64,000 bases of DNA from Eledone cirrhosa (lineage: Eukaryota), in NCBI GenBank assembly GCA_964016885.1, contig OZ024743.1:89466001-89530000 (forward strand). The letters run 5' to 3'. Of this stretch, positions 1-64,000 are shown in pieces (position 1 is the stretch's first letter; the number at the start of each line of letters is the position of its first letter). The notes beneath the pieces were generated by a model that worked only from the letters and a program-made list of their open reading frames with translations, ran no database searches and was not told the origin of the DNA. The position numbers and the translations under genes were made by a program.

Positions 1-76
1 TCTTTAGAGAAAAATAAAAGGTCGATTGATGTTGATATCTGTTGCAAAACTGTTGGTGCTGGTGTTTTGGTGTGTA

Positions 77-166
<90 letters not shown>

Positions 167-172
<6 letters not shown>

Positions 173-348
173 ATTAGAAATGAAACAACACAAAATATAA
201 CTACTCTATTACCAAAGGTTTCTGGATCCCAGACAATATTATTATACGTATGGATCGGTCATCAGACGTATAATAATATTGTCTGGGATCCAGAAACCTT
301 TGGTAATGGAGTAGTTATATTTTGTGTCGTTTCATTTCTAATTAAATA
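167..348. repeat. 83-bp-arm palindrome (167-249/266-348) centred on a hammerhead-like core; Penelope pLTR remnant
   Basis: Arms are reverse complements with 2 mismatches around a 16-nt loop. The minus strand reads CTGATGA-CCGATCC..GGATCCA-GAAA-CC-TTT-GG-TA. Directly follows (TA)n. Confidence 0.75.
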
Positions 349-434
349 GCTCTGTTCTATACATAGAGCACTCTTTTTTCTTTTGCTTTTCATTCGGAAT
401 TACCTAACCCACCACCACACACATATATATATAA

Positions 435-520
<86 letters not shown>

Positions 521-527
<7 letters not shown>

Positions 528-1117
528 TAAATTTAGTCCTTCATCAGTGATCTTCCAACCTTCATTGGTATTTCATCGCTTTAAAGACCATATACCTCTG
601 GTTGTTGCGAGCAACGGCTAAAGAAAGTCGTTGGGACACGTAAATAGGGGGAACGAGCGAGACAGTAAACAAACAAAGATGGTAATGCAACGAAAAGTGA
701 GGAAGAAGGAGTCAAGTCCCTGAAATCGATGAACATAAGTTCTGTGAAATCGTGGACGACAGAGAATAAGGACCATCAAACCTAGTCGAAATGTGAGTGA
801 GGAAAGAATCTCGCACAGGTCAAACAGGAGGAAGTAGGAGAGGGAGTAGCAGAGAGTGAGTGAGTGAAAGTGTGAGGAAGAGGCTAACAGAGAGAATGAC
901 TAGTAGAGGGAGTAAAAGGAAGTGAGAGATACAGAGAAAAGAGGACGCAGTAAGAAAGAAACAGACGGGTCACAGTCTCGCTCGTTCCCCCTATTTACGT
1001 GTCCCAACGACTTTCTTTAGCCGTTGCTCGCACCAACCAGAGGTATATGGTCTTTAAAGCGATGAAATACCAATGAAGGCTGGAAGATCACTGATGAAGG
1101 ACTAAATTTATTCATAT
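521..1117. repeat. 143-bp inverted repeat (521-663/975-1117) around a purine-rich spacer; Penelope pLTR-like
   Basis: Arms differ at 2 positions. Both outer ends terminate in CTGATGA-AGGACTAAA, an HHR core plus truncated stem II. Confidence 0.75.
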
Positions 1118-1159
1118 GTAACCCATTTGCAACCACGCAGCACGCCATGTTTTCATATT

Positions 1160-1192
<33 letters not shown>

Positions 1193-1195
<3 letters not shown>

Positions 1196-1576
1196 TTGAT
1201 TAAAACAACAGGAGGCCGGACTGGTGATGTTCCTTCAAAGTTTTATTGTTACAAAAACACTATATATATTTTATTGACCTGGTTATATAAGATCCTGGCG
1301 ACATCATCAGGTTCGGATTACATAATTAGATAATCAATAAAGGAATTACGGCAAACACAAACAGAAAAAATATTTGATTCGAGGAAGGCCTGCGGTCTAG
1401 CATTTATGGTTGTGTATGTCGTAATTTCTCAATTGGTTAACTAATGAAGCAATCCTCTTTTGATGATGTCGTCAGGATCTTACGTAACCAGGGCACTGAA
1501 ATACATATAGTATTTTTTCAACAATAAAACTTTAAGGGAACATCACCAGTCCAGCCTCCTGTTATTTTAATGAAAC
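1193..1576. repeat. Older imperfect inverted repeat (~165-bp arms) with a degenerate HHR; pLTR-like
   Basis: caacaggaggccggactggtgatgttcc at 1206 is mirrored by ggaacatcaccagtccagcctcctgtt at 1537. A (C/T)TGATGA..GAAA motif lies in the arms. Confidence 0.6.
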
Positions 1577-2169
1577 CAATATTCAACTCCGTTCCGGCAT
1601 CAACCACAGGATTCAACATCAACGTTGGATGAGTTGCGTAACGCAGAGTACTTTTCCTACTATTACATCATGATTACTAAACGGAATGACCAGTTCTATA
1701 CATTGGTATACGCCTGTGCGTATATATATATATTCTTTTCTCTTATTTTTAAGCTGTCAATTGTGTGTGTGTGTGTGTTAACTGTTACATAGACACGCAC
1801 ATACGAATATACATACACGAATACATTAGACATCCAAATAGCCAAGCAAGCATTTGTAAATAGGTACGTCTGTACTCATGCCCTGACACACAACACACAC
1901 ATACTAACACACACATACTACCACACACGCATACACATGCACCTCATATTCATTTACTCAATTTCCATTGACTTAGCTTACTCCTCACTAAGTCTCTGCC
2001 CCTCTTTTAAACGTATATCCTTTCATGTTACCGCACACACAATTTTACACACATACTACGCGTGTACATATACACACTATACATACACACAAAGATACTT
2101 ACATATTCTTACACACACGCACACATCTCACACATATAATATTATATATATGTATATATATATATATAT

Positions 2170-2354
2170 AACGAAGGAGATGTGGCAAGGAACCAGATGG
2201 ACCATAACGACCAGAGTACTCAATATTTAGGGTAGTAGAGTGAGTAATAGGAAAAAGTATGACCCCGACAGCAGAGCTCAAGCCGTTTCGACGGCTATTT
2301 CTGGACTGAAATAGCCGTGGAAACGGCTTGAGCTCTGCCGTCGAGGTCATACTT

Positions 2355-2358
<4 letters not shown>
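2170..2358 (-). mobile_element. Penelope-like pLTR fragment with fold-back palindrome (2251-2301/2308-2358) and 3' half of an HHR
   Basis: GAA-ACGGC-ttGAGCTCt-GCCGT-C gives stem III plus a GUC cleavage triplet. Same family as 14683-14880 and 34577-34636. Flanked by (TA)n. Confidence 0.7.
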
Positions 2359-2436
<78 letters not shown>

Positions 2437-2636
2437 CTATTACACACATATATACAAATACTACACACGCGTATATATATATTCACATATACATACTATA
2501 CATACTACCACATATATACATAAACATCCCTCATACTACTTCTATCTCACACATTTTTGCTGTTTACGTACTCCCCACCAGAGACGTAGTCACACATATG
2601 TATATGTGTGTACATGCGCACACACATATGTATGTG

Positions 2637-2676
<40 letters not shown>

Positions 2677-2910
2677 CACATACACATTCACACAAATACC
2701 TCTCCATTTTCCACTCTTGTTCCCTCCTACTGACATACATACATACATACATACGTACGTACGTACGTATGTATGTATGTATGTATGTATGTATGTATGT
2801 ATGTATGTATGTATGTATGTATGTATGTATGTATGTATGTATTTACGTATGTATCAAGTAAACCTTCATAGCAACCCTCCTACTACAATGAAAGAAACAG
2901 ACTCACCCAT

Positions 2911-2942
<32 letters not shown>

Positions 2943-3718
2943 ACACTCACACACATATTTCTAACGCCTCTAATTAGATTCTTTCCCCTTCCTCACATCC
3001 TCTCATATGTTTGTTCACCTTGTCTTACAGTATTACACCGAGTAATTTATAGTATAATGTGTTCCAGTAAGTTGTATTAAACATACACCATGTGAACTTA
3101 TTCACAATATACAAATCTCTCTAATAGGCGCGAAAATGTGTTTGCCGCTCTTCAAGACAACGTCGCCATTTTCTCAACGAATTTTCATGATATTTGGCAC
3201 AGTGATTGATTTACATTTATCTCGAAATAATCCATGAACCCTTCCCCATAAAAATGCCTAGTCCGGCGGTGTCTCTCTAGGTTAAAGCGGGGAAGATTCA
3301 ACAATTAGAATGGAGAAAACCAGTTAACGAGGACTATTTAAATATAGAACATTGTCATTTTGTGAAGACAAACCTGCTGTTTCTCCACTCACCCTCTACC
3401 CATTCCTCTCTCTCTCTCACACTCTCTCTTGCTCCTTCTCTCTCAATCTTTTCCCCTCCGTCTCTTTCTCTCACTCTTTGATTAGCTCTATATTTATTAT
3501 ACATCTCTCTTATACACACAACCATCCACGCTCATCACTACGTGCTTGTGTATTTGGTCATACATGTATAAATCCGTATATACACATAAGATGTTTGCAC
3601 CAGTGTATGTGTGTGTGCATGCCTGTGTAGAAGTATTGTGTATGGACTCTGTGCATCACGTGGTTGTGTGTTGATGTATGCATATGTATAAATGTACGTG
3701 AGTATATATATATATACA

Positions 3719-3798
3719 CAGGGTGTCCCCTCCAAAATGTATACACACTTTGATTAGAATGCTGTTGAAGTGTGTATACATTGTTTTGGGACATCCTG
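3719..3798. mobile_element. Tiny Tc1/mariner-type MITE
   Basis: TIRs CAGGGTGTCCC..AAAATGTATACACACTT / AAGTGTGTATACATT..GGGACATCCTG followed by TA, within TA repeats. Confidence 0.65.
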
Positions 3799-3856
3799 TA
3801 TATATATATACCGGGTCTCCCAAAAAAATAGAGAGAGAGAGGGGGAGAGAGAGACA

Positions 3857-3925
<69 letters not shown>

Positions 3926-3950
3926 TTAGATAGATAGATAGATAGATATA

Positions 3951-4540
3951 TTTCTTTATTAGCCACAGGGGCACAAAAGAAGGGGACAAATACAAAGGGG
4001 GAAGTTTACATACAATAAAAACGTGTAAAATGTTATCACAGATGGAATTTAAAAGTTAGTCGATTTTCCCCAATAGAGGGAGACAGTTTATATGGGTAAC
4101 ACAGACCCCCGAAAAAAATGTGCAACCCTCATCTCCAGGAGTACGAAGAGCTTGTACTCCTTTCCTCTCCTCCTCCTTTTCCTCAACCTACAGGCTGATA
4201 TAGAGAGAAGGCCCATTCACTCGGGCCATTCTCGCCACTTTCACCCACCTTTCATAAAACTTGCTGGGGTACAGCACCTCTCTCTCCATCCTGATTCTTC
4301 TTCCAAAGTGGTATTTGAAAAAAAGAATCAGTTGTTGGCCGGAGAGAAAGGTGTCTGACCTCAGCCCTTTCAACCTTGTCCACCATACAACCTCTTTCGC
4401 CATAGCTATCACACAAAGGAAAACCGCCTCTCCTTCGTTTTTGAAGGAGGGTGGCGGTTTGATCATGACAATGGACTCGGTGGTCAACTGGATTGGTCCC
4501 ACCCGCGACAATAGTCGTTCCACATAGCCCCACAGGTCAA
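3951..4540 (-). mobile_element. Tx1/L1-clade LINE 3' fragment flanked by (TATC)n
   Basis: Peptide DLWGYVERLLSRVG..AKEVVWWTRLKG is homologous to the C-terminus of the 41334-43325 element. AATAAA precedes a (TATC)n tail. (GATA)n at 3927-3950 and 4541-4553. Confidence 0.75.
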
Positions 4541-4657
4541 GATAGATAGATAGCTGTTTCAATATCCAGATGTGTAGAGGGAACTCCGTCTTGAGTGAAG
4601 AGTTATAATATGCTTTCATACAGTACAAGATTTCAACAATGTTTGTTTACAAAATGT

Positions 4658-4706
4658 TTGCCTGACGAAAAGTTTGATCCGACGTTTCTTGAAACATATG
4701 GAGGGC
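4658..4706 (+). ncRNA. Degenerate type I hammerhead ribozyme motif
   Basis: gc-CTGACGA-AAAG..CTT-GAAA-CATATG(palindrome)-GA-GGGC. The cleavage-site U is mutated. Confidence 0.4.
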
Positions 4707-4792
4707 TGAATTGTAAACCTTTTAAACACACACACTTGTGTATGTGTGAGCGTGCCTTTAAGTCTACTTACGTATGTCTACACACTCACACA

Positions 4793-4866
<74 letters not shown>

Positions 4867-5018
4867 CGTATGTGTGTGTGTGTGTGCAAGAATCCATTGT
4901 GTACGGCATCCAGTACACCTCCATTTTGTCTTTATTATCGGAATTCATGCTATTGGCTCCCTTGAGATGTTTCTTTTAGCTCGTTTCATCTTTGAAACAC
5001 ACACAAACACACACACAC

Positions 5019-5092
<74 letters not shown>

Positions 5093-5859
5093 CTACTAGT
5101 ACTACTACTATCGTAGTTTATAACGTTGCGTTGCGCTACATAGACATTCCGTTATCTAAACTACATATTTGTCTTATCTTTCTATCACTGTCGTCTGCTT
5201 AACGTCTCGCTACCCCACCTTCCCCCTTTTCTTCACCGAAATATAAAGGAAAATATAACAAAAACAAAAAAAAAGTTGCAAGAAGAAACTGAAAGACAAA
5301 AGGGGGAGGTAATCCTTCCCATACCTTACCTACTTCCTACAGTTTATCAATTAGCCTCTGATTTAAACTCAACTTTCCACCATTTATTTTCAGACTTCTA
5401 GCTATGTTGGAAGTTTTTTTCTGTTTTGTTTAACCGCCATTGATTATGTACCCCTCTCTCTTTCTATTCTTTACTTTCTCTTTTGCTCTCTCTCACTACT
5501 TTCTATATCTTTCTCTAATTTCTCTCTCTGTACTTTCTATCTCTCGCTCTCTCTTTCTCTACTTTCTCTCTCTAGCTTTTCTTTCTACTTTCTATATCTC
5601 TCTCTTTCACTAACTCTCTACTTCCTTTGCCTCTTTCTCTATCTTTACTGTCTCTCCCTTTCTCTCCCCCACACTATCATTTCTTGCTCTATGGTTTTAA
5701 TATCTCTACTTCCTCTCCCCCCCCCTCTCTCTTTCTCTCTCTCTCCTTCCTTGTCTCTTGCTGAACACTTTCTTCACCACTCATTCACATATTTACCGAC
5801 TATCATATACTTCTAGCTCTCCCCTCCCTCCCCACCTCTATATTTCTCCCCTTCCAGCC

Positions 5860-7830
5860 TTTATCTCTCCTCTCACTTTCTCTCTTACTCTCTCCCCCCT
5901 CTTTCTCTATGTAACTCTCTCTCCTCCATCTTTCTCTGTAACTCTCTCTCCTCCCTCTATCTCTGTAACTCTCTCTCCTCCATCTTTCTCTGTAACTCTC
6001 TCTCCTTCCCCTTTCTCTGTAACTCTCTCTCCTCCATCTGTCTCTGAAACTCTCCCTCCTCCATCTTTCTCTGTAACTCTCTCTTCTTCCCCTTTCTCTG
6101 TAACTCTCTCTCTCCTCCCTCTATCTCTGAAACTCTCTCTCCTCCATTTTTCTCTGTAACTCTCTCTCCTTCTCTTTTTCTGTAACTCTCTCTGCTCCAT
6201 CTTTCTCTGTAACTCTCTCTCCATCTTTCTCTGTAACTCTCTCTCCTTCCTCTTTCTCTGTAATTCCCCCTCTTCCCTCTATCTCTGTAACTCTCCCCTC
6301 CATCTTTCTCTGAAACTCTCTCTCCTCTTTCTCTGTAACTCTCTCTGCTCCATCTTTCTCTGTAACTTTCTCTCCTCCATCTTTCTCTGTAACTCTCCTT
6401 CATCTTTCTCTGTAACTCTCTCTCCGCTATCTGTCTCTGTAACTCTCTCTCCTCCATCTTTCTCAGTAACTCTCTCTCCTCCATCTGTCTCTGTAACTCT
6501 CTCTCCTTCCTCTTTATCTGTAACTCTCTCCTCCATATTTCTCTGTAACTCTCTCTCCTTCCTCTTTCTCTGTAACTCTCTCTCCTCCATCTGTCTCTGA
6601 AACTCTCTCTCCTCCATCTTTCTCTGTAACTCTCTCTCCTTCCTCTTTCCCTGTAACTCTCTCTCCTCCATCTTTCTCTGTAACTCTCTCTCCTGTCTCT
6701 TTCTCTGTAATTCTCCCTCCTACCTCTATCTCTGTAACTCTCTCTCCTTCCTCTTTCTCTGTAACTCTCTCTCCTCCCTCTTTCTCTGTAACTCTCTCTC
6801 CTCCCTCTATCTATGTAATTCTCCCTCATTCCTCTTTCTCTGTAACCTTCTCTCCTCCATCTGTCTCTGTAACTCTCTCTCCTCCATCTTTCTCTGTAAC
6901 TCTCTCTCTTCCCTCTATCTCTGTAACTCTCTCTCCTCCATCTATCTCTGTAATTCTCCCTCCTCCCTCTTTCTCTGTAACTCTCTCTCCTCCCTCTATC
7001 TCTGAAACTCTCTCTCCTTCCTCTTTCTCTATAATTCTCCCTCCCACCTCTATCGCTGTAACTCTCTCTCCTCCATCTTTCTCTGTAACTCTCTCTCCTT
7101 CCTCTTTCTCTGTAACTCTCTCTCCTCCATCTGTCTCTGTAACTCTCTCTCCTCTATCTGTCTCTGTAACTCTCTCTCTCTTCCCTCTATCTCTGTAACT
7201 CTCTCTCCTCCATCTTTCTCTGTAACTCTCTCTCCTTCCCCTTTCCCTGTAACTCTCTCTCTCCTCCATCTTTCTCTGTAACTCTCTCTCCTTCCCCTTT
7301 CTCTGTAACTCTCTCTCCTCCCTCTATCTCTGTAACTCTCTCTCCTCCCTCTATCTCTGTAACTCTCTCTCCTTCCTCTTTCTCTGTAATTCTCCCTCCT
7401 CCCTCTATCTCTGTAACTCTCTCTCCTCCCTCTATCTCTGTAACTCTCTCTCCTCCCTCTATCTCTGTAACTCTCTCTCCTTCCTCTTTCTCTGTAATTC
7501 TCCCTCCTCCCTCTATCTCTGTAACTTTCTCTCCTCCATCTTTCTCTGTAACTCTCTTTCCTTCCTCTTTCTCTGTAACTCTCTCTCCTCCATCTTTCTC
7601 TGTAACTCTCTCTCCTTCCCCTTTCTCTGTAACTCTCTCTCCTCCCTCTATCTCTGTAACTCTCTCTCCTCCATCTTTCTCTGTAACTCTCTCTCCTTCC
7701 TCTTTCTCTGTAATTCTCCCTCCTCCCTCTATCTCTGTAACTCTCTCTCCTCCCTCTTTCTATGTAATTCTCTCTCTTCCATCTTTCTCTGTAACTCTCT
7801 CTCCTTCCTCTTTCTTTGTAACTCTCTTTT
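5860..7830 (+). repeat. Polypyrimidine minisatellite, ~24-27-bp unit (ctctgtaactctctctcctccatcttt and variants)
   Basis: Directly visible tandem array. The ERVTE/RESYR ORFs are its translations. Confidence 0.95.
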
Positions 7831-8166
7831 CACTATTGTTTCTTCAATCTCATTTATCTCTCCATCTTCCTCTCCCTCTCCCACTCGACAACTCTCTTTC
7901 TGTCTTCCACACACACACACACACACACACATTCCTCCATTATTTCACTCTTTCTCTCCTCATCAGCCATATATTGCCCTCTCCCTCCTCCTCCTGCTCT
8001 TCCACCTCCTCACAGTTTCAACAACGTTTTCGACTTTCTTCTCTTAGCCTTTCACTGTCTCTGCCCCCCCCCCCGACTCCCTCCATCAGTCACCATTTCA
8101 CTTTCTACTTTGGCTTCAACTCTTCTGTTTTTCTATCACAAAAATGAAAAGTGTGTACTTGTGTGA

Positions 8167-8230
<64 letters not shown>

Positions 8231-8385
8231 ATGTGTGTGTGTGTATAAATATGTGTGTGTTAACGTCAAAGAAACATGTGTAAGAGGGTGACAGACCTGA
8301 ATGTCGTATCAGAGTTAAAGTGAAGAATGTTGTTTTGAAGTAATACAAAATAAGCAGTACATGAAACAGCCTGTATTATATATAA

Positions 8386-9001
8386 GGACGGTGGATTGGC
8401 AGTATCGGTAGAGGGTTGGACCCCATGCTTTCTAGCATAGAGTTACGGCCCTTGCCATTCTGTGTTCAAATCTCGCCGAGGTTAACTTTGCCTTTCATCC
8501 TTACGGGGTCGATAAAATAAAGTACCAGTAATGTACTGGGTAATTGCTAGCCTTGTGCCAAAAGTAGAAACAATTATATATAAGGTGTGACGGCGGTGAA
8601 TTGGCTGTATCGTTTGATCGTCGGTGAACATCTTTTGCAGTATATAGTTACGTCCTTTTGGAGGCTAAGGACAAATCAAGCCGAAAGTCGATAAAACGTA
8701 CCAACAACACACTGGGGTCGATTTAATCAACTTTCCTCCCCCCATATTGTTGGCCTTGTGCCTAAATCAAAAATCTTTATATATATCGTATAGGGCAGTG
8801 GATTGGCAGTATCGGTAGAGCCTCACACACCATGCTTTTCGCATAGAGTTACGGCCCTTTACGTTCTGAGTTCAAATCCCACCGAGGTTAGCTTTCCCTT
8901 TCATCCTTCGGGGTCGATAAAATAAAGTCACGAATTGGGGTCGATTTAATCGACTTTCCCCTCCACCCAAATTGTTGGCTTTGTGTCTAAATTAGGAACC
9001 A
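8386..9001 (+). mobile_element. Three tandem copies of the dominant tRNA-derived SINE
   Basis: A-box-like tggcagtatcggtag, B-box-like gttcaaatcc, core ctttcatccttacggggtcgataaaataaagtaccag and 3' ggccttgtgccaaaagtagaaacaatt. Confidence 0.85.
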
Positions 9002-9059
9002 TTATATATATCGTGTAATATACTTTCCTTCTGATTATATGATTGCTTTATCTCGTCAA

Positions 9060-10620
9060 ATGATAGCCATCTCAACATTATCTAGATCACTCCAGCAAGT
9101 TTACACTCTGCCAAATGCACGGAAGTGACTTTTCAATCCAGCAACTGATTTACAAGGTCTTTGGCACAAGTAACAGATGTATGCCAGTGTATGTACTGGG
9201 TTTATTGGATCAGTATGTGAAATTCCATGCTGATAAACTTTCATATGGTGTTTTAACCTGATGTTTGTCTTAACCTGATGTTTGTCTTAACCTGATGTTA
9301 ACCTGATGTTTAACCTGATGTTTGTCTTAACCTGATGTTAACCTGATGTTTAACCTGATGTTTGTCTTAACTTGATGTTTGTCTTAACCTGATGTTAACC
9401 TGATGTTTAACCTGATGTTTGTCTTAACCTGATGTTAACCTGATGTTTAACCTGATGTTTGTGTTATTGTCTATTCATTCGTTTTCATGTGGTTTATAAA
9501 ATCGGTTTTAAAGAGAACACGGTGATAGAAATTGCAATTCCAATAATCGACTTTTTCAAGACCTACCAACTCACCCTTTTCTTTACATAATTATTTTAGC
9601 CCTCAGTATTGTGCCTTAGTATGACCACACCCTTTTCACTAATTCTACAAATGCAGCGCTTGCCCTTATACTCGAAGATGTATTTCTGCATCTAAACTCT
9701 CGTTCCTTGACAAAATATAGCCCAGATACACAAAAACATCCACCGACACAAACCTAGTCCCATTCACATATACATTTCGCACAACATAAGGTTCTCCTGG
9801 TACTGGAGTGTACATCACCTTGGTTTTAGTTAAGTGTACAGTGATCTCCCCCACCAAAAGAACACTTCAGAAAATGTATTCATCGTGTAGAGCATGTCTA
9901 CTTCTCAGTGTGCAACAAAGTCCGCATCATCAACATACAAAAGTTCTCGAATTAACACATTGAATGTCACATATTTATTATTAAATCCTCTTAAAGTAAA
10001 GACTTGCCCAGTTGTGGAATTCATAAGCTAGGAGAACGGCAAATAGTGTTGGAGCAGGAATGTCCCCTTACTTAACACCGTTGTCCACAGGAATTTGTCC
10101 CGAGAGTTTGTCATTAAATACAACACTGAGCTTCCTATCATGATATAGTTGTTTGAAGATCTGCAAAAATTTCTGTGGACAGCCTAATTTACTAATAATG
10201 CTATATAAGGCTTCTCTGCTGATTGTAAGCCTTAGTCAAGTCGATAAAAATACGATACAAAGGCAGGTGCCTTTTTTTCTGCAGTTGCCTAGCCGAGAAG
10301 ATCCTATCCACTGTTTTCTTTCCTGCTCTGAAACCAGATTGAGTTTCTGGAAGAATCAGTGGACATATATTTTTTAGCATTAGCCTACATATTACCTTCC
10401 AAACAAATTCCAGTATTGTGATCCCAGAGAAGTGGTTACAATTGGATGTTTTCCCTTTACCTTTGTAGATGGTGATTAAGGTTCCATCAATCCAGTCTTA
10501 TGGTATTGGTGCCCCTTCCCAACAATCCACGAGAGGTAGATAGATGGCCGATGATATGTGGAATCTTTCATCTTTCAATAACTCCACTGAAATCCCACCC
10601 AATCTTGGTGCCTATCAAGT
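9060..10620 (-). mobile_element. Degenerate RTE-clade LINE RT remnant
   Basis: Minus-strand peptides include LLYVDDADFVAH, TKTKVM, VDVFVYLGYILS and GVK..APTLF, with many frameshifts. Confidence 0.7.
9254..9460 (+). repeat. Short tandem repeat (ttaacctgatg +/- tttgtc) expanded inside the RTE remnant
   Basis: Directly visible 10/11/17-bp units. Confidence 0.9.
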
Positions 10621-10848
10621 GCAATTCAATAAACCGGTGTGTGTGTGTGCAACGCAGTACAGTGAAGAAATATATTAGTTTAACGCTTGATATAGTAGGA
10701 AAAGAGTCTTTACGTATCGTATATCAGTCTGTTATCAGAAGTTAGAATGTGAAATAAGAAATGAAATAGAAAGTGAGAATGTGAAGAGGGACAGGAAGTT
10801 TTTTTTTTTAGAAAAAAGCATATGTATTCAGTCACACACACACACACA

Positions 10849-10995
<147 letters not shown>

Positions 10996-11739
10996 TTTGT
11001 TTGTTTTAAGACTAGTAAGACCAGTATTTAATTTTGTGCTCCATACTGTGCAAGTATTGTATGCCTATATATATATATGCGTGTGTATTTATTCTTGAAC
11101 ATGTGTATGTCTGCGTGTCTGCTGTGTGTGGGTAAGCAGACAAGGTGAGGATTACGGTAGAGCAAGAGAGAGAGAGAGAGAGAGAGACGACACACAAGGT
11201 TACTTGGTTCATGTCTTGGAGATTCTCTCCACTGCGATGACACACGCTGTTGTTAACTTTAATATTAGTGGTTCAGTAGGTTAGTAGCGCGTACGACTGC
11301 GCACACACACACTCACATACACATACACACACACACGCACACATACAGACAGAAACAGACAGAATGTGAGAGAAAGAGAGATTACAAACACATACATATG
11401 CCCATCTGCATACATTCACATACACACACATACACGTCTCACACAGCAGTCTACCACCCTGGCGGGTTTACTACATGTTTGCGTGCTCGGAATGAGGGTA
11501 AGAGTGAGTGTGAGAGAGAAACAGGGAGGGGGTGGGGAGGGTGGGGACCATTGTGTGTGTGTCTGGTTGGATGTGTGCATGTGTGTGTGTTTGTGTGAGT
11601 TCTGAAAATAGAATATTACAAATCCTGTCTGGCAATCGGCCTCTCTCTCTCTCTCTCCCTTTCTTCTCCCCCCCCCCTCCATTCTTTTCATATATATATA
11701 CAGAGGTATAGGCTATATTGTATAATATACATATATATA

Positions 11740-12273
11740 TTTAACGAAGGGTATAAATAAGATATTGTTAGATGGATTAACACGGTTATTAGATGAAATA
11801 ACAAGAATAAATGATTTAGTTTATATATAAAGGTTTACTTCACTTGAGTAAAAAAGAACAATAATCAAGTTACGACGAGTTGCAAAGGTTGACAATGTTA
11901 TTTTGTTGTTGATGTGAAAACAGCGACCGACCAGATAAAGTTTGTTGGTGGTCGCAGTCCGTGGTAGTAGTTCTCGTCGCGAGTCTCGTTTAATCTGAGA
12001 CCAAGAGAGAGTGGTAGTAATGGTCTGTAATTGACTGTAGACCACTGTGGCCTGAAGGTAGCGGTGAATCTTTGCATAGCTTGTTGTAGGCGTAATGCTC
12101 TGATCTCTCTGTTTAAACGTGGGATGATACAGGCTTTATATACCTGTCGCTTTCTGTCTCCCACCTTGAGGGGATAGCCCACGCATGAACCTGTTCACAC
12201 CAAAAGGGTGGTGACCTAGAGTTTGACCTTTAGGTGTCATCCAAGGTTCAAGGCGTGGACAGATTTCGATACA
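11740..12273. mobile_element. Probable solo LTR
   Basis: Termini T(T)TAACGAA...TTCGATACA approximate a TG..CA inverted end. Length ~530 bp, with TATAAA on the minus strand and near-matching AT-rich 5-bp flanks. Confidence 0.4.
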
Positions 12274-13284
12274 TTATATGTAGAGAGTCGGACACAATGC
12301 TTTGAAGCATAGAGTTACATTCCTTTATGATCTGAGTTCAAATCCCGCCGAGGTTAACTTTGTCCTTCGTCCTTACGGGGTCGATAAAATAAAGTACCAG
12401 TAATGCACTGGGTAATTGCTGGCCTTGTGCCAAAAGTAGAAACAATTATATATATATATATAGAGAGGGGGGGGGAGAAAGAAAGACAGACAGGGATGTT
12501 TGTGTGTATTGAATGTATACACACACACAATACACACATATATATATATATATATATGCGTGTGTGTGTGTATGTGTGTGCATGTATGTGTGTGTGTATG
12601 GTCTACACACAAATATACACATATACATATATATATATAGCTTGAGTTACAAACATATACGAATAGCAACCAAGACAACGTAAAAGTTGAAAATAGCTGC
12701 ATTAAGATAACTAAGGAGGTGATCAGCTGGAGTTGTTTATGTGAAACGAAACCCCTGGTAATGCACGGACAAGTCGAACTGTTAATACATATATCTATAG
12801 CTTCCACATTATGTTGATTGCTCTGGGTTGTTTGCTCCCTCTCCCAATATGTATATGTGTGTGTTTGTGCATGTGAGTATATGTGTGTGTTTGTGTGAGT
12901 ATATGTGTGTACGTCTATATATAAAGACTGAGGCGGGCTGTGCATTAACAGTGATGCAACCACCCTGGTCCCGACACCACACCGTATTAATATAATAATG
13001 AAAAAGTCAGTGTATTTGAAACGTACATCATTTTACTGATTACCTTGTTACTGTTATATATATTTCAGTAGTATCTATTATCTAATAAGTAAGACCTCAT
13101 CAAACAGCTATTGTGTAATCTTTTGTTCAACATATAATATGTGCCGGGGGGGGGGGGGGCTTTGATGTTACTCCTATCAGAAAATCAAATACCTGATACT
13201 CAAAAACTCAGCAATGTCCAGTAGTGCTAAGTTTAATATTCTGATCGCAGATTTGGTACGGGTGATGAAGAATGTGTCCCGCAC

Positions 13285-14091
13285 GTGCGACCCAGCAGAA
13301 ATATGGAAAGACACATCCAACACTTCATCAATCGCATGCAGTTCTCTGGCTACAACCAAAGAGACAGAGTCAGAGTATACGAAGGAGCCATGGAGAAGTG
13401 TAAGACCCTCATAGAACTGGATATGAAAGGAATTTGCCCATTATACAGGAGCAAATCATGGAATAGCTTAGATAGGGCTAGACATAAGATAGGGAAAGCC
13501 ACCTCATGGTACGACAACCAGAGATACCAAAGTGTCATGTTTGTGGACGCTACCCCTGGAGGGAAATTAGCTAACCAGTGTAGAAAGGCCCTGAGAAAGA
13601 CCCACTTAAAAATGAAGGTGGTAGAAAAGCCAGGAACCACCATAAAATCCCTGATCAGCAAAACCTACCCTTTTAAGAAAACCCACTGTACCAATAGGAA
13701 ATGTATCATATGTAAGGTGAACCCCCGGATAAACTGTAAAACTAGAAACGTAGTCTATAGCATAAGATGTACAGAGGGTACCTGCAGAAACATGACAACA
13801 ACATACATAGGTGAGACAGCTCGTAGCATGGGTGAAAGGATAGACCAACACTGGGGGGAACTAAAAGGACGAAAAAACGGGTCAGTACTATACGAACATG
13901 CTAGACAACAACATGACGGTAACATAGACAACATAGAAATTAGAATAATATCTAAACATAGAAATGACCCAGCAGATAGGCAAATCAGAGAGGCCAGTGA
14001 AATAGAAATTAGAAGACCAAGGCTAAACAGAAAGAATGAATGGAATAACAACAACACCCAAACAAACAACACTGACCTAAGAGAAGTATAA
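13285..14091 (+). CDS. Penelope-like retroelement C-terminal ORF fragment with GIY-YIG endonuclease
   Basis: MQFSGY, CxxxxCxxC..C linker, VVYSIRC..YIGETARS..ERI..H, and downstream H, E and N residues (REASEI..LNRKNEW). Confidence 0.85.
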   Translation: MRPSRNMERHIQHFINRMQFSGYNQRDRVRVYEGAMEKCKTLIELDMKGICPLYRSKSWNSLDRARHKIGKATSWYDNQRYQSVMFVDATPGGKLANQCRKALRKTHLKMKVVEKPGTTIKSLISKTYPFKKTHCTNRKCIICKVNPRINCKTRNVVYSIRCTEGTCRNMTTTYIGETARSMGERIDQHWGELKGRKNGSVLYEHARQQHDGNIDNIEIRIISKHRNDPADRQIREASEIEIRRPRLNRKNEWNNNNTQTNNTDLREV

Positions 14092-14337
14092 ATAAGTAAA
14101 TAAAATAAAATAAATAAATAAATAAATAAATAAATACATACACAAGCACAATAACAACAAGCACATAAACACACACTAGTCACCCATCACACAGCAAACA
14201 AAACACTATACACACACGCAAACGCATGCGCAAAGAAGACAAAATAAAATAAACAAACAAGCAAATAAATAAATAAATATATTGACAGACTGAATAAAAA
14301 TGGCGTAGACATACAATACAACAGGAGGATAATATAA

Positions 14338-14381
14338 CACCACTGACGATGTTGCAGATGTGCAACGAAAGATTTATGATA
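14338..14381 (+). ncRNA. Minimal type I hammerhead ribozyme in the Penelope pLTR
   Basis: cacca-CTGACGA-T-GTTGCA-gatg-TGCAAC-GAAA-GATT-TA-tgata. Core intact and 6-bp stem II. Stems I and III are slightly decayed. Confidence 0.7.
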
Positions 14382-14581
14382 AACTATATATATGTGTTTG
14401 TGTCTATATTGTATCTGTATTATTTTTGACCGTCGGTCAGTCAATGGCAACATTGAGGACCGAGTAAGTTAGATTACCGATATAAAAGACACAGAAGCGA
14501 GAAGCGAAAACCAACCAAACAGTGAGTGTGTTCTGTTATTAATTCTGGCAATATTACACAAATATGACCCTCCCCAAGTAT

Positions 14582-14634
<53 letters not shown>

Positions 14635-14682
14635 CACACGATTTTGTACTTGTTTTGCAAGATTTCTTATATATATATATAT

Positions 14683-14877
14683 ATAGGAAAAAGTATGACC
14701 CCGCCGGCAGAGCTCAAGCCGTTTCGACGGCTATTTCTGGGTCTAGAAATATTCGTTGAAACGGCTTGAGCTCTGCCGTCGGGGTCATACTTTTTCCTAT
14801 TTCCCACTCTACTACTCTAAGTATTGAGTACTCTGGTGCGTTATGGTCCGTCTGGTTCCTTACCACAATTCCTTTGT

Positions 14878-14880
<3 letters not shown>
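14683..14880 (+). mobile_element. Penelope-like pLTR fragment with fold-back palindrome (14683-14740/14743-14800)
   Basis: Inverted copy of the 2170-2358 family, with GAAACGGC..GCCGTC and (TA)n on both sides. Confidence 0.7.
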
Positions 14881-14963
<83 letters not shown>

Positions 14964-15559
14964 GATGTATGTATGTATGTATATTGGCAGCATGACCCTT
15001 CCAATATATATAGCACTGTGCATTTAGTTAGTGTTACACTGATAATGATATAGTGGTAATTAGACACAAACCTGTATTAATGCTGTCTGTATAAATAATA
15101 TTGTAACACTTTAAAAAATACAATATCGTCGTTTTGAATTGGATTTTTACAACTAACATTAAACCATCTTGTGAACCAGTCAGAAATGTTATTGTAAGCA
15201 TATATATTAAAAAAGCTGTCATTTTTGACATCTCCAGCATAGTTACGTCCCTTTACGATCTGAGTTCAAATCCCGCCGAGGTTGACTTTGCCTTTCATCC
15301 TTACGGGGTCGATAAAATAGAGTACCAGTAATACACTCGGATAATTGCTGGCTTGGTGCCAACAGTAGAAACAATTATGAGCCCAAATATATTTAGATTT
15401 GGCAATATAGGTTGCGTTGTACACAAATATGTACGCGCATGCGCATATTGTTTTTAGATCTCTGTCGATATTGTCGCTGGGTATTCCACAGACGTGTTAA
15501 AAGACCGAAATATTTGTTACTTTATGTCACAGATATACAGATATAATTTTAATGCGCAG

Positions 15560-16158
15560 TGCACTGAAGAAGATAGAGAAGTTCAAGTATCTCGCGGCCG
15601 TGTTCACGAGTGATAGAAGGCAGGAGGCTGACTTAAGTGCAAGAATTGCAGGGACTGGTGAAATAATACACCAGCTTCAGCATTCAATAATCAGAAGAAG
15701 GAAGGTAGGCATAAAAGCCAAACTCGCTATCTTCAATACGGTATTCATGCCAATCCTTACTTATGGTCGAATCCTTACTAATGACCGAAAGAATACGATC
15801 ACGAATACAAGCAGCTGAAATGAGGTGTTTAGAGTAACGTTACTCGATAAAGTGTGTAGCGTGGAGATGAGAGAGTCACTCCAGGTGGAGCTGTTACTTC
15901 TCTGAATCGAGAGATCACAGTTCCGACACTATGGACATGTGGTTAGAATGTCACAAAAAAGAATTGCTGGACAGATTTTACGGGCAAAACCAACTGGCAA
16001 AAGACCCAGTGGTAGACCCTGAACAAGATGGTTAAATAACATCCATGAGCGTGGCTTGGTCTCGCTTTGACATTCAGCCGGATCAGTTGGAGAGTGTTGC
16101 TTCTGACAGAATCCGCTGGAAGGGGTCTTTGAGGACTCTGCCCCCACGACCCTCTCAG

Positions 16159-16160
<2 letters not shown>
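15560..16160 (+). mobile_element. RTE-clade (Expander/Rex3-like) LINE 3' remnant
   Basis: KFKYLAAVFTSD..KAKLAIFNTVFMPILTYG, then IQAAEMR, YGHVVRM and GKRPSGRP. 3' end ctgcccccacgaccc is followed by (AAT)n. Confidence 0.75.
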
Positions 16161-16246
<86 letters not shown>

Positions 16247-16247
<1 letters not shown>

Positions 16248-18253
16248 TCACATGTCTGCCCGTAATGTGGAAACTGTTGACGAGCATTGTGTCTGAGGAA
16301 ATCTACCATCACCTCCACACAAACAACTTGTTACCGGACGAACAGAAAGGATGCCGAAAGAAGTCACGTGGTACAAAGGACCAGTTGCTTATTGATAAGA
16401 TGGTAATGGGGAATTGCAGGAGGAGACACACTGATCTTGCCATGGGATGGATAGACTACAGAAAGGCATTTGACATGGTGCCTCATTCCTGGATCACCAA
16501 AAGCCTGGAGATCTTCAGGGTGGCAGATAACATCAGACAGTTGCTGGGCAGGAGTATGGGGTCCTGGGAGACAGAGTTGACATCAACTGGAGTATCCTTG
16601 GGAAGCGTGAAGATCAAGAAAGGTATCTTCCAGGGAGATAGCCTGTCCCCTCTGTTGTTTGTCCTTGCCCTGATGCCCTTGACCATTATGCTGCTAAAAG
16701 TGAGAGCAGGATACAAGTTGGGAAGGGGAGAGCTTACCATCAATCACCTCCTCTTCATGGACGATCTTAAGCTCTTCGGGAAAAGTGAGAAGGAGTTGGA
16801 TGTGCTTGTTGACACTGTCCGTATTTTCAGCAGTGATATATGTATGCAGTTTGGTATTGGTAAATGTGGAGTCATTGTGATGAGGAGGGGTAGGTTGAGC
16901 AGAAGTAACGGGATCCAGATACCAACAGGTGAGATGATAAAGGAAATTGACTCTGAGGAAGGATACAAGTATTTGGGCGTTCTGGAGGCTGATGGCATAA
17001 AGAACAAAAAAATGAAGGAATTGTTAAGAACTGAATACATTCGGAGAGTAAGGAGCGTATTGAAGTCACATCTGAACAGCAGAAATGCCATAAGCGCAGT
17101 AAATTCCCGAGCTGTGTCTATTATTAGGTACAGTGCGGGAATTCTGAGATGGAATGTTGCTGAACAAAAAGAAATGGATAGGAAGACTAGGAAGCTATTG
17201 ACTATCTACAACATGTTCCACAAGAGGAGTGATGTCGATAGACTCTACCTAAGGAGATCTGAGGGTGGAAGAGGTCTTATCAGCATAGAGGACTGTGTTC
17301 AGATGGAGAAAAACAACCTATACAAATACGTGACCTATAGTAAGGAGCCAATGCTCAGAGCTGTACTGAAGGAGGGGACAGTAGGCCAGGGGATATCCAA
17401 GGAGGAAATAACATCAAGGAGGAAGAGCAGCCTTAAGGGAAAATCCCTTCATAGTACCTTCTTTGAGAAAACTGAATTTAGAGATCCACAGACATGGAAC
17501 TGGTTGAGAAGAGGAGACCTCAAAAAGGCTACAGAAGGAATGCTAATGGCTGCGCAGGAGCAGGCCCTCAAAACGAAGTGGTTGAAGCACCATATCTACA
17601 AGGAGGAGGCTAGCCCACTGTGCAGGATCTGTGGAGAGAGAGAGGAGACTGTGGCCCACATTGTGTCCGAGTGTAAACACCTAGCCCAGACCCACTATAA
17701 GGGCTGGAGACACGATGTGATGGGCAGGGTGATCCACTGGCACCTGTGCAAAGTAAACAATCTACCACATTCTGAGAAATGGTATGAGCATAGGCCAGAG
17801 GCGGTGATGGAGAACAGTCAGGTGAAGGTGCTGTGGGATTTTAGGATACAGACGGACAAAAAACTGGAACACAATAGACCTGACCTGGTGGTTGTGGACA
17901 AAGAAAAAAGATCGTGCCTGATTGTGGATGTGGCCTGCCCGTTCGACACGAGAGTGCAAGAGAAGGAGAGGGAGAAAATTAACCGATACCAGGACCTAAA
18001 GTGGGAGGTGAAAAGGATTTGGAACTGCCATGAAGTCAAAGTGATCCCGATTGTCATAGGCGCACTGGGGACTATCTCCAAAGGTTTCCAGGGATGGTTA
18101 AAGAAAATCGGCCCCTTCACGCTTTTTGGAACGCTTCAAAAGGCATGCTTGCTTGGAACGGCAAGAACCCTCCGATACGTCCTGAATATCTGAGGCTGAT
18201 ATTCAATCCAACGGACTTTCCAGTTAACCAACATCAATGACTGAGATTCAAGG
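16247..18253 (+). mobile_element. Young 5'-truncated R4/Dong-type RLE non-LTR retrotransposon in (TAA)n
   Basis: Starts abruptly at ITCLPVMWK after (AAT)n at 16161-16246. A 60-bp 3'UTR is followed by an (AAT)n tail. Confidence 0.9.
16265..18193 (+). CDS. RT + CCHC zinc knuckle + restriction-like endonuclease (R4/Dong-type), N-terminally truncated
   Basis: [64 protein letters not shown] and [20 protein letters not shown]. No stops in 642 aa. Confidence 0.92.
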
Positions 18254-18265
18254 AATAACAATAAC

Positions 18266-18346
<81 letters not shown>

Positions 18347-18669
18347 AAGAAGAAGAAGAACAACAACAACAACAAGAATTTTTAGTAAATTACTCAAAAT
18401 GGAATCTCGGTTCCTGAAGGCCGTCCGCCATCTTAAATGTTCATAAACCGAAATTATTTTTCTCATAAGAAATGTTGAGAGAAATACGGCGAGAGAGAGA
18501 GAGAGAGAGAGGAGAGAGAGGGAGAGAGAGAGGGAGAGAGAGGGAGAGAGAGGGGGAGAGAGAGAGAGACTGCGTGTGAAGGACAGATAGGTATCACCGT
18601 AATAACTGACTATACAGCAAATAACGCTTTCCCCGCCGATACTCCAACCATGTCACCAACCGTTGTTGC

Positions 18670-18790
18670 AGACTTACGTGTTCGTTACTCGAAACGCCTT
18701 CGTGAACCGAGACGTTTATGTTCGGAAAAATTGTTTGTCAATCGATTTGTTCGTGACGAGAGGCATTCGTGAACTGAGGCTCCATTGTAC
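18670..18790. mobile_element. Tigger/pogo-like DNA transposon end remnant
   Basis: Repeated ttcgt(g/t)a..cga motifs ending gaggctccattg-TA. Confidence 0.4.
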
Positions 18791-19199
18791 TACATTTATT
18801 CAAATGCTGTGTATTTCATCAAGTATAATGGTCACGAAATGGTTAATCTATCTATGGTCAATAAGTACCTGCGATATATTGGTGTCTTTTCAATTAAACT
18901 GTGTTGTTTTTTGATATTTTATTTGGTTCTTAAATAGTTCTGTATATACTACTGAGCTGAACATGAATACCAGCAGTAGCTGGGAGTTTAACCCTTTAGC
19001 ATTTACATTACTCTATATTTGCTATTGTATATTCGCGGCAAGGCGTTATCTCACATAATTATCTCACATAATAATGAGATGTTAATATAATTTATTTTGA
19101 GAACAATACCTTAATGTTGGATGAGCACCCGATTATGGCCGGTTTGAACAGAAAGAGGTGAGAGAATGTTGGCCGGATACGACCGGTTTTAATGCGAAA

Positions 19200-19325
19200 G
19201 AGTTAACCCTGCGATGGATTGGCATCTTGTCCAGGGGGAGTCTTTTACTCTCAGTCGCTTCATGCCACGGAAACCGAGATAAGCACTGGTCTGATGAGCC
19301 TCCGAGCTCGAGACAGACTTTCGTC
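19200..19325 (+). mobile_element. V-SINE-like 3' fragment (related to 39650-39760)
   Basis: aaccctgcgatggattggcatcttgtccagggggagt..gaaaccgagataagcac is shared with 39650-39760. Confidence 0.5.
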
Positions 19326-20696
19326 TTTAGCTATATGTAATCCTCCCAGAGTCGTCTTCCATAACAGTTTGTTCCTAGAAATGGCCAATCAACTTCGCTT
19401 GGGATGGTTTTAAATAATATTTAAAAAATCACCTCTTTACAAATGGATGTTTTTGTATTAATCTGGTCTGAAAAGCCATTCTTTTATTTTTTATTGTTGT
19501 GATTGCAATATTTTCCTTTTGTTCCTTAATCCCATTGGAACAACACATTTGGCAGCTGATTAGCGGAAGTAAATTATATTTTACTGATATTCTTTAGTCA
19601 TATTTTGAGATCATCCAGAAGAGACAAATTACCGTGAGAATATATAAAAATAACAACACGACAGAAAACAAATCAGTTTTCTACATGCGATTGCTTTATT
19701 TTTTACACAATGTTTCTTGGTTGTATTTACTGTGTAATTTACGAGAGAAGTTGTCTGAATGAGGTGGGGAATATTAGTGAAATGAGCTGTAGCTTGTAAC
19801 TTTGCTACGACAGACATTCCCATACCAGAGAGTGAGGGAGGGAGAGAGAGATAGATAGATAGAGAGAGAGAGAGACAAAGAGGGAGAGAGAGAGAGTGAA
19901 TGAGAGAGGGGGTGATTAGTCGCGTGATAAATGATCAGACGAGGTGACATGAATTTCTCAATTACGATGATTAATTACACGAAACCATCTCTAATACATA
20001 TGTGTGTTAATGACTGTAACAGGAGATTGGTGGTCTTTGGGCAACTTTAACAGCTACTTCAGAACAACAGCAACAATAACGACGACGACAACAATAACAA
20101 CAACAGCAACAATAAAAAGAATCTCATTGTGAAGCTGGATGGAACGGATGAACTGTTTTCTCTAATAGAATAGGAAACTAAACTAAATAAATAAAAAAGA
20201 AAAAAAAAACTAATGAATAAATTGTGAAAGAGCGACAACTGGCTTTTGTTGAGGGAAGTTGATACTATAATGGTGATTGGTTCATAAAACATCTCAGACC
20301 TGGATAAATAAGTCATTTATTTATTTATTTATTGATAACAACAGTTTAATATATCTCTTCCGTCTCTCTAAAGTGATTTCTAATTTAGGCACAAGGCCAG
20401 CAATTTGTAAAGCGGGCAAAGTGAAGTCGGTTATATCAACACCAATATTTTAATGCTACTTTGTTTTATCGATCTCAGAAGGATGAAAGGCAAAGTTGAC
20501 CATGGTGGGATTTGAACTCAGAAAATAAAGGACCGTAATGACACAAAACATTTTGTCCGACGCTCCAACGATTCTGCCAAAACGCAGCTTTCCCATCTCC
20601 TTAATAGTAACGCACACACGCACTTGCTAAGACAACGATACATGTTATACACAGTGTATTTGCATTGAATAGTACTATCTATCTATCAATCTATCT

Positions 20697-20950
20697 TTTT
20701 TCGGGGATGTGTGCGACCCCCCAAGGCGCCTCCTCTCTATTGAGGATTTTGTTTATAAATTTTATTTTTTGTTATATTTTATAACAAAATCCTCTATTGA
20801 GGATTTTGTTATAATTCTATTTTTTGTTATATTTTATTTTATTTTTATATATTGTTATTGCCTCCTCCCTATTGAGGACGCCTTGTGTTGTAAACTCCCC
20901 CCATTGTACTTGTCCCACTTTTGATGCCCTTGTGGCAAATAAAAGAAACA
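20697..20950 (+). mobile_element. Tx1-like LINE 3'UTR fragment flanked by (TATC)n
   Basis: 3' end ttgtcccacttttgatgcccttgtggcaaataaaagaaac matches the 3951 element's end. tatc repeats lie on both sides. Confidence 0.6.
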
Positions 20951-21049
20951 TATCTATATATCTACCTATCTACCTACCTACTCCTCATTAATCAAGAGAC
21001 CTTTCTCCTGTCCTCCTATTTCCTTCCACCACCACTAGATACCTAAACC

Positions 21050-21429
21050 AGACCTGCCAACCTTTAAAAACCCAAAGGGGGAATACCATGAAAAAGGTGC
21101 CCCAAAACGGGGAGAAATGAGGCAAAATGGGGAGATTTTACATAATTGTTTCTACTTTAGGCAGAAGGCCAGCAATTACCCAGTACATTACTGGTACTTT
21201 ATTTTATCGACCCCGTAAGGATGAAAGGCAAAGTTAACCTCGGCGGGATTTGAACTCAGATCGTAAAGGGAGATAACTCTTTGCGTCAAAGCATGGCGCC
21301 CGACTCTCTACTGATACTGCCAATCCACCGGGAGATTTTACATAATGAAAGCTATACCCATTTTCACAAGAGAAGACATCTCTCACCCACCTCAAAGTGG
21401 GTGGGGGGGGGGGGGAGTTGACAGATCTT
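21050..21429. mobile_element. hAT-like MITE containing a SINE insertion (21147-21329, minus)
   Basis: TIRs agacctgccaac/gttgacagatct with 8-bp TSD cctaaacc. The SINE has a 17-bp TSD gggagattttacataat (21130-21146/21330-21346). Confidence 0.65.
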
Positions 21430-22204
21430 CCTAAACCATTAGATAGACCCCCACGACACTCAACTACCAATCAAGACACCTATAAATAACCAGAACTGAC
21501 CAACTTTAACTACAATTACTATAACTGCTCCATTTCCCCAATAGTAATTACACTCAATATATAGTCTATAGATGGTGGTGGAGTAGTACAGAGTGAGTCA
21601 CTGAGCAATATGTATTTTTGTGGGGACCCGGGGTGGCGAACTGAAGGGCTGCCCTGGACGGCACACACTCTAGCTACGTCACTAGTGCGTCAGATAAAAT
21701 AGAATTGTGGTGTTTATTCTGGATCTTTACATTCTGAGTTCGAATCACGTCGAGGTTGGCTTTGCTTTTCATCCCTCCGGGATCGATAAAATAAAGTATC
21801 ATTCGTACTGGGGTTTATTTAATCAACTTTGTTCTTCCCCCAAAAAATTGCTGGCCTTGTGCCTAAATTGGAAGTCAATATATTACGTCATCGTTCCTAT
21901 AGTAACTACAATTAATATATACTCTCCATTAATACCAGCCGTCAAGCTTATACTATAAGCAAATGATCATCATCTTAGATGCATCATACGCAAACTTTAC
22001 TAGCTATAGCTTATTTTTGTTTCAGTACCGAAAGAGTTAATGTGACTGACGCTTTCACGCAATGCCAGGAGTAGGAGTGACATGGTCACTGTTTTAAGAG
22101 CTCATAGCGAGACTTATGTATGTTATGCATAAACATATTGTATATGCTTCTATAAAGCGGTGAATTGGCAGAGACGTTAGAACGTCAGATAGAATGCTTT
22201 ATGG

Positions 22205-22690
22205 CAGCGGTTCCCAACCTTTTATAATCAATTCCACCTTAATGATATAGCAAAAAAACAGTATGGCGCCCCCCCAAAAATTAAAATTTTTGATATAATT
22301 TTTTTATGTAGAAATAATTTCGGCATGTCTTTTTATTGCAATCAAATCATTTTAAATTTATTATAAACTTTACTAAAATTTACTAAAATAAATAATATAT
22401 ATCCTGTTATAAAAATAAGTTTCTTTACTAAGTTTATTTACTAAAACATAAATTGTTATATCCAGATTTAAATAATTATCAAGTGAAGTGAAATCATAAT
22501 TAGAAAAGGTAGAAAGTTGATAAAAAGTTGAATATAAAAATTTGAAGCAAGAAAAAGAAAAAATTATGTTAGGAAACTACTCTTCTTTTTTATGTATGAA
22601 ATTTTATGATTTTTAGTTAATTCCCGTGGCTCCCCCAATAACTTGCTATGGCCCACTGGTGGGTCATGGCCACATAGTTGGGAACCAATG
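22205..22690. mobile_element. hAT-type MITE inserted into a SINE
   Basis: TIRs CAGCGGTTCCCAAC/GTTGGGAACCAATG with a perfect 8-bp TSD ctttatgg. SINE halves lie at 22156-22204 and 22691-22810. Confidence 0.85.
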
Positions 22691-23220
22691 CTTTATGGTA
22701 TTCGTTCGAGCTCTCTGATCTCTGAGTTCAAATCCCGCTGAGGTCAACTTCGTCTTTCATCCTTTCGAGGTCGATAAAAAAACGTACCAGTCTAGTACTG
22801 GGGTCGATTCTTCCTCTATATCTCTTTCTCATTTCCTCTTTCTCACTTTCTATCTTTCACGGGAAGAAATCTGTTACACATCTGTACTCAGGCCTTAAAA
22901 TGACCAAGAGACGCTGTATGTCAATATGGCGCCCTACGACTCTATCAGGAGTTACAGGAATCTACATAGATATGTTTCCATATACGCCAGTAATATGAAT
23001 CACACAATGTTAATGGTACTTCACCCCGCCTTCAAAAAGAACATATATATAAGAAAATTCAGATATGTTCTAACTGCCCACAGAATATGAGAACAAACTG
23101 TTGTATTTTAAACCCATTTATACGTATAATTATAAAAATATTCATTTTGTCAGAAGAAAGAAAAAAATAATCTTTAAAAATACCTCTGTGCTTTTTCACT
23201 TTTACTTTTTACACACACAC

Positions 23221-23339
<119 letters not shown>

Positions 23340-23606
23340 TGAAAAAAAGGAAAAGAATGACTTCACTTGTAGTTCTAAACAAATTGATTTAATTTTATAA
23401 TATAATATTAAGAGTTGGTAGATCTAGTAAGTTCTTTGTTAATTTCGGTGGGAAGATTTTTAAAGATTCCTGGTTAACTTTCCTGGACAACTTTTTCGCA
23501 TTCGTCGATGGTGATTGTCAATATATATATATATTATATATATATATTATATATATATATATTATATATATATTATATATATATTATATATATATAATAT
23601 ATTATA

Positions 23607-23676
<70 letters not shown>

Positions 23677-23774
23677 ATATATATATATATATTATATAGT
23701 TGTGTATAGTGGTAGCTATGGTGCTTCCATAGGCGGTATGCCAAAATTAGCACTCGATATTCATCAGAGTAGAT

Positions 23775-23882
<108 letters not shown>

Positions 23883-24209
23883 GTATATATATATATATTA
23901 TATATATATATATTATATATTATAAATATATATATATTATATATATATATATTATATATATATATATTTATTATATAAATATATATATATTATATATATA
24001 TTATTGATATATATATTATATATATATATTATATATATATATATTATATATATATATGTATATATATATGTATATATATTATATATATATATATTATATA
24101 TATACTCTCGGATCCCAAATAATAGGGGTTGGACATTTGCTTAAATTCTTATAAGTTGGAGTGGGGGTTGGAATAAAAGTGAGGGGTGGGGACTATTCAA
24201 GACCTGAGA

Positions 24210-24296
<87 letters not shown>

Positions 24297-24559
24297 CGTA
24301 GGTGTGTGTGTATGTGTGACATTGGTATGTCAAAGTGACCTGTATAAGTGTGGAAACATTCCGTGTGAAGTGAGAGGTAGTTTCTTTCATTTGTCGAAAG
24401 CAATGGCAATGTTGCAAGCGTGTGAGGATATTGCGTCAGATAGAGACATGTAGCTGTAGCAGCAGCAGCAGCAGTGGCAGTAGGGGAAGTTGAGGCTGAA
24501 AGTCAGCCTAATTATAGGGAATCAAGCAGAAAATATAAGGGATTACACTACATATAACT

Positions 24560-24720
24560 ATGGGCGCAGCCATAGCAGTCCGCTTTGCAGCCTCGTGGTT
24601 TTGGGTTCAGTCCCACTGCGTGGCACTTTGGGCAAGTAACTTCCACTATAGATTGTGGTATGGCCCATGCTTTGTAAGTGAAATTTGGTAAACGGAAATG
24701 GAGTGAAAACCTACCATGTA
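24560..24720 (+). mobile_element. Second tRNA-derived SINE family copy
   Basis: gggttcagtcccactgcgtggcactttgggcaagt..aaatttggtaaacggaaa with a TA tail. An inverted partial copy lies near 57230-57275. Confidence 0.6.
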
Positions 24721-24743
24721 TGTATATATATATACACACACAG

Positions 24744-24796
<53 letters not shown>

Positions 24797-24799
<3 letters not shown>

Positions 24800-25489
24800 G
24801 GTGTCCCATACACACTTCAACGGCAAAAAAAAAAGCATTAAAATATATTCTGTTTTATATGCATTATTATTTAATGTGCATTATTATTTAATGTGCATTA
24901 TTTATATGCATTATTATATGCATTATTTATATGCATTATAAAATAAAGTACCAGTAATGAACTGGGTAATTGCTGGCCTTGTGCCTAAAGTAGAAACAAT
25001 TATTATTTAAATTATTATTTAAATTATAGTTCAAATCCCGCTGAGGTTGACTTTGCCTTTCATCCTTACGGGGTCGATAAAATAAAGTACCAGTAATGTA
25101 CTGGTTAATTGCTGGCCTTGTGCCAAAAGTAGAAACAATTATTATTTAAATTATAAAGGGCGGTGGATTGGCAGTATCGGTAGAGGGTCGGACGCCATGC
25201 TTTCCAACATAGTTACGTCCCTTTACGATCTGAGTTCAAATCCCGCCGAGGTTGACTTTGCCTTTCATCCTTACGGGGTCGATAAAATAAAGTACCAGTA
25301 CTGGTTAATTGCTGGCCTTGTGCCTAAAGTAGAAACAATTATTACGTAAATTATGTAAATATTTTGGCGTGTTTACATACAATTGAATTATGTATGTGGG
25401 TCATTTTATTTTGGGGAAAGGCTGTGCATTCTAATAAATATTGCCTGTCCAGGTAATCAAGGTGTGTATAAATTTTTGGGGACACCCTA
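24797..25489. mobile_element. Tc1/mariner-type MITE carrying three SINE copies (24940-25342)
   Basis: TA-CAGGGTGTCCC...GGGACACCCTA-TA termini enclose tandem SINE copies. Confidence 0.65.
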
Positions 25490-25725
25490 TATATATATAG
25501 AGAGAGAGTGATCGGTACACGACGGCTAAGCTCCTTCCGTTTCTATAATTAATTTCAGACTGACGTCGGGTCCCGATTCTTTATAGTATAGCCATACTCT
25601 ACTACCCCCAAGTATCGACTACTCTGTTGAGTAATGGGCTAATTAGTTTCAAACTGAATTCATCTTGATTTATATATATACTTGTGTGCATGTGTGTGTG
25701 ATTGTGTGTGTGTGTGTGTTTGTAT

Positions 25726-25758
<33 letters not shown>

Positions 25759-26019
25759 CAAATTACGTTTATTAAAAAAAAGCCTTCGTGAGCCCCTTTT
25801 TTTTAAGTAAAAAAAAATTCAAACACACACACACACACACAAGCACACAAATAAACATACATATCTTTACTTTCTTTATTCAATAGAAAATCTGAATTCT
25901 GACACCCCAGCGAACTAACCATATTCACTGAACCAGAACAATTCTCCCATCCCATTTCTCTTGACCATTATCTTTTACTTATCATAAAATTCTCTAAAAA
26001 GGCTACAGAATGGATTTCC

Positions 26020-26380
26020 AAATAAGGGCGCGAAAATTTAATGAAAACTTGTTCACGTGACAGCCATAATTTCATTTATAACCAATCAAATTACGTTTAT
26101 TAAAAAAAAGCCTTCGTGAGCCCCTTTTTTTTAAAGTAAAAAGAAAGTCAAACACTCATATATGAAAAAACAACCTGTGACCCCCCCCCCCCTGTTTGGA
26201 GAAGTTTGTAACGCGAACTGGCGCGAAATTTATTATAATTATTGACCAACCAATCAAATTACTTCTCGAAAAACCTGGCATTTCGAGCCACTTTTTCCAT
26301 ATAAAACAAGTAACATTCAGAGACCAACTAGATGTGAGAAAAACCACAGACCCTCAATCTCAACTCTACTTTTGAAAAGC
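26020..26380. promoter_or_regulatory. Cluster of E2F-like, CCAAT and E-box motifs (possible promoter)
   Basis: GGCGCGAAA at 26027 and 26220, CCAAT at 26082 and 26250, CACGTG at 26054 and TTTGAA at 26371. Confidence 0.3.
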
Positions 26381-26475
26381 AGAAGAACTGCGAAACCGGT
26401 AAAGGAACCAAATAAATATATATATTTTTTTAAAAATAAGACTTCAGTTGCATTTTCGATTTCAACTTTTTTTCT

Positions 26476-26557
<82 letters not shown>

Positions 26558-27317
26558 ATGCATGTATGTATATATGCATGAGTGCGTGTGTGTCTCCATT
26601 TGTGTGAATTTATGTTTACCGTTTATTTAGATTTGATTTATAGATCGCAAAAGTCGTATATAGGTTAACCTAGATTTGACACGTGTTTTCTTTTCATTGT
26701 TTAAAATACACACACTTTATCGACTCTGTAGTCTGTATACATTCTTCGAAGACACCTTATGCGACCGGTGCCTACCAAAACACTTAAGCCCTGAAAGCAT
26801 TACTTGAATTAATCTACCACTACAACGCTGCATTGAGTTTTATCAACATTGTCTGCCCCACATCTTTTCAGTGTTCAGCTTGGTTCTTCACTAACACACA
26901 CACACACACACACGCACGTACACCATACAGTGATACACACACATACACACACCATGCAAACACGCACATATACACGATTACTCATACAGAGTGTTTTCAC
27001 CATACGCACTCTTGTTATCTAACGTTACAATCCTCTATTCTATTAGATTCGATCCTTTTCAAAATGGCCGCCATATAACAACCTATACATGAACCTTTTT
27101 GTTCGCCATTTTTTTCTTTCCCAGGAAAGTACATGGGGAAAAGAGAGACAGGAAATAATTCCTTTTTTTCTTTTTCATTATATAGTCTCCTAAGAAAGAG
27201 CTATGTTTTGCACCTCAGATTAACACTTCTTTAGTCTCTTGTGCATTAGACTAATAACTTTGATTCCTATCCTGTTCTAATGCTGATTTTTTATACCCCT
27301 ACCATTGTATATTATCT

Positions 27318-27398
<81 letters not shown>

Positions 27399-28071
27399 TA
27401 TCTGATTCAGTGAAATACTGGTCGTGATACCAATATGAGCGCTTTTGCACAGGCAGAGTGTATATAATAAGAAAAACGTTTACATGTATTTATGGTTTTA
27501 TTGTGTACCGACATGTTACATGTGTTTCGCAGAGGATTGGGTCAAGGTCATCGATGGAAATTATCGACCAGTATCGAACTACTCCGCAAACTGGTGAATC
27601 AACAAAAAAATATAATGTTTGTGGCTTTGTGGCAACAGATCGATGCACAATAATAAATAAACTTAGGTACATGTAAGTCAAATTTCATCGAATACACACG
27701 TGTATTTTTCCTCCTTTTTTTTCTCATTTTCTCCCGTTCTTTCCTCTTTTCACTCTTTACCTTTTTATTGAAGGACTAGTGTCCGAAACGTTAAGAGTCT
27801 TTTCCTGTTAATTTAAACGTTAAACTAATATATTTCTTCATTGTACTATGTCGTTTGCTTTATTATTTACTTTTTACACACACACACACACAGATATATA
27901 TACACATACAAATGTAGATATATATACAAATATATATATACTTATATATATTTGTATATGTGTGTATATATATTTATATATATATATCTTATTCTTTCAT
28001 TGAGATGTCTACGCAATAGGAAGAGTTAACTTTATAAATTAATATAAGTGTGAATGTGTGTGTGTGTGACT

Positions 28072-28118
<47 letters not shown>

Positions 28119-28149
28119 ATATATATATATTTTATATATATATATTTTA

Positions 28150-28355
28150 TCATTTATTTTGTTTGACCTGTTTAGCTTGATTTGTTTGGCTTAGGTGGTT
28201 AATGCCTTGTTGACCACTTTTTCAGTTTGTATGGCGTTTTAACATTGTTTAGCTCTAGTTTTTCAACTATTGAGCGCTTGCCAGCATTTCTACGATTTTG
28301 CGTTTCGTTTCGCTTTTTCTACCAGCCGAAATACGATTCTCGCTGAATTCTATTT
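28150..28355. repeat. Unclassified dispersed repeat, second copy at ~39940-40157
   Basis: gtttgacctgtttagcttgattt..cgattctcgctgaat is shared by both copies. Both end at (TA)n. Confidence 0.75.
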
Positions 28356-28702
28356 ATATATATATATATGGGGGGGGGGGGGGGGGGGGGGGGGTATAAA
28401 GAAACAGAGAGAGAGAGAGAGAGGGAGAGAGAGATAAGGAGAACGAAGGAAGATCTAGTCGACTGTGACGTCACTATGTCTGTGACAGAAGAGTTATGGT
28501 AATCCCTTGCTCCAATTGTAACATGCAGACAAATGTCAGGTAGCGAGTTACATTGATCTGGAGAGGAAGCCCACCAGTTTTCAGACGGAGTTCCTGCTAC
28601 TGCTGCTGCTGCTGCTGCTTCTGTTGTTAAACAGTCAGATTATATTTATTTACTCAACTATTTATTTTTCTTGAATACATTTTCTGCCTAAACCATGTTA
28701 AA

Positions 28703-28758
<56 letters not shown>

Positions 28759-29085
28759 GTGTATAATGGTAGCTAAGGTGCTTCCATAGGCGGTATGCCA
28801 AAATTAGCACTCGATATTCATCAGTGTAGAGTGTAGATATTATAAATATTATATATATATATATATATGTGTAGATAAATCTACCAAAATATACGGTAGT
28901 GTCCAATCCGTATGAAGAATTCAATGTAATCCAAATATCATGAAAAGAGAAGATCTATTCAAAACTTTTTTCGATGAAAATCACAGGAAAACAGAGTCAA
29001 GATAAATTAATAAAAACAATGAATAAAAACAAAGAAACAGTTCCTTATATTAAAAAATTCATCATTTAATATATATAAACGATCA

Positions 29086-29465
<380 letters not shown>

Positions 29466-29981
29466 GCTCTGTTCGAGCTTGCCAGTCACGTAAGTCTGAT
29501 ATTTGATTTCGGATTCAAAGAAACACTTTAAACGTATAATCGTTTGATTTGTCCAGGGGTATTTTTCTCAACCTGTTAGATCTATCGTTACTTTGGTATA
29601 TTATTGTGTGTTAGATTTTGCCTACCACAATGTTCGATTTGTCAAGCTATTTAAACGTATGTTATTACTCTAAGGACCTACCTTATCAAGTGCTTTGCTA
29701 ACTCATCATTTCATATAAGTAGGTCGAATTTGCTTGCAAACCGCCAGAGATTCGATTTTACTAAATTTCCAATTATATATATATATATTTACAGAAAATG
29801 GCGGCGTTTTACAGCACTTATTAAAAGGCGCAGAAAACCATAGATTTCTTAAGGGTAGATAACTTTGTGGTGCAGTATATAATGGTTTCTGATTTAGGCA
29901 CAAGGCCAACAATTTTAGGGAAATGACCAGTTTTATCAATTGGTGAAACATAATATATATATATATATAATGCATTTTTCT

Positions 29982-30015
<34 letters not shown>

Positions 30016-30781
30016 TAAGAAAAATGCCAAAGAGAAGATAAAACAAAGAACGAAAAACAATTTTTATGGGGAAAACTTAAAAAACATAAATTTTGAAAAA
30101 TAAAAATACAAACGAAGGACACAGAACTTCAAGATCATCGGCCATTGAGGTGGACTTTGGTATATTGTGTATGTGTGCGTGTGTGCGTGTGTGTGTTTGT
30201 ATGTGTGTGTGTGTGTGTGCGTATGTGTACGTTTGGGTTTAGAAACGAGGGAAAGACAATCCAATACATACATTGTTTGACACTAATTTCTTTCTAGACC
30301 CTTGAGTCACTACTAAGGTAATGTCAGGAAACAAACGATTATATATACATATCTGCACGTACGAACAACTCACACAAACACATAATTAAACTCACACACA
30401 CACACGCGGTCACAGAGAACACGTGTTGTCGGCAACGGAAGCAGGTCCCATGTAATATATGTCTAAGTGACAAGACAACTGTCAACAGAGACAAACAGAT
30501 ATTTAGAGAAAGCGTATAGTGGTTGTAGTGCAGGTGGTGGTGGGGAGGTTTTTGTGGCTGACCTTAACAATTTTGGGGAGCTGGAAACAATGGGAGAGAT
30601 GACCTTTGCTATAGGGAAGACGGTAGGTGGGCAGAGGTTGGAAATGACTATGTTAAATATCTGTTTCACTCTTTGTTTGCTGAAGGTAACAATGTCAGAC
30701 GAACTTATCTCACGCTGTCTCTCATTTGGTATTTCATATTTCATATCTATATACATACACAAACATAAACACAACACTTGG

Positions 30782-30821
<40 letters not shown>

Positions 30822-31309
30822 TATATATAACCATCACTATTCTATTAATGTCGATATAATTCTTATATCGATATTATTTGGGCATCCACTGATGAGTTTA
30901 TAAGATCCCGCTTGTGTATAAAACTATGGATTATATACAAGTTTCTACATAATCTGGAAATTATTTATCCCAAATTGTAGAAATCTTATAACGAAGTCTG
31001 GAAGGAAAGAGATATTTATTTAATAATGTCTCATATAAAATAATACAACCAGCTATCCACACAATACTGATTAGTTCGCACCCCAAACGCTAAACTGGGA
31101 TAATACTTAGGTATATCCTAATGTTTGTTGAGTGAGATGGAGTTGGTCAGAGTATCGCTTAAAGCTTTCTCTGTTAATGTATTAAATATATATATATATA
31201 TATATATGCGCGTGTGTGTGTGGGTGGGTGGGTGTGTGGGTGTATATATAAATATATATATATATATATACACACACACATATATATATATATATATTTA
31301 TATATAGTG

Positions 31310-33862
31310 GTGGTGTGTGGTGTGTAACATGGTGAATGGTGTGATATGATGTGTTGTAGTATGGTGTGGTGTATGGTGCTGTCCAGTGCAGTATATAATA
31401 TAGTGTGTGGTGCGGTGTGGAGTGGTGTACTGCGGTGTGGAGTGGTGTACTGCGGTGTGGAGTGCTGTAGTGCGGTGTGGAGTGGTGTACTGCGGTGTGG
31501 AGTGCTGTAGTGCGGTGTGGAGTGGTGTACTCCGGTGTGGAGTGCTGTAGTGCGGTGTGGAGTGGTGTACTGTGGTGTGGAGTGCTGTAGTGCAGAGTGC
31601 TGTAGTGCGGTGTGGAGTGGTGTACTGCGGTGTGGAGTGCTGTAGTGCGGTATGGAGTGGTGTAGTGCGGTGTGGAGTGGTGTAGTGTAGTGTGGTGCGG
31701 TGTGGTGTAGTGTAGTGTGCTGTAGTGTAGCATGGTGTGCTGTGGTGTAATGTGGTGTAGTCTTGTGTGCTGAGGTGTCGTGTGATGTAATGTGGGGTGG
31801 TGTTTGTAGTGTAGTGTGGTGTAGTGTAGTGTGGTGTAGTGTGGTGTGGTGTAGTGTGGTGTAGTATGGTGTGATGTAGTGTAGTGTGGTGTAATGTGGT
31901 GTGGTGTAGTGTAGTGTAGTGTGGTGTAGTGTAGTGTAATGTGGTGTAGTGTAGTGTGGTGTGTAGTGGAGTGTGATATGGTGTAGTGTAGTGTTGTGTG
32001 ACGTAGTGTACTGTTGTGTGGTGTGGTGTAGTGTGGTGTGGTGTAGTGTAGTGTAGTGTGGTGTAGTGTAGTGTGATGTAGTGTAGTGTGGTGTAGTGTA
32101 GTGTGGTGTAGTGTAGTGTGGTGTAGTGAAGTGTGGTGTAGTGTAGTGTGGTGTAGTGTGGTGCAGTGTGGTGTTGTGTAGTGTAGTGTGGTGTAGTGTT
32201 GTGTGACGTAGTGTACTGTTGTGTGGTGTGGTGTGGTGTGGTGTGGTGTAGTGTAGTGTGGTGTAGTGTAGTGTGGTGTAGTGTAGTGTGGTGTAGTGAA
32301 GTGTGGTGTAGTGTGGTGCAGTGTGGTGTTGTGTAGTGTAGTGTGGTGTAGTGAAGTGTGGTGTAGTGTAGTGTGGTGTGGTGTGTAGTGTGGTGTAGTG
32401 TAGTGTGGTGTAGTGAAGTGTGGTGTGGTGTAGTGTGGTGTAGTGTGGTGTTGTGTAGTGTAGTGTGGTGTAGTCAAGTGTGGTGTAGTGTAGTGTGGTG
32501 CAGTGTGGTGTTGTATAGTGCAGTGTGGTGTAGTGTGGTGTTGTGTGCTGTTGTGAGGTGCAGTGTAGTGTAGTGGGGTGTAGTGTAGTGTGGTGTAGTG
32601 AAGTGTGGTGTAGTGTGGTGTGGTGCAGTGTGGTGTTGTATAGTGTAGTGTGGTATAGTGTGGTGCAGTGTGGTGTTGTGTAGTGTAGTGTGGTGTGGTG
32701 TGCGGTGTAGTGTAGTGTGGTGAAGTGTGGTGTCGTGTAGTGTGGTGCAGTGTGGTGTTGTATAGTGTAGTGTGGTTTAGTGTAGTGTGGTGTGGTGTAG
32801 TGTAGTGTGGTGTAGTGTGGTGTGGTGTAGTGTGGAGTAGTGTGGTGTGGTGTAGTGTAGTGTGGTGTAGTATAGTGTGGTGTGGTGTTCTGTAGTGTGG
32901 TGTAGTGTGGTTTAGTGTAGTGTAGTGTGGTGTGGTGTTCTGTAGTGTGGTGTAGTGTGGTGTTGTGTAGTGTAGTGTAGTGTAGTGTGGTTTAGTGTAG
33001 TGTAGTGTAGTGTGGTTTAGTGTAGTGTAGTGTAGTGTAGTGTAGTGTGGTGTTGTGTAGTGTAGTGTAGTGTAGTGTGGTTTAGTGTAGTGTAGTGTAG
33101 TGTAGTGTAGTGTGGTGTAGTGTGGTTTAGTGTAGTGTAGTGTGGTGTTGTGTAGTGTAGTGTGGTGTAGTGTGGTTTAGTGTAGTGTAGTGTAGTGTGG
33201 TGTGGTGTAGTGTGGTTTAGTGTAGTGTAGTGTAGTGTAGTGTAGTGTGGTGTTGTGTAGTGTAGTGTAGTGTAGTGTAGTGTGGTTTAGTGTAGTGTAG
33301 TGTAGTGTAGTGTGGTGTAGTGTGGTTTAGTGTAGTGTGGTGTTGTGTAGTGTAGTGTGGTGTAGTGTGGTTTAGTGTAGTGTAGTGTAGTGTGGTGTAG
33401 TGTGGTTTAGTGTAGTGTAGTGTGGTGTTGTGTAGTGTAGTGTGGTGTAGTGTGATGTAGTGTGGTGTAGTGTGGTGTTGTGTAGTTTTTGTGTGGTGTA
33501 GTGTGGTGTAGTGTGGTGTAGTGTAGTGTAGTGTGGTGTTGTGTAGTGTAGTGTGGTGTAGTGTGGTTTAGTGTAGTGTAGTGTAGTGTTGTGTGGTGTT
33601 CTGTAGTGTGGCGTAGTGTGAGTTTGTGTAGTGTAGTGTGGTGTAGTGTGGTGTAGTGTGGTATTGTGTAGTGTAGTGTCGTGTAGTGTGATGTAGTGTG
33701 GTGTAGTGTGGTGTTGTGTAGTTTTTGTGTGGTGTAGTGTGGTGTAGTGTGGTGTAGTGTAGTGTGGTGTTGTGTAGTGTAGTGTGGTGTAGTGTGGTTT
33801 AGTGTAGTGTAGTGTGGTGTAGTGTGGTTTAGTGTAGTGTAGTGTAGCGTGGTGTGGTGTAG
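31310..33862 (+). repeat. (GTGTA/GTGTG)n pentamer satellite with a 20-bp higher-order block at ~31410-31690
   Basis: Directly visible. Confidence 0.95.
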
Positions 33863-34062
33863 TTGATCTCAGTATATTGAAAGCATATCTTCTCTAGACG
33901 ACTTGACTGAGTTCCGATTGGCTTTCTGAGTGGCACACCTAATTTTAAAACTGTCTTGAACTTTAGTAGTGCGGCCCGCCTTATGGTACGGCCCACTGAT
34001 CTGGGGATTACTATGTACTGTGATGTAGATAAGAGACAGATAAGCGGAGGAAGAGAGAAGCT

Positions 34063-34129
<67 letters not shown>

Positions 34130-34448
34130 GGACAGGGAGAGAGCGAGATAAGCAGAGAAAAGAGTGAGTAGTGAGAGAGAACGAGAGACGGCGTATATGT
34201 TATGTGTATGTATGTGTATATATATATATATCACCCCGCCTCCCTCTCCCCACTCCACCCGCCACCACCCCTACATGCTCCACACCCTTCCACCACTTGT
34301 TTATCTTCATGTTTATTTTTATTTTTATTATTTTTTTTTATATTTATTTTTATTTGTTCCACCGTTTTACCTCCGCCCCCCCCCTTTTCTAAATGTTCCT
34401 CTCCACTCCCCTACACACCCTTGGAACTCTCTTCCCACACACTTTTCG

Positions 34449-34560
34449 CCTGAAGAAGGGCTTATGCCCGAAACGCCCCCCCCCCCACTCTTAAGAGCGT
34501 GAAACTAATAAACCTTTGTTCGTACTGCCTCTCTATTTTGTTCCCGTTCCATTTTTCACT
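34449..34560 (+). ncRNA. Penelope-type HHR core within a pLTR remnant (inverted relative at ~36960-37045)
   Basis: CTGAAGA-A-GGGC-ttat-GCCC-GAAA-CG. The downstream agcgtgaaactaata is shared with the 37000 copy (CCGAAGA-A-GGGC-ttaa-GCCC-GATA-CGTC). Confidence 0.55.
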
Positions 34561-34631
34561 ATATATATATATATATAGGAACCAGTAAGACCCCGACGGC
34601 TGAGCTCAAGCCGTTTCGACGGCTAATTCTG

Positions 34632-34686
<55 letters not shown>

Positions 34687-34822
34687 TGTGTGTGTGTGTG
34701 TTTGTGTGTGTGTGTTAGAATCATTTTACAATGGTCCAGATATATAAACAACTATTATTAAGGTCATCGTTATTGTAATTTTTCTGTAAAAGTACTTACA
34801 GATGGGCGACATTATCATCAGG

Positions 34823-35697
34823 CAGGGCCGAATTTAATGGGGAGTAAAGGGGGAAATTATCCCACCACCCCTCCTCCCACCAGTAACGGCCGTAGTAGTT
34901 TATTTGTACCCTTTCTTAGTCTTTTTAATTTTATCCCTCTGACAGCGAGAACTATATTTTTAACAAAAGGTATTTATAAAAACACAACAGGAGGAAACAG
35001 CGATAATCACTGAAGATGTCACAGGAAAATGTGTGACGAAAGAAATTTGAGAAATTATATTTGTATTTGAATTTATATTTTTAACCGTTGGTCAATCAAT
35101 GATAAACATTGATTGCCAGCTAAATTATTTATATACATATAAAAATACACTGAAGCGAAAAGCAAACGAAACAGTACGTTTTACTATTTTTGGCAATATT
35201 AGGACAACATGACTTTCCTCCAATATAACACTATCTATTTCAACACACGATTTCATCATCGCCGTATTTAATGACTAGAAACGTCAAGTCTCAGAACAAT
35301 ATTCTACTAATAAAAAATATTTGATGTCGCTGTGTGAAATGGTTGTGCTGATATCGCAAAAACAATACACCCAGTAAATACTCTAAAGTAGTTATGTTAG
35401 GAAGGTCATCCAGCCATAGAAACCATGCCAAATATGTAATGTATGAGCAAGATGACGTCACTTTAATATGTCTGGTGTCGAATGACTGTGACAACCCGTC
35501 CAACACATACCAGTGTGGAAAGTGGATGTAAAATGATGGTTAGATTTTTTTTTGAATTTAGTACCTGTATGTATACCTTTTCGATTCCAATTACTTGCAC
35601 CAAGCCGACATTGATATGTAAAATTGTGGGTTTGCTGTGTATTCTAAATTATTGTGTATGACCCCCCCCCCCCCTCCAAGGTCTAAACCCGACCTTG
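34823..35697. mobile_element. hAT-like element containing a solo Penelope pLTR (34980-35230) and a SINE with RTE-like tail (35335-35540)
   Basis: TIRs CAGGGCCGAATTTA/TAAACCCGACCTTG with 8-bp TSD tcatcagg/tcaacagg. HHR CTGAAGA-T-GTCACA..TGTGAC-GAAA at 35010-35041. Confidence 0.6.
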
Positions 35698-35751
35698 TCA
35701 ACAGGTACAAAGGGAAAATGTATGTATGTATGTATGTATGTATGTATGTAT

Positions 35752-35893
35752 GTTTTCTCTTTCTCTTAATTTCGAGTATATTTTTTTGACCGGCCACCTT
35801 CCTGGTGGCAAGGTTGTAAAAGAAAAGAAATTGTCATCCCTTGAATCGCAAGAATGTTTTGCATATTTTGAAGGTGCCAGCTATCGCAGCCAT
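35752..35893 (-). mobile_element. 3' end of an RLE LINE (family B) with (TACA)n tail
   Basis: Minus strand encodes SLQMAAIAGTFKICKTFLRFKG*. The 3'UTR is shared with 58283-58548. Tail (ATGT)n at 35718-35752. Confidence 0.65.
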
Positions 35894-36139
35894 TTGTAGA
35901 CTATGAATTAGGGAGCTGTGCTAGGTTGTCTGTGTGTGTGTGTGTAAATATCACATGATTAGAAGTGGGCGGTGAAAATTGAAAATTGAATTGAATTAGT
36001 AATATTTTTAGTCCAGAGATGAATGCTAATGCAAGCTGCTCCCATCGAACACCAGCATAACCTCTGACATCTATTGCCAACAATTTGAGAGATTAATAGA
36101 GAAAATCACATCGTACAGGTCCACACACAACATGGTCCT

Positions 36140-36425
36140 GTTCAATTTCTTCAAAATAACGCTCGGTCACATACATCCAGGATGACCTGTGAGAGGTTCT
36201 GCCCCACCCGTCGTACTGGCCCAACCTCGCACCTACAATATATCACCTTTTTCTCTCAACCAGCAATGCAAAGCAGTCAAAGATCTTCGCCAATGAGGAT
36301 CAGTTAAATCAGTGGCTGGAGGAAATCTTTGCATCGAAGCCAGAATAATTATACAGGGATGGAATCATTGTACCTTTCTAAATGATGTATGGCGGTAATC
36401 GCAAATGAAGGCGATTATTTTGAAT
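36140..36425 (+). pseudogene. Mariner transposase catalytic-domain remnant
   Basis: FLQNNARSHT (cf. HDNARPH), EVLPHPSYWPNLAPTIYHLF (cf. YSPDLAPSDYHLF), FASKP..YRDGI and EGDYFE. Confidence 0.8.
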
Positions 36426-36499
36426 TGTAATTTTTTATAACTGTTAAGAACGCCAATGTCAATAAAAAATAATAAAAAAAAGTGAGAATTTTCTATCCA

Positions 36500-36647
36500 A
36501 GTACATTCTTGATGATCTCATAGGAATGAAACAGTTATAGTCCTGTAGAAGCCATTTCTATATAAAATAAAGATGCTTATACTCTACCAACGTATAGAGT
36601 ACGTTCATTGACTGTGGTCACCTTCCGATCCCTTTCAGGAACCTACC

Positions 36648-36650
<3 letters not shown>
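36500..36650 (+). mobile_element. pLTR fragment with degenerate HHR
   Basis: attc-TTGATGA-TCTCatagGAAT-GAA-ACAG-ttatagtc-CTGT-A-gaa, followed by (TA)n. Confidence 0.55.
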
Positions 36651-36708
<58 letters not shown>

Positions 36709-36852
36709 TATATACATATATATATATACATAAGGGTTTAGATAGATATCCAATGATTTCTATCTTGTTTACAATTTGCTCAACAAATTCGTTTGGAGCA
36801 TACACAAAGGAGTAATTGTAACACACACACACGCACACACACACACACACCC

Positions 36853-36933
<81 letters not shown>

Positions 36934-37783
36934 GTCCAAGGAGACAACAAACAGAGGTATACAATATCTTATTAGTTTCACGCTTTATATTGGAAAGAGG
37001 AAAGAGGAAAGTTCGACGTATCGGGCTTAAGCCCTTCTTCGGGAGTGTGAGTGAGTGTATGATAAATTATAAGGGGTGTATGTATATTGAAGTTTATAAT
37101 GTGTACGTGAAAAGTATCTAACTGTGATCTGTATGTATGCGTGTATGTATTATCGAGTATGTGTGAGGATAAAGGACGTAGTTTAGTGTGTGATAGAGAG
37201 CATATGGCAGAGCAAATTAAAGGAAGATGTGTGGCGCATTAAGATCAGGAGGAAGAAAGGTTTGTAAGGAGAACATAAGTTGTTGTTCCCTCCGCCAGCG
37301 TGAGTCAAGGGGTCCAGCATTGTGTGAGCCCGAAGACACTGCGGTGCTGAGACCGCGGAGACCTCTAAGCCGAAACCGCCTGATGCAGCGGTCGGGATTT
37401 TACATATATCTCTATGTATGTATATGTATATATATATATGTGTGTGTGGGGTAACAAGTTATCGTTATAGGTAATCCAGTTAGAGGTTGTGAGTACTCTG
37501 CGTCGTGGATAGTTTCAACGTACGGCTTTGTTTGACTCTACAAGATGTTTCCATAGTTAGGTAGCGAGTTCGCGACAATTCCTATGTAGGTTATACTTGG
37601 AGTAATAATAGTGAAAGAATTCTGAGGATTTGGTCAGAGGTAAATAATGTAATAGAGATCGAGTGACGCAACTTCGAGCGATTAGCGGCCTCTAGACTTA
37701 CCTGATCAATGAAACAATTGTTAATACTAATACCTGAAATAAAGCCCCTTGTTGTACAGCCAACCATGTTACACTTCATTCTT

Positions 37784-37892
<109 letters not shown>

Positions 37893-38383
37893 AAAATTGC
37901 TTATACGCAAACATTAAATCATTAAATAAAAATCGGAGATTCTAAGAAAATACAAACATGAACGGAAATTTACCATATCTCGGCAATGAAAGTGTTACAA
38001 CACACAGGCAATCAGAACATGGCACCTGCACAACGTAGGCAGAAGAATGCCAACTCTTCACCTTAACATCTGACCTCATAATTTAGCACTATTTTCCACT
38101 CTTCATACAACCCACACCTAACACATTCTAGACATTCCAGCTATATTCTTTTATGTCTCTCAACCCAAATGATTCACCTTGTTTTATAAACATTTATTTA
38201 TCTTCATCTCTGTCCCTCTCATATATATAAGTGTGTGTGCGTGTGTGTGTAGGTGTGTGTATGTGTGTGTATGTGTGTCTGCGTGTGTGTGTGTCTTTGT
38301 GTGAGTGTGTGTATGTAAATCTGGACCACTATCCATCCTGCAATATACCTATCTGATCTATCTAATTATCTATTTATCTATCT

Positions 38384-38532
<149 letters not shown>

Positions 38533-38658
38533 ATCTCGGGAATTTTACCCGCCCTAAATATATATGTGTGTATATAGATGTATGTATGTATGTGCACGCG
38601 TGTGTGTGTGTGTGTGTGTATGTGTGTGGTTTTCAACCTGTCCAGTTATCCATCCATC

Positions 38659-38813
<155 letters not shown>

Positions 38814-39339
38814 TATGTGTATGTGTATGTGTGTGTGTCTGTGTGTGAGTGTCTGTTTGTCTGTCTGTGTCTGTGTATATGTGTGTAAATCTGTCCAGCT
38901 ATCTAGCCATCTATTTATCTAACCACCTATCTACGTGTCAATTTTCCCGTCCATTTATCTGTCATTCTTTTGTTTCTTTTTATCTCATTATATTTTATCT
39001 TATATCTCCTCTTCTGTCCCCTTTCCGTTTTCTCTTTCTTTCTTTACATCTTACTTTTATCTCTAGTAACAGCTCATCATTTCCTGCCCTTACCCATTTC
39101 ACTAATATACCCAAAATGCACCATACTTTTTGTAATAACTTCCGTTTTCTTCCGTAACAGGAGAAGTGTGTTCCATGAGAACTAGAAGGCAGAAGAGAGT
39201 TTCATACAGCTATAGCATAATTACATGAAACAATTTGTCGCCATCTTACATCCTAACAGTTGATTACATTACACAAACACCACACACACACACGTGCATA
39301 CACATACTTCATATATATATATTAATATATATGTGTGTG

Positions 39340-39760
39340 ATGGCGCATGGCCTAGTGGGTAGGATGCTTGCTGTTGCATCGTAATCTAATCGGGTCAATT
39401 CCTGGACAGGCTGCTGTGTTGTGTTCTTGAGAAAAAACATTCTATTTCACATTAGTCAAGTACAATCAGCTGAGAGTGATTACCAGTTAGGAAGTTAATC
39501 CTGTGATAGACTTACGATTATAATCATCTAGGTTCGATTTGTTGACGAGGTGGCACGTTGTATCGTTGTATGATTCAGCAAGACACTTCATTTCATGTTG
39601 CTCCAGTTTCCACAGTTGAAAGGAAATGAGTATCAGCAGCAGCTGGACGTCAACCCTGCGATAGACTAGCGTCCTTTTCAGGGAGAGTCTTGTACTCTAA
39701 GTCACTTAACACCAAGGAAACCGGTGATAAGCACCGACCTGATGTGCCTTTGGCTTAGAA
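39340..39760 (+). mobile_element. Composite tRNA-head SINE(s), V-SINE-like
   Basis: ggcgcatggcctagtgggtagg head, two B-box-like segments and a ccctgcgatagactagcgtcc core. Confidence 0.5.
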
Positions 39761-40155
39761 CACACACACATATAACAAAGTATAACAACAAAGTATAACA
39801 ACATATATATGATCATTATACACAAACACAAAGCTTATATTTTTAAGCAGACTGTATTTTGATTTAGGTGTCATAGAAACTCTACATCGGATTTTAACAG
39901 CAATTCCGGGAGTCCAGGTCTGGTTATCATTTATTTTTTATCATATATTTTGTTTTGACCTGTTTAGCTTGATTTGGTTTTTGGCTTGGGTGGTTAATGC
40001 CTTCTTGACCACCTTTTCAGTTTTGTATGGCTTCTTAACACATTGTTTAGCTCTGGCTTTTAACTATGGAGCACTTTGCCAGTATCATTTCTGATTTTTG
40101 CGTTTCGCTTCGCTTTTCCTGCCCGCCGAAATGCGATTCTCGCTGAATCTTTATT

Positions 40156-40216
<61 letters not shown>

Positions 40217-40364
40217 GAAGAGCACTGGAGGGTATATCCGTAGTAGTAGAGCACTGTAGTAGTAGAGTTCATGGGACGTGTTTGGTAGAAGTAGATCCAG
40301 AACAGTTAGTTCACCATACCGAATTGTTCACCTTATGTAGATCTTCAGACCGAGCTGAACTACT

Positions 40365-40401
<37 letters not shown>

Positions 40402-40406
40402 ATCTA

Positions 40407-40477
<71 letters not shown>

Positions 40478-40553
40478 TTAGGGTAAATATTGATGCAATT
40501 CAATTCAAGCACTCAACGTACTTTTTCCACATAGGAGTGACGGAGTAAATATC

Positions 40554-40615
40554 GAATAAGTAAAAGCGAAGTAGTTTCAGATGTTCATCTGAAACTACTT
40601 CGCTTTTACTTATTC
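40554..40615. repeat. Perfect 30-bp-arm palindrome with 2-nt loop at the end of a pLTR-like fragment
   Basis: gaataagtaaaagcgaagtagtttcagatg-tt-catctgaaactacttcgcttttacttattc. Confidence 0.85.
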
Positions 40616-40623
40616 TCTCTCTC

Positions 40624-40705
<82 letters not shown>

Positions 40706-41333
40706 GTGAGATAAGATTTTGTTTATGAATATAAGGAATGAATGCCTAAACAAGGAAGTTGCTTACCAAAGAGTTTGACTCGACGGTATCCTTTGAATCG
40801 TATAGCATAAATATCCAAGCAGGGGAATAGGGTAAATAGGTCCAGAAGAGATTACGGTGTGATATATACTGTGTCAGATGAGTAAATCAATCCCGGAGTC
40901 AAAGTCGATTGTAATCGATTATAGTTATGAGTTAGTCATTTGTCAAATACGTGTTACGCGTGATTGCAAAAAAAAAAATGGAAAATTGAAACTTCGATCT
41001 CTCTTAATATAAACTATAAACATACTGAGTGTTACTCCAATAGCAAACAGGTGTCGGTGTTAACACTGACGCCTTTAATACCGAGTATCCAATTCCCGTA
41101 AAAGCATAATAATGATAATAATAATTGTTTCTACTTTCGGCACAAGGCCAGCAATTACCCAGTGCAATACTGGTACTTTATTTTATCGACCCCGTAAGGA
41201 TGAAAGGTAAAGTTAACCTCGGCGGAATTTGAACTCAGAATGGTAAGGGCCGTAACTCTATGCGTCAAAGCATGGCGTCCGACCCTCTACCGATACTGCC
41301 AATGCACCGCCCATAATAATGATAATAATAATG

Positions 41334-43325
41334 ATTTAATTTATTGGCCACAAGGGCCGACATGTAGGGGATAATACAAAGACACGGACAGTGGGGTTTA
41401 TAATACGATTGAGTAAAAATGCACAATAACAAAATCAATTTAACAATGAAAAAAATATAAAAATAAACTATGAATGAAAATAAGAAAATAAATTCCCCAA
41501 TAGGGGCGTGAATCACCCAGGGGCGACTCAGGTACCTCACCAATCCCGAACCACCCGATGCTTCTAGGGTCCCTGGGGAGGGCACCCCTATCCTCCTCAA
41601 ATTAATCAGCTTACAGGCACATGGTCGGAGTTGGCCCACTCACACGGGCCATTCTCACCACATTCACCCACCTTTCAGCAAATGTACTGGGAGACGGCAC
41701 TTCTCTCTCCACCCTCATCTTCCTTTCCAAGTGAAATTCGAAAACGTTGATGAGGGATTGGCCGAAGAGAAAAGTGTCTGTCTTCAGTCCTTTCAACCTC
41801 GTCCACCATACAACCTCTGTCGCTACTGCCACCAGACAGAGGAAAATTGCCTGCCCTTCCTGGCCAAAAGAAGGTGGCGAGTCAATCTTCACTATGGACT
41901 CGGCCAATAGCCGGATCCGTTCTACACGCAACAACAGCTGTTTAACATAACTCCACAAGTCAGTAATGCACGGACATTGGACGGGTGCGTGCAGAACGGT
42001 TTCATCACTCTGCATGCATCTATGGCAGGTCCGTCTGATAGCATTTCCGTGCCTATAGAGTTTAACTCGAACCGGCAGTGCCCCCCGGTAGCACTGCCAA
42101 GCGAGGGATTTCTGGAAGTTATCCATCGTCCCCGGCTCGAAAGTCCTCCGGAACAGACTGGTCAGTTCGACTTCGTCGACGCCAGAGCCTCTCCGAGTGC
42201 GTTGTTGCACTTGCCCACCACTAATCCTCTATAGAACTCGAGAGTGGAAGTTCCGAGGACTACACTGCCCGACTGATAGAGGGCAGTGAGTGCCTGGCAA
42301 CATTCCATGTACCAGTCACCCAGTTTCGGTCTCTTCTTGACGCAAGACTGCAGCCCAGTCAAAGAGACGAGCTGCGGTAAGGCCCATCTGAGAAACGGTG
42401 ACCACGCATGTTTACTGTTTAGGCAGAATAACTGGAGATGCCTCAAATTTAGCGCATGCCTGCGCACCATTAACTACGGCATGCCCAGCCCTCCATGTAC
42501 AGGGTGTTGGCAGCAGATGGATCGCCTCACCAACGGAACCTGTCCCCTCCACAAGAAGTTGAAGAGGAGCCGTTCCAACTTGGCGAGGCGCGGACGGGGG
42601 CAAGGCATGACGGTCAGGCGGTAGTAGATGACGGACGTGGTGTACGCATTCGCCACCTCCTCCCGACCTTTCAGTGACAGCTTCCTCGCAGCCCATTTCT
42701 GGGTGAGACTGGCTACCCTGATCGTCACCTCGTCCCAATTCTTATCCCACCTGGAGGTCTGGGCTGAACGAAACCCCGAGTTACTTTACCGGTCGTCCAA
42801 CCAGTTGAAGTCCGCTACCATCTGACCCGAACAACCGAACAAAGTGCTGGCGAAAGGCTTCACACATCCGCCTGGAATCGCTCAGTTTGTGTCCGCCTCG
42901 GTCCGTCAAAGACCGAATTGTAGTTTTATTACCACGCTGCGACTCTGCCACGCGGGCCCATCGAATAGCTTTGGTTCCCTCGTTTCTCAGAGCACGTGCT
43001 TTAGCTCTGACAATGCAACATTTGTGTTTCGCATTGAAGAAATGGTCTAATGTCATTCTCGCTGCGAGCACGTCAGTTGCAATGCTACTACAAATAGCCT
43101 CGTCTTAGCTACCAGCTCCCCTCCTTTCTATTTTTCTCTAACGCTACTTCTTTGCTAAACCCTATGGAAACTACTCTAATCCCTATTTTGAGAGCTCCCC
43201 ACCACCTGTTGTTGACGACCCCACCCCCTGTCAACTTATGCTTAACTAAATTGTTGACCCAGTCCGTGTAAACCTTACGTGCCGGAAACGACATGTTCAG
43301 CTTCCAGTAACCAGGTCCTAACCTA
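41334..43325 (-). mobile_element. Degenerate Tx1/L1-clade LINE ORF2 (RT core deleted) flanked by (ATT)n
   Basis: GPGYWKLN, ARALRNEG, WAARKLSLKGR..FNFLWRG..HGGLGMP and CHRC..ETVLH..CP. AATAAA precedes an (ATT/ATC)n tail, and taataata lies at the 5' junction. Confidence 0.85.
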
Positions 43326-43704
43326 GTAATAATAATAGTAATGATTTCTACTTTAGGCACAAGGCCAGTAATTTGAAGGGGGGGGGGGGTCGATTAAATC
43401 GACTCCAGTGCATTACTGGTGCTTTATTTTATCGACCCCGTAAGGATGGAAGGCAAAGTTAATCATAAAGGGCCGTAATTCTATGCTGCATGGCACGGCG
43501 TTCTACCCTCTACCGATATAATAATAATAATAACAATGATAATAATAATGATAAAGGAAAATGAAATTTTGAACATCTCAACATTAACAGCTACAATGGC
43601 ATCCATGTCCCCCCACCAACAATAGAACTCCCCCACCCTCCTTTCGGAAAAAGCCCTAACACCACCGGCAACATCAACAATGGCCACAAGTATATTATAA
43701 TAAC

Positions 43705-46700
43705 TAGAGGACGACCCCTCTAGTCTTTGTTGACACTCATCCTAGGAGTGGTAACTCGAAATAATTACCCCTTGGCGGTTAAGGATAAAACGCAACATGA
43801 TAAATCCGATGTCAAATAATAAAAACTTATACCGAATCGGCCCTCACCCGGGTCAGAGAGGAACCAGACTGGGGTCGAAAAATCAGCTAATGGTTCAAAC
43901 CTTCCCATCAGTTCGGAGCTGGAAACCTCCCATAACCGGAATACTCCTACTGTTGGCCTTCCATGCTCACCACCAAGAAATCCAAAGAAAAAGAGAGAAA
44001 AATAGTCAAGGGAAGACAATAAAGAAGTCCTTGAGGCTTTCTACACTGGCATGTACTACCCATCAAATAGATCGAATACAGAACAGACATATATCAACTG
44101 GAAAAAAAACATCCTGAAAACAGAGATTATATTGACAGTAATAAACTAGCTAATATACGAAGAAACATCGTTAAGAAGAAATTACTAACTGACATAGAAA
44201 TAGATCAGCTCAAGCAATTAGTGCAAAATCAGCGAAGGGAAAATGAAACATGTGTCAGTGAAAACGAAGTAAATTGTAACACCTTAAATCCCAGGGTCGG
44301 AGCGGAATCACTGACAGCAGAAAAAATTAAAGAAAGGATCGAAAAAGTGGAAGGAGTGCATGTTCAAGATGAAATTCAAAATGAAAACAATGAAGAGATT
44401 ATCAATGATAAAGAAATGAATGCGAATGAACTCGCCAACTTGAAGAATGAAATTATGAACGAATGGATGAAAATGAAAGAATCTGTCATGGAGGAACGAG
44501 GCACCCTCCCTAAGATCCGGAACTCCAAACAGAACCAGAGGATAATACGCAAGATTCGCATAGCTCTCAAAGACATTATCACCACAAATAAACTAAATAT
44601 TTATTTCTATTTTAGGCACAAGGCCAGCAATTACCCAGTGCATTACTGGTACTTTATTTTATCGACCCCGTAAGGATGAAAGGCAAAGTTAACCTCGGCG
44701 GGATTTGAACTCAGATCATAAAGGGACGTAACTCTATGCTTCAAAGCATGGTGTCCGACTCTCTACCGATACTGCCAATACACCGCCCTTAATAAACTAA
44801 ATATTACTGAACTATATCATCTCTATTATGCATCGGCTAAAGTCATCACTCACTTATGTGGAGTGAAAATGGAGAAACAAAGGAATTCCCACAAAAATCC
44901 TACTTGACAAGAGAACATCAATCTCCAAATAAACTTTCTCCGATCTGACATAGAAATTTTAGCAAACTACAAAGTAGGTGAACATGTTAAACAAACTAAA
45001 CTCAGAAAATTGAAAAGAAAATACAATATAAATTCAGCAAGCGACATAGACCTGGTGATAGAAACAATCAAGGAAAAAAGTGTCGGCCAAAGCTGCTCGT
45101 ATAAGGCGCTGTGAAAAACGCTCCAGATTCTATAAGGACAATAATATGTTAAAAAAAAACAAAAAACCTACAGAAAAATTGGCAAGCCAACAATAATTGC
45201 TAAATCAATACCACCCAAGGAGGAAGTGCAAGAATTCTGGAAAAAGATCTGGGCCGAAAAAAAAGTTCATAATATACATGCTCCATGGATAGACAGACGA
45301 ATGAAAGATGCAGCTCACCTTGAGGAACAAACATGAGAAAATATAACAGTTGAACATCTGCGTTTAGCTCTTAGAAAATCCAGCAAATGGAAATCCCCAG
45401 GGAAAGACAAGATACCAAATTTCTGGATAAATGCCTTCACAGAGTATCATGAGCTATTAGCCTAACTTTACAATAACATGGTTAAGGAGCCAGAAAAGAT
45501 ACCATCATGGCTAGTTAACGGCATTACATTCCTACTTCCGAAGAATGATGAGAAAAATAATCCAAAAAATTACAGACCGATAACTTGCTTGACCGCTATG
45601 TATAAAATCTTAACATCAGTTCTAACTGAATATACATATGATCACCTGATAACGAATGATCTATTTCACAATGAGCAGAAAGGGTGTAAACGAGGCTCAT
45701 ATGGCTGTAAGGATCAGCTTTTGGTTAACAAAATGATACTGGAAGATTGTCATAATAGACACAAAAATCTATCAACTGCTTGGATAGATTACAAAAAAAC
45801 ATTCGATAGTTTGCCACACAGTTCGATTGAAAAGTGTTTAGTGATTTTCAAAATATCTCCCGTTGTCAGGAGGTTCTTGTCATTTAGTATGAAGACATGG
45901 AAAACGACACTCATTTTGAATAGTGAAAAATCGCTGGAAGCTGGAGAAGTTGATATTAATTGTGGAATTTTTCAGGGTGACTCTTTATCACCGCTTTTAT
46001 TCTGCATCGCACTTATACCATTAAGTAAAATGCTCAATGAAACAAAACATGGTCAAACTCGTTTTGAAACATTAAAGCAACAAAAGATCATACTCCATTA
46101 CAAAAGTTGCACATAGATACAGTAATAAACTACACATTTCAGAAGTTCCCTTTACTCCTGAAATGAAAAATACAGAAAACTGCAAAGAAAGAACTGCTAC
46201 AGAAACTGGCTAAGAAATGGCAAGAAAAACCTCTGTATGGAAAATACCCAGAAAGAGCTAACCATCCTGATGTTGACAAAAGGTTAACCCATCAGTGGTT
46301 GGCATCCCCTGGACTGAAAACAGAGACTGAAGGACTGATTATATCAGCACAAGATCAGTGTCTGCCAACAAAAAATTATCACGCCAACATCATAAAAAAT
46401 GGATGCAACCAATTATGCCGTGTATATAAAAAAAACAACCAGAGACCATTGATCATATAATTTCAATGTGCAGTCCTATAGCTCCAACCGAATATCTAAA
46501 CAGGCATGATAGAGCTGCAAAATACATACATTGGGTAATGTGTAAGTATTTTGATCTGCCCCATCAAAAGAATTGGTGGGAGCATCAACCACCTCCCGTA
46601 CTTGAAAAAGATCACATCTCAATTTTGTGGAACTTTAGCATCCAAACAGACCGAAAAATAGATGCAAATATATCTGATATAATACTGAAGGACTGTAAAA

Positions 46701-46942
46701 AGCGGGTATGCCTGCTAATTGACATGACCGTTCCTATAGACAAGAATGTATCTATAAAAACATTTGAAAGATTGAGCAAGTATAAAGACCTGGAAATAGA
46801 GATTGGAAAATGTGGAAGTTGAGAACTAAAACAATACCAGTGGTTGCAGGCGCTCTAGGAATGATACCTAAAGGGTCTAATGATTACTTATCCCAAATCC
46901 CAGGAAATTCGCGTATAGAGGAAATACAACAAATAGTTCTAA
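43705..46942 (+). mobile_element. Near full-length decayed R4/Dong-type RLE LINE with internal deletion
   Basis: N-terminal (W)SREDNKEVLEAFY..WKKKHP..KLANIRRNI..LTDIEI, then WKSPGKDKI, NYRPITCL, QGDSLSP, a deletion near 46050, KTETEG..AQDQ, RHD and LIDMTVP..KYKDL. Preceded by tataataac. Confidence 0.85.
44602..44790 (-). mobile_element. Full-length SINE inserted in the R4/Dong ORF
   Basis: 15-bp TSD aataaactaaatatt at 44587-44601 and 44791-44805. Confidence 0.9.
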
Positions 46943-46945
46943 TAA

Positions 46946-47400
46946 ATGGTACGAACATCAACCAAAAATAGTCATGGAAAAGGGCAACATATCCATCTTG
47001 TGGGTTATGCCTGTGATAACCGACCGAGAATAGCTGCCAACAGGCCAGATATGATCATAAAAAACAAAACGAATCGGACATGTAGCCTTATAGATATTTC
47101 CGTACCAGCTGACAAGAATACATCTATAAAAACAATGGAAAAGTGTCAAAATACATAGAGATCAACCGCATGTGGAGGATGACTACAAACACTATTCTTG
47201 GATCATTAGGATTAATAGCCAAATCCCCAGACCAGCGTCCTTCACTGCAAGATCAGCAAATATAAGCTACAGAAGATCGGACTACTAGGAAGAGCACACA
47301 TTCTCAGATGAGTTCTTTATCTACAATGAAAACATCTATTGTCCTAGATTGAAGGCCTTAACTCGGCAACAGAGAAACAGAACTGAGCTAAACGAAATAA
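46946..47400 (+). mobile_element. 3' fragment of a second RLE LINE family
   Basis: WYEHQP..AANRPDMIIKNK..LIDISVP..EK, ending in an (AAC/AAT)n tail. Confidence 0.75.
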
Positions 47401-47422
47401 CACAACAACAATAATAATAATG

Positions 47423-47870
47423 AGTGAAGGTACTATGGGATTTCAGGATACAGACAGACAAGAAATTAGAACACAATAGGCCTGACCTGGTGGTTTTTGA
47501 CAAAGAAAAAAGATCGTGCCTGATTGTAGATGTAACCAACCCTTTTGACACAAGAGTGCAAGAAAAGGAGGAGGAGAAAATTAACTGATACCAGGATTTA
47601 AAGTGGGAATTAAAAAAGGATGTGGGACAGTCGTGAGATCAAGGCCGTCTCGATTATCATAGGAGCACTAGGTACTATCTCGATGAGTTTTCAGGAATGG
47701 TTAAAGAACATTAGTCCAGCCCCCTTTTTTGGAACATTTCAAAGGCATGCTTGCTGGGAACAACAAGAGCCCCCCGATACGTCCTAAATATCTGATGCTG
47801 CAGGTAGCGGCTTTTATGTTTATTTGAACAAACTTTCCAGTTAAATAACATCAATGACTGAGACTCCAAG
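47423..47870 (+). mobile_element. 3' fragment of the same family as 16247-18253, in (AAT)n
   Basis: [24 protein letters not shown]. The 3'UTR actttccagtta..acatcaatgactgaga is shared. Confidence 0.9.
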
Positions 47871-48397
47871 AATAACAAAAATAATAATTTCATTCTCACC
47901 TCTTTCACTCCTCTTTCAATAATAATAAGAACCATGACTGTCAGTCCGTCCGCCACCTTCTCCCTCTCTCTAAATAACTAAAACATAACTAAAGCATAAC
48001 GTCTGAACGAACGAAAATGCGGGGTATTCATTGTTTTTGTGTGTTTCGGTATGTGTATCTATTTATTTGTGTGTGTGTTTCTGTCATTCGATATATAGAC
48101 AACGCAACACAGACTTCAAAGAAAGACTTTCACTATAATGACAGGTTGCTGTTGTTATTGAGAGAAAAATACAGCAGGGGGGGGGGGGGGGAGAGAGAGA
48201 GAGAGTGAGTGAGGGAAAGAGTTGTGTGTGTGAGGATAGATAGGTAGAGAGTGTTGTCACCTGAAAACGCGGGAATTTTAAGTGTAAGTCTTCTAGCACG
48301 TGTGGAAAATAATTGTGTGTGTGTTTCTGTATGTCTTAAGGAAAATCAGGCTATAACTAGTAATAGTAATAATAATAATAATAGTAATGATAATAAC

Positions 48398-48720
48398 GGT
48401 TTTTTTTATTGGCCAAGAACAGCACAGGACGGTAGATTGGGAATGTCTGCGTGTAAAAATGAGTTTAAAACAAAAACAAAGGATGTAACAACAAAAATAG
48501 AAACAAAAGAAAATTCCACAATAGAGGGGGGGGGGGGGGGCTTTCCGAGGGTTAATCGTGGAGAAAGCCTACAAAAGCCACTGTCACCCTGACCACCAGG
48601 TGCTCTCTCTCCCAGGTGTCCTCCATCAAACTACAGGCACATGCTCTGAGCAGATCCATTCCTTCTCCACACTGATTTTCCTCTTCAAGTGAAACCTGAA
48701 GGAATTAATTAGGGTGTCAC
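48398..48720 (-). mobile_element. Tx1-like LINE 3' fragment with (ATT)n tail
   Basis: Minus-strand FRFHLKRK..MCL* resembles the 41611 ORF end. ggccaataaa precedes (ATT)n. Confidence 0.55.
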
Positions 48721-48934
48721 CAAAATAATAGTTTCTTATATAGGCACAAGGCCAGCAATTTTGGGGGGAGGGGAAAGTTGATTAAATCGACCCCAGTACG
48801 TTACTGGTACTTTATTTTATCGACCCCGAAAGGATGACAGGCAAAGTTAACCTCGGCGGGATTTGAACTCAGACTGTACAGGGGCGTAACTCTGTACTGC
48901 AAAGCATGACGTCCGACCCTCTACCGATACTTTG

Positions 48935-49832
48935 GAACGCGGTATTTTGGAACGCGGGCCACCAACAGACCTAATCGTGGAAAAACTGCATGCCTGGACA
49001 ATATGTAAAGAAAATAAACCGAATACTCTGATGGCTAGATAATCTTTAAGATTTTCCTCGATGAAGCAGGAAAAATGCAGGTTTTAACCTAATGCGGGCC
49101 CTGGGGGGATCAAGAAAATGAATATTTTTTATGTGTATAATATGCCTTGAAATTTCGGGAAAAAATCGGCTAGACATAACGCCTCCAAAAAGGCCTAAGA
49201 AGCTGAAAAAATGAAGTTTTTCACCTAATGCGGACCCTAGGCCATAAGAAAGTTGGATTTTCTTTGCTCACGGTATGAAGAAGAGACTGACTAATACATA
49301 GTTACAATTTCAAGGAAATCGGCCTGACGTAACGCCTAAAAAAACCTCTAAAAATCTTTAAAAACGCAGTTTTCATCCAATGCGGGCCCTAGGAGATAAG
49401 AAAAAGTTGAAGGTGCATAATACTCACTGAAACATAAGTAATACACATGTAAAGTCTGAAAAAAAAATCGGTTTGGTACTTCTCGAGTTTTAGGGATTCA
49501 AACTCACAGACACACACAGACATACATACATCCTCAGGGAAGTGACATAATGCAGACAGCTAGACATACAGACAGATATTATAAGGGCGCGACGTTATAT
49601 GTATGTATCTATCTAAAAAGAGAAAGACTAAGAATTATAGAGAGAGATCGCTAAATCACCTAATGTGGTCCCTAGGGCATTGAAAATTCGAATTTCTTTT
49701 TGTTCAGAACACTCCCTGAAACATAAGTATTACATGTGTAAAGTTTGAAAACAGTCGGTTGGGTGGTTCTCAAGTTTTACGGATTTGAACTCACACACAC
49801 ACACAGACATACTCAGTTTTATATATATAGAT
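48935..49832 (+). mobile_element. Non-autonomous repeat with internal ~140-150-bp subrepeats; Helitron-like
   Basis: acctaatgcgggccct recurs at ~49088, 49223, 49376 and 49658. Ends tcggtt..ttctc..(CA)n..ttttatatatatagat. Confidence 0.35.
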
Positions 49833-49842
49833 ATATATATAC

Positions 49843-49919
<77 letters not shown>

Positions 49920-50096
49920 CGTCTCTGTGTGTGTGTATTGTTTATTTCTAGAATCGTTGAGCGACATATGAATCTAGAGATAGTCCCTGGATAGAATCAA
50001 GTGGACAATGTCACTATGTATGTATGTATGTACACACACACACACATGTATATGTAAGTGTGTATGTGTGTATGTGCGTGTATGTAAATGTGTTTG

Positions 50097-50152
<56 letters not shown>

Positions 50153-50171
50153 AACATATCTACATACACGC

Positions 50172-50228
<57 letters not shown>

Positions 50229-50569
50229 TGTATATATACTAAATATATACTTATATATATATATATAAATATATATATATATATGCATGTACATATATAT
50301 ATACTAAATATATACTATATATATATGTGCTGGCGGGGAAGTGTCTGTAAATGTGAATTTAGTCTTATGTTTACACAATATGCAATTATATATACACACC
50401 CACAAGACACACCCATCCACACACATAAAGTGACATACACACGCACGCATACACGCATACACATACAGCTGACACTCACAGCCACACATGTATTTGTATT
50501 TACTATGGCAAACATCCATGGGAATAAGTACAGGAAACCAGTTCGGAGGACGTCTATAGTTGTCTACTT

Positions 50570-51845
50570 CCACCACCACCACCACCACCACCATCACTAC
50601 CACCACCTCCACCTCCACCATCACCATAACCACCACCACCATCACTACCACCACCTCCACCTCCACCATCACCATAACCACCACCACCATCACTACCACC
50701 ACCATCACTGCCACCACCATCACTACCACCACCATCACTGCCACCACCTCCACCTCCACCATCACCATAACCACCACCACCATCACTACCACCACCATCA
50801 CCACCACCATCACTACCACCACCTCCACCTCCACCACCAACATAACCACCACCACCACCACCACCATCACTACCACCACCTCCACCTCCACCACCAACAT
50901 AACCACCACCACCACCACCACCATCACCATAACCACCACCACCTCCACCTGCACCATCACCATAACCACCACCACCACCACCGTCACCATCACTACCACC
51001 AACTCCACCTCCATCATCACCATAACCACCTCCACCTCCACCATCACTACCACCACCTCCACCACCACCATCACCATAACCATCACCATAACCACCACCA
51101 CCACCACCAGCACTACCACCACCTCCACCACCACCTCCACCACCACCATCACCATAACCACCACCACCACCATCACTATCACTACCACCATCTCCATCAC
51201 CACCATCACGATAACCATAACCACCACCTCTACCTCCACCATCACCATCACCACCACCACCTCCACCATCACCACCACCACCTCCACCATCACCATAACC
51301 ACCACCATCACCACCACCACCACCACCATCACCATCACCACCACCACCCCACCACCACCATCACCATCACTAACACCACCTCCACCATCACCATAACCAC
51401 CACCACCTCCACCATCACCATAACCACCACCATCACTGCCACCACCACCACCACCATCACCATAACCACCACCATAACCACCACCATCACTGCCACCTCC
51501 ACCACCACCATCATCATAACCACCACCACCACCACCACCATCACCACCACCACCACCACCACCACCACCCCTACCGGCATCCCGCCGCCGCCACCCCCAC
51601 CACCAAATTACATCAGCAAACGTTTCCATCCTTCACCTTTATACGACCTCTAAAAGGTCAGTAGGAGAGAGACACTATGTCACGTAGCACATTTCTCTCT
51701 CTCTCTCTAACACTGCACACATTACACAGTTCACATAACGCACATTACATATAACATACATTACACATTACACACTCGAATAATATGAATGGATGATACT
51801 ACTGTTACTCCTACCGCTGTTGCTGCTACTACGTCTACTACTATC

Positions 51846-51887
<42 letters not shown>

Positions 51888-51950
51888 ACAACACCACCAC
51901 CACCGCTACCACCACCACCAACACCGCTACCACCACCACCACTACCACCA

Positions 51951-52006
<56 letters not shown>

Positions 52007-52020
52007 GCTACTGCTACTAC
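50570..52020 (+). repeat. (CAC/CAT)n trinucleotide array followed by (GCT)n/(CCA)n/(CTA)n
   Basis: Directly visible. It is the source of the poly-His/Thr/Val ORFs. Confidence 0.95.
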
Positions 52021-52044
52021 TTCTAATGCCAAATGTACGCTCCA

Positions 52045-52948
52045 ACGCTGGTAATAGATCCAAGTGAGATATAAAATGCATTGTTATGGTTTGCTCCCTC
52101 CCGGACCCTCTTTTGGGTCTCGGAAACCCTCCAAATTTGTAATAGGTCCAGGCCAGAAATATAGGACCCCAACTCTGGTAATATGTACAAATCAGATATA
52201 ATGTGTAAGCTCCCGAAACTAGTAAAAAGCCCGCTCCAGAAATAAAATATAGGCCTCCATATAGGCCTGGGTCAGATATAAAGTGTAGAGCTAAGAGGCC
52301 CAGGCCACATATGAAATGGAGCCCCTCTCCCTCCACACCCTCCAAGCTAATAATAGGCCAAGAACAGGTATATAATGTAGACTACCGAAGTTAGTAATAC
52401 GTTCAGACCACATGTGAAATGTAGACACCCAAAGCTAGTAATAGTCCCAGGCCTGATATAAAATATACTGGCCTAATGTGAAATATATACCTCCCTACAA
52501 ACTAATAATCTGCCTGGGCTAGATATAAAATATAGGCCCCTAAAGTTAGTAATAAGCCCGGGCAAAATATAAAATGTAGCCCCCCCCCCCACCCCCAAAA
52601 AAAGTTAGTAATAAGCCCGGGCCAGATATAAAATGTAGAACGCAAAATTTAGTAATAGGCCCGGGCCAGATCTAAAATGTAGGCCCCTAAAGTTAGTAAT
52701 AAGCCCGTGCCAGATATAAAATGTAGACCGCAAATGTTAGTAATAGGCTCAAGCCAGATATAAAATGTAGGTCCCAAAAGTTAGTAATAGGCTCAAGCCA
52801 GATATAAAATGTAGGTCCCAAAAGTTAGTAATAGGCTCAAGCCAGATATAAAATGTAGGTCCCAAAAGTTAGTAATAGGCTCAAGCCAGATATAAAATGT
52901 AGGTCCCAAAAGTTAGTAATAAGCTCGAGTTAGATATAAAATGTAGAT
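52045..52948 (+). repeat. 44-bp tandem minisatellite (ttagtaataggctcaagccagatataaaatgtaggtcccaaaag)
   Basis: Near-identical units at ~52737-52915, progressively degenerate leftward. Confidence 0.9.
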
Positions 52949-53644
52949 GAAGCTGTGATTCAACGAGTTGTGAGCGTTGAGGTCAACAAGGACGACGATT
53001 TCATCATTTCAATGAGCCTTAGAAATGTTTAGCGGTGCCTATCTCCTCTCCAAGTCCACAACAAACTTTAGGCTGCCACTATAGACAGTTCTCAATGTGT
53101 GGCTGTAAATTGTCTCCAAACGAAAACAGCACAACCTAAGTGTTGTTGTTGTATAATCTCAATGCAGCTCCAAATCGAGTAGACTTATGATAAAAAACAA
53201 TCTATTCTACCAAGCCCAGTTTATCTAGGATTACACTATCCAATGTGCAGTCCTGTGTTACACCAATCCTGTCTGTAACTATTAGATCTGACTGGCTAAT
53301 AGTTTTATATTTCGCAAAGTGTATATAATATGGCGGGAGAGGGTGGGGACGATTTCAACCAACCAGTTTCCATTGATGTATATTAACATAATTTCATTCA
53401 TAAGTCATATAACAAGAGAGGCGTAAAAAGAGGGGCGGGGGGAGGAGAAGGGAAGAGGAGGAAAGCACACACACACACACACACACAGAGAGAGGCACAC
53501 ACACGTGTAATTCTCGTACAATCGTAGACATATTAGAGTTGTCTGCCTGTGTGTGCCCGCGCGCGCGTGTATCATAACGTGTTTCTGTCGGGTAACTGTG
53601 TCATATCTAGTGCGAACACACACAGACACCCCCTCCGCCCATGT

Positions 53645-53704
<60 letters not shown>

Positions 53705-54389
53705 GGGGGTACATCTAGCACTGCGGGATATTTCCTTCGCCAGCTGTCAACTGAGATCATAGTGATTTCGACACCTTCCGACTCGCTCAACCTCTCCCAC
53801 TCTACCGGTGGAACCACCATTGATGTTATCAACAGACGACTGGATTATTTTCCTTCACATCGTCGCTCGTTAATTTTTCCGCCTCTGATATATATCATAC
53901 TATACTGTACTATGATATACTATAATATGATCTAATATAATATAATATAATGGTTTCTGTATTAGGTACTGGGCCAACAATTTGGGGGGAGGGGAAAGTC
54001 GATTAAATCGACTCCAGTGCGTTACTGGTACTTTATTTTAGCAACTCCGTAAGGATGAAAGGCAAAGCTAGCCTTGGCGGGATTTGAAACAGAACATAGA
54101 GAATCGTAATAACTACCGCAATGTATTTTGTCCAACGCTCTCCCGATACTGCCAATCCACCGCCCTATAATATAATATATGATATAACATAACAATATAA
54201 TATAATTGTTTCTACTTTTGGAACAAGGCCAGCAATTATCCTAGTGCATTACTGGTATTATTTATTGACCCCGTAAGGACGAAAGGCAAAGTTTGAATTC
54301 AGAACGTAATGGACTATAACTCTATGCTGCAAAGCATGGTGTCTGATGCTCTACCGGATCTGTCAATCCACAGCCCTATCATATCATTA

Positions 54390-56782
54390 CCTATCAATCT
54401 AGCAATCAGGCGAGCATATAAGCCAGATTGACTTCTTGCTAGTTAGGCAACGAGACAGACAGATGATTCCGAATACTAAGGCATACCCTGGAGGAGAATG
54501 TACCCCCCAACATAGGTTAGTCGTTAGTGACATCTTAATAAGCAAGAAACAGAATGAGACTCAGGAAGTATGGAAAAGGAAGGTCTGGAAGCTAAAAGAC
54601 CTTTCACTTAAATATAAATTTAGGAAAGCCCATCAAGATGTGTATGACGAGAAAGAAGACGAATTAGAATTGTATGACATAGAAGATAACTGAAGAGACT
54701 TGTGGATGGAACAAAGCCCTAACCAGACAGAGGGTGACTTGGTGGTGGAACATCACGGTAGATAGAGCCATTAAAGACAACAGACAAGCATGGAAGGATT
54801 GGGAAAATAGGAGTAGAGAACGATACTCAGCCGCTAAAAGAGAGGTTAGAAGTCAGGTATAGTTAGCACGCAGGGAAGCTGAGAGTAGGAGGTTTGCCAA
54901 TGTTCTGCGACGAGAGGATCAGAGACCTGAGGTGTTCCGCATTTCCAGGCAATGTGTCAGTGTAAATCAGTGTGTAAGTGTAAATTGTTGGAGATAAGTG
55001 TGTCAGAAATGATGCTGGTGCACTAAGCGTCACTGATGCTCAGAAAAAGGAGGCCTGGAACTGTCGTTATGAGAGACTGATGAATGTTGAGAATAAATGG
55101 GAGAGAAGAAACTAGCCCCAACAGACCCAACAGAGGGACCAGCTATTGAGATTGACGACTATAGGGTTAAAGAGGCAATTAAGGAAATGAAAAGTGGTAA
55201 GGCCGCTGGACCGTCAGGTATAGTTGCTGAGATGCTGAAGGCATCAGGAGAAGTAGGAACTAAACTGGTTGCACGCATAGTCAATCAAGTTATATGTGGC
55301 AGAATCATACCCAAAGACTGGTGCAGCAGTATTCTTGTAAATTGCTACACAGGTAAAGGGGATGCTCTGGAGAGGAGCAATTATAGGGGCATAAAACTGA
55401 TGGATCAGGTTATGAAAGTGACAGAATGGGAGCTAGCACAACTAATTAGAGAAAGGGTCAAATTAGATGAGATGCAATTTGGTTTTGTGCCTAGGAAATG
55501 TACAACAGATGCTCTCTTCTTTGTGATACAAGAGAGGTTCTTAGAGAAGTATAAGCCACTATATTTAGTTTTTGTTGACCTAGAGAAGGTCTTTGATAGA
55601 GTACACCGATCTGTCATCTGGTGATCCCCAAGGAAACTAGGTGTAGAGGAATGGCTTTTAAGGACGGTGCAAGCTATGTACAGAGGAGCTGTTAGTAAAG
55701 TGAGAGTAGGAATGTAGTTTAGTGAGGAATTCCAGATACAAGTAGGAGTTCATCAGGGTTCGGTCCTCAGCCCACTCTTATTCATTATAGTCCTCTAAGC
55801 CACAACAGAGGAGATTAAAACTGACTGCCCATGGGAACCTGTCTATGCTGACGATCTGGTATTTATAGCAGAATCAGTAGAGGAGCTAGAGAATAAATTC
55901 CGGCTATGGAAACAACAGTTGAAATCAAGAGGACTGAAGAGTTGAAAAGTAGAAACGAGGACAAAACTCTGATTCCACCAGGGAAATGGGCATGTTCGAT
56001 ATGTAGAAAAGCAGTTGACATAAACTATATAGAATGTACACAATGCAGATCTTGGGTACACAAGAGGTGCAGTGGGATAGCAGGCAAACTAACATAAAAG
56101 GAAAACTTATGTGGTAGATGCTCAAGGAAATTTGATAGTAAAAGTGTCAGTGATAGGCACATTTTTCAAATGCAGGTAGGATCTATAGAGGTGGTTGATA
56201 GCTTCCGATACCTAGGTGATCAGATTAGCAAGGGAGGAGGATGCTCCAATGCCATAGTATCTAGAATAAGGACAGGAAGGAAGAAGTTTAGGAAGCTGCT
56301 TCCTCTGTTGACAACGAAGGGTTTCTCCCTACGAACGAAAGGTCGGTTATCTGATGCTTGTGTGAGGAGCGCGATGCTGCATGGTAGTGAGACATGGGCA
56401 GAAACTGCGGAGGATATGCGACGGGTGGAGAGAAATGAAGTAAGCAAGCTCCGATGTATGTGCAGTGTAAATGTGCGTGAACGACCGAGCATAGATGAGT
56501 TGAGAGAGAAACTGTGTATAAGAGGAATAAACTCTAATATGCAGGAGAGACGACTGCGTTGGTATGGACATGTGCTGCGCATGGAATATGACCGCAAGGA
56601 AGATTCAGAAGAGGAAGACCACGAAAAACATGGGCAGAGGTGGTGAGAGCTGACCTCAGATCGCTGAAGCTCACAGACGTTATAACAAGGGACCGTGACG
56701 AATGGAGAGATGCTGTGCTGAAGAGGACCCGTCCCACCCTTGCAAGCGGGGAAAAGTGGACGTAAAATGATGATGATGATGA
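54390..56782 (+). mobile_element. Decayed RTE-clade LINE with a Cys/His (PHD-like) insert and (TGA)n tail
   Basis: SQIDFLLVR..QHRLVV (APE end), MKSGKAAGPSG, NYRGIKL, QFGF, FVDLEK, GVHQGSVLSP, YADDL, FRYLGD, HGSETW and RLRWYGHV. Confidence 0.9.
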
Positions 56783-56936
56783 ATAGTGGTAAGGAACTCC
56801 CAGGAGAGCTGGACAACGGAAAGTCTTCAGAGAAGAAACCCCACTCAAGTGAGTGTTTCGGCCCTTAACTTCTTACACTCTAAGGGGGCCGGGTCGCATC
56901 CATGTCATGACTTCTGGGTGCCCTTCTGCTGACGTT

Positions 56937-56979
<43 letters not shown>

Positions 56980-57616
56980 TATAATTGTTTCTACTTTTGT
57001 CACAAGGCCAGCAATTACCCAGTGTATTACTGGTACTTTATTTTATCGACCCCGTAAGGATGAAAGGCAAAGTTAACCTCGGCGGGATTTATATATATAA
57101 ATATATGATGTTAGAGAATGATTTCAGGGAGTTATCTGAGACCATAGGGTGTAAGGTGAAGCAGATATCAAGCTACCCAGCCCACTATTTCAAGTTACAG
57201 CAAACTGAAACCGCAACACTGGAGATATAAGTGACACACATTGGTTCAAGGTGCCACATCGTGGGACTGAACCCTAAAAGACAAACCACAGCGGAACTGA
57301 AGGGCAGCAACAATAAAATAATCAAAAAAGACAACGAAAAACAAACCCATAAAAATACAACAAAAAACCAGCCTGTGCAAGTGTCACGGAATATGCTAAC
57401 CATTTATATTATACGCCTATTGTTGTAGTTGGTGATGATGTTTTTATCGAGTTCTGTGTTGTGAAAGCTTTAATATGACTAGCGGCAAAATAAATTAATT
57501 AACGCCGCGCTGTCTAATTATGTGAACAGTAAAACCGCGTGAAGCTAATAAGACTTGTGTTTTTGTTTTTGCATCTTTGTGTTTGTCTTGTTTATTCTTG
57601 AACTATACGTACATAC

Positions 57617-57714
<98 letters not shown>

Positions 57715-57734
57715 ACACACATACATACACACGC

Positions 57735-57771
<37 letters not shown>

Positions 57772-58282
57772 TCGATGATCACTAGTAATGTTTTTCTATA
57801 GCTGCCTAATTTTTACTAGAGACTCAATTATACAGATTGCGACTAGGTCAGATAAGTGGTGACACCCGTGCACATATATATATACATACCTATGTACGTA
57901 CCTACCTACCTACCTACCTACCTACTTACCTACCTAAATACATACATACATACATACATACATACATACATACATACATACATACATACATACATACATA
58001 CATACATACATACATACATACATACATACATACCTGCCTGATATTGTATTTTGGAATTACAGATTGATAGGTGGTCAGTTGAGGAGGTCAGCTACTCACT
58101 CGACACTCGATGTTAGTTTAGTAAGATACAAAAAAGGTGGATATCATTGATGAGGAGTTTACGGATCCAGTGCCAAAACCGCCGAGGTTAACTTTGCCTT
58201 TCATCCTTACGGGGTCGATAAAATAAAGTACCAGTAATACACTGGGTTATTTGCTGGCCTTGTGCCTAACGTAGAAACAATT

Positions 58283-58548
58283 ATTATTGGAGATACAAGA
58301 TATATACCAACTAGCCTGGAACAAAGTAAAACTGAACTTGGATTCTTGGAGACAGAATGCAGCTGCTTAATTCATAAGCTCCACCTGTCAACGATATCTG
58401 GAGCCTTCAAAATCTGTTGAACGTTCTTATGATTCAAAGAATGAATGATTGCACGAGGGTGTGTGATTTTTTTCTTTTCTTTACAACCTTGGCCCCAGGA
58501 TGGTGGCCGGTCAAAAATAAACTCAAAATTACTAAAAGAAAACACAAA
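58283..58548 (+). mobile_element. 3' end of an RLE LINE (family B) with (TACA)n tail
   Basis: YIPTSLEQ..ELGF..IHKLHLSTISGAFKIC. The 3'UTR matches 35752-35893. Confidence 0.65.
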
Positions 58549-59259
58549 CATACATACATACATGATGATGATGACTGCCCCCTCGTTATCGAGTATGGCC
58601 ATTGCACGATATACCATTATTAATAGTTATTAATTAATTCTATCGTGCAATGCCTGTGCATGAAGATTTTTTTTCAGTGAGGAAAGTCTGTGCACTGAGC
58701 CAATCCCAATCTCTGAGCGACAGTAGCTATAACCCGAAAAGAAGAAAATATCAACATCATCGGTAACTACTGATATAAAACCTGCAGCTCACATACATAC
58801 ATACATACATACATACATACATACATACATACATACATGGTGGCTGCCAACTCGTTTTCGAGTACGGTCACTACTTTATATCCATGTAGGAGAACCCCTA
58901 CCGATGCGCTAAACAAGTGTGACTTTTTAGTCCAGCCACCGACTTGAAAACTCTGGTACAAACACTACACTTGTGACAATTATTGACACATAGTGCTGGG
59001 CCCATGGTACCATGTGACGACAAGTGCAGAGAGATCTCCAGATATAAAGCAATGCCTGTGCCGCAAAGCTTTTATAGTGAGCAAAGGCACTGCACAAAGC
59101 CAGTCCCACTCTCTTAACCAAGATGATATTTACCAAAAAGAAGAACAAGTCAACATCATTGGATACCATCAGGGTTGCAGGTGTTATACCACAGTTTTCC
59201 TTCTCCTAGAATTCTGCCTTGACAAAGGCTAAGGGGTCATACATACATACATACATACA

Positions 59260-59292
<33 letters not shown>

Positions 59293-59830
59293 TCATGCAT
59301 GCATGAATACATGGTCCCGTAATTCCTGACGGAGTCGTTGGGGCGCCGTATTGACATATGTTGTTTCTAGGACATTTTCTTTTAAATCTGGCGGAACCCA
59401 TCTCTCTGCATGTTCGAATACAGCACATTTCTTCCAGAGAAGGATAGACAGTGAGAGAATGGAAGTGAGGAAGAGGTATAGAGAAAGAATCGACCGTATT
59501 GAAAGAATGACAGTATTAGACTGGTACTTTTTTTATCGATCTGGAAAGGACGAAAGGAAAGTTGACCTCGGTGGAATTTGAACTCAGAGATCAGAGCCGA
59601 AACGAATACCGCAAAGTATTCTATCTGACGTTCTAAGACCTTTGTCAATTCGCCGCATACATACATGCATACATACATGCATATATACATGCATACCTAC
59701 ATGCATACATACATGCTTACATTCGCCGCCTACATACATGCATACATACACACACACATACATACATACATACATACATACATACATACATACATACATA
59801 CATACATACATACATACATACATACATACA

Positions 59831-60265
59831 GATACTCCACCCTGATTACACCTTCAGATTTATGCCTGTGATTATTGGGGCACTGGGATATATTAGTAGC
59901 TGCCTCAATACAAATCTTGAGAAGCTAGGCTTCACAGGAACAGAAAGAACAGAACTAGTTAGGAAATTACAAGTACAATCCATTAATGGAACAGTAAAAA
60001 TATGTAAGACATTCCGAAAATTTTGCATCCTATAACTGCATATACACATATACAGATGCAAAGCATATACACATGCACACATACAACTCAAAACACACAC
60101 ATTCACACATACAATAACATCCATATCTACACATGCATGCATGCATACATACATATCTACCTAGTTGATGTTGTGTAAATTCCAATGAGAGAGTCTTGTG
60201 TCTATGTTAGAAACCGACTCTCTCTCTATTGGTAAAACTTTGTGAAATTATAAAACCAGAAGAAC
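59831..60265 (+). mobile_element. 3' fragment of RLE LINE family A between (TACA)n tracts
   Basis: Highly similar to 62480-62880. Confidence 0.9.
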
Positions 60266-60310
60266 ATACATACATACATACATACATACATACATACATA
60301 CATACATACA

Positions 60311-60340
<30 letters not shown>

Positions 60341-60341
<1 letters not shown>

Positions 60342-62880
60342 TATTGCTCATACACTGCAACAAAAACATACGAAATAAGTGAGGGTACCCTTGAGACTGT
60401 GATAGGAAAACTCCAAGATAAGAAAACACCAGGAAGAGACATGATTGTCGGATACTGGTACAAAAACTGATATTCTATCGGAGGTATCTTACCGACCTCT
60501 ACCAACAAATTCTTAAGGGAGATACACTTATACCAGAATGGTTGACATTAGCACAAACATTACTGGTCCCCAAGAACAAAGACACCCACCTGACAAAAAA
60601 CTACCAACCCATTGCATGCCAGTACCTGATGTATAAAATGTATACAGCCTGCCTGAACCTATTCCTCCAAGATCACTGTGAAAATAATAACATCATCACA
60701 GATGAACAAGCAGCTGGAAAGAAAGGGGTTTGGGGATGTGCTGAACAACTTCTAATCAACAAAACTGCGATGTCGGAGGTGCGACAACTTAGGAGGAATA
60801 TGGCTATAGTCTGGCTGGACTACTGGAAAGCTTTCGATTCTGTTCCCCACTCTTGGATGATAGAGGCCCTCCGACTTGCTAAACTCCCAGACATTATTAT
60901 CAGAGCCATAGAGAAGCTGTCTTCTTCTTGGGCTAATATCCTAAAGTTAAAGACAGAGAAGGAGGACTCTATTTTCACTGATAAAATAAAATATCGCAGG
61001 GGTATATTTCAGAGAGACAGTCTCTGTGATATTATTCATCCTGTCATTAAACCCCTTGTCCCTTCTTCTCAAGAAATGTGAAGGATACATCATTGGCTCA
61101 CAGGAGGCAGAAATACGAACCTAACCTATAATTTCTTTGTGGATAATCTGAAACTCTATGCCAAGAACATGGATGAAGAAAAATCGTAACCTGGTTACAA
61201 CATTCTCAAAGGATATAGGAATGGGGTTTGTCCAAGATAAATGCTCATATATGACTGTAAAGCGGGGAAAAACAACAACCCAATCTAGCAACATTTGTAT
61301 CAATGGCCTAAGTGTTTCACCAATATCTGATGAGTACTACTACAGATGCCTGGGGATAGATGAGAACATATCCTATAATGGTATCTGTAATAAGGAACGC
61401 GTAACCAGGGAATACTACAACCGATTAAGAAAGATATAGTCATCGGAACTCTCTGCGCAGAACAAAACAGTAGCTCACAATGTGTTTGCTGTGCCTGTCC
61501 TAACACCAACTTTTGGAATACTCAATTGGACGATAGACGAAATCCGAGCGATTGATGTTAGAACTCGAACAATACTCAACAACACCGGAAACTTCCACAT
61601 CAAGAGTGAAATAGACCGCCTTTACTTGAAACGTAAGCGGGGAGGCAGAGGCCTAACATCAGTCCAGACAACATTTGAATGTCACAGTATATCCCTCCGA
61701 CAACATCTACGAACCTCAAAGCGTAGGAGCCCGTCTCTCGAGCAAGTCTATCTGCATGAGAGTTGGGAAGGAACTCCTCGAGAGGTATTCCCTGTGTGAT
61801 AATCAAAAACTCACACACAGGGAAGTCGTTCAGCAGTATCGCAGTGAATCCATGGATGAAAAGCTGCATGTTTATCAGCAAAAAAATAATGCATGGATAT
61901 GTTGCCAGGAAGCTCCAGAGTGAGAGTAATATAGATAAAGAAAGTAATCTATCTTGGACCAACGACAGTTATATTGGCTCCCACTTTGAAGGATATGCTT
62001 TTGCAATGCAAGAACAGGAAATCAACACGAAATACCTGATTCACAAAAGAGATAGGGATACAGGCAAAACACCTAGATGTAACAACAAATGCAGACTGCA
62101 GAATTAACATCGAAGATGTCACCCATGTCATAAGCAGCTGTCCAAAGATGTCATCGCGGTACTATCTACCTATGAGGCATGATGTAGTGGCCAAAACACT
62201 GTACAATACAATCCGTAGAAAAGATAGCCCCGATAATAAACACATTAAAAGCTACAGCAACGTGGAAGACATATACATACATAATATGAAAGAGTACTGG
62301 TGGAATGTTCCAGTAAAAAACCCAATAAAATGCAGGCATAACAGACCAGATATTATGATATGGGACAGGGAAAAGAAGGCATGCACAGTAGTGGAAGTTA
62401 GCTGCCCAGCAGATGCCAATATAATATCAAAGATTAGCGAAAAGGAGAATATTTATGCAGAACTGATGAGAAATCTGCAGATACTTCACCCTGATTATAC
62501 GTTCAGGTTTATGCCTGTGATTATTAGGGCACTGGGGTATGTTAGTAACTGCCTCAATACAAATCTTGAGAAGCTGGTCTTCACAGGAACAGAAAGAACA
62601 CAATTAGTTAGGAAATTACAAGTACAATCCATTAATGGAACAGTAAAAATATGTAAAACATTCCAAATTTTTGCATCTAATAACTGCATATACACATGTA
62701 CAGATACTAAGCATATACACATGCACACATACAACTCAAAACATCTACATCAACACATACAATAACATCCTTATCTACCTAATTGATGTGTAAATTCCAA
62801 TGAGAGAGTCTTGTGTCTAAGTTAGAAACCGACTCTCTCTCTATTGGCAAACATTTGTGAAATTATGAAATCAGAAGAAC
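60341..62880 (+). mobile_element. 5'-truncated, frameshifted R4/Dong-type RLE LINE (family A) between (TACA)n tracts
   Basis: KTPGRD, NYQPIAC, EQAAGK, WLDYWKAFDSVPH, RGIFQRDSL, FVDNLK, GGRGL, AMQEQE, CRL..HVISSC, RHD and RPDIMIWD..VEVSCP..EKENIY. Confidence 0.9.
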
Positions 62881-62939
62881 ATACATACATACATGCACAC
62901 ATGCATACATCAGCTAAGTCACATATTCACAAATCCCTG

Positions 62940-63700
62940 GGACCGTCATATCTCGAACAAAGAAGCCTTGTTCTTTTGTTAGTTACCAGCTTAAATAAAT
63001 CTTAAAGAAACACATATACACCTAGTTCTAGTTTTTGTGGAATTCTATACAAGATTCTGGTGTTAAGAACTGATTAATGTTTTTTCTGTAGCTTTTGTTT
63101 CTTATTGTTTTCTGTCTAGTTTTGTATTACAATGTGGTGTAATGACTGTTTGTAAATATATGCATGGTCAACCGATAAAAAAGTGTCGTAGTTATTTACC
63201 CAATATAACAGTTTGAGTTATGCAGTTTACAACCTTTATGTTTATATTGAAATTTGTATATTGCATTGGTTGTCTAAGTACGCTGTGTGGCTTTCCTGTC
63301 TGTGGTATCATGTTGATGAGAAACTTATACATTCTGATGTTCTGCGTGTCTGTGGTGATGTGCTATAAGTGTTGTATCCTGTTTTATGAGATTTAACACA
63401 TCTATTTTATAGCTAGAGGTATTTGGTTGATGTAGTATACTATTTTGTATGTTTTTATTGAGTGTTGTTGGTTTTTTTTATCCATGTTCAGCTCATCTCC
63501 AGATCTGTCTATAATATTCTGTGTTCGTCAGTGGCGTGGGGGATATATCATCTGGTGAAGAGAAACAACGTTGGAATCGATGGGCAGCCAACCATATCAT
63601 ATTGGGTGTTGTATCTGTGTGGGGCAACATTGTCCTTGTAGTCTACTAATAGAAGTTGGTATTTGTTATTTATCAATGCTTCATTAACTTTTTAGAATTT
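62940..63700 (-). mobile_element. Possible very old LTR-retrotransposon protease-region remnant
   Basis: Fragmentary frames TGKPHSVL, CNIQISI and KVVNCITQTVILG (retropepsin-like ILG). No catalytic DTG/DSG is seen. Confidence 0.25.
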
Positions 63701-64000
63701 CTTATTTAAATCTTCCGCAAGAAGAGGCAACAGTAATTCAACATAAAACACTACACCAGCGACCTGCAACTTCATTTTATAATGTCCTACTTCTTAAATT
63801 ATTTAAACATTTTTTATCCAGATTACAGATGTATACCGCAATGTAGCTTACGTACAAAAAATTGAAAAGATCCGAGTGCTATAGAAAACCCCTCAATAGC
63901 ACTCATGTGGGCCCAAGTCCACCTGTTACTGACTCTCGCAATACACGAAACAAAACAGGTGGTGAATTAGCAAGGTCATTAGACCATAGGGCAAAATGCC

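What the first reader, a model, noticed from the sequence alone, without database searches (positions are those of the whole stretch)
59656..62895. RLE (R4/Dong-type) retrotransposon apparently targeting (TACA)n microsatellites
Seen: two head-to-tail copies of family A, each differently 5'-truncated, start immediately after (TACA)n and end GAAGAAC-(ATAC)n. The second copy sits in the first copy's tail. Established: Dong elements target (TAA)n, whereas ACAY-repeat targeting is known from the APE-type R1-clade Waldo. Inference: an RLE endonuclease with tetranucleotide-repeat specificity, possibly an undescribed target class that also seeds (TACA)n tracts.
Basis: partly seen in the sequence, partly recalled or inferred. 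Interest (0 to 1): 0.7.

Follow-up and report, generated by a model that had tools for sequence, protein, structure and literature searches.

The report
Retrotransposon lineage homing to TACA microsatellites
Two broken copies of a jumping gene sit end to end in runs of the four-letter repeat TACA, and most sampled copies of this family have the same repeat, always on the same strand, at their front end, so it likely inserts into TACA repeats rather than the three-letter TAA repeats known for its relatives.

Summary
Observation confirmed. Window 59829-60265 and 60342-62880 are two 5'-truncated, dead copies of a 4.1-kb single-ORF LINE (RT, CCHC knuckle, restriction-like endonuclease) separated and flanked by (TACA)n. 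At least 4,271 3' ends lie in the genome. In a genome-order sample, 57 of 91 copies have a perfect (TACA)n at the 5' junction, none on the opposite strand; background is 0.23%. An RTE control gives 0 of 24. A second family, about 50% identical in protein, shares the target (11 of 19). A canonical Dong-like family in the same genome uses (AAT)n instead (20 of 20 tails, 0 TACA). The two TACA families lie in a lineage set apart from the AAT-tailed elements (100/100, unrooted). One correction: the upstream copy is the less diverged, so it probably inserted in front of the downstream one, not the reverse. Not shown: whether protein or RNA-tail pairing picks the site, an empty site, de novo seeding of tracts. 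No paper searched gives this target for an RLE element; Repbase and Dfam were not checkable. New target variant of a known kind.

The parts
59656..59830 (+). 5' (TACA)n tract: degenerate with CATG variants to about 59755, perfect 59756-59830
59829..60265 (+). Family A copy 1: last 67 codons of the ORF plus 229-nt 3' UTR, ends GAAGAAC; 2.5% from consensus, likely the younger insertion
60266..60341 (+). (ATAC)n tract between the copies: 3' flank of copy 1 and 5' flank of copy 2
60342..62880 (+). Family A copy 2: 5'-truncated at reference position 1511, broken by stops, frameshifts and small deletions; 5.0% from consensus
60422..61763 (+). Reverse transcriptase and thumb remnants (Pfam RVT_1, E 1.3e-7 on 60422-61078)
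62040..62675 (+). Remnant of the CCHC knuckle (second half, HVISSC), RHD motif and restriction-like endonuclease (RPDIMIWD...VEVS motif)
   Evidence: motif meaning from established knowledge of RLE LINEs
62881..62910 (+). 3' (ATAC)n tract with CATG variants like those of the far 5' tract
57938..58033 (+). 96-nt perfect (TACA)n tract directly 5' of an old family C copy
58032..58547 (+). Old, interrupted 3' fragment of family C (second TACA-associated RLE family), followed by (ATAC)n 58548-58563
58837..59240 (-). Family B, a non-coding ~600-nt SINE-like element, truncated, in the opposite orientation, between (TACA)n tracts 58791-58838 and 59238-59289
43707..46943 (+). Copy of family D, the canonical (AAT)n-tailed Dong-like family used as same-genome control (87-91% to an intact copy)
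35752..35922 (-). Short young family C fragment with (ATAC)n tail; its 5' flank is a short (CA)n-like run, not TACA

Best explanation
These are two dead, front-truncated copies of an R4/Dong-type LINE that likely inserts by target-primed reverse transcription into pre-existing (TACA)n tracts in one fixed orientation, with the site likely chosen by the element's own protein. Shown: domain layout, copy number, strand-specific TACA at both junctions, a second family with the same target and a third with (AAT)n. Inferred: the protein nicks the (TGTA)n strand in one register, so that new DNA reads ...GAAGAAC-ATAC...; one to a few bases of RNA-DNA pairing help priming; reverse transcription often stops early and the cDNA joins the upstream repeat through short microhomology or a few extra bases; each insertion leaves repeat on both sides, so one landing site becomes two and chains of elements build up. 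Inferred for this locus: copy 2 came first, copy 1 later entered the tract 5' of it. Untested: which domain reads the repeat; by analogy with R2, the conserved N-terminal three-helix domain and the endonuclease are the candidates.
For: 5' junctions: 57 of 91 genome-order copies; 55 of 86 after dropping 5 duplicated loci, 45 of 76 truncated copies; 26 of 30 full-length 5' ends; 30 of 43 in a second, non-random set; background 0.23%. Opposite strand 0 of 91. Selective: (TA)n 2, (CA)n 0, (TAA)n 0 of 76, although tracts of at least 12 nt number 363, 79 and 19 per 200 kb against 41 for TACA. Not only tandem tails: 33 of 61 truncated copies with no family A end upstream. RTE control 0 of 24 at 5', 0 of 30 at 3'. 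Fixed register: ATAC follows the terminus in 86 of 91. 5' and 3' tracts of one copy share sequence variants more than shuffled pairs (35 copies, p 0.001-0.005), as expected if one tract was split. Family C: 11 of 19 visible 5' junctions, ATAC after 24 of 30 ends. Family D: AAT at 20 of 20 3' ends and 10 of 13 truncated 5' junctions, TACA at none. Best structural match R2Tg (Z 31.1, rmsd 3.1 A over 448 residues). In R2Bm the N-terminal domains and the RLE read the target and 3' homology is not required (PMC10499050 passages).
Against: About 20% of copies (18 of 91) have no TACA-like 5' flank even by a tolerant score; several abut other repeats and may have been cut later, but this was not shown for each. 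A 20-25 nt target duplication seen in 6 of 47 informative copies (null 1.6, p = 0.0016) did not replicate in a second set (0 of 17). No single phase at 5' junctions. No empty site was found. Other elements in this genome also gather in AT-rich repeats (family B; RTE 5' flanks are often (AT)-rich), so general fragility of microsatellites contributes. No biochemical test.
Confidence: 0.62

Rival explanations
1. Targeting is real but set by the RNA: a weakly specific endonuclease nicks microsatellites generally, and only nicks where the transcript's (AUAC)n tail can pair with the (GTAT)n strand prime reverse transcription.
For: Explains strand bias, fixed register and the A/C versus D split equally well, since each family's tail equals its target. 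Tail-target pairing is proposed for RTE, I, R1Bm and R2Ol elements (PMC6007223 section 18). 5' joins show excess microhomology (mean 2.4 nt in 16 junctions against 0.8 expected).
Against: In four copies a variant only 4-9 nt after GAAGAAC is shared with the 5' tract, which would mean little RNA-templated tail; this signal is weak and did not replicate. (TA)n, nine times more abundant and partly complementary to the tail, is almost unused. R2Bm does not need 3' homology.
Confidence: 0.28
2. The 5' tracts are made during or after insertion (template jumps onto another RNA's tail, slippage, or later repeat expansion), so there is no pre-existing target.
For: Full-length 5' junctions often carry short extra repeats such as AGTC units; template jumping is known for R2; long pure tracts are rare in random DNA (7 of at least 20 nt per 200 kb).
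Against: A jump should usually continue into the 3' UTR, yet most 5' tracts have no family end upstream (33 of 61). The two window copies differ in age and by 32 of 403 sites from each other. Variant sharing between the flanks. Unrelated elements end in the same tracts.
Confidence: 0.07
3. Random insertion with later survival only in microsatellite-rich, neutral regions.
For: The genome is very rich in simple repeats.
Against: Cannot give junction-exact, one-strand, one-repeat association (57 versus 0); the youngest class shows the highest rate (25 of 34 at 96% identity or more, 6 of 14 below 92%); RTE control 0 of 24.
Confidence: 0.03

Closest known systems
Dong (Bombyx mori), DongAg, DongBg and ostracod Dong; R4 clade
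   Same: Single ORF, RT + CCHC + RLE, no N-terminal zinc finger, microsatellite at both junctions; 30-34% identity over about 950 residues to (AAT)n-tailed relatives and to a B. mori protein.
   Different: Target (TACA)n, not (TAA)n (known target from PMC7998251 and PMC3812793 passages); sits on the other side of a long, fully supported branch from the AAT-tailed elements.
WaldoAg1, WaldoAg2, WaldoFs1 (R1 clade)
   Same: Target ACAY repeats, which include ACAT = the TACA repeat (PMC3812793 passage).
   Different: APE endonuclease, insects; the shared target would be convergent.
Togen (fish) and some HERO families
   Same: RLE LINEs with microsatellite targets; Togen uses (TG)n (PMC4640811 passages).
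   Different: NeSL/HERO-related; dinucleotide target.
Octopus Dong-R4 families (Petrosino 2022; Bonar 2026; Marino 2022)
   Same: Dong-R4 LINEs are listed as abundant and recently active in octopods (5 families, 1,129 recent insertions in O. vulgaris; PMC13282606); the nearest named homologue here is from Argonauta (47% to family A; groups with family C).
   Different: None of the passages read describes an insertion target; whether families A and C are among those entries could not be checked.
R2 (R2Bm, R2Tg)
   Same: Best sequence and structure matches in the PDB; same C-terminal layout.
   Different: About 21% identity; R2 has N-terminal zinc fingers and targets 28S rDNA.

Membership tests
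RLE-type non-LTR retrotransposon | Single long ORF with central RT | tested here: met
   One 1,231-codon ORF in the script consensus; natural copy L084 open for 1,139 codons with one stop; RVT_1 hit
RLE-type non-LTR retrotransposon | CCHC knuckle then PD-(D/E) endonuclease at the C-terminus; no APE | tested here: met
   CRLC...HVISSC, RHD, PD-x12-E motifs; no APE family in Pfam scans; best folds R2
RLE-type non-LTR retrotransposon | Fixed 3' end, variable 5' truncation | tested here: met
   At least 4,271 exact 3' ends and 600 exact 5' ends; truncation points spread over the element
R4 clade | No N-terminal C2H2 zinc finger (unlike R2, NeSL/Utopia) | tested here: met
   No Cys/His finger pattern in the first 430 residues
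R4 clade | N-terminal SANT/Myb-like domain (PMC7998251) | tested here: inconclusive
   Conserved three-helix segment, residues 54-108, pLDDT about 90; no Myb hit by HMM against PDB or Pfam; single-domain fold too poor to search; HHpred not available
R4 clade | RT groups with R4/Dong/Rex6 against R2, NeSL, HERO, CRE | not testable with these tools
   No named reference sequences could be fetched; trees are unrooted and hold only Dong-like rows. Similarity is far higher to AAT-tailed Dong-like proteins (E 1e-131) than to R2 (E 1e-20)
Dong (narrow sense) | (TAA)n target | tested here: not met
   0 of 76 5' junctions at (TAA)n although family D in the same genome uses it
Dong (narrow sense) | Lies within the (AAT)n-tailed lineage | tested here: not met
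   Families A and C separated from all 10 AAT-labelled rows by a 100/100 branch
Waldo (R1 clade) | APE endonuclease and gag-like ORF1 | tested here: not met
   Single ORF with C-terminal RLE
Sequence-specific LINE | Sequence-specific nicking by the encoded protein | not testable with these tools
   Needs a cleavage assay

The most novel reading that the evidence does not exclude
Families A and C mark a deep, unnamed sister lineage of Dong within the R4-like LINEs, widespread in unnamed marine assemblies, whose protein reads four-letter repeats (TACA here, perhaps CTTA in a relative); with the TAA-reading family D in the same genome it gives a natural set of intact-reconstructable proteins for finding how an RLE element without zinc fingers changes repeat specificity, and it shows an RLE and an APE element converging on the same ACAT target.
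Probability: 0.4. Interest if true: 0.68.

Novelty: new variant of a known kind. Interest (0 to 1): 0.5.

Why it matters
Site-specific RLE retrotransposons are being developed as gene-insertion tools, yet how the zinc-finger-less R4/Dong elements choose their sites is unknown. One genome that holds a (TAA)n family with intact ORFs and two (TACA)n families makes domain-swap and tail-swap tests direct, and would separate protein recognition from RNA-tail pairing. It also explains nested retroelement chains and some unreliable tetranucleotide markers in these genomes. The step from TAA to TACA extends a known strategy rather than opening a new one.

Tried and rejected
Empty sites: contigs of public runs laid on L262 and on window 59300-60500 gave no joint that skips an insertion; contigs break at the tracts, so this shows nothing. 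No RNA holder listed. A DNA search with the 117-nt 3' end found nothing because common words are skipped. Target duplication of 20-25 nt: positive in one set (6 of 47), absent in another (0 of 17); not claimed. Purity of 5' and 3' tracts was not correlated (rho 0.30, p 0.11, n = 30). 5' junction phase: no single phase (ACAT 14, CATA 14, ATAC 11, TACA 10 compatible, of 16 clean junctions among 50). Old family C copies (about 78% identical) gave 0 of 28 strict 5' hits, with junctions poorly defined; only the younger set was positive. Rfam found no ribozyme or RNA head in a full-length copy or in family B, only microRNA models matching the repeats. Myb/SANT identity of the N-terminal domain: HMM searches blank, single-sequence fold poor. 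An RTE outgroup could not be aligned into the tree. Bombyx P0101 could not be tied to the published Dong by name; hosts of the nearest homologues are unnamed. My first tract count used a loose pattern and was replaced. The automatic de-duplication (76 copies) removed some independent copies; the manual one (86 copies) is given beside it. In one search two copies (16, 65) were chained across gaps over 3 kb and may be two insertions each.

Full report
Anatomy. The window lies in G000:C4, a 3.0-Gb animal genome, likely an octopod by its repeat content and by the nearest named homologue, an Argonauta protein (inference). Between 59656 and 62910 the + strand reads: degenerate then perfect (TACA)n; copy 1 (59829-60265); 77 nt of perfect repeat; copy 2 (60342-62880); a short degenerate tract. 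Both copies end in GAAGAAC. Copy 2 holds broken RT (Pfam RVT_1), knuckle and endonuclease remnants. Long copies fetched from the genome define a 4.1-kb element that starts AGTCAACG, with one ORF of 1,231 codons and a 229-nt 3' UTR. A natural copy is open for 1,139 codons with one stop. The best PDB matches by sequence and by predicted fold are R2 proteins (Z 31.1, rmsd 3.1 A, 448 residues). There is no N-terminal zinc finger; a conserved three-helix segment lies at residues 54-108, which I could not confirm as Myb/SANT.

Is the repeat a target or only a tail? An exact 27-nt 3' terminus occurs 4,271 times (control 0) and an exact 20-nt 5' terminus 600 times. I fetched the first 91 of the 100 listed 3' ends in genome order. 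A perfect TACA-phase run of at least 12 nt ends within 15 nt of the 5' junction in 57 of 91; on the opposite strand in 0 of 91; at 910 of 392,000 positions of 20 evenly chosen 10-kb regions (0.23%). After removing five duplicated loci: 55 of 86, and 45 of 76 truncated copies; a tolerant score gives 69 of 86 against 7.4% background. Full-length 5' ends: 26 of 30. A second, non-random set: 30 of 43. In a stricter de-duplicated set of 76, (TA)n was at 2 junctions, (CA)n and (TAA)n at none, although such tracts number 363, 79 and 19 per 200 kb against 41 for TACA. Truncated copies with no family A end upstream still score 33 of 61, so tandem tails do not explain it. The least diverged copies score highest (25 of 34). 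The RTE family of this window gives 0 of 24 visible 5' junctions. About a fifth of copies (18 of 91) lack any TACA-like 5' flank; several abut other repeats, and none shows a convincing target duplication around the tail, so seeding of new tracts at naive sites is not shown.

Junction detail. ATAC follows the terminus in 86 of 91 copies. The two tracts around one copy share variant 6-mers more than shuffled pairs (35 copies; 0.23 versus 0.12, p = 0.0045; 0.117 versus 0.045, p = 0.001), as expected if one tract was split. In 6 of 47 informative copies the start of the 3' tract, variant included, recurs 20-25 nt before the 5' junction (null 1.6; p = 0.0016), hinting at a duplication of that length; a second set gave 0 of 17, so I do not claim it. 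Of 50 5' junctions examined, 16 join cleanly, with mean microhomology 2.4 nt against 0.8 expected; the rest have extra or mismatched bases or could not be anchored; no single phase is favoured.

Order of events at this locus. Copy 1 is 2.5% from consensus, copy 2 5.0-5.5% (p = 0.02-0.03). The far 5' tract and the final 3' tract both carry CATG variants. The simplest reading is that copy 2 split an impure tract first and copy 1 later entered the repeat 5' of it; subfamily structure could blur this.

Other families. A fragment at 58032-58547 belongs to family C, a second RLE family about 50% identical to A in protein, with at least 1,665 3' ends. Its younger copies have TACA at 11 of 19 visible 5' junctions and ATAC after 24 of 30 ends; its oldest copies gave 0 of 28 with ill-defined junctions. 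Prompted by earlier notes of this scan, I searched for an AAT-type family and found family D, with intact 1,216-codon ORFs, 30.5% identical to A, one copy of which lies in this window (43707-46943). Twenty fetched copies all end in (AAT)n; 10 of 13 truncated ones also start after (AAT)n; the 5' junction of the other 7 lay beyond my reference or was not resolved; none touches TACA. Of 80 metagenome relatives, 37 have the 3' region in the contig: 20 show (AAT)n, 2 (ACA)n, 1 (AT)n, none (ATAC)n; one member of the A/C lineage ends in (CTTA)n 1.1 kb after its stop, at the contig end. In RT trees (74 rows, quick; 34 rows, careful) A and C fall in different sub-branches of one lineage with Argonauta and many unnamed proteins, parted from all AAT-labelled rows, family D, and the Bombyx, Penaeus and other arthropod proteins by a long 100/100 branch. 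The trees are unrooted and lack named R4, NeSL, HERO or R2 rows, so R4-clade membership rests on domain layout and similarity. One origin of the TACA target is the simplest reading; targets of the rows between A and C are unknown.

Mechanism. Shown: strand-specific, repeat-specific association at both ends. Inferred from R2 (PMC10499050, passages: N-terminal domains and RLE read the target; 3' homology not required): the protein nicks the (TGTA)n strand, primes reverse transcription of its RNA, and the cDNA joins upstream repeat. The rival, selection of nicks by pairing of an (AUAC)n RNA tail (PMC6007223, abstract and section 18), fits most of the same data; I put it at about 0.3 against 0.6. 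Either way each insertion leaves repeat on both sides, which accounts for the chain from 57938 to 62910 (families C, B, A, A).

What is known. [quoted passage not shown] ACAY is the target of the APE-type Waldo elements (PMC3812793, passages). Togen uses (TG)n (PMC4640811, passages). Octopus Dong-R4 families are listed without a target (PMC13282606, part 1 of 3 and passages, supplement not read; PMC9115989 and PMC8967140, passages). Passages of PMC7650587, PMC3747384, PMC5035012 and PMC13580325 added nothing on this point. The original Dong paper, an R4 mosquito paper and Kojima and Fujiwara 2003/2004 were not seen. Nine literature searches showed no RLE element with a TACA/CATA target; Repbase and Dfam could not be checked, and most subscription papers are outside the library. 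Three earlier notes of this scan on the same genome reached the same reading; they are not independent support, and they mean the finding is not new within the scan.

Verdict. Real, genome-wide and well controlled as an association; a new target variant for a known kind of element; mechanism of choice untested. Interest 0.5.

Noticed in passing
window 58837-59240 (-) and L101-L130: Family B, a ~600-nt non-coding SINE-like element with a CAT 3' end, lies in (TA)n and (TACA)n tracts at both ends, opposite in orientation to family A; it or a related element follows the family A tail in 30 of 76 copies. Its partner LINE was not identified.
   Followed up: partly
window 54300-56780 (+) and L161-L190: RTE-type LINE with (ATG)n tail; many copies have (AT)n-rich sequence at one or both junctions, a possible weak preference for (AT)n.
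   Followed up: partly
window 16247-18166 (+): Another degenerate RLE element, 31% identical to family A in protein, flanked by (AAT)n at 16160-16247 and 18254-18318; no DNA match to family D.
   Followed up: no
window 43707-47800: Family D copy followed by further RLE 3' fragments separated by short (AAT)n runs: a small AAT-type chain in the same window.
   Followed up: partly
L327:3280-3480 and L363:6700-6740: Two metagenome Dong-like elements end in (ACA)n instead of (AAT)n; L327 is very close to AAT-tailed elements in the tree, so this may be drift of a single tract or a recent switch.
   Followed up: no
L291:4650-4694: A member of the A/C lineage ends in (CTTA)n 1.1 kb after the stop codon, at the contig end.
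   Followed up: no
L371-L400, base 1480-1500: Full-length 5' junctions often carry short extra sequence (TTCCATC in 5 of 30, repeated AGTC or AGAC units); the start AGTC within TCAGTC resembles an initiator motif (recalled, not tested).
   Followed up: no
L262 laid on runs X4, X5, X7: Family A-like contigs occur in runs of three other coded organisms, some pieces 98% identical, so the family is not confined to this genome.
   Followed up: no
window 5864-7827 and 31366-32300: A 27-nt minisatellite of 73 copies and a degenerate 5/10-nt array.
   Followed up: no
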